Shown: positions 1 to 35,478 of the stretch, one piece after another
Numbering within the stretch: position 1 is the first letter of the stretch
Layout of the letters: each line of letters starts with the position of its first letter
Position numbers and translations under genes: made by a program
The notes under the pieces: model-generated
The model's input: the letters and a program-made list of their open reading frames with translations, nothing else
Database searches by the model: none
Told to the model about the DNA's origin: nothing
IMG/VR virus record: IMGVR_UViG_3300030397_000224
Location: 1-35,478 of that record
Reading direction: 5' to 3' (one strand)
Source of the DNA: a virus
Lineage: Duplodnaviria > Caudoviricetes
Length of the DNA stretch: 35,478 nucleotides

Positions 1-17
1 GTTTCCCAGTCACGATC
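1..17 (+). other. Random-amplification (Round A/B, SISPA-type) primer remnant; library artefact
   Basis: The first 17 nt are GTTTCCCAGTCACGATC, the tag of the widely used GTTTCCCAGTCACGATC-N9 primer, and sit exactly at the contig start. Confidence 0.9.
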
Positions 18-143
18 CGAGCGAGCAAAGAGTGGGAGGAATACTGTGAAGAATGGAAAAAGCCGACAGACACGGTTTACGGGTATGTCCCGATTGCGCT
101 TGTAGAAGCGTACATCGAATCACATGGCGGTCAGGTGGTTTAA
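18..143 (+). CDS. 3' end of a phage hypothetical protein (5' truncated)
   Basis: Manual translation gives ...EWEEYCEEWKKPTDTVYGYVPIALVEAYIESHGGQVV* (TAA 141-143). The PTDTVYGYVP...HGG motif resembles small phage hypotheticals. Converges on 160..348. Confidence 0.6.
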   Translation, partial: RASKEWEEYCEEWKKPTDTVYGYVPIALVEAYIESHGGQVV

Positions 144-159
144 CAGGAGAACAGTAAAA

Positions 160-348
160 CTACTCAACCGGCCTTAGCTTTCTTAACTCAACTTCCTGTT
201 CAAGTATTGTCTTCACGAACATCGGCACCGGGCTTTTCCCTGACCGCCAACGCCACACGGTAGAACGATCATGGCCGGTTTTCCTGGCAATCCATGCAGA
301 AGGTATTTCAAACTCTCGTTGGATGGCGCAAAGCTGGCGGTTATTCAT
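160..348 (-). CDS. Small XRE/Cro-like helix-turn-helix protein
   Basis: SAWIARKTGHDRSTVWRWRSGKSPVP fits an HTH pattern. The ATG at 348 overlaps the upstream stop (track start 378). Confidence 0.7.
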   Translation of the reverse strand: MNNRQLCAIQREFEIPSAWIARKTGHDRSTVWRWRSGKSPVPMFVKTILEQEVELRKLRPVE

Positions 349-553
349 ACGATGATGAGCAGTCGGTGAACAATTCATTCATGCGGTCTTCCCGCATTCC
401 CTGAAGCAAAGGAATGGTGAAGGTCTCTGCGCGGTGCCTTGCCTCTTCATCCATGGCCAATGTTGCGCCACGTTTTGGGGCAGGCTTTGAGCCGCCTTCA
501 GTGAAGAATGAAAGCCTGGTCAGAGACTCATCAATCAGTTTGATTTCGCTCAA
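341..553 (-). CDS. Hypothetical protein (70 aa)
   Basis: ORF track; start/stop overlaps with both neighbours. Confidence 0.55.
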   Translation of the reverse strand: MSEIKLIDESLTRLSFFTEGGSKPAPKRGATLAMDEEARHRAETFTIPLLQGMREDRMNELFTDCSSSYE

Positions 554-717
554 CTGGAAATGCCTTTCTTGTTGATCTTCTCGAAAGTAACAACCTTGGG
601 TTCCTTCAAGGGGTCTCCTTTCTTGTCAGTGTAGCAAAGCACCCTCTTGGAATGGTGTTTGATGACCGGTGTTTCCGCAGCGTGTTCAACGCACCATTCC
701 CTTACTTTAGCCAGCAT
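550..717 (-). CDS. Small basic hypothetical protein (55 aa, not in ORF track)
   Basis: Manual translation MLAKVREWCVEHAAETPVIKHHSKRVLCYTDKKGDPLKEPKVVTFEKINKKGISS*, with a GAGGA RBS upstream. Confidence 0.65.
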   Translation of the reverse strand: MLAKVREWCVEHAAETPVIKHHSKRVLCYTDKKGDPLKEPKVVTFEKINKKGISS

Positions 718-768
718 AATCAATCCTCAATGAATGGTTGAATTGACCACGCTTGTTAATCCCAGCAT

Positions 769-2871
769 CTAAAACCCCTGTCCCTTAAGTTCCTTGGCGC
801 GGCCAGCTTGCCCTGGTGTGATAAAATCTTTTTCTTCAACCGGCTGGGTAATTGTAATCGGCACCAAGACCGACCGGCAGTTAACGTGATTTGGTGGCTT
901 CAGGGAGTCAAGTTCAGGGTCATCCAAGTTGAAGACCCTGCCATCCAAGGCGCTGCAGACCGGCGAGGTGCGCCCGTCCATAATCGCGGAATACTGCATG
1001 CCTCTCATGGCTTGCGGGAATTGCCTGGCCTGCACCAACCGGCCCTGGTTGAACGCGGCGGTTGACTCGGTACGCGCAATCATTTCAGTCCTGAAAGGGG
1101 CCATGGCCTTGTCATCTTTGATCAAGGTAGGATCACCAACAAACGGTTCAAAGGCGGCTTTGATTCTCAACTGGACTTGCCCGGTTGTTTCCCCGTTGCC
1201 GATACCAGTTAACACAGCCTGTTTAACGCGCTTCAGTATCTCCTGGTCTTGCGTGGCAGCAAGTTCAATGCTCTTGTCCTTGAGATAAGCCAAGGCTTCT
1301 CTTGGTTGTGTGTTGACCTGCATTTCAATGGCAACCGGGACTTCATTGGCCAGTTGCTCCCGGCCAAAGTCAAACGTTGAATCAAGGAAGGTTCGATATG
1401 ACTTGCGAAGTTTTGACACCCCCGGCAATTCATTCACGGTGATAGGCGCTTGCTTCCTGGCGTAATCCCTTAGCATCCGGTCACGCGCTTCAATCAGGAT
1501 TGACTGAACACTGATTGTCAATTCCTGTTCTCGTTGGTTCAGGCCGGTTTCAATCTGCTGAAAGTTCATCACCGCTTCATACTGATTTGGTGCCCGGTTC
1601 AGCGCAAAGGTCAACTTCTGGAAAGGTAAATCCTCTTCATCTTCTTCTTCAAAGACCCGTTCAGGGAATCCGGTTGCGGCCCTGATATGCCTCTCATCTT
1701 CGTCAGTCGTTGCAACAACCCCTTCCTTCACCAGTTCAACCCACAACTTGAACATGCTGTGAATATCATCATCAGACAAGGGCAGTAGCCGGAACCGGGG
1801 ATATGAAGTGACGTTGAAATTCAGGTCAACCAACGGCTTAAGGATGGCTTCGTTAACGGCCTGCTCTTCGATTTCCTGCCGAAGCTGGTTCACAACAAAC
1901 ATGAACACATCAAAGATCACCCTGGCCCTGGCTTGTGAGCCAACCGCTTCTTCAGGGGAAATGCCAAGCAGTCCCGGCATCAGGATGGCCTTGGCCATGT
2001 CCTTGTCAAACTTGTCAAGGGCAGGCTCAAAGGCTTCCCCTACTCTCGCGTTCATCGTATCCGGTGACCAGAATTCAAGATCATCTTTGTTTTCCCCTCG
2101 GGGAACGATGCCAACGGTTGCCGCCTGGATCTTCTTCATGATGGTCTTCAGGGAATCTAAAACCTTCCCTGTGAAGCTGGCGGAATTGTACAGGCCAAGG
2201 ATGGGAGGAATACCCATTCTTTCGAGATACATCAGCAACCATTTGTAGGTGTTGTTCTTTGACCAGTAAGCCCGGTAAGCGGCGACAAGATCACTGGTGC
2301 CATACGGGTTATCAAACTCTTCCATGTAAGTGAAGATGACAAACTTCGCCGGGTTCAATGGAACTTTCTTGAAGCCCTGCGATTGGTACAGCGCGGTAAT
2401 TTCACCGAAATCACTTTGACCAAAAGTGAAAGTGTGCGGGCGCCTGGTCTTCAGTGCAGCAAGATGAATCCTTGACTCTTCAAGAACGAAGACCTTTTCT
2501 GTCACACTGAAGCCATAATCAATCGCGGTCATGATTTCCAGCAACGCATGATCCAAGGTGCCTCTGACATGCAGGAAGTTATCACGCACAAACTCAGTCA
2601 CTTCCCAATCGTCATCCTGGTCATCGGGGCTGACCACTTCCCAGCCGGACGAAATAACAGCATGCTTCTTGAACAACAACGCTGCCTTGATCTGCTCTTC
2701 CTTCCGCATTTCGTCAATAATGCGGTAACCCTTGCGGCTGATCAGTTCAGAAGGGTTGTAAACCTCGTCACCGAATCCTTTGAACCTGGCCGAAGAATCC
2801 ATGATAGCCACTTCAGTCAAAGCTTCAGCAGGGGTCAGCATGTGCTGAAATCGTTCAATCAGTGTCGGCAT
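769..2871 (-). CDS. Portal protein (DUF935/Mu gp29-like) fused to a MuF/SPP1 gp7 minor head domain
   Basis: N-terminal ~410 aa has portal motifs (AIDYGFSVTEKVF, NPYGTSDL, YLERMGIP, MAKAIL, YPRF). C-terminus has MuF motifs (IARTE..A.NQGR, YSAIMDGRTSPVCSALDG, PPNHVNCRS). Lies downstream of TerL. Confidence 0.88.
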   Translation of the reverse strand: MPTLIERFQHMLTPAEALTEVAIMDSSARFKGFGDEVYNPSELISRKGYRIIDEMRKEEQIKAALLFKKHAVISSGWEVVSPDDQDDDWEVTEFVRDNFLHVRGTLDHALLEIMTAIDYGFSVTEKVFVLEESRIHLAALKTRRPHTFTFGQSDFGEITALYQSQGFKKVPLNPAKFVIFTYMEEFDNPYGTSDLVAAYRAYWSKNNTYKWLLMYLERMGIPPILGLYNSASFTGKVLDSLKTIMKKIQAATVGIVPRGENKDDLEFWSPDTMNARVGEAFEPALDKFDKDMAKAILMPGLLGISPEEAVGSQARARVIFDVFMFVVNQLRQEIEEQAVNEAILKPLVDLNFNVTSYPRFRLLPLSDDDIHSMFKLWVELVKEGVVATTDEDERHIRAATGFPERVFEEEDEEDLPFQKLTFALNRAPNQYEAVMNFQQIETGLNQREQELTISVQSILIEARDRMLRDYARKQAPITVNELPGVSKLRKSYRTFLDSTFDFGREQLANEVPVAIEMQVNTQPREALAYLKDKSIELAATQDQEILKRVKQAVLTGIGNGETTGQVQLRIKAAFEPFVGDPTLIKDDKAMAPFRTEMIARTESTAAFNQGRLVQARQFPQAMRGMQYSAIMDGRTSPVCSALDGRVFNLDDPELDSLKPPNHVNCRSVLVPITITQPVEEKDFITPGQAGRAKELKGQGF

Positions 2872-3130
2872 GACTGTTCCTGTTATTGAAGGTGGGCGAA
2901 AACTTCATGACCAGTTCCCGACTGGAAATTTCAACGGCACCAAGACCGACCGCCCTGGCGCGCACGCTTTTTGATATGTCATAGTGTGGCATTCTTTTAT
3001 TCTGGAACCAGCTTCTTTTCAGGCCAAGCATTTCGGCCATGTCATGCAGTTCTTCAAGTGTATCTGCCACCATGTGGCACATGACCATTCTGCCATAAGG
3101 CCACCTCGATTCATCGACATACACCGCCAT
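2855..3130 (-). CDS. DUF4031 family protein
   Basis: MAVYVD, CHMVADTLEELH, LGLKRSWFQ, HYDI, RARAV..GA are the family pattern. Confidence 0.85.
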   Translation of the reverse strand: MAVYVDESRWPYGRMVMCHMVADTLEELHDMAEMLGLKRSWFQNKRMPHYDISKSVRARAVGLGAVEISSRELVMKFSPTFNNRNSHADTD

Positions 3131-3135
3131 TCAAA

Positions 3136-4410
3136 TCAATCCCACGGGTCACCTTCCGTTGCAGTCTGCAACGTATTCTCAATTATTGCCTTCTCCGCGT
3201 CAAACTGTTCCCCTGATCCCGGCTTGATGAGCCGGTGAAGGCCGTATTTTACTGCATCCCAAATGTGGTCATTGGCATCAACAAGTTTGGTGGTGATTTC
3301 TTCCGTGACTCGGTCAACCTTATAACGCCAGTCCCTGGCTTCCTGCGTGGCGTGCTTGCACTCTGGATGAATGACAATCTTTTCAAAGCCGCGAAGATAG
3401 GCAATCGAGTCTTCAACAGAACCTGGCCACTTGTCAGCCGCTTCCATCTTGAAGCCTTTCTTGCGCATGTGACTGATGGTTTCTGGCCGGGCATTGTCGG
3501 CAGAAATCTTCCGATCTCGGCTATCTAGTATCGAATCGAACAAGGCCGGTGTGTCATCCAGATCACACTTGACTTTGTATGCTTCCTTTTCGATGTAAAG
3601 AATGCCCTGGCGCAGTTTCGTTCTGCCGTATATCCAGAACTTGACCAAGGTTGTCGGGTCAACACTGAAGCCCCAATCAGCGCCATAATACGGCCCTTCC
3701 CATTTCGGGTCATCGGGATGAGGCTCAAGAATGTCAAGTTCCCACTTCCCGTTTAGGACTTGCGCATCACTGAACTGTCGCGGCTGGCCTTCCCAAACAT
3801 GCAGGTAGGCATCATAGTCAACCTCTTTCAGATAATCTTTCTCTTCCCGCATTTCCTCGGGAAACATCCCAAGCTCTTCGGCATAGCGCCAATTCGATTC
3901 TATGACTATCCGGTTCCTTGGTGGCCTGATAATCATTCGTTGGTGTGTTGGATCTGTCTCACGGTTCAGATTGTACGTGACCCATATTTCAGAACCCGGT
4001 TTCCTGATCGTCGGCGGCAGAACCCGCCATGATTCTTCTGACATATTTTCCGCTTCTTCACACCAGCAGATCGTGACCCCTTCAAGAGACTTAATATCTT
4101 GTGAATTGTGACGAAGACCAAGAAAGATGAATTCTGATCTGCCTATCTTGATCGAGTCCCGCAGAACTTTAGTACCGCCAACCTGCATCTGCTCTGCCTG
4201 CGTTTCTATCAGTCGGTGAACGGAATCTTTAATTGATCGTTGTAGTTCCCTGGTGCAAAGAATCCGGTGCTTTTCTTCAGCAGCCTTCAGTATCAAGGCC
4301 CGGCAGAAGTTCCAAGACTTGAGAGAGTAACGACCACCAAGGCCGACTTTATACCGCGCCTTTTCTTCCCTTAATGGCGCAAACTTGGCAGGAATTTGAA
4401 CGGTTACCAC
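3136..4410 (-). CDS. terL: Terminase large subunit (PBSX/Terminase_3 family)
   Basis: Walker A-like GGRYSLKS, RELQRSIKDSV, IKSLEG, Walker B WCEEAE; nuclease domain GADWGFSVDPT, ADNARPETI, DANDHIWDAVKY. Confidence 0.95.
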   Translation of the reverse strand: MVTVQIPAKFAPLREEKARYKVGLGGRYSLKSWNFCRALILKAAEEKHRILCTRELQRSIKDSVHRLIETQAEQMQVGGTKVLRDSIKIGRSEFIFLGLRHNSQDIKSLEGVTICWCEEAENMSEESWRVLPPTIRKPGSEIWVTYNLNRETDPTHQRMIIRPPRNRIVIESNWRYAEELGMFPEEMREEKDYLKEVDYDAYLHVWEGQPRQFSDAQVLNGKWELDILEPHPDDPKWEGPYYGADWGFSVDPTTLVKFWIYGRTKLRQGILYIEKEAYKVKCDLDDTPALFDSILDSRDRKISADNARPETISHMRKKGFKMEAADKWPGSVEDSIAYLRGFEKIVIHPECKHATQEARDWRYKVDRVTEEITTKLVDANDHIWDAVKYGLHRLIKPGSGEQFDAEKAIIENTLQTATEGDPWD

Positions 4411-4425
4411 TTGCGAATATTATCA
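4411..4425 (-). promoter_or_regulatory. Putative extended -10 promoter giving leaderless terL mRNA
   Basis: Minus strand reads TGaTAATAT, then 6 nt, then the GTG start at 4410. No Shine-Dalgarno. Confidence 0.45.
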
Positions 4426-4442
4426 CTTCTTCAGGTCATTGC

Positions 4443-4631
4443 TTATGGGGTGTCCGTGTCAGGCTTCACCTTGTGGTATCTCGGTATTTTGCTAATCACC
4501 ACTGCTGTACCTCGCAAAGTCGCTTCCTTCTTTCGTAACAATTCACGTTGTTGTAACTGAGGCGGTGTACATCCGCAGATACCGTAAAAGACCTTGTGCA
4601 GAGGGCACTGGACTATGGTGTAGCAACTCAT
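4443..4631 (-). CDS. Hypothetical Cys-rich protein (62 aa)
   Basis: ORF track; strong GAGGGGGAGGG RBS. Confidence 0.6.
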   Translation of the reverse strand: MSCYTIVQCPLHKVFYGICGCTPPQLQQRELLRKKEATLRGTAVVISKIPRYHKVKPDTDTP

Positions 4632-4671
4632 CCCTCCCCCTCAAGTAAGTGGCTGTGCTGGATATCTCGCA

Positions 4672-5058
4672 TTATTGATCTGCCTCGTTACCCACTGGAA
4701 TTACCAATACCGGAATGCCTTTGGTGAAGGCTCGTTGAATCGTGTCCCATGTGCCGCCTTTCTTGTGGTACAGGTCGTGATGATCAGGTAACGCGCCCAG
4801 TCGGTCTGCTACATCAATCATCTTGCCGTTTCTAATCGGCCCAGCAGCGTTACCCTGCTTCTCCCAGTCTGCGCGGAAACACCTGCCGTCATTGAGGCTG
4901 ATCCCGAATGCCTCTCTAACGCACTTATCAATTCCGGTTTTGCAACACCCGACAATAACTTCGTAGTGGTTTCCGCCTGCTAGCGCTCTTGCCATCCGGC
5001 GCAGCACGGCACTCGACACCTCGTGCTTCCTGCTACCTGAAAACGCTATCTTCTTCAT
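4672..5058 (-). CDS. SLOG superfamily protein (DUF2493/YspA/DprA-like)
   Basis: KIAFSGSR, ADWEKQGNAAGPIRNGKMID and GGTWDTIQRA motifs. Confidence 0.8.
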   Translation of the reverse strand: MKKIAFSGSRKHEVSSAVLRRMARALAGGNHYEVIVGCCKTGIDKCVREAFGISLNDGRCFRADWEKQGNAAGPIRNGKMIDVADRLGALPDHHDLYHKKGGTWDTIQRAFTKGIPVLVIPVGNEADQ

Positions 5059-5366
5059 CCGCTATCTCCGCTCTTATCGTTATCTTGCTCGTATCGCGTC
5101 AGCACAGGAGCCTTTCTGAATCTCAGCAAACCATCAGGCAGAGGATTTTCTTCAACGTGCCTTGCATAATGTGGAGAGCAGTAGTGAGTGTTCTCGGCTA
5201 TAGGGAAAGCATGATCGCGGCATAAGTGCCTGTCGCAAGTTCCGTTCCCAACCGGATAGTCGCAGAGATAATCAGCCACCCAGTTACATTCTCCGCAATG
5301 AGGCCCTAGATCGCCGCACAGAAACATTGTTCCGCCATCATCTGTTTGACGAATATACAAAGCCAT
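5055..5366 (-). CDS. Cys/His-rich zinc-finger hypothetical protein
   Basis: CxxC, LCDYPV, TCDRHLCRDHA, YCSPH. Confidence 0.7.
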   Translation of the reverse strand: MALYIRQTDDGGTMFLCGDLGPHCGECNWVADYLCDYPVGNGTCDRHLCRDHAFPIAENTHYCSPHYARHVEENPLPDGLLRFRKAPVLTRYEQDNDKSGDSG

Positions 5367-5884
5367 TACTTATCCTCTGGTATGGGCATCCAGTGGGTTA
5401 TCCTTGCATGGAAGGTTGCTGCCCATGCGCCCGCAAGAAACTCAAAGACCATCGGGAAGGTTGCTTCGTGATAAGGGTTGAACGCCATGCAGAGATAGAC
5501 TCCTTCTTCATCAGGAAACCTATCATCAGCAGACACCCACGGATTCTCCAACGCTTCTATGCGCTCCTGTAACTCAGCTAGGTTTGTAATGCACTCCCCG
5601 ACTAATTCAACTGCTGAATCAGCGTGACCTGTGCTGATGCTCATGCTGATGAGTTTTTCACATGCCGCGTTCACTGCTACTTCTTCGTCGGCTATGCGCT
5701 CCTGTAGGTGCTGGATGGTTTCCTCTGCCGTAATCAGTTCAGCAAGTAAGACGGTCATTAGATATGACTCGGCATCCCACCCTTTGTGGACAAGGGCCTC
5801 TGTCGCCTTGCCGCAGCGTTCGGAATGTCTGTGCTTCGTCAGGTCAACTGAATTTATCAAATCGTCATGCTCACCCATCATCAC
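5366..5884 (-). CDS. Ead/Ea22-like coiled-coil protein with C-terminal DUF551 domain
   Basis: C-terminal WVSADDRFP...ITHWMPIPE is the DUF551 pattern; LQERI coiled-coil repeats. Confidence 0.7.
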   Translation of the reverse strand: MMMGEHDDLINSVDLTKHRHSERCGKATEALVHKGWDAESYLMTVLLAELITAEETIQHLQERIADEEVAVNAACEKLISMSISTGHADSAVELVGECITNLAELQERIEALENPWVSADDRFPDEEGVYLCMAFNPYHEATFPMVFEFLAGAWAATFHARITHWMPIPEDK

Positions 5885-6092
5885 GCTCCCTTAGAAACTC
5901 ATCCACGGCAGTCTGGTCGTCACCGCATTCAGTGAGCCAGTCAGAATCCAGGTAGTGATGCTTCATCAGCCATTCTGAATACTCGGTTAGCAGGGCGTTG
6001 GCTTCTACTTTGCGGCGTGAGGCGAGTAGTGATTTTTCTTGAAGTTGTTTACGCAGCCTATGAATCTCTAAAGCGGCATTATGACCCATCAT
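5871..6092 (-). CDS. Hypothetical protein
   Basis: Start reassigned to MMGHN, which follows a GGAGG RBS and overlaps the upstream stop. Confidence 0.6.
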   Translation of the reverse strand: MMGHNAALEIHRLRKQLQEKSLLASRRKVEANALLTEYSEWLMKHHYLDSDWLTECGDDQTAVDEFLRERDDG

Positions 6093-6357
6093 CACCTCCC
6101 TTGAGTGCTGCCTGAATGTCCACGGCTTGGTGATAAGCACAGACAAAGCCTTCTATCAGAAGATCGCTATTCGGATGGCATCGTTCGCAAGCATGATCAC
6201 CGCCCCAAAAGGTTTCTTCAAACGGCTCTACTTTGCGGACTATGAAACTTGAAAGTAACTTCACCTGTTCCCGTAGTGCGTCCCTTTCTTCTCGGGCTTT
6301 TAGGCAGTTGTCAGCCAGTTTACAAATACCATCTGCAAGATCACTCTTTTCACCCAT
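6079..6357 (-). CDS. Hypothetical protein (92 aa, CxxC)
   Basis: ORF track; coupled start/stop. Confidence 0.65.
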   Translation of the reverse strand: MGEKSDLADGICKLADNCLKAREERDALREQVKLLSSFIVRKVEPFEETFWGGDHACERCHPNSDLLIEGFVCAYHQAVDIQAALKGGDDGS

Positions 6358-6901
6358 CGTCGTTGCTCTTCTGTAGTGCTGACTGAATCTTCTGGTGAAG
6401 TATCGAACCTGAACCGATTGCGTTTTTCGGGTTTGGCTTCAGGTATTCATCGCATTCACGTAGCGTTTCAACCAACTGCCAGTAATCATTCTTCAGCGTG
6501 TATCCGCTGCCATCTACCCTTGGCGGCTTCCCGCCAATAACGTCAGCCAAAGATTCCAAAGCATCGTCGTACCGCTGCATATCGTCGTCTGGTAAGTCAG
6601 GATCACAGGCAACGGTGATGTAATGTTTGACTGCTGTTTCAAGTTCAATGATTCGTTTCTTATATGCGTCGGCTAAGCAGTCTCCATCACAAAAACTCGA
6701 ACATCCTTCGCATAGCGGTTCAACCTCGCAAAGAACCTCGCCGCCTGTCGGTCTGTGCCGTTCAGTACAGCCGCGTTTGCCACAAATTTCACACTCCGCG
6801 CTACACCGTGGACAACCTTCTAATGTAGGTTGCTCACCGTCAATCGTGTATCCAACAATCCCTTCTCCCTTGCATATCTGGCATGCTTTTACTTCACCCA
6901 T
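6350..6901 (-). CDS. Multi-zinc-finger hypothetical protein
   Basis: Start reassigned to MGEVKACQICKGEG (ATG 6901 after CAGGAGAG). Several CxxC motifs. Confidence 0.65.
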   Translation of the reverse strand: MGEVKACQICKGEGIVGYTIDGEQPTLEGCPRCSAECEICGKRGCTERHRPTGGEVLCEVEPLCEGCSSFCDGDCLADAYKKRIIELETAVKHYITVACDPDLPDDDMQRYDDALESLADVIGGKPPRVDGSGYTLKNDYWQLVETLRECDEYLKPNPKNAIGSGSILHQKIQSALQKSNDDG

Positions 6902-7112
6902 CGTTGCTGCTCTCCTGTTCCTGCCACAAGTATTCCGGGTGCGTGTGCTCACAGGCTTCAAGTTCTTTACTTTCGTCGCCGGGATCAACAAGCCCGTTGC
7001 AGATGATCTTGACCTGCCCGTAATAGTCTGGACGATCTGGTACCAGTTCCCCACTGCACATTGGATTAGGGCAGTACCTTGGAACGATTCGCCCTGTGTT
7101 GTCTCGCATCAT
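6894..7112 (-). CDS. Small zinc-ribbon hypothetical protein (72 aa)
   Basis: CPNPMC...C...C; AGGAG RBS; bracketed by 18-bp direct repeats. Confidence 0.65.
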   Translation of the reverse strand: MMRDNTGRIVPRYCPNPMCSGELVPDRPDYYGQVKIICNGLVDPGDESKELEACEHTHPEYLWQEQESSNDG

Positions 7113-7132
7113 TGGCTGCTCTCCTGTTCCTG
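6906..7132. repeat. 18-bp direct repeat GCTGCTCTCCTGTTCCTG (6906-6923 and 7115-7132)
   Basis: Exact match read from the sequence; partial third copy TCTCCTGCTCCTG at 7230-7242. Confidence 0.9.
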
Positions 7133-7149
7133 TTCCTCAATCAAATGGT

Positions 7150-8019
7150 TCATGGAATATGCACCCCGTTACATGACGAACAACCTCGACCACCGCAGAA
7201 GGGGCAGTTCTCAAAGTGCATCTTCTCATTCTCCTGCTCCTGTAGGTCTGCTTCTTTTTCAGCCTTTCCGGGCCTCATCGTTCCAGCGTCGCAAATCTGT
7301 TTGAACCAGTTTCCTAGTGCAGCGGCTGTGGTAATGATGTGATGTTTTGCTTTTTCCTCGTCCCCTTCTATTGCTGACCTGAGCGCCTTACCGGATAGAT
7401 AGCCAATTAACCAGAACCAGTCGCTAGACAACTTGCCTGCATCGTGCTCGCTACCCCACTTGTACTCTTGAAACGGAATTTCAACCTTGACACCTTCGAT
7501 AAAGTCATGCGTCAAGGGGTTGTTGATGGTAGCTTCCAGATCAGCCACCCGCTGTTGGGATTGCTGTAGTTGTTCCTGAAGATGGTCGCGTTCTGTTTCC
7601 AGTGACAGAATCTTTGCGAAAGGGTTATTGAGAGCCAAATTCTCCGCTTGCAGTTTCTTCACCTGCTCCTGAAGCGCCTGCACTTCGTTCTTGTGCATGG
7701 CTATCCATTCTTCAGAGTCTTTGACCTTGTTGATGAGGTCGTTTCGCTCTCTCAAAATTGTCTGGTAATCCCCGGCGGCAAAAGCAACGTGGTCGCAAAA
7801 CTGATCAGTAATGGCTATACGCTCTCGGCCTTCTACGTAGATGTACTTAACAGGGACACTTTCGTCACCGATAAGCACCCACGAATGCATATCAAGTCTG
7901 CCGTGAGTGATTTCGGGGCAGGCGTTCAACATGGCATCGCGCCATATCTTTTTCTGCCCGTCCGGCAGGTGTTCGTCACCGTGAGAATCTTCCGGCACAT
8001 CGGTAAGTTTGTTAGTCAT
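7150..8019 (-). CDS. Ead/Ea22-like mosaic coiled-coil protein
   Basis: Central coiled coil. C-terminal HDAGK...DWFWLIGYLSGKAL...HHIITTAAAL is a helical domain typical of phage accessory proteins. Confidence 0.65.
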   Translation of the reverse strand: MTNKLTDVPEDSHGDEHLPDGQKKIWRDAMLNACPEITHGRLDMHSWVLIGDESVPVKYIYVEGRERIAITDQFCDHVAFAAGDYQTILRERNDLINKVKDSEEWIAMHKNEVQALQEQVKKLQAENLALNNPFAKILSLETERDHLQEQLQQSQQRVADLEATINNPLTHDFIEGVKVEIPFQEYKWGSEHDAGKLSSDWFWLIGYLSGKALRSAIEGDEEKAKHHIITTAAALGNWFKQICDAGTMRPGKAEKEADLQEQENEKMHFENCPFCGGRGCSSCNGVHIP

Positions 8020-8150
8020 ACAGAAACATCCCCATCAATCGTTGATTCACCCGCGTACTTCGGCCGGGCTTCCATTTCGACGCACTTCTCTGAGGCGGCT
8101 GCAATCACGTCTGTAAACGCCCATATCACATCAGGTATGTTGTCAGTCAT
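8016..8150 (-). CDS. Small hypothetical protein (44 aa, not in ORF track)
   Basis: MTDNIPDVIWAFTDVIAAASEKCVEMEARPKYAGESTIDGDVSV*; GGAG RBS and ATGA overlaps at both ends. Confidence 0.55.
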   Translation of the reverse strand: MTDNIPDVIWAFTDVIAAASEKCVEMEARPKYAGESTIDGDVSV

Positions 8151-8431
8151 TGGTGCTCCCCGTTCAAGGTGTCGCTTTCGCTCATCATCTTCAAAAGCGC
8201 GTCCGTGACAGTGGTAGCAAGATACTCTGCAATGTTTTTCCTGACGGTTAGCTTTTTGCGCATTTCCTCGCTACAGGAAAGAACTGATCCTGGCTCAAGT
8301 AGTAGACCTAGCGGCTCGCTGGATTCTCTTATCGGCGCGAATGATTCATAGATCAGAGGCTCTGCAACCGGTAGCTTTTGAGTAAACACTCCGTATCGTG
8401 TCGAAACGGTAACCGTTATCTGGTCAGTCAT
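8147..8431 (-). CDS. Hypothetical protein (94 aa)
   Basis: ORF track; RBS and ATGA overlaps. Confidence 0.65.
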   Translation of the reverse strand: MTDQITVTVSTRYGVFTQKLPVAEPLIYESFAPIRESSEPLGLLLEPGSVLSCSEEMRKKLTVRKNIAEYLATTVTDALLKMMSESDTLNGEHQ

Positions 8432-8883
8432 TGGTGTTCTCCCTTGGCAAGCCGGTCATAAAGAACAACATTCACACAGGCGGCTAGGTTCATGCAGCGA
8501 GCAGTGGGGACGTAGACAACGTCACGGCACCATTCTGTGACCCTTGTCCCCAAGGTCGCATCCTCGGCACCGAAAATATAAAAAGCCCTCTCGGGGTGCT
8601 TGTAGTCAACGAGACTCTTCGCCCCCTCGACCAAGTCAACGGCGACAGGTACACAGTCAACAGGAATAACACTTCTCAGATCATCAACCCACAATGTCGG
8701 CATATGTCTATAAGCCTTTTGCGTGTCGGTTGCGCATTTCCCGATCTGCCTCAACTTCTTTGGGCGTGACCCAGCTAAGGCAACCATCGAAACGCCGTAA
8801 CAGCCCCCGGCACGCAACACTGATCCGATATTTACTGGAGTCTTGGGATTGTCAAGTCCCACTGCTGCATATCCCCTCATCAC
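8428..8883 (-). CDS. SpoU/TrmH-family (SPOUT) RNA methyltransferase
   Basis: Motif 1 LDNPKTPVNIGSVLRA, motif 2 YIFGAEDATL, motif 3 VYVPTARCMNLAACVNVVLYDR. Confidence 0.92.
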   Translation of the reverse strand: MMRGYAAVGLDNPKTPVNIGSVLRAGGCYGVSMVALAGSRPKKLRQIGKCATDTQKAYRHMPTLWVDDLRSVIPVDCVPVAVDLVEGAKSLVDYKHPERAFYIFGAEDATLGTRVTEWCRDVVYVPTARCMNLAACVNVVLYDRLAKGEHQ

Positions 8884-8978
8884 TTCACCCTCACGCCTTC
8901 AATGTCGATATGACCTATTGGTGATTCGCCTGAAAAGCTACCGTCTTTGTCTCGTTTCATGTGGTCTGTGTTGTTCAT
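8880..8978 (-). CDS. Leader-like small peptide (32 aa, not in ORF track)
   Basis: MNNTDHMKRDKDGSFSGESPIGHIDIEGVRVK* after a GAGGA RBS; its stop overlaps the SpoU start. Confidence 0.45.
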   Translation of the reverse strand: MNNTDHMKRDKDGSFSGESPIGHIDIEGVRVK

Positions 8979-9015
8979 TCCAAATTTCCTCTACTCTCTA
9001 ACGACGATAGCAGAT

Positions 9016-9032
9016 TGTCAAAGGAATTGACA
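9016..9032. promoter_or_regulatory. Operator-like palindrome TGTCAA-N5-TTGACA upstream of the accessory array
   Basis: TGTCAAAGGAATTGACA; the same motif is at 18369-18385. Confidence 0.65.
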
Positions 9033-9033
9033 G

Positions 9034-9483
9034 CTATTCTTTCGGCCCGATGTATTCAACGGTGATGTTCGCGGCCAATCCCCCTTCATCGTCACCAAGC
9101 GCGAGCTTATTGGCTAGACCAAGCTCCTGTGAAATGATCCTGGCGTTCAGTTGACCTGCTGCTGCCAAGGTAAGCTTCTGGTCAAAGATGATTGATTCGA
9201 CTGCGTCAATGACGTCTGCATAATCTTCATCTTTTTTCCATTCTGTCCATGTAGACGTATGAATCCCAAGGGTTAAGTAAAGTCCCTGCTTTGTTAAAGC
9301 GCGGGGGTGTTCTTCATCTGAATAGACAATCTCTCCTTGATGGTGGAATGCCTTTTCTGACTTGATTGGGTTGGCTTCGGCCCATTTGAAGTATTCAACG
9401 GCCTTCTTCCATATCTGTGCAGGGGTGTATTTTTTGGGCTTGCCCAGATACGGATTCCGGTCATAAAGTCTGTCAGTCGCCAT
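9034..9483 (-). CDS. terS: Terminase small subunit (P22 Gp3-like)
   Basis: GKPKKYTP, EYFKWAEANP, PRALTKQGL...LGI...TW.EW, AAAGQLNARIISQELGL follow the P22 Gp3 pattern. Confidence 0.88.
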   Translation of the reverse strand: MATDRLYDRNPYLGKPKKYTPAQIWKKAVEYFKWAEANPIKSEKAFHHQGEIVYSDEEHPRALTKQGLYLTLGIHTSTWTEWKKDEDYADVIDAVESIIFDQKLTLAAAGQLNARIISQELGLANKLALGDDEGGLAANITVEYIGPKE

Positions 9484-9489
9484 GGCTTT

Positions 9490-9810
9490 TTACTGGAAGA
9501 TCCTCAACCCAATCCTGACAGCAAGGATGGTGGCAATTCCTGACGAGCAGACAAACGCATACAGCCAATACATGGCTTTTCTGGCTTCAGCGTCATATCG
9601 GCTCATCCATAGGTTGCGCTGTTCTGCGCATCGCCTGGCGTGCTCTTCGGCTTCCTGGATCAGACGAAGATTGGCAATCTTTTTCCCCGAAGGGGTTACC
9701 CGGTCAGCGTCAAGCCATTCCCCGGTTTTGGTTTCTACCATGCAGATACTTGAAACATGCGAAGGTTCGTTGATTCGGAAAGGCGGCGGCGCGTCTTTGT
9801 CTTTTACCAT
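9490..9810 (-). CDS. Hypothetical protein with C-terminal transmembrane segment
   Basis: GAGGA RBS; hydrophobic C-terminus. Confidence 0.6.
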   Translation of the reverse strand: MVKDKDAPPPFRINEPSHVSSICMVETKTGEWLDADRVTPSGKKIANLRLIQEAEEHARRCAEQRNLWMSRYDAEARKAMYWLYAFVCSSGIATILAVRIGLRIFQ

Positions 9811-9826
9811 TTGGTCAGTCCTCTTC

Positions 9827-10030
9827 TTAAGATGAAAGTTCCGGTAGCCCTAACTGAACCTCACAGTTATCGGCTTCCACGATCAAATCAGAAGAATCAA
9901 AGGTCATATTGACCCTGGTCAATCCATCGCCAGCATCACAAACGATTTCAACCCGCCTAGGGGTAACCTGCTCCCCGTCAAGCTCAACAGTTGAATTGTA
10001 ACCCTTCACACACAGCCTGATTCTGTTCAT
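9827..10030 (-). CDS. Hypothetical protein (67 aa)
   Basis: ORF track; ATGA overlap. Confidence 0.6.
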   Translation of the reverse strand: MNRIRLCVKGYNSTVELDGEQVTPRRVEIVCDAGDGLTRVNMTFDSSDLIVEADNCEVQLGLPELSS

Positions 10031-10272
10031 TGCTGAATCCTGAATTGCAAGAAAGGCCCGGCCTCATCTTCTCCTGATTGAACCGTTAATTTTACACCTT
10101 CTTTGATGTTCGTGTCCAAGCGTTTTACAGGTATCCGGCAGTCCCCACCCTGTTCCTGAAGGAAAAACATGGTTGCCTGCTCAAGCAGCATGACCACGGC
10201 CCGCTGGTTTTCGTCAGTCAGGACACCAATGATTTCATTGACTTCCGGCAAGGTTCCATGTGGAACGTTCAC
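10027..10272 (-). CDS. Hypothetical protein (81 aa)
   Basis: GAGGA RBS; GTGA overlap with the o-spanin stop. Confidence 0.6.
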   Translation of the reverse strand: MNVPHGTLPEVNEIIGVLTDENQRAVVMLLEQATMFFLQEQGGDCRIPVKRLDTNIKEGVKLTVQSGEDEAGPFLQFRIQQ

Positions 10273-10703
10273 TGTGAAACCATCCTCTTCTCAACGTTTT
10301 CCAGTGTCCTGGCCATTAACCGGCCCCATAATCGCAGGCTTTCGGCATAGTTCACCAGCAGGTTCAGTTGCTGTTCCAGCGTGATTTCATCCTGTACCGT
10401 GTGTCCGTAAATTGCCCAAGCACACGCGGCGGATTCAGATAGCCCGGTTTCCACCTGGATTTCATCAGGCGCTTCTTCCTCGTACCGCTCGCAGATTTCA
10501 GCATAATAGGCGGCATCCTTTGGTGTGATGACGATGACAGGCGGCGATTCGAGAGAAGGGGCCGGGGGCTCAGTCGGAATCGCTGGCGGGATGTAAACCG
10601 GCACTTGAACCCGGTGAATCTCGGGTTTCATCCAAGCGCATGAAGATAGCATTGCGGCGAGCAGTGGCAGAATTGCCAGTTTCAAAGGGTTGCAGTATTG
10701 CAC
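10269..10703 (-). CDS. Rz1: Outer-membrane spanin lipoprotein (Rz1-like)
   Basis: Signal peptide with lipobox LSSC, then a Pro-rich segment; overlaps the 3' end of the i-spanin in another frame. Confidence 0.75.
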   Translation of the reverse strand: MQYCNPLKLAILPLLAAMLSSCAWMKPEIHRVQVPVYIPPAIPTEPPAPSLESPPVIVITPKDAAYYAEICERYEEEAPDEIQVETGLSESAACAWAIYGHTVQDEITLEQQLNLLVNYAESLRLWGRLMARTLENVEKRMVSQ

Positions 10704-11013
10704 GTTGTCTTTCCCTCGATCTTAGTTTATCTAACTGCTGGCTGACAGCCAGCGTGCGGTTCATGGTCTCTTGTTGAAGCCTGAACGCTTCCTGAATGGT
10801 CTGGTTCTGTTCTTTTACCTGGTTTGTGGCTTCCCTGATTCTTTCGGCAAACTGTTTGTTGGCTTCCTGTAGTTCTCCGGCAACGACTTTCAGTTCAGCA
10901 TTGGCTTCCTGAAGATTGTTGGCGCGGTTGTATTGCCACCCGGCCAAGAGAGAAGCAAAAACAAACGCAGCGCCTAAAACGTGGATCACGTCAAATCCAA
11001 AAATGCTTCCCAA
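10570..11013 (-). CDS. Rz: Inner-membrane spanin (Rz-like)
   Basis: N-terminal TM helix plus coiled coil, directly after the endolysin. Confidence 0.75.
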   Translation of the reverse strand: MGSIFGFDVIHVLGAAFVFASLLAGWQYNRANNLQEANAELKVVAGELQEANKQFAERIREATNQVKEQNQTIQEAFRLQQETMNRTLAVSQQLDKLRSRERQRAILQPFETGNSATARRNAIFMRLDETRDSPGSSAGLHPASDSD

Positions 11014-11456
11014 CGAAACCCTGAACCGGGGTCAGCCTTTCTTTCCGGGTCAACGTCCCAATGCCGAAGAACCCGGCTTTCAGGTATTCCATGCGCCTGC
11101 TTCCAGTTAACAACAACCCCGGCAGCAGAGTAGAACTGGATGGTGTTACACCAATCACCCTTAATCGCTTCCAGCCATGACCCGTAGTCATGAACACCTG
11201 GCACCAGAATTTCAACGCCAAGGGAATCAGTGTTGTGCCTTCTCGCGTGCCAGCATCGTTGGTTATCGCCACGTTGTCTGATCACTCTCCCGTCAGGGCA
11301 AACGTAAGCGTGTGCAGATAGACCGATTTCGTTGATGAATTCAGGCGCGAAGACTTCACGGCCTTCATGCTTCAAGAATTCGGCCATGCAGTGAACAATG
11401 ATCTTATTCGGGGTGTTGGGCGAGTTTCCGCCGTTTGAGCTTCTATAGTTCATCAA
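10986..11456 (-). CDS. Endolysin, N-acetylmuramoyl-L-alanine amidase (Amidase_2)
   Basis: IIVHC, SAHAYV..DG, WHARRHNTDSLGVE, RHWDVDPERKADPG zinc-amidase motifs. Confidence 0.9.
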   Translation of the reverse strand: MMNYRSSNGGNSPNTPNKIIVHCMAEFLKHEGREVFAPEFINEIGLSAHAYVCPDGRVIRQRGDNQRCWHARRHNTDSLGVEILVPGVHDYGSWLEAIKGDWCNTIQFYSAAGVVVNWKQAHGIPESRVLRHWDVDPERKADPGSGFRWEAFLDLT

Positions 11457-11952
11457 TGACAGTCACGTTCCTTGGGACAAAGTGACTGCCATTATAATAA
11501 ATTTCCGCGCCAATATCTGCCCCGCCGCTGGCGCGGTATATCTTCAACTTGGCCTTGGCCTGTTCTTCAGTCAGACTATCGTCCGGCTCAAAAGGGATAG
11601 TAGAAACCTCTGCTTGCGTCATCGGCCTTGTGATTAACTTAAGGAAATCTTGGGTTTTCCCTGACGGTATTTTCAAGGGGCGTTGCTCTCTTCGTTTCTC
11701 TTCCCGCTCTTCTTTTTGTCCTTGCTTGTAGGTGCGGTAAATGTGCATGGCCGTTCCCACCACAAAAAAGGTAATAGCCGCGCCTTCCAAAAAACTGTTT
11801 TCCGCTTCCATGGTGAACTTGACGCCCATCACGTCAGCATTAATGCCAAGTTGTGAAACAAGTCCGAAAATTGGGGCAAAGACCAGAGCATAGATTTGAC
11901 CCTGGCTTAATCCGGTGACCCACTTCGCCATCGCGCCCATTGATTCAGTCAT
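11443..11952 (-). CDS. Putative holin / two-TM membrane protein with soluble C-terminal domain
   Basis: Two hydrophobic segments; lies immediately upstream of the endolysin. Confidence 0.55.
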   Translation of the reverse strand: MTESMGAMAKWVTGLSQGQIYALVFAPIFGLVSQLGINADVMGVKFTMEAENSFLEGAAITFFVVGTAMHIYRTYKQGQKEEREEKRREQRPLKIPSGKTQDFLKLITRPMTQAEVSTIPFEPDDSLTEEQAKAKLKIYRASGGADIGAEIYYNGSHFVPRNVTVIDEL

Positions 11953-12325
11953 TTTGAACCCTCAACTTGATCAGTTCGTCCTTGATGAATTCCAGCGTTT
12001 CAGATTGCTTTTCAAGGTGCCTTTCCTGCCGTTGGTCACTCTCAAGCTGGTCTGAATGAGCCTTGTTGTTGGCTTTCTGTATCTGCGCTTGAACCTCAAT
12101 GGCCTTTGAGAAATCTCCCCGAAGCTGGGTCACCTGGACAACCAAGTTATGGAATTCCTTCTGTGTGACCAATTCAACGCTGTGCTTGTCCGATGCATGC
12201 GCGGTAACGGCCGAATTGATCATGAACAGCACAGCCGCCACCACAATGCTTAATGAGGCCAAGACGCTGGCCACAACCGTCACTGTACGCTCTTTCCGTA
12301 TCTGCTGGCGCTCTTCGTTTGTCAT
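11945..12325 (-). CDS. Single-TM coiled-coil protein (holin/antiholin candidate)
   Basis: One N-terminal TM helix then a coiled coil; first gene of the lysis cluster. Confidence 0.55.
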   Translation of the reverse strand: MTNEERQQIRKERTVTVVASVLASLSIVVAAVLFMINSAVTAHASDKHSVELVTQKEFHNLVVQVTQLRGDFSKAIEVQAQIQKANNKAHSDQLESDQRQERHLEKQSETLEFIKDELIKLRVQND

Positions 12326-12404
12326 CCCTGAACTTCCTTATACGTCTGTTCGTCAGGATTCTAGCGCGATACATCGGATTCTCAGAAGGTGTCAACTTGT
12401 CACT

Positions 12405-12419
12405 GTTGCACCGTGCAAC
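12405..12419. promoter_or_regulatory. Palindrome GTTGCA-N3-TGCAAC (copy 1)
   Basis: GTTGCACCGTGCAAC in the intergenic gap upstream of the lysis genes; related copies at 30114 and 35417. Confidence 0.6.
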
Positions 12420-12455
12420 TTGTTGGCGCTGATTTAATAAAGTAAACTCTTTGTT

Positions 12456-12605
12456 ATGTGTGATTGTCGATATCCAAGGCCAAAGCAGGTTTCTGCTTAT
12501 CAGGTCATCTGCGAGGAATGCGGATCAACTGTAGACCAGCAGGATCTTCTGCGCCTGCTGTATCAGGTTGCCGATGACGAGAAGAAGGCTTCTATTGCGG
12601 CCTGA
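12456..12605 (+). CDS. Small zinc-ribbon protein (49 aa, not in ORF track), probably leaderless
   Basis: MCDCRYPRPKQVSAYQVICEECGSTVDQQDLLRLLYQVADDEKKASIAA*. Preceded by TTGTTG-17-TAAACT, with ATG 7 nt later. Confidence 0.6.
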   Translation: MCDCRYPRPKQVSAYQVICEECGSTVDQQDLLRLLYQVADDEKKASIAA

Positions 12606-12629
12606 AGTACCACAGCATCATAAACATGA

Positions 12630-12824
12630 TCACAAGCAGCGTGAAGCTGAACGAGACCGCAAAGACTTTTCTTGCCATTCCTTTTCACTCCTAATTCGAT
12701 ATGCAATTTCTAGCTCTGTTGCGCTGTAAATATAATCATGGCTCATCGCCAAAGGATGTTCAGGGTTGGTGCCGGGTGTTATCTCGGCCAATCCAATCCA
12801 CTTTTCAAGTTTGCTGATCCTCAT
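12630..12824 (-). CDS. Hypothetical protein (64 aa)
   Basis: ORF track; ATGA overlap. Confidence 0.5.
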   Translation of the reverse strand: MRISKLEKWIGLAEITPGTNPEHPLAMSHDYIYSATELEIAYRIRSEKEWQEKSLRSRSASRCL

Positions 12825-13051
12825 AATTCCATCAGCGTTTGGAGCACACGCTTTTCACACGCCAGAAAGTCTCTTGAATTAACCCCGGTGCCACCACATG
12901 CCTTGTGGAACGCTCGCCGCTCTTCACGGCCCATTTGAAACTCGTCATGGTTGAATTGATTACCATGCTTCGAAAGCCACTCTTCAAGCGCCTGAACCCG
13001 GTGCCTGGTTCTTTCGATGGCCTGCTGTCTGGTGGACTCTTGCGCAATCAT
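12821..13051 (-). CDS. Hypothetical protein (76 aa)
   Basis: ORF track; ATGA overlaps at both ends. Confidence 0.55.
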   Translation of the reverse strand: MIAQESTRQQAIERTRHRVQALEEWLSKHGNQFNHDEFQMGREERRAFHKACGGTGVNSRDFLACEKRVLQTLMEL

Positions 13052-13473
13052 AATCCTAATGCCTCTCTGACTTGTTGCCGGGCCGCTTCTGCCTTTCGTC
13101 TGGCTTCAGCCGGGTCTCCTGGTATCTTGTTGTTCAATTGATCAACGGTCTTTTTCAATGCTGGTGGTGCTTTCAGAGCCGGGCGCTTCGGCGGTTCTCC
13201 ATGGGGTAAATGAACTGTCTGCCATTCACCCTCAAGGGCATTCCTTAACACAACCTCGCAAGGCCAGCCAATCTCTTCATACCTGACCAGTTTTCCGATG
13301 ATCACGGTGACGGCTCGCTTGGTGGTCTTCACCTTTTTCTTGTGAACCTTCCGCCGCATGACCATGAATTCACCAAAGAGCCTGGCGGGGATCACTTCGG
13401 GAAGTTCTATGCCTGCCTTAGCCAAACCGGACAAACAATCATCAATTTCTTGTGCGGTAACGTCAATGATCAC
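13048..13473 (-). CDS. Protein resembling the C-terminal domain of phage replication initiators
   Basis: LPEVIP..LFGEFMVMRRK..K..T.RA...IIGKL......GW....VL.NAL.GEWQ resembles the C-terminal module of lambdoid O-like initiators. No N-terminal HTH. Confidence 0.55.
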   Translation of the reverse strand: MIIDVTAQEIDDCLSGLAKAGIELPEVIPARLFGEFMVMRRKVHKKKVKTTKRAVTVIIGKLVRYEEIGWPCEVVLRNALEGEWQTVHLPHGEPPKRPALKAPPALKKTVDQLNNKIPGDPAEARRKAEAARQQVREALGL

Positions 13474-13688
13474 GCTTCATTCCTCAAAATTGATATAGCT
13501 ATTGATTTGTAACAAGGAGCTCGCCCGCTCTTTGCAATTTTTTCAGGCAATTCATCAGGTATCCCATTGTAATAGCATCTGGCGTGCCACGTTTGAATGT
13601 AATTCATCACCCGCTGTGTAGTTCGATTGCCATACTTGAATAGCTTTTCTTGCTTCTCTGTTCGCCAACTTTCTTTGATTATCGTCAA
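13470..13688 (-). CDS. Stand-alone DUF3440 (IbrA C-terminus)-like small protein, possibly truncated
   Basis: YIQTWHARCYYNGIPDELP...GRAPCYKSIAISILRN parallels the IbrA C-terminal motif (here VTSWKRFAITVLKND in 14857..16155). Confidence 0.6.
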   Translation of the reverse strand: MTIIKESWRTEKQEKLFKYGNRTTQRVMNYIQTWHARCYYNGIPDELPEKIAKSGRAPCYKSIAISILRNEA

Positions 13689-13989
13689 GCAACCCCCACG
13701 CCTTTCTCACTATGTCTTCTGGAATCTGAAGGGCATACGCCACCGCCGCGTGCCCGATCCAAGCCTTCTGCCCGAGAGAAGAATCTGTTAGCGCATTTTC
13801 ACAACTTATCGGCCAGTCACTAACAACCTTCATCATCCACTTTCCATATAGCTTATGGTTGGAGGTGAAGACAACGGCTTGTTCCAGCGCCTTTTTTTTG
13901 TCCTCAACATCGCCCCACATATTAAAAATGACTTCTTCCCACTGGCAAATCGGATGCCAAACACGCTTAAAGTCAGACTTCTTCTTCAA
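13555..13989 (-). CDS. Phage hypothetical protein of the IbrAB cassette
   Basis: KRVWHP...WEE...MW, WPISCENALT, KAWIGHAA, PEDIVRKAW. Likely TTG start at 13989, overlapping the end of ibrB. Confidence 0.7.
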   Translation of the reverse strand: MKKKSDFKRVWHPICQWEEVIFNMWGDVEDKKKALEQAVVFTSNHKLYGKWMMKVVSDWPISCENALTDSSLGQKAWIGHAAVAYALQIPEDIVRKAWGLLDDNQRKLANREARKAIQVWQSNYTAGDELHSNVARQMLLQWDT

Positions 13990-14860
13990 ATTCTGCTTCC
14001 CACGACGCTGAAAAATCTTCGTTCTCAAACAAGGCTGCAACCCCTGTTATCTGTTTCATTCTTAATAGTTCGTCCATTGACATACCGATGTGTTTGCAAA
14101 TCCACCTGTCTCCTTTGCCCATTTCGACAAGCTCTTGGACGATCACACTCATAAGCTCAACGTTGTGACTCCCCCTAGCGCGGTTATGGCGAATCGTCGA
14201 TGCCATTCGGTCTGACTTGTCTTTGTTCAAAACAACGACAGGGAGAAGGCCATGCTCCCTTTCTCTTATCTCTTTGTTGTTCTTGAGAGTCAAATATCTG
14301 TGAAAACCATCAACAACGATGTATTCGTCGTTTTCCTTGTCGTAAACGGTAACAACCGGCTGCGTGTATCCATCTTCCATGATTGAGGTTTTCAATAATT
14401 CCATTTCCGGTGGGGCCACTTTGTTGGGGTTGTAGTCGTTGGCCACAACCTTTTCTATAGGAACTGCTCTGACGTTATACACGGGAGAAAGCGCGGGGTA
14501 ATGCCCTTCCTCATCGTGGATTTCATGCCCAAGCAATGCAGGCTTGAACACGCACATCAGCACAACATCGGTAAAAGCTTGGAAAGAATGTTTGTCGTGC
14601 TTATCCAAAACATAAACAACACCTTCCGAAACACTGTATTCTTCATCGGTTTCCAAGTTGATTAACTTCCCTGAACCAGAGATGCAGTAACAGGACTCAA
14701 GGTGGGCGTTGTAATGCCACGTGTGTGAATCGCCTGCGAACACCGTTGTTTTTGTTATTGTGTAGCCCATTCCATCGGAATGTCTTATTATTCTGCAACT
14801 GGTAAAGCCGTCTCCTTCGACAACCGGCAGATCGCCCACTTGATACACTTTCATTTTCAA
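13973..14860 (-). CDS. ibrB: Ectoine synthase (EctC)-like cupin fused to IbrB-like ParB/Srx domain
   Basis: aa 1-122: DGMGYT, HYNAHLESCYCISGSG, YVLDKHDKH, CVFKPALLGHEIHDEEGHY (EctC signature). aa 127-295: ANDYNPNKVAPPEM, EDGYTQPVV, VVDGFHR, RMASTIRHNRARG (IbrB). Confidence 0.88.
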   Translation of the reverse strand: MKMKVYQVGDLPVVEGDGFTSCRIIRHSDGMGYTITKTTVFAGDSHTWHYNAHLESCYCISGSGKLINLETDEEYSVSEGVVYVLDKHDKHSFQAFTDVVLMCVFKPALLGHEIHDEEGHYPALSPVYNVRAVPIEKVVANDYNPNKVAPPEMELLKTSIMEDGYTQPVVTVYDKENDEYIVVDGFHRYLTLKNNKEIREREHGLLPVVVLNKDKSDRMASTIRHNRARGSHNVELMSVIVQELVEMGKGDRWICKHIGMSMDELLRMKQITGVAALFENEDFSASWEAEFEEEV

Positions 14861-16155
14861 ACGCTCCTATATTTTTCCTGTATTTGTTTTTGGCGAATTG
14901 CCTGGTCTTTGTTAGGCGCAAGCCCTAAATATTTGCATGTGTGATCGTTTTTCAGCACAGTAATTGCAAATCTCTTCCACGAAGTAACCATGCTTGGATG
15001 CGCCTTCAAAAAGTCTAGGTGGTCTGGCGGCCTCTTAATTATCACTCGGTCAAGGCTGTTGCCGCCGTGAGGGGTTTTCCCGTTCAGGTAAAATCTGACC
15101 TTGTTTTTTCGAAGTTCAGAAATTATTTCTCCTGGCAGTCCGCGCCCCGTTCTTCCCCAAAACTTTATTGATTGAACGAAGCGCTGCTTAAAATTTTCAG
15201 CAGACTCCTTGGGCAAGGTGGACAGCAAAAACTTCACAAAAGATTTCCATGTGTGCCCCTTCGGAAGCTCGAATGAGCGGTAAGTTAATTGCTTTCCGTA
15301 AGTCGCCACAAAGTTTGCGCCGTTAACTCTAGCGCAAAGCCTGGCCCAGCAATCCGGATCAATTATCCGGTACATGGACAAACTTGATTTAGATTCGCTC
15401 ATAAACGGGGAAGCAACGCGCATGTTGCCTACCGGCACGCCCGCCCGGTAAAAAATGTCGTAAAGTTTATTGTAGTCCCACCCAAAAACCCTGTTCGCTA
15501 CCCAAATGTCCTTAGACCCCCAATCGTATATTGGATAGCAGTTATACGTGTGCTCGCCATTTTTCCTTGTCCACTGGCGCCCATCTTTCATTTTTTTGTC
15601 GGGGTTCATTATTGCCCTAAAGCGGTTAAGGCTTTCGCTCGCGCGAATACCAACGCAGTTGGCGCAGGATTTCCCATCTGCATACCAAGAAGCGAACCCG
15701 TCCCAAAATTCAGCGTATCCCATGTTCTCTCTGAAGAAAGGAAACTTGTGGTTGTCAAACGTAACAATGTAATCCTGATCGGGTCTTGGCCTTATCCACC
15801 TTTCTTTGTCTTTCTCTCCCCAGCATTGCCACTCTGTATCATACGCACTAACGGTGCAGGGCAGCGTGATAGGCAAGCAGCACCAATAAACGTCAAGGTG
15901 CTCTCGGTTTGCCTGAATTATTCTGTGCATAAAGTCCAAACTAAAAGAATAGTTTGCTTCGTTGTCCATTATCTGAACACCGATCTTTTTTTTGATGCCG
16001 CGTTTCTTTTTGTGGTCGAGGAAAAGATTCAGCAAAACCCCCGAGTCTTTCCCGCCAGAAAAAGAAACGTACACCTTTTCAAAATTATCGAAAACAAACG
16101 CTATCCTTTCATTCGCTGCGTCGTACACGTTTTTTTCTTGGTACACCCTCTTCAA
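14857..16155 (-). CDS. ibrA: IbrA-like PAPS-reductase-fold protein with DUF3440
   Basis: PP-loop VSFSGGKDSG, VGIRASESLNRFRA, YPIYDW...DIW, YNKLYD, MRVASPF, RVNGANF, SWKRFAITVLKNDHTCK. GGAG RBS plus TTG start. Confidence 0.92.
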   Translation of the reverse strand: MKRVYQEKNVYDAANERIAFVFDNFEKVYVSFSGGKDSGVLLNLFLDHKKKRGIKKKIGVQIMDNEANYSFSLDFMHRIIQANREHLDVYWCCLPITLPCTVSAYDTEWQCWGEKDKERWIRPRPDQDYIVTFDNHKFPFFRENMGYAEFWDGFASWYADGKSCANCVGIRASESLNRFRAIMNPDKKMKDGRQWTRKNGEHTYNCYPIYDWGSKDIWVANRVFGWDYNKLYDIFYRAGVPVGNMRVASPFMSESKSSLSMYRIIDPDCWARLCARVNGANFVATYGKQLTYRSFELPKGHTWKSFVKFLLSTLPKESAENFKQRFVQSIKFWGRTGRGLPGEIISELRKNKVRFYLNGKTPHGGNSLDRVIIKRPPDHLDFLKAHPSMVTSWKRFAITVLKNDHTCKYLGLAPNKDQAIRQKQIQEKYRSV

Positions 16156-16169
16156 CTTTGGCTCCTTTT

Positions 16170-16514
16170 TTAACGCTTAAACCTTCGGCCCTTTCCTGTC
16201 ACACGCATGCCAGTAATCGGGTCCCCTTTCTGTCCTGTAAATAGGCCGGGAGTCAGTGCGCCGTGTGGACTCGTATTCCGGGATAACGCTATTTTGCAAT
16301 GCAGGCACGTTTTAGCCTGGCGGATGCACCGGAACGCAAGATATTGCAGGGGGTTGCAATCAGTAACACAAGATATGGTAGAATCAGGCTTCCTGATCGT
16401 TTTCGGAACCGCCTGCAAGCTGTTATTCCGATACGGAAAGACTAAACCCTTGTTGCTTCCCGGCGCAAGGGTTTTCTTTTTGCAAGCTTCCGCTATACTA
16501 AACCCGTTCAGCAC
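16170..16514 (-). CDS. Putative leader/regulatory ORF upstream of ibrA
   Basis: Strong SD AGAGGTGA 5 nt before the GTG at 16514; ends 15 nt before ibrA. The protein has no recognisable domain. Confidence 0.35.
   Translation of the reverse strand: MLNGFSIAEACKKKTLAPGSNKGLVFPYRNNSLQAVPKTIRKPDSTISCVTDCNPLQYLAFRCIRQAKTCLHCKIALSRNTSPHGALTPGLFTGQKGDPITGMRVTGKGRRFKR
16390..16481 (+). ncRNA. Predicted antisense small RNA 1 (~90 nt)
   Basis: Extended -10 TGgTAGAAT (16376-16384), internal hairpin TCGGAA/TTCCGA, and intrinsic terminator AAACCCTTG...CAAGGGTTT plus T-tract. Confidence 0.5.
16444..16481 (+). terminator. Rho-independent terminator
   Basis: Stem 16444-16452/16466-16474 followed by TCTTTTT. 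Confidence 0.7.
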
Positions 16515-16572
16515 TTCTCTCACCTCTTCTTAGCGCTGAACCCCTAGCCCGGTCTGACCAACCGGGCTTTTT
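16506..16572 (+). ncRNA. Predicted antisense small RNA 2 (~67 nt, sar/OOP-like architecture)
   Basis: TATACT at 16494-16499; stem GTTCAGC/GCTGAAC with a C/U-rich anti-SD loop; terminator AGCCCGGT/ACCGGGCT plus TTTT. Confidence 0.6.
16546..16572 (+). terminator. Rho-independent terminator
   Basis: 8-bp GC-rich stem 16546-16553/16561-16568 followed by a T run. Confidence 0.75.
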
Positions 16573-16789
16573 AATGCGCGTCATGTTTGTTCCGCATGGT
16601 TATCGCCATCATTAAGGCATCAAGCTTGCTGATCACGGTTCCGAAGAGCCAGCAAACAATAAAATTCAACGCTAAGCTTGCGCCCATCTTTGGCCATGTA
16701 ATGGTGATTTCTCGGTCAAGTAAAACGTCAATGGATACCTGGAAAACAAACGCCATTACTAGCCACAGCAGAATACCTAGCCACATCAT
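16571..16789 (-). CDS. Small two-TM membrane protein
   Basis: Start reassigned to MMWLGILL (after GAGGA); two hydrophobic helices. Confidence 0.6.
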   Translation of the reverse strand: MMWLGILLWLVMAFVFQVSIDVLLDREITITWPKMGASLALNFIVCWLFGTVISKLDALMMAITMRNKHDAH

Positions 16790-16903
16790 TGATTCTTCCT
16801 CTCTTTGTATTTCTGAACCCATTGTTGAAGGCGCTCTTCTTTGGAAAGCGGCCTTGGTGATTTGAACGTGTAAACCTGGCTGCACCATCTTTTGCACATA
16901 TCG

Positions 16904-17224
16904 TCACATCCTGAAGTTCATAATGGCGTGGTAAATTTCTGCACTGAAAGGCTCTTCCCCATGCTGGTCAATATAGAACGTCCACGCAAAATCAAACCTT
17001 TCTTTTTCCCATGGCTTGCGCTCTTTCCCGGCAATACCATTTTTACCGTGAAGCCAATCATGCTCTTCTTCGGTGACCGGGCAAAGGAAGTAATGGCCGA
17101 TGTTGCCAATACCTTTGATGCCCATGGTTCTAGCCGTGGCGTGGTGAACAACTGGATAGCCCATTTCGTGACAGGCTTTAAGCCAGTCTCTTTGCTCTTT
17201 GTTTTGCGGTTGGGTTGGAATCAT
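16904..17224 (-). CDS. HNH-fold protein (Ref/DUF968-like), degenerate
   Basis: VVHH...G.G....HYFLCPV...EH...H pattern; likely start MIPTQ after GAGG. Confidence 0.5.
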   Translation of the reverse strand: MIPTQPQNKEQRDWLKACHEMGYPVVHHATARTMGIKGIGNIGHYFLCPVTEEEHDWLHGKNGIAGKERKPWEKERFDFAWTFYIDQHGEEPFSAEIYHAIMNFRM

Positions 17225-17517
17225 CCTCTTACCTCGAATATCCCATTCAGATCCGGCTCGCAATCCATAATCGTTCTCGCGTAGTGGCTGGTGTAGTTGT
17301 TGTTCAACTTGTATTCGTCCTCATCTGGATTTGTGGACAAGGCGAAATCCCAACGCATGGATTCCCACAACATCCTAATGCCACACTTTCTTTCAGGGTG
17401 CCTTCTTCGCCATTGCCGACACTTAAAGACGAGCGTTTTATAAACGTGAGGATTTGCGTCATGGAATTCCTTGAATCTTTCCGCCGGCGTTTTGTCGATC
17501 AAGCTCAACTGGTTCAC
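17221..17517 (-). CDS. Phage hypothetical protein
   Basis: F..FH..NPHVY, E.MRW, YKLNNNY...YAR, P.L.G.FE.R pattern typical of environmental phages. Confidence 0.7.
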   Translation of the reverse strand: MNQLSLIDKTPAERFKEFHDANPHVYKTLVFKCRQWRRRHPERKCGIRMLWESMRWDFALSTNPDEDEYKLNNNYTSHYARTIMDCEPDLNGIFEVRG

Positions 17518-17723
17518 CGAAGCTTCACCACATTGTTCTTGACCGGAAGTTGCAACTGATCAATGAGAAACTTGGCGCACTTGTCATTCATGTCCGCCAG
17601 ATCATCAACCGCCTTCTTCGCTTCGACGGTTGAATGAAACGTCCTGAATGGGAAACAATCTTGGTCAAACTGATTCAAAACTTTCAGGTTGTCAGTGATG
17701 AAGTATCCCCGGTAATACATCAC
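17514..17723 (-). CDS. Hypothetical protein (69 aa)
   Basis: ORF track; coupled overlaps. Confidence 0.6.
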   Translation of the reverse strand: MMYYRGYFITDNLKVLNQFDQDCFPFRTFHSTVEAKKAVDDLADMNDKCAKFLIDQLQLPVKNNVVKLR

Positions 17724-18067
17724 CCAACCTGCTTAATGAAGTTTGCTTCTTCAAGCCTGTCAGCAATTCGGTTCAAAGAACCAGCGATTTCATCAACACC
17801 AATCAACTTTTGAAAGGCTGAAGTCACTTGATATTTGCCGAATTGCAGCCCGGCCTTGTAGCTTTGGTCTGCCCTGAATTCTGACCAACGAGTTAAGAAC
17901 AAAATCTGGTTCTGTTCATAGCTGAAATTTAAATGCTCTTTGACCTGGAAACGGAAGAGAGGAACAACATCACCTTCATTGTTAATAACCTGCCACGTTT
18001 CGCCGGTTTCACATTCGTCAGTGACCGCCATGAAGTCACCAATGGGGAACAGTTCTTTCATCTTCAA
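17720..18067 (-). CDS. Hypothetical protein (115 aa)
   Basis: AGGAG RBS; coupled overlaps. Confidence 0.6.
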   Translation of the reverse strand: MKMKELFPIGDFMAVTDECETGETWQVINNEGDVVPLFRFQVKEHLNFSYEQNQILFLTRWSEFRADQSYKAGLQFGKYQVTSAFQKLIGVDEIAGSLNRIADRLEEANFIKQVG

Positions 18068-18321
18068 TACTCCTTTCTATACTCAAAATCTTTTTCACAT
18101 TCCCGAATAACCTGGTGTTCAATGAACGGGGTCAATTCGATTTCGCTGCCGCAAGCGGGAAGGAAAGGAACGTCTTCTGGTTCGTATTCTTCAGGGTCAG
18201 ACTCAAGCGCGGTGACCTTGTTGATAATGATTCCGCCGCCTTCAACGTTGTAATCAATTTCAACATTGACCACGATGGGCAACGCTTCGCTTAACTCAAC
18301 ATCGGCTTTAAAATCAGACAT
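18064..18321 (-). CDS. Highly acidic hypothetical protein; first gene of the leftward early unit
   Basis: GGTGAGG RBS downstream of a consensus-like promoter; rich in Asp/Glu. Confidence 0.7.
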   Translation of the reverse strand: MSDFKADVELSEALPIVVNVEIDYNVEGGGIIINKVTALESDPEEYEPEDVPFLPACGSEIELTPFIEHQVIRECEKDFEYRKEY

Positions 18322-18345
18322 TTCATTTCCTCACCTTTTGAAACC

Positions 18346-18374
18346 ATTGTGCCTTCCCCTTGACCATTTGTCAA
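18346..18374 (-). promoter_or_regulatory. Leftward sigma70-type promoter
   Basis: Minus strand TTGACA-17 nt-CACAAT. Confidence 0.75.
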
Positions 18375-18412
18375 ACCTTTTGACACTGTTTCTTTTGTCA
18401 AATTGTTTGCTA
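18369..18412. promoter_or_regulatory. Tandem operators TGTCAAA-N3-TTTGACA (18369-18385) and TGTCAAA-N3-TTTGCTA (18396-18412)
   Basis: Palindromes overlap the -35 of the leftward promoter and the extended -10 of the rightward promoter. Confidence 0.75.
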
Positions 18413-18416
18413 TAAT
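18408..18416 (+). promoter_or_regulatory. Rightward extended -10 promoter (leaderless cro mRNA)
   Basis: TGcTATAAT, 6 nt, then ATG at 18423. Confidence 0.7.
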
Positions 18417-18422
18417 GCCGGG

Positions 18423-18593
18423 ATGAGCATTGATGACGTAATGAAGCACTTTAACAACAAGGTGGCTGAAGTGGCCAAGGCCGTTGGCTGTACACGGCAG
18501 ACGGTCTACAACTGGCAGGAATGGGGAGCCATCCCCGAGCTTCAGCAACTGAAGATTGAAAAGGTCACCGAAGGAAAACTTCAGGCCGACTGA
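18423..18593 (+). CDS. cro: Cro/YdaS-like HTH repressor (56 aa, not in ORF track)
   Basis: MSIDDVMKHFNNKVAEVAKAVGCTRQTVYNWQEWGAIPELQQLKIEKVTEGKLQAD* is a classic Cro-like pattern. Confidence 0.88.
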   Translation: MSIDDVMKHFNNKVAEVAKAVGCTRQTVYNWQEWGAIPELQQLKIEKVTEGKLQAD

Positions 18594-18769
18594 TGAACGC
18601 ATTCAGGTTCATTGATGGTCAGCAGGATTGCCGCGACGGAAAGTCGCCGCAGTCAGAAGACGATTTTTATATGTCCGGCTACAGGTCACAAGCCGGGCTT
18701 CAAGCAATCAAAGAAGAGGAAGCGCAATGCTTAAACCAGCAGAAAACAAACTTGGCTTTGCCAAGGTAG
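18593..18769 (+). CDS. Small hypothetical protein (58 aa, not in ORF track)
   Basis: MNAFRFIDGQQDCRDGKSPQSEDDFYMSGYRSQ...; TGATG coupling to cro. Confidence 0.55.
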   Translation: MNAFRFIDGQQDCRDGKSPQSEDDFYMSGYRSQAGLQAIKEEEAQCLNQQKTNLALPR

Positions 18770-19797
18770 GTCTTTACGGCGGGGCCGGTTCCGGCAAAAC
18801 TCACACAGCAGCAAAGCTCGCAATTGGCATCGCTGATTATTTCGATGACCCCCGGCCAATTGCCATGTTTGATACGGAGCCTGGCGCTTCGTTTATCATC
18901 CCCATGTTTCAGGAAGCCGGTCGGGAGCTTTTGGTTTTTGATGAATCGCGGTCACTCGTTGACCTGATGAAATTCATGGAAGAAGCTGAACAAGTTGCTT
19001 CCGTTATCATCGTTGATTCCGTTACCCATGTATGGCGCGACTCAATGGAGTCGTTTATTTTGCGCATGAACGAAATCAGGAAAGGAAGAAATCAGCGCCC
19101 ACTTTACAGCCTGGAATTCCACCACTGGAACCAGATAAAGCCGCAGTGGCACAAGTTCACTGACAAGTATCTTGGCTGCAAAACACACGCGATTGTTTGT
19201 GGCCGGGCCGGGGCTGTTTACTCTTACCAGAAGAATGAAGAAACTGGCAGAATGGAAGTCATTCAGGAAGGTACCCGAATGGCGACTGAAAAAGAACTTG
19301 GCTATGAACCTTCCCTGTTGATTGAAATGCGTGCTGAAAGAATCGAGATTGGCAAGAACAGGATTAAAAACGTTGCCTTGGTTGAGAAAGACCGGGCCGA
19401 TAAATTGAACGGGCAGGAATTTGAATTCCCGTCCTTCAAGGATTTCGTTCCTCACTTCGACACGTACAACCGCACCGGCAATCATGCCGCAATTGATCCA
19501 GCAAGAAACTCATCTGAACTGTATGAAGAGTCAGCGGAATCTTCCGGCTGGGATGGCGAGAAGCGCCAGCGCAAAATTCTGTCAGAGGAAATCATTGAAG
19601 AGGTAAAGAAAATTTACCCTTCGCAATCTTCCGATGACAAGCAGCAAAGGCTTGAACTGTTTGAAGAAGTCTTTGGAACTCGCTCTTGGACAAAGATTTC
19701 AGAAGACACCAAGTCAGAGCGGCTTAAGCTTGGCCTGGAAGAAATCAGGATGAAGCTGAACCCGCCCGAAGAGCCTGAAGGGGACGTGCCTTACTGA
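18727..19797 (+). CDS. AAA_24/Sak4-like P-loop ATPase (recombination)
   Basis: Walker A GGAGSGKT, FDTE, Walker B IIVDSVTHVW, LGYE, KDR. ATG 18727 follows GAGGA. Confidence 0.8.
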   Translation: MLKPAENKLGFAKVGLYGGAGSGKTHTAAKLAIGIADYFDDPRPIAMFDTEPGASFIIPMFQEAGRELLVFDESRSLVDLMKFMEEAEQVASVIIVDSVTHVWRDSMESFILRMNEIRKGRNQRPLYSLEFHHWNQIKPQWHKFTDKYLGCKTHAIVCGRAGAVYSYQKNEETGRMEVIQEGTRMATEKELGYEPSLLIEMRAERIEIGKNRIKNVALVEKDRADKLNGQEFEFPSFKDFVPHFDTYNRTGNHAAIDPARNSSELYEESAESSGWDGEKRQRKILSEEIIEEVKKIYPSQSSDDKQQRLELFEEVFGTRSWTKISEDTKSERLKLGLEEIRMKLNPPEEPEGDVPY

Positions 19798-20297
19798 TGA
19801 AAGTCTCGCTTCAATGGCAGAAGGATTGCTTCTATCCGTTTGATGCTGAAAGCGTGGAACTGTGCCAGAAGATTCCTGACAACAAAATCTTTCCTTCCGT
19901 CAACATCATTGATAAAGAAAAACTCCTGGACTACAAGGCCGTTTTCTGGATATGGGCAAAGCACCGGGTCACACAAATGGAAGCCAAGAACCACGGTAAG
20001 CCAATTTTTATTCAGGTCGAAGAAGGCGCGGAAGCTGAACGGCTGAAAGATAAGCACATTCATGACGTATGGTGTGAGCGTTTTCTTGGGTACACCAAAG
20101 GAAGAAGGATTGGCAGCACCGTCATTCGGCCTTCGTTGCGAACCCTTACATATCCCCGTGAACTGACCCCTGAAGAATGGTACATTTTCCTGCGGCGGAT
20201 TGAAGAAGGCGAACTTGAGCTTGGCTATTCAATACCGATTGACCCGAGACCAAGCAAGTATTCTGTCACCAAAAAAGAGCGGGAAGGCACTGATTGA
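19797..20297 (+). CDS. NinB/YbcN-like recombination accessory protein
   Basis: FW.W, H...CERFLGY...IG, T..LT..E...FLRRIE...ELG..IP pattern. Confidence 0.55.
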   Translation: MKVSLQWQKDCFYPFDAESVELCQKIPDNKIFPSVNIIDKEKLLDYKAVFWIWAKHRVTQMEAKNHGKPIFIQVEEGAEAERLKDKHIHDVWCERFLGYTKGRRIGSTVIRPSLRTLTYPRELTPEEWYIFLRRIEEGELELGYSIPIDPRPSKYSVTKKEREGTD

Positions 20298-20680
20298 AGA
20301 CAAGGCATGGCGGCAGGAACGCGCACAACCACCGGATGCGCTGCCGGAAGTGTTACAACCGGCATAGAAGAATCAGGCGCGGCAGCACCGAAAAAGCCTG
20401 CTATTGTCCTTGGGGGAGATACAAGCTCAAGAGACACCCCAACAAATACCGAAGAGTCTCAGCCACTTACTGTCCTTGTTGCGGGTCTGATGACGTTAAA
20501 TCAATCGAAGCGGAACGCCAGCGGCAGGTCAACAATCAGGAGACCTGCAATTGCCACCACCTTCCTTTCCCCCACCGGAAAGGGTCTATACTTGGGTGTG
20601 AGCACCACCCCAAAGAAGAATGGACTGAAGAAGACCATGAACAGTTTGAAGGTTGCTTGAGGACGCAACGCGGATCATGA
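20294..20680 (+). CDS. Cys/His-rich basic hypothetical protein
   Basis: RCRKC, CPCCG, CNC...FPHRKGS..C. Confidence 0.6.
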   Translation: MKTRHGGRNAHNHRMRCRKCYNRHRRIRRGSTEKACYCPWGRYKLKRHPNKYRRVSATYCPCCGSDDVKSIEAERQRQVNNQETCNCHHLPFPHRKGSILGCEHHPKEEWTEEDHEQFEGCLRTQRGS

Positions 20681-20883
20681 AGAAACAAAAGTCATTACCA
20701 ACCGGAGTCTTTGCCCACAAACCAGAAAAGATTCAGGAGCCAAGCGAAGGCAGGCCACGTTACAGCAAACCGTCAAGCGTTCCGCGTGATCCTGGCTGGC
20801 GAGACATGACGCATGGCTTTAATCCTGACTTTGATTACCATGCGGCAGCGAGAGAAATGAAACGCATCAGGGAGCTTATATGA
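20677..20883 (+). CDS. Hypothetical protein
   Basis: Likely start MKKQKS (ATGA overlap). Confidence 0.5.
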   Translation: MKKQKSLPTGVFAHKPEKIQEPSEGRPRYSKPSSVPRDPGWRDMTHGFNPDFDYHAAAREMKRIRELI

Positions 20884-21071
20884 AGACGTTTAATTGCAGG
20901 CAATGTGGCAGGATCTTCGAGTTAGAAGATAGCGTCAGGCTTGCTCATTGCTGCGACCATCAAATGCTGGAATTGGGGAGACTCCCGGGCCCAAAGAGAA
21001 AGCGGGTCATGCACATCACAAACAACGGGCACACCATCACCGACTTTTACGGGAGAGTCTTTATTTCTTAA
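20880..21071 (+). CDS. Small zinc-ribbon protein
   Basis: FNCRQCG...CC...M; GGAG RBS; converges on the late genes. Confidence 0.55.
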   Translation: MKTFNCRQCGRIFELEDSVRLAHCCDHQMLELGRLPGPKRKRVMHITNNGHTITDFYGRVFIS

Positions 21072-21390
21072 GTAGCGCCTTGATATCAGACTGCAACGCG
21101 ACAATGTCTGCCTTGCGTTCTTGAAGAGTTTTGATCTGCTCTTCAATCGCGTCAATTTCTTTGTTGTATACTTCAGGGTCAGCATTCAGGCGCTTCTCTG
21201 CATCAGACAATTCAACGCCATCAAAAACCTTGTGCGTCATGACAACGTGTGTTGGCAGTGGCTTCCTGGTTTCGTCCTGTAACTTTTTGCCTTCCTTGTC
21301 AAAGAGTGCGGGCTGTGTCACCTCGAATCCGTCATCAACCAACCTCAAAGAAACGTTTTTTGCGGCCTTGATCTTGCGGTAGTTTTCCAT
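21061..21390 (-). CDS. Coiled-coil hypothetical protein, last gene of the tail unit
   Basis: Likely start MENYRK after GAGG; C-terminal heptads. Confidence 0.6.
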   Translation of the reverse strand: MENYRKIKAAKNVSLRLVDDGFEVTQPALFDKEGKKLQDETRKPLPTHVVMTHKVFDGVELSDAEKRLNADPEVYNKEIDAIEEQIKTLQERKADIVALQSDIKALLKK

Positions 21391-21392
21391 GG

Positions 21393-21740
21393 TTAAACCT
21401 CGTATTGTTGCCAAGCAAATGGCTTTCGTTCAAGCAAGTAGTATTGTTTGAATTGGTTTGAAAAGGCTTCCTGCTCGAATCGGATTTGCTTGTAAGCCTT
21501 CTTAAGTGAGCGGTATTTTACCAGCCCTTTCAGCCAGTCCGAAAGATAGATTAGAAGAAACTTGTTAGCACCCACTTCGATTCTTTGGTGATGGTGTATC
21601 CCTTCATGGCTCAGCATGACTTCATCGTATGCATGACCCTTTGAGGTTAACACCCCGAACCGGGTACTTATTGCCGTTGCATCCCCGGCAAACAGGGTAA
21701 GCAATCGAATCACAGGGAGCGGTAGAATGATAACCTTCAT
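21393..21740 (-). CDS. Small zincin-like (HExxH) protein
   Basis: HEGIH..Q and IRFEQEAF motifs. Confidence 0.7.
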   Translation of the reverse strand: MKVIILPLPVIRLLTLFAGDATAISTRFGVLTSKGHAYDEVMLSHEGIHHHQRIEVGANKFLLIYLSDWLKGLVKYRSLKKAYKQIRFEQEAFSNQFKQYYLLERKPFAWQQYEV

Positions 21741-23551
21741 GCGGCCTCAAGCGCAGAGAGCCTGGAAAGAATGCCACCATCAGAGAACAGTTCCCGGCAA
21801 ACCTCTTGGAGCACAATTGAACTAATGGTGCCGTCAATAATGGATGATTTGACGAACGCAGACCGCTCAGGCTTTTTGACATTGATTGTTAAAGGGTTTC
21901 CGGTCTTGGGATCAGTAAGCGCGTTACCGTTCTCATCAAAGCATTCTGTTCTTTTGTAATCGTCATAGTATGCCACGCATGACGGAAAAACCTCTTCCGC
22001 CTCATCATGGACAAGGCCCAGCCGCCAAGGGGCGTTTTCTTCGCCGTACTGCTCAACGTCAGTAACAGATTTCCACTTCCGGTAGCGGAGATTCATGAAA
22101 TCTTCGACATAACTCCTTACGTCTTCAATAACGTGTTTCGTGTCTCTGTGTGAGATAGTGCCATAAACGCCATCATGGTTCGCAAGGTCTCCATCAGAAT
22201 AACCGTGAAACCTGGCCGTTGTTGAGTCTTCCCAAGTCATGAAACGGTTTGTGTTATCATCGGGGGACGCGGCAGAAAACAGCACGTTAATTCCGTAAGG
22301 CGATGTAGAGGTGACATTGTAATGCTCTACCCGTACTACCCAATCCTCATTTACGTTGTTTTGAATAGTGTGAAAGTTGCCGGATGTATCATCTTGCGTA
22401 ATGGTCATTCGACCATCGTCAACATCAAGGCTAACACCTACCGGCAAAGTTAAAATAGAACTGGAAAGGGTTAGCTTGTTGCTCCCATCATCAAGAATCC
22501 TTAACAGCCCTGTGCTGTCGTTGCCTATCTCCCATGTTTGATTGCCCGTTGTTTCGTGCAACTGAATAGAACAATCGCTACCTTCGATGTTTAGGTGTCG
22601 TGAAAATCCCGTATCAGAGGCGCGGCTTGCTCCAACACCAACATCACCTGCAAAGGTGGCGGCTTGGCTTGAGCCCAACGTAAGCGCGGCAGTTCCGCCC
22701 GTTACCAACTCCATATTATCCGCGCCATTTTCGCGGATGTATGTATTTGACCCTCCGTCTAAGTATAGTATTTGCCCTGATGACATTACCAATGCGCCTG
22801 CTAGAGCCGTGTTAGTTCCCCCCGCGCTTAATGTGATAATTGCCGAATTAGTAGCATTGCCAAGTTTTGTGGCTCCACTATCCATTCTCAAAACTGTGCT
22901 GCCGTCAAAACGTAAAACAGAAGCGATTAAATCCATTACGCCGGGGCCGACTTCAACGATGTTGGTGGCGTCATACCCTAAATGGGTTTCATCGGCCGCC
23001 GTTGCGTGCGTGCTGCCGTGAATTTTTAGGAACCCGCCAACGCCGTCAGACTGGTTCGCGAGCGTAAAAACGCCGTCAGTGTCGCCGCCTTCAAATGTGG
23101 GATTAACGGCCCCGGTAGAGGCAAAGGCTATAGAAGGGTCACGTAACGAAACCTGTTCATGAAGGATAATGTCAGTGGCGCTGAATGTTGTTTTTTGACC
23201 CGACCCAACAAACACTTGGATAGTACCGGAACTGGATAGCAGGTAATCGCCGCCGCCAACGCCATCAAAATAAATGCGGTCAGTATCTTCGAGCGCAACA
23301 TTTTTGGCGTAAGCCTTGTTCCCGCTTTCATCAATCTCGAATAACTGAATCCAGTCAGTCCCGTCATAGATTTCTTTCGTCCAAGCGCCTGCAACGGAAT
23401 TGTTGACGTATTCAATCCCGGCAGTCAGGTTGCCTGGTGCGGAAGATCCAATTTCATTTCTGCGAACCTCGTCAATATTCGCATCCATGGTGTTCATTTC
23501 GGTCGCGGTGAGAACCTGCCCGACTGAAAATGTTTGTGGTGTGTAGGCCAT
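21737..23551 (-). CDS. Tail fiber/spike with C-terminal intramolecular chaperone (Peptidase S74-like)
   Basis: N-terminal virion anchor (F..GQVLTA..MN), beta-rich Gly/Thr body, C-terminal SHRDTK..I...RLGLV..E.EEVFP..V and a terminal RLSALE coil. Confidence 0.85.
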   Translation of the reverse strand: MAYTPQTFSVGQVLTATEMNTMDANIDEVRRNEIGSSAPGNLTAGIEYVNNSVAGAWTKEIYDGTDWIQLFEIDESGNKAYAKNVALEDTDRIYFDGVGGGDYLLSSSGTIQVFVGSGQKTTFSATDIILHEQVSLRDPSIAFASTGAVNPTFEGGDTDGVFTLANQSDGVGGFLKIHGSTHATAADETHLGYDATNIVEVGPGVMDLIASVLRFDGSTVLRMDSGATKLGNATNSAIITLSAGGTNTALAGALVMSSGQILYLDGGSNTYIRENGADNMELVTGGTAALTLGSSQAATFAGDVGVGASRASDTGFSRHLNIEGSDCSIQLHETTGNQTWEIGNDSTGLLRILDDGSNKLTLSSSILTLPVGVSLDVDDGRMTITQDDTSGNFHTIQNNVNEDWVVRVEHYNVTSTSPYGINVLFSAASPDDNTNRFMTWEDSTTARFHGYSDGDLANHDGVYGTISHRDTKHVIEDVRSYVEDFMNLRYRKWKSVTDVEQYGEENAPWRLGLVHDEAEEVFPSCVAYYDDYKRTECFDENGNALTDPKTGNPLTINVKKPERSAFVKSSIIDGTISSIVLQEVCRELFSDGGILSRLSALEAA

Positions 23552-23808
23552 TAATCGAGAACCAGTAATTGTCCGTTTTCTAGGTCAAGCTGAACCCTGT
23601 CATTAGAGTCAATGCCGTGTTGTTCCATCAGAAGATTCACAATTGCTTCTTCATCAGCCAGTGATTGATTAACCATCCGGCGCATTTTTTCCTTCAGATC
23701 GTCAAGCTCAAGAATGCCAACGCCGACCTTCGTCGCGGCATCGTCACGCCGTTTCGCGTGGTCTCGCAATTCTTCAACGCGGTCTTCCGGTATTTCAAAA
23801 GCTTTCAT
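23551..23808 (-). CDS. Small helical tail-associated protein/chaperone
   Basis: Lies between tail tip and fiber; coiled coil followed by V.LDLENG. Confidence 0.55.
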   Translation of the reverse strand: MKAFEIPEDRVEELRDHAKRRDDAATKVGVGILELDDLKEKMRRMVNQSLADEEAIVNLLMEQHGIDSNDRVQLDLENGQLLVLD

Positions 23809-25238
23809 AGTCCAAGTACCCTGTCAGTATCAAGCTTGCCAAGCGGGTCATTGTCCAAAATCAGGAAGTTTCCTGATGACCGCAGCTGGAACCCCAATTC
23901 TAAAACATGCCGGTTGCCATTGCTAAGGTCGATGCTGTGCTCAAGCCTTGTGATCATGTGCAGGGATGCAATGCCGGTGATGGAGTTTGTAAGGTGCATT
24001 AAATCCCCAACTTCAGCGCCAAGCATTGAAGGAAAGTCATTGACGATTGATCCCCCAACATCAGGGATGGGATAAGCAAACTGATCAACAAGATACTGTG
24101 CATAATCCTGCGCGAAGTTGAAGTTTCCAATCAGGTCACTCTCAAGCGTGAAAACCCTTCTGCCATAAAGTGACTGACTGGAATTGCTTTCTGCTTTGCC
24201 CGTCAGTGGTGGCGCTCGTCTTAACGGCTTGCCACGAATGTTGAACTTGGTCAGGAAGGTCTCGGTGCCAGTTCCATTGAATACCGTGGCCACAACTGTT
24301 TCAGCAAACAGCGTGGCCGTGACAGATGACGTTGCCGTGGTGTTACTGCCTGAACCATCGCTGTTCGCATTTGTCAGCCAGTCAGTGGAAGAAACCGGGG
24401 TCACAAGGTCTTTTGCCGGGATAGGCTCAAGGGTGTCGGGGTCAAGGTAGTCCAGAAAAAACGAAATCCAACTGCTGGCCTGGATAGATAAGGCGCCCGT
24501 CAATGAGCCAACAACCGTTTCCGCTGATTCTGGTGAGCGTGGCCGGGACTTGATTAAAGCTTCATTCAGCAATTCATCATCAGTCAACGCATAGGCAAGG
24601 GTCATGAATTCATCATATGAAGCCTGCGTGGTGGCAATGGCTTCAAAGTGTCGATTCTTCACACGAACCACCCCGCCGCCATCAGCAAAGACGCTGTAAT
24701 AACCCGAGTCAATCAGTTCCTGAACCGCTCTATCAGCGCGTTTTTCCTTGAACCATGTAAAAGGAACCGTCTGGTTCAGGGCATCAATAGACCAAGTTGA
24801 AACTTCTGACAGACTGAAGACGATGGCAAAGAGGCTTCCAACATTGCCGTTACTGATCAGGCTTGTTGTGATTGTCCGGTTGCGCATGTCTCTGATTCTG
24901 TCTCTGGCGCTCGCGTTAGCGGACTGGCTTTCAAGAGCCGGTTGGACTGACCATTCATCAATCGTGCCGGTGAAAAGATTGTAGGTGGATGAAGAGTGTG
25001 TTGCCCGCACCCGCATATTCAAAGCCGGTCGCAAAAGACCCGCCAAGGAACTATTCGGATTATCAGGAGAGTATTTCCCTGATGGATTATGCAGGGAGAA
25101 TCTGCAATCGCCTGGTTCAAGTTGGAAGAAAACGCCACCGAGATTCCTTGAAATAGAAATGGTGGTCACATCAGGGGTTATGTCAGTATAAGACCCTGAT
25201 TCAAATTCAACTTCAACGGCATAGGTTGGGGTTGTCAC
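23805..25238 (-). CDS. Tail tip/hub protein
   Basis: Follows the tape measure. YTDIT.DV..ISI.R, L.N..G.YSP.N, LFTG.I..W, FADGGG, C-terminal F.ILD.D..G.LD...LG. Confidence 0.8.
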   Translation of the reverse strand: MTTPTYAVEVEFESGSYTDITPDVTTISISRNLGGVFFQLEPGDCRFSLHNPSGKYSPDNPNSSLAGLLRPALNMRVRATHSSSTYNLFTGTIDEWSVQPALESQSANASARDRIRDMRNRTITTSLISNGNVGSLFAIVFSLSEVSTWSIDALNQTVPFTWFKEKRADRAVQELIDSGYYSVFADGGGVVRVKNRHFEAIATTQASYDEFMTLAYALTDDELLNEALIKSRPRSPESAETVVGSLTGALSIQASSWISFFLDYLDPDTLEPIPAKDLVTPVSSTDWLTNANSDGSGSNTTATSSVTATLFAETVVATVFNGTGTETFLTKFNIRGKPLRRAPPLTGKAESNSSQSLYGRRVFTLESDLIGNFNFAQDYAQYLVDQFAYPIPDVGGSIVNDFPSMLGAEVGDLMHLTNSITGIASLHMITRLEHSIDLSNGNRHVLELGFQLRSSGNFLILDNDPLGKLDTDRVLGL

Positions 25239-28200
25239 CGATACCTGCCCTGGTTCTGCCGCATCTTTCTCTCTATCATCTTCACCAGCCGGTTCAAGGT
25301 GACTTCATCAGCATACAAAGGGCCGTTGATATTCAGCGCCATACCACCGCCACCGCCATTGGCCAGCGGCTCAACCTTGACCCTTTCCGGCCCCATTTCG
25401 CCAACCTGGATCAGTGATCGCCGGGTAAAGATACCCTCACCACCCGTTGCGAAGCTGCCTGACAAGGCTCCTTGAAGCGTGCTGCCGACAATGGAGCCGA
25501 AGGGTTGGCCAAGGGCAGCAACGGTCAAATCAAGCGCCTGAAGAAGTGCTTGAGAAGGATCACCGATGGCCCCGAACAACTTCCCAAATCGCGCCTTGTA
25601 GAAGCCTGAGGGGTCTGGCGTTACGTCTTTCCGGTAGAAAGCGCCTTGACTGCCAACGGCAGCGGCCACCGCGCCAATCTGGGCCGGATCAAGAGCCGAT
25701 GCAATAGCGGCTTCCGCAAAGGCAAACGCATCAAGCAGGGAGGCAAAAGCCGCCGCGCCCTCATTGCCGGGGAAACTGTTGTGGTCTGACTGGAAACGAA
25801 CATTGCCGAAAGGCGAGGCAGTGATTTTGCTCAAGTCCTCGCTGCCAATCGCCTGCGTTGGGCTGTCACTGGTAGGAATGAATGACCACCTTGGTTCCTT
25901 GTTCTTGCCGCCAAAGAGCGTATCAACGAGTGACCCCACCGTAGAACCAATGAAAGACCCCACCGGCCCACCGAAGGCTCCTAGCGCCCCGCCGATAGTC
26001 GCGCCGATGTTTGAACCTGGTGTTTTGTCAGTGAACAACCCGCCAAGCGCACCGCCTGCAAAATTCCCGAGAAGTCCGGCCCCGGCAGTGGCCAGATTGC
26101 CAAGCATGCCGCCACCAAAGAAGTCATTGATCTGTCCGCCAAGACCGCCGAATAACCCATTAGAAAAATCACTGATACTGCCGCCGATACCGCCAAAGAA
26201 GTTCTTCACACCACTGAAGAAACCGCCGCCGCCAACGTCGCTTCCCATGCCACCAAAGCCATGCGAGGTCAGCATATCTGTTCCGCCGCCACCGCCGAAA
26301 AGACCGCCAAAAAAATCCTTCACGCCACTGAACAGACCGCCGTCCCCATTGTTGCCGCCGAACAGGGAATTGAAAAAGCCGCCTGTCTCTTTGCCTGCGC
26401 CAAGCAGCGTGTCAAGAATGCCGCCACCAGTACCGCCAGAAGAAGGGGTTCCGCCGCCAAGTAGCGACTGAAACAGCCCGGCAACTGATCCTGTTTTTCC
26501 GCCGACTCCCGATAAGTCATTGATTAAATTGCCAAAAATACCACCAAGCCCCTGGCCGCCGGCAACAGAATTGATGATGGAACCAATGGCCGTGGTGACT
26601 TCCCGGCCAAGGTCTGTGAATGCGTCTAACACATCAGTTATGGCGCTCTTGAAAGGCTTGACCATTACATCAGGCAGGGTGCCTGCTGTCCTGCCAATGT
26701 CGCCAACCGTGGAATCAAAACTGGTGCCGAAAGCGTTTACATCATTGCCCATATCATCAAAGGCATCGCCGACTTCTTCCCCGTCTTCCTGCGCGGCTTC
26801 GGCCATTTCATCCATTTCTTTCTTGACCAAGCCCTTGACGTGGCTAAAGGTTCCGGCCACGTCTTCAGCGCCTTGTTCTATCTTCGGGACAATAACGTCC
26901 TTCCATTCACCGGCCCAATCAGAAAGTTTGTCCCCAGCATCAACGGTAAAATCAGAAATCCCTTTTGCTGTTACGCCAAGCGCCTTCTTAAAGCTGTCAG
27001 GCAGGAAGTCGACAAAGGCATTCCATATCTGTTTGAACTTGCCGACATATTCATTGATCTTTTCAACCAAAACTTTCCTGATGCCATTTCCGAAATCAAT
27101 AATGGCTTCGCCAGTTTGCGCCAGCAATCTGCCAACGACATTGAAGGTGGCAACAACGGCTTCCCAATTCTTCGCAACAAACACACCCGCAGCAGCAAGC
27201 CCAAGAATAGCAGCAGTCAGCGGCCCGGCCGCAATGGTCAGCGCGGCCATGCCCTTGCCGAATTTCGCAAAAACCTGGATGGCGGTTCCAACGGCTATCA
27301 GTATCGGCCCACCGGCCCCAACAAGCCCGGCAATCGTTAAGGCGGCGTCTTTGACAGGCTGTGGCAGCGCCACAAAGATTTGAACCAGTTGCCCTATTTT
27401 CCCTATCACCTGGTTTGCACCGTCGAAGAAACCACGAAAGAAGCGGTTGACTTCCATTGACAGCGGGCCGAAGGCAGAAGCAATGTTATTGCCCATGACC
27501 TTCATGTCTTCGCCAAAGGTTCTCGATACGGCTCCGGTCTGGATTACCTTACCCTGTGAGTCATCAAGGTTCCTTGACAAAGACCCCAGCGACGGTATCA
27601 ACCCGTCACGGATGGCTCGCATGGCCCTTGTCGCTCCTTCCGCCCCGAACAATTCAAGCGCCTTGTTGTAGGCTTCAGTTTCGTCCTTGGCGTTTGCAAT
27701 CTCTTGGATAGCCAGATCCAGCGAACCGCGAACGTCCAGCCCGGCATCGGCAAACTTCCTTAATGCCTGGTTCAGCGCAGGAGAAACCCTGCTGAAACTG
27801 ATTCCCGCCGTTTCCATCTTGGCAATAAGCACGGCGGACTCATCAGCAGAAAGTCCTGCTGTACGCAACACAGCGCCGTATTCAGCGACATTGGCCACCA
27901 GTCGGCCAAGGCCAATCCCCATTTCCTGGCTGATTTCAAAGAATTCATCAAGCTGTTTCCCGGCATCGCTGGCATCGGTGCCCATAACCTGGATGACCTG
28001 AGAAAACTGCTGTGCAAGCTGTGAGGCATTTGTGCCGGTCAGTCTCGCGGCTTCCAGCACCTGCACTGACATTTGTTGGAGCGCGTTACCGGTCAGGCGA
28101 CTTCTGGTGTTCAGTTCACCAATGACCCCTGAAATCGTCTGAAGGTCGGCAGGGACTTTCTTAAACACCTGGTCACTGATCGTTGACAGGTCTTGAAGGG

Positions 28201-28459
28201 TTTGACCTGTTGCGCCAGTGGCGTTCCTGATGGTGTTGGTGGCGGCCTCGTAGTCGTTGGAGAGCTTGAGAAGACCGGCAGTGGCAGCGACGAGCGGAAC
28301 GGTGACAAACTTTGTTAACTCTTTACCGGCATCAGCAACCTGTTTGCCGGATTTCTCCATTTTGTCCCCAAAGGATTCACCGGCTTTCATAGCCTGGTCG
28401 AACCCTTTGGTTATCGCTTCGATTCCCTGAAGCGATGTTGTTATGTTTACATCAGCCAT
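25235..28459 (-). CDS. Tail tape measure protein
   Basis: 1074 aa, Ala/Gly-rich, TKFVTVPL start motif, ALELFGAEG, hydrophobic middle, C-terminal FATGG...VGE.GPE.V. Confidence 0.93.
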   Translation of the reverse strand: MADVNITTSLQGIEAITKGFDQAMKAGESFGDKMEKSGKQVADAGKELTKFVTVPLVAATAGLLKLSNDYEAATNTIRNATGATGQTLQDLSTISDQVFKKVPADLQTISGVIGELNTRSRLTGNALQQMSVQVLEAARLTGTNASQLAQQFSQVIQVMGTDASDAGKQLDEFFEISQEMGIGLGRLVANVAEYGAVLRTAGLSADESAVLIAKMETAGISFSRVSPALNQALRKFADAGLDVRGSLDLAIQEIANAKDETEAYNKALELFGAEGATRAMRAIRDGLIPSLGSLSRNLDDSQGKVIQTGAVSRTFGEDMKVMGNNIASAFGPLSMEVNRFFRGFFDGANQVIGKIGQLVQIFVALPQPVKDAALTIAGLVGAGGPILIAVGTAIQVFAKFGKGMAALTIAAGPLTAAILGLAAAGVFVAKNWEAVVATFNVVGRLLAQTGEAIIDFGNGIRKVLVEKINEYVGKFKQIWNAFVDFLPDSFKKALGVTAKGISDFTVDAGDKLSDWAGEWKDVIVPKIEQGAEDVAGTFSHVKGLVKKEMDEMAEAAQEDGEEVGDAFDDMGNDVNAFGTSFDSTVGDIGRTAGTLPDVMVKPFKSAITDVLDAFTDLGREVTTAIGSIINSVAGGQGLGGIFGNLINDLSGVGGKTGSVAGLFQSLLGGGTPSSGGTGGGILDTLLGAGKETGGFFNSLFGGNNGDGGLFSGVKDFFGGLFGGGGGTDMLTSHGFGGMGSDVGGGGFFSGVKNFFGGIGGSISDFSNGLFGGLGGQINDFFGGGMLGNLATAGAGLLGNFAGGALGGLFTDKTPGSNIGATIGGALGAFGGPVGSFIGSTVGSLVDTLFGGKNKEPRWSFIPTSDSPTQAIGSEDLSKITASPFGNVRFQSDHNSFPGNEGAAAFASLLDAFAFAEAAIASALDPAQIGAVAAAVGSQGAFYRKDVTPDPSGFYKARFGKLFGAIGDPSQALLQALDLTVAALGQPFGSIVGSTLQGALSGSFATGGEGIFTRRSLIQVGEMGPERVKVEPLANGGGGGMALNINGPLYADEVTLNRLVKMIERKMRQNQGRYR

Positions 28460-28592
28460 CTTCGCGCATCTTCTGTTCTATATCCAACAGATCGAGAAGA
28501 TAGAAGGCTTCATCATCTGTCAGTTGCTCTAAATCTGACGCGCTCCAACCGTAAGCTTTTGCGAATCTATGCAGCGCGTTTAGGAATTTGGG
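28452..28592 (-). CDS. Tail assembly chaperone gpT segment, reached by -1 frameshift
   Basis: The -1 frame after slippery C CCA AAT reads PKFLNALHRFAKAYGWSASDLEQLTDDEAFYLLDLLDIEQKMREDG*, ending inside the tape-measure start. Confidence 0.8.
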   Translation of the reverse strand, partial: PKFLNALHRFAKAYGWSASDLEQLTDDEAFYLLDLLDIEQKMREDG

Positions 28593-28933
28593 TCATGGGC
28601 TTCCTCTTCCATGCCGCTTCTGATAACCCAGCCAACCGCAGTCAGGACTTTAGCCGTTGGCGGAATCTCTTCGATTTTTTCATCAGGAACAGAAGGGTCA
28701 ATCTTATGCACCATGACCTCAAGCAGTCCGAACAAATGGTCAAAGTCAATATCTTCATTGAATCCCTGAAGACCTTTCATGGTCACGCCATATTTATTCT
28801 TGAGCCTTCGCCAATCGCCGATGTTCAGCGGTGAGGCTTCAGCAAGGTCAATCGCCTTGCCATTAACGGTGATGGTGGTAGAAGGGGTCTCAGAAACCTG
28901 AACACTCGTTGTGTCCGTTGTTGTCATGGTCAA
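28580..28933 (-). CDS. Tail assembly chaperone gpG
   Basis: Lies between tail tube and tape measure and ends at a slippery heptamer. Confidence 0.8.
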   Translation of the reverse strand: MTMTTTDTTSVQVSETPSTTITVNGKAIDLAEASPLNIGDWRRLKNKYGVTMKGLQGFNEDIDFDHLFGLLEVMVHKIDPSVPDEKIEEIPPTAKVLTAVGWVIRSGMEEEAHDPNS

Positions 28934-28942
28934 TCCTCATAA

Positions 28943-29896
28943 TTAAAAGAACGAATTGGTGGTGGTCAGTGACACCTTCAAAGCATTGCCAGAACCGGAA
29001 ACGTATTCCGCCCGGCTTTGGAATGCTACGGTGACACGGCCCCGACCTGGCAAAGCAGGCGGATAGGTGAGATAGCGCACACCTGGCGCGTCAAAAACAA
29101 TCTGGAATGAATTGGCCCTGGTCATTGAAAACACATACTGCTGCTCAACATCGTTTTCAAAATCAAGGTAATCGGAAATGTTGTCAAAAGACATGGTGCC
29201 GGAAAGCCGGATCAGTTGCGGCCCGTTCCTTCTGATTTTGTAGGGAGCGGTGCTGCTGTTCAGCGTGGCAATGCTTTCAAGCTGGTTGTTGATGGAAACA
29301 CTCAGGGCTTCCAGTCTTGGGTTGGCGGCTCCGCCCACTTCAATCGAGCAGGTATCAAAGGCAAACGGCTCCTGTGCGCTGCTGACAAAGCTGGCGGCAG
29401 TTTCGGCAACGTTGGTGGCATTGATACCCACCAGCCCGGCTGACATTCGCAGACCTTGGTTAGGCGCAATGTTGAACTCAAGCGTGTTGATGTTCATGCC
29501 GCCGTAACGCTGGGCTGACGTTACATCGCGGAAAACCTGGAAGGTGTATGGCTGTTGAGGGAACCGGTCATCCCAATCCGAGGTTCTCATCGTGTGCTCA
29601 GTCGTATACAGGAACCCTGAAAGGACTTCTGTCATTGACTGAATGCCCATTGCACCGTGCAGGAAATGACCCACCTGAACAGTGTGCGCATCGGCCACAA
29701 CCGGCCCGCCTACACGGCGAACCCCTCTTGAATCTCGCGGCTCGTAAAGGGCATTAATGATGTTCTTGGTTTCATATCGGTCATACGGCGCGTCAATGTT
29801 TTCACTTAACGCTTCAATGAACTCTGTTGGAGTGACAGGCACCGCGCCTGAAGATTCTTTTGCAAAGCCAATGCTGCCTCTCATTCCGTATGACAT
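28943..29896 (-). CDS. Major tail (tube) protein
   Basis: G....IGFAKES, beta-rich tube-like composition, and position upstream of the chaperone and tape measure. Confidence 0.85.
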   Translation of the reverse strand: MSYGMRGSIGFAKESSGAVPVTPTEFIEALSENIDAPYDRYETKNIINALYEPRDSRGVRRVGGPVVADAHTVQVGHFLHGAMGIQSMTEVLSGFLYTTEHTMRTSDWDDRFPQQPYTFQVFRDVTSAQRYGGMNINTLEFNIAPNQGLRMSAGLVGINATNVAETAASFVSSAQEPFAFDTCSIEVGGAANPRLEALSVSINNQLESIATLNSSTAPYKIRRNGPQLIRLSGTMSFDNISDYLDFENDVEQQYVFSMTRANSFQIVFDAPGVRYLTYPPALPGRGRVTVAFQSRAEYVSGSGNALKVSLTTTNSFF

Positions 29897-29899
29897 GGT

Positions 29900-30067
29900 T
29901 TACTCTTCCTCGCTGGCTTTCGGTTTGCGTTTTGGCGTGACAACCTTTTCAACCAAGCCGGACTCTTCAAGCTCTGCCAGAACCTTGGCAGGCGCTTTGA
30001 CGGGTTGCCCGGCCACCAGATTTAACTGGTATTTCGGGACATGCCTGGTAAGGGTTGCTTTATGCAT
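29900..30067 (-). CDS. Small protein preceding the tail tube (55 aa), probably leaderless
   Basis: MHKATLTRH...LEESGLVEKV...KPKASEEE*; TATAAT at 30075-30080 lies 7 nt before the ATG. Confidence 0.6.
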   Translation of the reverse strand: MHKATLTRHVPKYQLNLVAGQPVKAPAKVLAELEESGLVEKVVTPKRKPKASEEE

Positions 30068-30113
30068 GAACGCCATTATATGCGAAGGCCAAAACACTGG
30101 AACGGCCAGCCGT

Positions 30114-30128
30114 GTTGCATGATGCAAT
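30114..30128. promoter_or_regulatory. Palindrome GTTGCA-N3-TGCAAT (copy 2)
   Basis: GTTGCATGATGCAAT in the divergent gap upstream of the tail unit. Confidence 0.6.
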
Positions 30129-30154
30129 GTTTCTTGCAGGGAAGGGGCTAGTGA

Positions 30155-30171
30155 TGTAAAGTTGTTTGACA
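30155..30171. promoter_or_regulatory. Degenerate Cro-type operator TGTAAA-N5-TTGACA
   Basis: One mismatch to the 18369 motif; lies just upstream of the inverted gene at 30186. Confidence 0.55.
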
Positions 30172-30185
30172 TTGCAAGGGGATCA

Positions 30186-30578
30186 ATGATGAACACAGCG
30201 ATTGTCAAAAAGCGCCTTGGCGCATTCATCAGGCGGCATCTGACTATCCACAAGTACAGCAAGACTGCCATCAGGATCAATAGTGTTCGACGGGTCATCC
30301 GAGAACACACCACTGAATCACTTGTGGCCAGAACATGGCAGGCTTTCCGAAACAGAAACCTGTACAACCTCTGCATGACCACTGACCATTGGTTGCCCAA
30401 CAGGCTTTATGAACTGTGGACATGGAAGAACCGGGGATTCAAACCAGCCAAGCACCCGATTGACATGGAGCGAAGGCGACAGATCAACGAGTTTCATCGC
30501 TTTGAAAGAATGAACACACCTGAAGCGGCTGACCACTTCAGGAAGGTTGATGCTGAAATGAGGGCTTGGCCGGATTAA
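30186..30578 (+). CDS. Inverted basic hypothetical protein (moron) inside the structural module
   Basis: AAGGGG RBS before ATG 30186; fills the gap and its stop overlaps the sulfotransferase stop. Confidence 0.6.
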   Translation: MMNTAIVKKRLGAFIRRHLTIHKYSKTAIRINSVRRVIREHTTESLVARTWQAFRNRNLYNLCMTTDHWLPNRLYELWTWKNRGFKPAKHPIDMERRRQINEFHRFERMNTPEAADHFRKVDAEMRAWPD

Positions 30579-31114
30579 GGCGGGGTCTTGTTCGTGTGCG
30601 GGAACGGATCATTGGGAATGTCAGCGCCAAGGAACGGGCAAAGCGTTTCCCATCCATGACCCGACACAATATCCATAATCAGAAACGTTCCTGACGGTGA
30701 GTTACTGAAAGCCTCAACGCATTCAGCGAAGTGTTCCTGATACCTGTCACGGTAAACCTTTTCAGCCTGATCAGCCGTCATGTTGGTACCGTAGAAGTAA
30801 TCGTGGATGGGCACATGCTGTCCTTTCCAATTCTTGGCAACGCTGGCATACCATGAATCAAGGTCACGAACCGTCAGAATGAACTTGGCGCCGGGGAAAG
30901 AGTCGCGCAGAAAAGCCGGGTACATGCACCAAGGGAATCCCCTGAAGCATTCATGACCGCCCACATTGTCAAGCATGCCTTGCTGGTAATCCTCATCAGA
31001 CATACCTTCCTTAAACGTCATGATGCCCTGAACGCATTTTGGATAGCCCAAAATCCGCAGCGCCTCATCAAGTGAGGAAGTGCCGGTTTTGTGTAACCCG
31101 AGTAAAAATATCAT
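30575..31114 (-). CDS. Sulfotransferase family protein (Sulfotransfer_4-like)
   Basis: 5'-PSB loop GLHKTGTSSL..AL..LGY, 3'-PB PGAKFILTVRD..SW..S, GWETLCPFLG...P...FPH.N. Confidence 0.88.
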   Translation of the reverse strand: MIFLLGLHKTGTSSLDEALRILGYPKCVQGIMTFKEGMSDEDYQQGMLDNVGGHECFRGFPWCMYPAFLRDSFPGAKFILTVRDLDSWYASVAKNWKGQHVPIHDYFYGTNMTADQAEKVYRDRYQEHFAECVEAFSNSPSGTFLIMDIVSGHGWETLCPFLGADIPNDPFPHTNKTPP

Positions 31115-31566
31115 GTTGTCATTTCCGCTACTGCATTGATGATGATCTGGCCGGAAGAAAGAAAGCCCTGATCCGGCGTGAATGATGCAAACTCACCGCC
31201 ATCAAACCACCACATTTGAACCTTCCCGCTGAAAGTCCGGTCTGTTTGCGCCAACAATGCGGATTCAACCTGTCCCATTAACTCGTCACGGTATTTAGCC
31301 GCCTCTGACAAGTTGTCCTGGTGAAACTCAACGCACCACAAAGAAAGTCGGAGGTTGTAACGCTGCCTGGTGGCTCTCGCCAAGTATTGCTCAACATCAG
31401 CACTTCTATCTTCAAGGTAGATATAGACCGCAGGCGCTCCATCAGAGCCAAGCCAGATTTCTTTTTCTATCTGAACGTTGAAGCCAGTCTTCGCCGCAAG
31501 CGTGGCATCGGCTTCAAGAATGCTTTTGATGGCCGTTTCAATGCCATAATAATCAATTGCCGCCAA
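31111..31566 (-). CDS. Tail terminator/completion protein
   Basis: Position after the gpG-like gene; size and alpha/beta pattern (AI..IL.AD..L, PAVYIY). Confidence 0.7.
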   Translation of the reverse strand: MAAIDYYGIETAIKSILEADATLAAKTGFNVQIEKEIWLGSDGAPAVYIYLEDRSADVEQYLARATRQRYNLRLSLWCVEFHQDNLSEAAKYRDELMGQVESALLAQTDRTFSGKVQMWWFDGGEFASFTPDQGFLSSGQIIINAVAEMTT

Positions 31567-32068
31567 TGTCCTGCCTCATTTGCTGAATGGTTGACTCAAT
31601 GGATTGAACCGCGAGCTTCGCGGTCAGGTTCTTTGTCGGCAGCATTTTTCTTTGCGGGATGCCTGGATGGTTAACCTTTGAAGCGAACACTGGCCCGTTT
31701 GCTGTCATGAAACGAAGCTTGCGGCCTGACTTGGGTTTGATGGGGTAGGCAGAAGTGCCATGTTCATGGAATGGCGCAATCTTCAGGTTGCTGCCAATCC
31801 TCACCACGTTACCAGAAACAGAGTAGTTGAATGACTGTCTGAGCTTTCCCGTGTCTTGGAGCGGCTTTGATGATGCGCCGCGCCTGGCTGCAACCGTGTT
31901 TTCAGACAAGACCGGCCATGGCGATTCAATCCCTTCTTTCTGGAAGTTGTCATTGACCCACTTTAACTGGTCAGCACCAATCAGGTTCAGCAAGGAATCA
32001 GCGTCAAGGTACGTCAGAGCTTTCCTGATCTTTGATCTTAGGCCGGTTATGTCGGTATTAATGCTCAC
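31553..32068 (-). CDS. Virion morphogenesis protein (Mu gpG-like)
   Basis: NF..EG...PW..LS..T, PLQDTGKLRQS, V.IGSN...A..HE.G, GIPQR..L. Confidence 0.88.
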   Translation of the reverse strand: MSINTDITGLRSKIRKALTYLDADSLLNLIGADQLKWVNDNFQKEGIESPWPVLSENTVAARRGASSKPLQDTGKLRQSFNYSVSGNVVRIGSNLKIAPFHEHGTSAYPIKPKSGRKLRFMTANGPVFASKVNHPGIPQRKMLPTKNLTAKLAVQSIESTIQQMRQDIGGN

Positions 32069-32547
32069 AGTTGCGCGGATTCTTCCCGGTCATCCTGAAT
32101 ATCGTCAACCTTGTCACAGTCAACGAAGGAATCAATGAACCCATCCTCTCTGAAGGTCGGGTTGTAGTTCATGGTGTTTGACCATGTTTCATTCTGTGTG
32201 GTGGAAGCTTCAACGACATTCCCGGCAGAATCAACAAGCGTGATTTTGCCGTCAACAATCCCCTCAAGCGTTTCCCATGCCTGGTCAAACTTGGCAGGCC
32301 AGTCTGAATCATTGCGCCTTTCCGACATGAATACACGCTGCTGAAGGTACTTCTGAACAGCAATTTCAGTGGTGATGGTTTCCAGAATCGGAATGCTGGA
32401 AAGCGGCAGCGTATAGGATTTTGCAATCCTGGCTATCACTTCAGAATTAGCCCGTTCCGCAAAAGCGTACAGGTCAGCGGAACTTGTTGTTGTCCTTGAT
32501 GCCACCAACGATACTGTCAGCATCATCTTTGAAACGGTTGTAAACAT
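32065..32547 (-). CDS. Head-tail connector (Mu gp36/DUF1320-like)
   Basis: A.SEV.A.I...Y.LPL, L..I...IA, A...LE.I.DGKI.L. Confidence 0.8.
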   Translation of the reverse strand: MFTTVSKMMLTVSLVASRTTTSSADLYAFAERANSEVIARIAKSYTLPLSSIPILETITTEIAVQKYLQQRVFMSERRNDSDWPAKFDQAWETLEGIVDGKITLVDSAGNVVEASTTQNETWSNTMNYNPTFREDGFIDSFVDCDKVDDIQDDREESAQL

Positions 32548-32550
32548 AGG

Positions 32551-35376
32551 CTAAAACCATTTTTTCTGAAAGGGCTTGAATGCCTCTGACACTCTCGAAT
32601 CGAATTCCTTCCTGAAGTCTTCCTCTGATTCAACTCGAACGCCCGGGCCGGTCATTTCGCCATACCCTTCCTTTGAAGTCTCAAGATCAAAGCGAACATC
32701 AACACCCCGGCCCAGCACTGTCAGCGCGTCCGAATAGTATTGTAAGGTATCAACGTGAACGTATCTAGGATTCCCAATCAAGTGCTCTTTGTATATTGCA
32801 ATGGTTTCTTCACATAACCGCTTGATTTCGTTGGTAATCCGCTGGCCGTTCTGCTGAAGCATGAACTTCACAAGCAGCATGTTGTCCCGGCAGATAAAGT
32901 GCTTTTGCAATATCCGGTCAGGATGATCCTGAATATCCTTCTCAAGCATTGGCTTGTTACGCCAGAATCTGGACTGACGGGTTTCCTCTGTCAGATATCC
33001 CATGTGCGCAATGTGAACATCCCCAACCACAATGGTTGGCCCTGGCCCTTCGTTCATTTCAAGTTCCGGGTGTTCGTGGATGCGTCCGAAGAACTGCATT
33101 TGCTTTCCTTCATACGGCTTCATCTTAAACAGTCTTACCGGCATGTCAGGCTCTGCCTGCATGTCTACCGCGAAATGATGTTGACGGATTGAATAGCCGT
33201 TATAAATGCTCTGCCTCAAATACTTCTGTAACTGGCTTCTATCCAGAAGTTTTTCGTCGGTATCAATCCACAAACACCAGTCGGTTTTAATGTGGGAGAT
33301 TGAAAGATTGCGGCAGGCATCAAATCCGATGGATAACGGCGATTCACAATCAACGAGTACCGCGCCAAGATCCTTGGCCATGGCTTCAGCCAAGGGAGCC
33401 ATGCCGGTATTTGCTATGACAATCTGGTCAACAACAGGCCGGATTGAACGCAGGCACCATAGAAGCGTTTCTTCGCAACCTGGCCCCGCAATCAATGCCG
33501 CGCCAACCGTTTCAACAGGCCGCTGAAGTTTCAGTTTTCGAGCCATGTCGATTTCAGGAACGGGCACATGGTCAGCCTCATAGATGACATAGTTATGACC
33601 AAGTGGCTCATTCGTGTCCTGGTGTTCCGTTGCTGCGCGTGACCAGTGCGACATTTTCTTTTCAAGAAACATGTCTTCAAGGTCGTGCTTGTCGAATTCC
33701 CATAGGTGCTGCTTGTCCTTGATGGGTTGGCCTCTTTCCCATGGGCCGAAGGGAACCGTGATGATGACATGACCGCCTTTGGCCACATAGTTTTCAATTT
33801 CAGTAGCCAGCTTCCATGGCTCTTCAACATGCTCCAACACTTCAAAGCATGTGGCCACATCATAGTTATAGCCATCTTGAAGCGCGGCAGCGTAATCCTT
33901 GAACTCTTCCGTTGTTTTCAAAAGGATGTTGTCAGGATACTGCGCATATTGGGCAATCGTTTTTTCTGCCTCTTCCAAGGCTTGCGGGTTCACGTCAACG
34001 GCAGTGACCTTAAGATCAGGGAACAGGTTTGAAAGATGAACAGCTTGGTAAGCGCAGCCGCACCCGTAATCAAGCAACTTTTCTGGTGCGCACTCTTCAA
34101 CCCAATGCAGGATTCCAGTAAACCGGGGATCTCGTATTGCATCCTCAAAACTGCCCTCTTGTGCGGGCAGGTTTTCATAGTCAGCTTCGCCAAGCATTCC
34201 AAGCAGTTCCTGAAGTGGCGAATCTTCAGGGCAGACTTCCCGAGCAGCAACCACGTCAGAATGCTGGATGAAATGCCTTGCTAGTCTTTCGGGGTCATCG
34301 TTCAACTGGTCAAACAGGCTGTAAATCTCTTCAGTCCATTCCTGCGCGACAATTTCCCAATCATTATTTTTGCTGGCCCGTTTACCGGCTTCCGATGCGC
34401 GACTGAAAGCAGCGTGATCATCCAGATAGGCACTGACAGCGTTCACGAAGTTCTTCGTGTGGTTCTCGTCATCCTTGATCAACTTCCCGGCTCCGGTCGC
34501 CAGCGTTTCAGGTAACGCGCCAATCCTGGTGGCCACAACCGGAAGCCCTGCCGCCATACACTCCATCAAACTTATGCAGGATATCTCCCTGAAGTCTGCC
34601 GCGACCGGGGAAGGGGTTGGATACACGTAACAACGCGCCTTGGCATACTCTTCATAAAGCTTTTCTTTGGTCAGTGCACCAAGGTATTCCACGTTTTCAG
34701 GAAAAAGGGTTCTGGCAATGTGGTCACATTCAGCATACAAGTCCTGGAAGTGGTCAACCGGGTTTTCATAGGTGGCAATCTTCAGTTTGATATCTGGATG
34801 CCGCTTGAGCAATTCAGGCATGATTTCCTTCAGCAGTCGATCAAGTCCCCGTTCCGGCCTGGCACAATACATGATTGTTTTGGGGTCTCTCTTCGATTGC
34901 TTGAACAGGTTCAGGTCAACGCCGTTCCTTGTGTGCAAAATCGCATCTTCGTGAAGATCAAGAGTTTCCTGATACTGGTCAATATGATATTGGGACAACA
35001 GCATTACGCGGTCAATGTTCCAGAGTACTCCTTTGAATTCCTGCGCGTTCCGGCCAAGGGCAAGGTCATGGCACCACAACAGGTTCAGTTTCGCTGCTGT
35101 GCGGCCTATGAACTTGTACGGGATGCGCTGCACAATGGCCACATCATGCGGGGTGCTTGCTACAAAACCGTCCCACTGATCAAGAGGCATGTAATACACG
35201 CCGTCATATTCGCCTGGCTCGCCGTTCCCGAAGAGGTATACATCATGGCCAAGTGAGGCCAGTTCTCTTGCCATGCACAGCGCAGCCGTTTCAGATCCGC
35301 CAAGGGAAGCTTCTTTCAGGGTGTTGCCGGTGAAGGGCATGCCGGGAACGAACATTGAAATAGTCAGGTTTTTCAT
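32551..35376 (-). CDS. Three-domain GT4 glycosyltransferase - SAM methyltransferase - GT2 glycosyltransferase
   Basis: GT-B: LGGSETA, WCHD, NGVD, RPERGL, EISCISLMECMAAGLPVV..RIGALPE. MTase: LLDYGCG, VTAVDVN, FEVLEHV, GG..IITVP. GT-A: WIDTDE, RLF, GRIHE, IAHMGY, RN..MLEK. Confidence 0.9.
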   Translation of the reverse strand: MKNLTISMFVPGMPFTGNTLKEASLGGSETAALCMARELASLGHDVYLFGNGEPGEYDGVYYMPLDQWDGFVASTPHDVAIVQRIPYKFIGRTAAKLNLLWCHDLALGRNAQEFKGVLWNIDRVMLLSQYHIDQYQETLDLHEDAILHTRNGVDLNLFKQSKRDPKTIMYCARPERGLDRLLKEIMPELLKRHPDIKLKIATYENPVDHFQDLYAECDHIARTLFPENVEYLGALTKEKLYEEYAKARCYVYPTPSPVAADFREISCISLMECMAAGLPVVATRIGALPETLATGAGKLIKDDENHTKNFVNAVSAYLDDHAAFSRASEAGKRASKNNDWEIVAQEWTEEIYSLFDQLNDDPERLARHFIQHSDVVAAREVCPEDSPLQELLGMLGEADYENLPAQEGSFEDAIRDPRFTGILHWVEECAPEKLLDYGCGCAYQAVHLSNLFPDLKVTAVDVNPQALEEAEKTIAQYAQYPDNILLKTTEEFKDYAAALQDGYNYDVATCFEVLEHVEEPWKLATEIENYVAKGGHVIITVPFGPWERGQPIKDKQHLWEFDKHDLEDMFLEKKMSHWSRAATEHQDTNEPLGHNYVIYEADHVPVPEIDMARKLKLQRPVETVGAALIAGPGCEETLLWCLRSIRPVVDQIVIANTGMAPLAEAMAKDLGAVLVDCESPLSIGFDACRNLSISHIKTDWCLWIDTDEKLLDRSQLQKYLRQSIYNGYSIRQHHFAVDMQAEPDMPVRLFKMKPYEGKQMQFFGRIHEHPELEMNEGPGPTIVVGDVHIAHMGYLTEETRQSRFWRNKPMLEKDIQDHPDRILQKHFICRDNMLLVKFMLQQNGQRITNEIKRLCEETIAIYKEHLIGNPRYVHVDTLQYYSDALTVLGRGVDVRFDLETSKEGYGEMTGPGVRVESEEDFRKEFDSRVSEAFKPFQKKWF

Positions 35377-35405
35377 CGGGACTCCTGTCAGGTTGGATGT
35401 TTCCG

Positions 35406-35431
35406 ATTATAGCCATATTGCATAATGCAAC
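35406..35431 (-). promoter_or_regulatory. Promoter of the GT/head-tail unit: TATAAT (35406-35411) with palindrome copy 3 (35417-35431)
   Basis: Minus strand GTTGCATTATGCAAT-atggc-TATAAT, then a short leader with an AGGAG RBS before ATG 35376. Confidence 0.65.
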
Positions 35432-35478
35432 CACGTTGCTAGATGAAAAAGTTCTGAATTTAAATTGTAAAAGTGTTT

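Follow-up and report, generated by a model that had tools for sequence, protein, structure and literature searches.

What would a phage do with an ectoine synthase-like cupin that is fused to a ParB-type domain and encoded next to a PAPS-reductase-fold enzyme? The question is raised by a window of 35,478 nucleotides of viral DNA (Caudoviricetes; IMG/VR record IMGVR_UViG_3300030397_000224), in which the initial annotation saw four overlapping, coupled genes and a candidate DNA-modification system. The ORF calls of the window place the four genes, as claimed, at 13470..16155, all on the minus strand and with overlapping starts and stops:

14857..16155, minus strand: IbrA, 432 aa, matching DUF3440 (189.9 bits) and PAPS_reduct (32.6 bits) of Pfam, both above cut-off
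13973..14860, minus strand: the cupin::ParB fusion, 295 aa, with the EctC-like cupin N-terminal and IbrB C-terminal
14489..14860, minus strand: the EctC-like cupin part of the fusion, matching Pfam Ectoine_synth (134.4 bits, residues 14-123)
13973..14488, minus strand: the IbrB part of the fusion, with a ParB/Srx-type domain (NDYNPN, DGFHR) and a match to PHROG 2159 (E 7.5e-81)
13555..13989, minus strand: g3, 144 aa, Trp-rich and all-helical, without a family match
13470..13688, minus strand: g4, 72 aa, a free DUF3440 C-terminal subdomain that begins inside g3

A search against Rfam gave no match, no RNA data set was listed as a carrier, and the counts of promoters and terminators did not exceed the chance level.

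The fusion is real. Contigs of three runs (from one study, which is possibly the source of the window's DNA) span the cupin-ParB junction without joints or indels, which rules out an assembly chimera, and the best 120 listed homologues each cover 92-100% of the protein, which rules out a singleton. HMM searches recognized both halves, ParB_N scoring 25.7 bits (E 1.2e-5), just below the Pfam cut-off of 26.3. The IbrB part is 56-64% identical to annotated IbrB proteins, such as those of Streptococcus and Flavobacterium phages, and its C-terminal helical part is likely to be an HTH. The statement that no EctC::ParB fusion had been described does not hold, since GenBank already names gp104 of phage Gaia an 'ectoine synthase/ParB multidomain protein'; in the literature, we found no paper describing the EctC::IbrB cassette.

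A FastTree phylogeny of IbrA placed all of the cupin-linked IbrAs in a single clade (SH 100), in which the fused or split state has switched at least five times. The cupin lies beside IbrA in 94 of the 97 clusters of this clade (two of the remaining three are cut by contig ends and one represents a true loss), versus 0 of the 63 other IbrA clusters, and all five parts (IbrA, cupin, IbrB, g3 and g4), fused or split, are present in 53/55 uncut clusters. A scan for the cupin that was independent of IbrA revealed no complete locus without IbrA. Identity among the IbrAs of the clade is 63-72%, and that with cupin-less IbrAs 33-46%. The gene set is widespread and conserved as a unit in phages, and the near-obligate pairing of IbrA with the cupin argues that it works as a pathway, which we consider likely.

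Several observations speak against the pathway reading: one clade member has a peroxiredoxin where the cupin would be, another lacks g3 and g4, and these two genes also occur without the cupin beside a different IbrA (locus L236), as does g3 alone in phage Amjad_SA. Moreover, most IbrAB pairs are cupin-less, which indicates that the core reaction of IbrAB is independent of the cupin. An SNF2-like gene (at 40 loci) or a GNAT-like one (at 17) often accompanies such pairs instead, and natural IbrA::IbrB fusions occur in other clades.

The cupin was aligned to the EctC structures 5BXX and 5ONN and numbered according to P. lautus EctC. The EctC metal ligands that the initial annotation had recognized (E57, Y84 and H92) are kept in the window and in 66/66 phage representatives, as are S23, R25, T40, Y52 and H55; in EctC, these residues bind iron and the free amino acid (residue roles according to PMC6344544). 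The substrate contacts Ser23, Arg25, Thr40, Tyr52 and Phe106 are kept, and position 38 varies (T 38, H 20, M 5, C 2 and N 1 among the 66 representatives). The window cupin carries three changes (W21 to F, N/H38 to T and V59 to C). The Phe noticed at the usual Trp position was confirmed, and Trp21, which according to PMC6344544 is shared by 437 operon-encoded and 145 orphan EctCs, occurs in none of the 66 phage cupins, nor was any Trp found upstream within the stretch examined. Cys59 is present in all 66, versus 0/47 operon-type and 6/10 solitary EctCs, Phe94 is found in 65/66, and in the cupin tree the phage proteins form a clade of their own (SH 99). The missing His of the 'SFH' motif, taken earlier as a hint of a different substrate, loses this meaning, given that 20/66 phage cupins keep it and P. 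lautus EctC has Asn.

The reported lack of ectA and ectB also stands: no homologue of EctA or EctB was found in the window, whose record is 53% complete, or in any of the 383 cupin loci, with flanks of at most 4-6 kb and often shorter. Together with the single IbrA clade and the repeated fusion and fission, this bears out the view that the cupin is part of an IbrA cassette and not a lone osmolyte gene. EctC is able to cyclize glutamine to ADPC in a side reaction of low efficiency (PMC5924519), and therefore ectAB need not be present.

A link that is new here connects IbrA with ectoine hydroxylase. All four of the viral EctD-like genes that we found (none in the window, and no further contigs upon a second scan) lie directly behind an IbrA of the clade, and two of these loci also contain a methyltransferase-like neighbour or insert. 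The EctD-like proteins carry most of the 17-residue EctD signature (PMC5924519), with the WHSDFETWH..DGMP core kept and the first Phe and the Glu varying; the phage protein scores 172.8 bits against TIGR02408 (cut-off 336.5), and a chromosomal copy from an ect cluster is also below this threshold (264.1). At the same loci, IbrA is altered at two otherwise conserved residues: the double change Y147D + W151Y is present in all four, on two separate branches, and in 0 of the 185 other parsed IbrAs (4 of the 193 sequences were not parsed). This co-variation ties IbrA to an ectoine-like molecule and, with the position of the EctD-like genes, favours the pathway reading. The restriction of the link to four contigs, the EctD score below cut-off and the tail-less g4 of the window (see below) count against it, and the association on these four contigs and two branches could also stem from a recombined segment that they share.

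The initial annotation had cyclization follow attachment to DNA or a nucleotide. This order is probably wrong: the cupin keeps the iron and the carboxylate and amine contacts for a free amino acid, and four contigs add an EctD-like hydroxylase to the cassette, so that the ring is more likely to be made first, on a free small molecule. An ectoine-like product is more likely than a very different one.

IbrA belongs to the PAPS-reductase/FAD-synthase/CysD branch, matches PHROG 2302 and combines an intact PP-loop (SGGKDS) with the C-terminal DUF3440; C93 and C407 are each kept in 89/90 rows across IbrAs. It does not reach the score of the CysH family TIGR00434 (16.7 bits, cut-off 165.1). The fold closest to its predicted model (pLDDT 86.7) is the PAPS domain of FAD synthase (Z 15.8, rmsd 3.3, 170 aligned), followed by APR-B and CysD (Z 15.0). 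The nearest folds are thus those of adenylyltransferases, which, with the intact PP-loop, argues for an adenylating step; the solved ones adenylate phosphate or sulfate and not a carboxylate, which counts against the pathway reading. Structures of DndC, SspD and TdpC were absent from the lists of fold matches, an absence that excludes nothing.

For g3, 186 of 199 candidates were homologues. Its start is uncertain (TTG at 13989 here, while databases call a 121-aa form). The predicted model (pLDDT 89) found no match by Foldseek or Atlas, which does not in itself demonstrate a new fold, and among 48,161 chains compared with VIA-align none had Z >= 5 (best Z 4.6).

The free DUF3440-like mini protein of the initial annotation was recognized through its relatives: g4 homologues match DUF3440 positions 134-179, and the window copy itself has no Pfam match. 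It is the only truncated copy of 159 distinct homologues, with about 30 aa missing, including the clamp-binding-like tail, and the usual embedded ATG reads ATA; this g4 is possibly decaying. A clamp-binding-like C-terminal peptide ends 30/49 g4 representatives versus 11/899 background ends, by a pattern that was tuned after the g4 sequences had been viewed. In one case g4 is joined to a sliding clamp domain (PHROG 947, E 1e-34), although this single fusion may reflect a lost stop codon. The tail and the fusion make a link to replicating DNA plausible.

The long g3/g4 overlap and three natural g3::g4 fusions (L047, L087 and L416) had prompted the idea of a programmed frameshift. We rejected it because a separate start of g4 is simpler: a start codon occurs at one site within g3 in 113/116 homologues, and the D/N/Y/H codons at this site end in T in 111/111 cases versus 323/637 elsewhere (the rows are not independent).

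The reading that we tentatively prefer is that the product of the cupin is a free cyclic amidine, which IbrA adenylates and transfers to DNA at the replication fork. The cupin would cyclize a free N-acyl amino acid, perhaps host N-acetyl-diaminobutyrate, or else glutamine as in the side reaction of EctC, and the resulting amidine would be ectoine-like. With ATP, IbrA would activate this amidine and place it on DNA or on a nucleotide bound to DNA, as may be surmised from DndC and SspD, which share its fold and act on DNA, while IbrB and g4 would bring IbrA to replicating DNA via the sliding clamp. The purpose would presumably be protection from host defence. A more elaborate form, which we consider doubtful, is that an EctC variant makes ectoine or an analogue derived from glutamine, EctD- and methyltransferase-like enzymes diversify it, and clamp-docked IbrAB attaches it to new DNA.

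There are several other ways in which the same genes might act. The end product may be a free small molecule or a nucleotide conjugate (amidine-AMP or amidine-nucleotide) that serves as a signal, an inhibitor or an anti-defence agent and leaves the DNA unmodified. All of the clues to the chemistry (the EctC pocket and the EctD-like and methyltransferase-like additions) concern small molecules, the folds nearest to IbrA make free adenylates, and IbrB has a weak likeness to the small-molecule kinase SbnI (E 0.0014). However, IbrB also resembles the ParB domains of DNA methyltransferases, which, like the tail and clamp fusion of g4, suggests work on DNA, and we regard a free end product as unlikely.

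Less probable still is that the ectoine-like molecule is a ligand which switches IbrAB on or off, thereby regulating transcription or replication of the phage, and is never transferred. E. coli IbrA and IbrB are described as activators of the prophage eib genes in the passages of PMC6008420 that cite Sandt 2002, and the EctD-linked changes in IbrA would fit ligand recognition equally well, but a mere switch hardly calls for the full PP-loop and two conserved cysteines of IbrA, or for a costly three-step tailoring set.

We consider it improbable that IbrA inserts sulfur in the manner of DndC, SspD or TdpC (giving a phosphorothioate or thio-base), with the cupin and its partners supplying iron or redox functions. 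The two conserved cysteines, the peroxiredoxin once found in place of the cupin, weak PADLOC matches to DndC and BrxP (E 2.5e-4 and 9.4e-4, range to 2.5e-3, over short stretches) and a report that tdpC alone suffices for phosphorothioation (PMC12914056) agree with such a role, but the cassettes contain neither a desulfurase nor a P-loop NTPase (DndD/SspC/BrxC), and neither is a recurring neighbour in the cupin clade (host IscS could substitute for the desulfurase), and the EctD link and IbrA changes would be left unexplained. There is similarly little to recommend modification of a protein (for instance the clamp, some other part of the replisome or a protein of the host) by the amidine or AMP: the clamp link of g4 fits the replisome as well as DNA, and one of the 120 listed g3 homologues is joined to a GNAT acetyltransferase, but no positive sign was found, and DNA is the target of the characterized relatives in conflict systems that share the fold. 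Finally, that the cupin merely helps against salt stress by making ectoine or hydroxyectoine independently of IbrA, as two virome papers interpret viral ectoine synthase, has a low probability: although its score exceeds the NCBIfam threshold for ectoine synthase (131.7 bits versus 128), EctD-like genes join it and a solitary P. syringae EctC is reported to be functional, all 66 phage cupins lack Trp21 (EctC W21A keeps 9.7% of its activity; PMC6344544), no ectA or ectB was found in the 383 loci, no complete locus of the IbrA-independent cupin scan lacks IbrA, the cupin is fused to IbrB and IbrA residues change with EctD.

Many phages and bacteria, E. coli K-12 among them, carry IbrA and IbrB genes. 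For these genes, the ectoine-type clade offers a candidate class of substrate, two residues of IbrA and the cultured phages Gaia, Nebkiss and XCL1123. If the more elaborate form of our reading is true, the cassette would represent a new class of DNA modification, in which the ectoine pathway has been turned into a genome-modification system, and the IbrAB/YbdNM family, to which the K-12 genes belong, would for the first time be given a chemistry. Virome studies that count the 'ectoine synthase' and 'PAPS reductase' genes of viruses as helpers in salt stress and in the sulfur cycle may be including parts of this cassette; the 'PAPS reductase' of XCL1123 and Gaia in counts of this type is the cassette IbrA.

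The closest known relatives are in cultured phages. Mycobacterium phages Gaia (gp103-107) and Nebkiss carry the same genes in the same order, the Gaia fusion being 65-69% identical to that of the window; Gaia differs by an inserted gene (with a GIY-YIG-like annotation in Nebkiss) and an intact g4, and in Pseudoalteromonas phage XCL1123 the cupin and ParB are two separate genes. In the literature we found annotations of these cassettes only and no functional study (GenBank uses 'PAPS reductase' and the multidomain name quoted above for parts in the three phages), and passages of a CRISPRi preprint on Nebkiss name entry factors alone. With EctC (P. lautus 5ONM-5ONO, S. alaskensis 5BXX) and the solitary EctCs, the phage cupin has in common the fold, the iron ligands and most substrate contacts, but it forms its own clade, has Cys59 and Phe94, and lacks Trp21 and ectAB. 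The DndC, SspD, BrxP and TdpC systems of DNA phosphorothioation likewise contain a PAPS-reductase-fold PP-loop enzyme in which cysteines are conserved, next to a member of the ParB family (DndB); the sequence likeness is weak, the cassette has no DndD/SspC-type NTPase or desulfurase, and nothing in these systems corresponds to DUF3440, the cupin, g3 or g4. IbrA/IbrB of E. coli ECOR-9 and YbdN/YbdM of K-12 show the same arrangement of a PAPS-reductase and DUF3440 protein followed by a ParB-like protein, to which the clade of the window adds the cupin, g3 and g4.

The window constitutes an entire virus record (35,478 bases, 53% complete) and encodes terminase, portal, tape measure, tail and lysis genes. 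On the minus strand, a run of small early-type genes contains the cassette, with a gene weakly resembling that of replication initiator O coming right after it. ORF calls and profile searches bore out the four overlapping ORFs and their domains described in the initial annotation: IbrA, an EctC-like cupin fused to the ParB-type IbrB, a Trp-rich protein of 144 aa (g3) and a DUF3440-like mini protein of 72 aa (g4). Other features of the window are:

8428-8883: SpoU-family RNA methyltransferase gene adjoining the small terminase gene
18346-18593: sigma-70-like site matching 10 of 12, oriented towards the genes that run leftward and divergent from a small ORF that looks Cro-like on visual inspection alone
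30575-31114: sulfotransferase, amid head-tail genes
32551-35376: 941-aa glycosyltransferase-methyltransferase-glycosyltransferase protein, amid head-tail genes; together with the sulfotransferase, possibly for virion surface modification

A check for an assembly chimera or a singleton revealed that the fusion is neither. The cupin-ParB junction was bridged, without joints or indels, by contigs from three runs of one study (possibly the source of the window DNA itself), which differed from the window stretch by a single substitution in IbrA codon 133. Coverage of the fusion was 92-100% in all of the 120 best-listed homologues (the best 120 of 7,999 scored). The fusion protein was matched by 230 of 50,697 phage records, four of them with at least 80% coverage (Nebkiss, Gaia twice, and XCL1123 in two pieces). 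Gaia gp104 is named 'ectoine synthase/ParB multidomain protein' in GenBank, so an EctC::ParB fusion was already on record in databases, where the initial annotation knew of none described. The bridged junction, the full-length homologues and this GenBank name demonstrate that the fusion is real, common in uncultured phages and already named in databases.

Loci (L numbers; P numbers are listed homologous proteins) were collected by separate scans in which the query was the fusion, g3, the lone cupin or the lone IbrA, retaining the best 80 per scan, which biases the sample towards close relatives and repeated contigs. The 453 loci with a full IbrA formed 160 clusters at 90% identity. The cupin was present in 94 of the 97 clusters of the window's clade (two stop at a contig edge and one lacks it), which upholds the part of the initial interpretation that placed the cupin with the IbrA unit; the DNA modification that it also proposed is something we infer. 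All five parts (IbrA, cupin, IbrB, g3 and g4) occurred in 53 of the 55 clade clusters with room on both sides, 27 in fused and 26 in split form, with a manual call for g4 of L375. One exception lacked g3 and g4, and in the other a 1-Cys peroxiredoxin replaced the cupin. Outside the clade, the cupin was found in none of 63 IbrA clusters and g3 in two. In a FastTree phylogeny of 111 IbrAs all 55 cupin-linked rows fell on one side of a single branch (SH 100), and fused and split forms alternated at least five times, one 'split' row being merely cut by a contig end. Gene order was permuted in several cassette loci. Of the 80 top-scoring loci in the genome scan, just three contained the cupin; the five-part unit is therefore mostly viral. 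Variants and neighbours include:

L344:3868-4617: 1-Cys peroxiredoxin between IbrA and IbrB (single case); the neighbouring IbrB is a member of the ParB/sulfiredoxin fold
L003:7827-8201, L375:2532-2852, L081:4510-5262: GIY-YIG-type genes inside the cassette, three lineages
L105:3424-4680 and 39 other loci: SNF2-like gene before cupin-less IbrAB
P0225: g3::GNAT fusion, one protein
L136:4261-4704 and 16 other loci: weakly similar GNAT-like gene (pairwise E 2e-4) before cupin-less IbrAB, Bacteroidota
L316 (Pseudomonas phage Amjad_SA), 3370-5576: g3 without cupin beside classic IbrA, in the order IbrB, g3, IbrA
L236: likewise, in the order IbrA, IbrB, g3, g4
P0397-P0411, P0417-P0420: long IbrB homologues with intein-like inserts near the ParB motif, many with a LAGLIDADG-type Pfam match (PF03161)

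Among PP-loop enzymes, the predicted model of IbrA (pLDDT 86.7) came closest to the PAPS-reductase branch, with Z 15.8 to FAD synthase and Z 15.0 to both APS reductase B and CysD; TilS-type enzymes (Z 12.1) and GMP synthase (Z 10.5) scored lower, and Foldseek agreed with this placement. The PP-loop SGGKDS shows essentially no variation, apart from one near-invariant S, and C93 and C407 were retained in 89 of 90 rows. Adenylate formation by PP-loop enzymes of this branch is established. Identification of IbrA as CysH was rejected, as it scored 16.7 bits against the family cut-off of 165.1. IbrA resembles BrxP and DndC only weakly; the latter, with SspD, takes part in DNA phosphorothioation according to PMC10853773 and PMC12914056.

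Using residue roles from PMC6344544 (P. lautus EctC numbering), we compared 66 representative phage cupins with 47 EctCs whose fetched flank holds an ectB-like gene and 10 whose flank holds none; two or three of these 10 may be operon genes with ectB further out. The iron ligands and S23, R25, T40, Y52 and H55 were retained in all 66 phage cupins. Trp21 was present in none of them (Phe in 38, Gly in 25), compared with 46 of 47 ectB-linked EctCs. Cys at position 59 occurred in 66/66 phage cupins, in 0/47 ectB-linked EctCs and in 6 of the 10 others. Position 38 was mixed, and the phage cupins formed a separate group on a tree built from few columns (SH 99). Since the iron ligands and most substrate contacts are kept and Trp21 is absent, the pocket would still suit a free carboxylate-bearing amino acid but is changed at the residue placing the carbon chain of the substrate. 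Glutamine as this substrate is a testable idea, not a result; it comes from the very low-efficiency cyclization of glutamine to ADPC by EctC reported in PMC5924519, which regards the function of solitary EctCs as unresolved. Further forms of the cupin and of EctC were recorded:

L066:6001-6468, L067, L074, L082: split cupins with a C-terminal extension of 30-40 residues
P0260, P0304, P0305, P0380, P0382, P0243: bacterial-type EctC fusions (formyltransferase, PhyH/EctD and arylmalonate-decarboxylase domains) and tandem double EctCs
L317 (MT835761.1): canonical ectB-ectC pair, filed as faecal phage; looks like bacterial DNA

In one cupin locus (L301) IbrA is separated from the fusion by an EctD-like gene, and the fusion itself is interrupted at the cupin-ParB junction by a methyltransferase-like insert (weak matches, E 0.015-0.03). 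A scan with this EctD-like gene gave 14 pattern matches, four of them confirmed viral contigs, and a second scan yielded no additional contigs. The EctD-like hydroxylase loci, in all four of which a clade IbrA directly precedes the gene, are:

L301:4072-6506 (= L534)
L535:4998-6394, with a free-standing methyltransferase-like gene
L536:4991-5965
L537:5073-5817, the contig stopping within the EctD-like gene, so that no cupin is visible

Among 193 distinct clade IbrAs (4 not parsed), 181 carry Tyr147 and Trp151 and four carry Val or Phe with Trp. Asp147 and Tyr151 (Y147D, W151Y) occur in four, which are exactly the EctD-bearing ones and fall on two separate branches. The simplest reading of this coincidence, in four contigs, is that IbrA would bind the product of the cupin and adapt upon its hydroxylation.

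The g3 protein is predicted to be all-helical, and neither family nor fold searches matched it. Three loci carry it fused to g4, and in three of the long homologues listed above it is joined to intein-bearing IbrB. g4 is a free copy of the C-terminal subdomain of IbrA, initiated at a conserved start codon within g3, and may derive from the end of a second IbrA, as in arrangements of the Amjad_SA and L236 type. Of 49 representative g4 proteins, 30 end in a clamp-binding-like peptide; the figure was 11 for 899 ends of other ORFs and 0.9 for shuffled sequences, the search using a clamp-binding consensus and a pattern tuned on the same g4 sequences. One g4 shares its reading frame with a sliding-clamp domain:

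L375:4074-5336: g4 joined to a clamp domain (PHROG 947) that has its own ATG; the joining may reflect a lost stop

A clamp gene immediately precedes IbrA in L086, and lies about 3-4 kb away in a large related phage group. The window's own g4 ends after 72 codons, cut by the next gene (the sole such case in 159), and its usual start site reads ATA; this copy may therefore be decaying.

From the observed linkage, folds and residue patterns we infer activity, substrate, acceptor and purpose in a tentative scheme, which we rank first among the readings considered, though with less than even confidence. The cupin would form a free ectoine-like amidine, optionally tailored by the EctD-like and methyltransferase-like enzymes; IbrA would activate it with ATP and then transfer it, and IbrB together with g4 would site the reaction on replicating DNA. 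That a free conjugate is the end product seems unlikely, and a ligand-controlled regulator is a still more doubtful interpretation. Sulfur insertion is improbable. We give equally little credence to protein modification. The cupin as an independent osmolyte gene is just as improbable, although viral ectoine synthase is read as osmoprotective in PMC12647753 and PMC13079714; no EctA or EctB homologues were found in 383 cupin loci (31 queries).

A literature search, with subscription journals mostly outside its scope, found no paper describing the cassette or any IbrAB reaction; YbdNM or IbrAB are mentioned in passing in PMC9068703, PMC4490671 and PMC6008420. For phage PAPS reductases in general, PMC11437467 and PMC13551039 suggest roles in DNA modification or anti-defence, and PMC10232697 and PMC6145125 read those of XCL1123 and Gaia as sulfur-metabolism genes. 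The window's cassette belongs with IbrA/IbrB, as a cupin-bearing variant of that known family; it matches none of the canonical EctC, CysH and Dnd systems.
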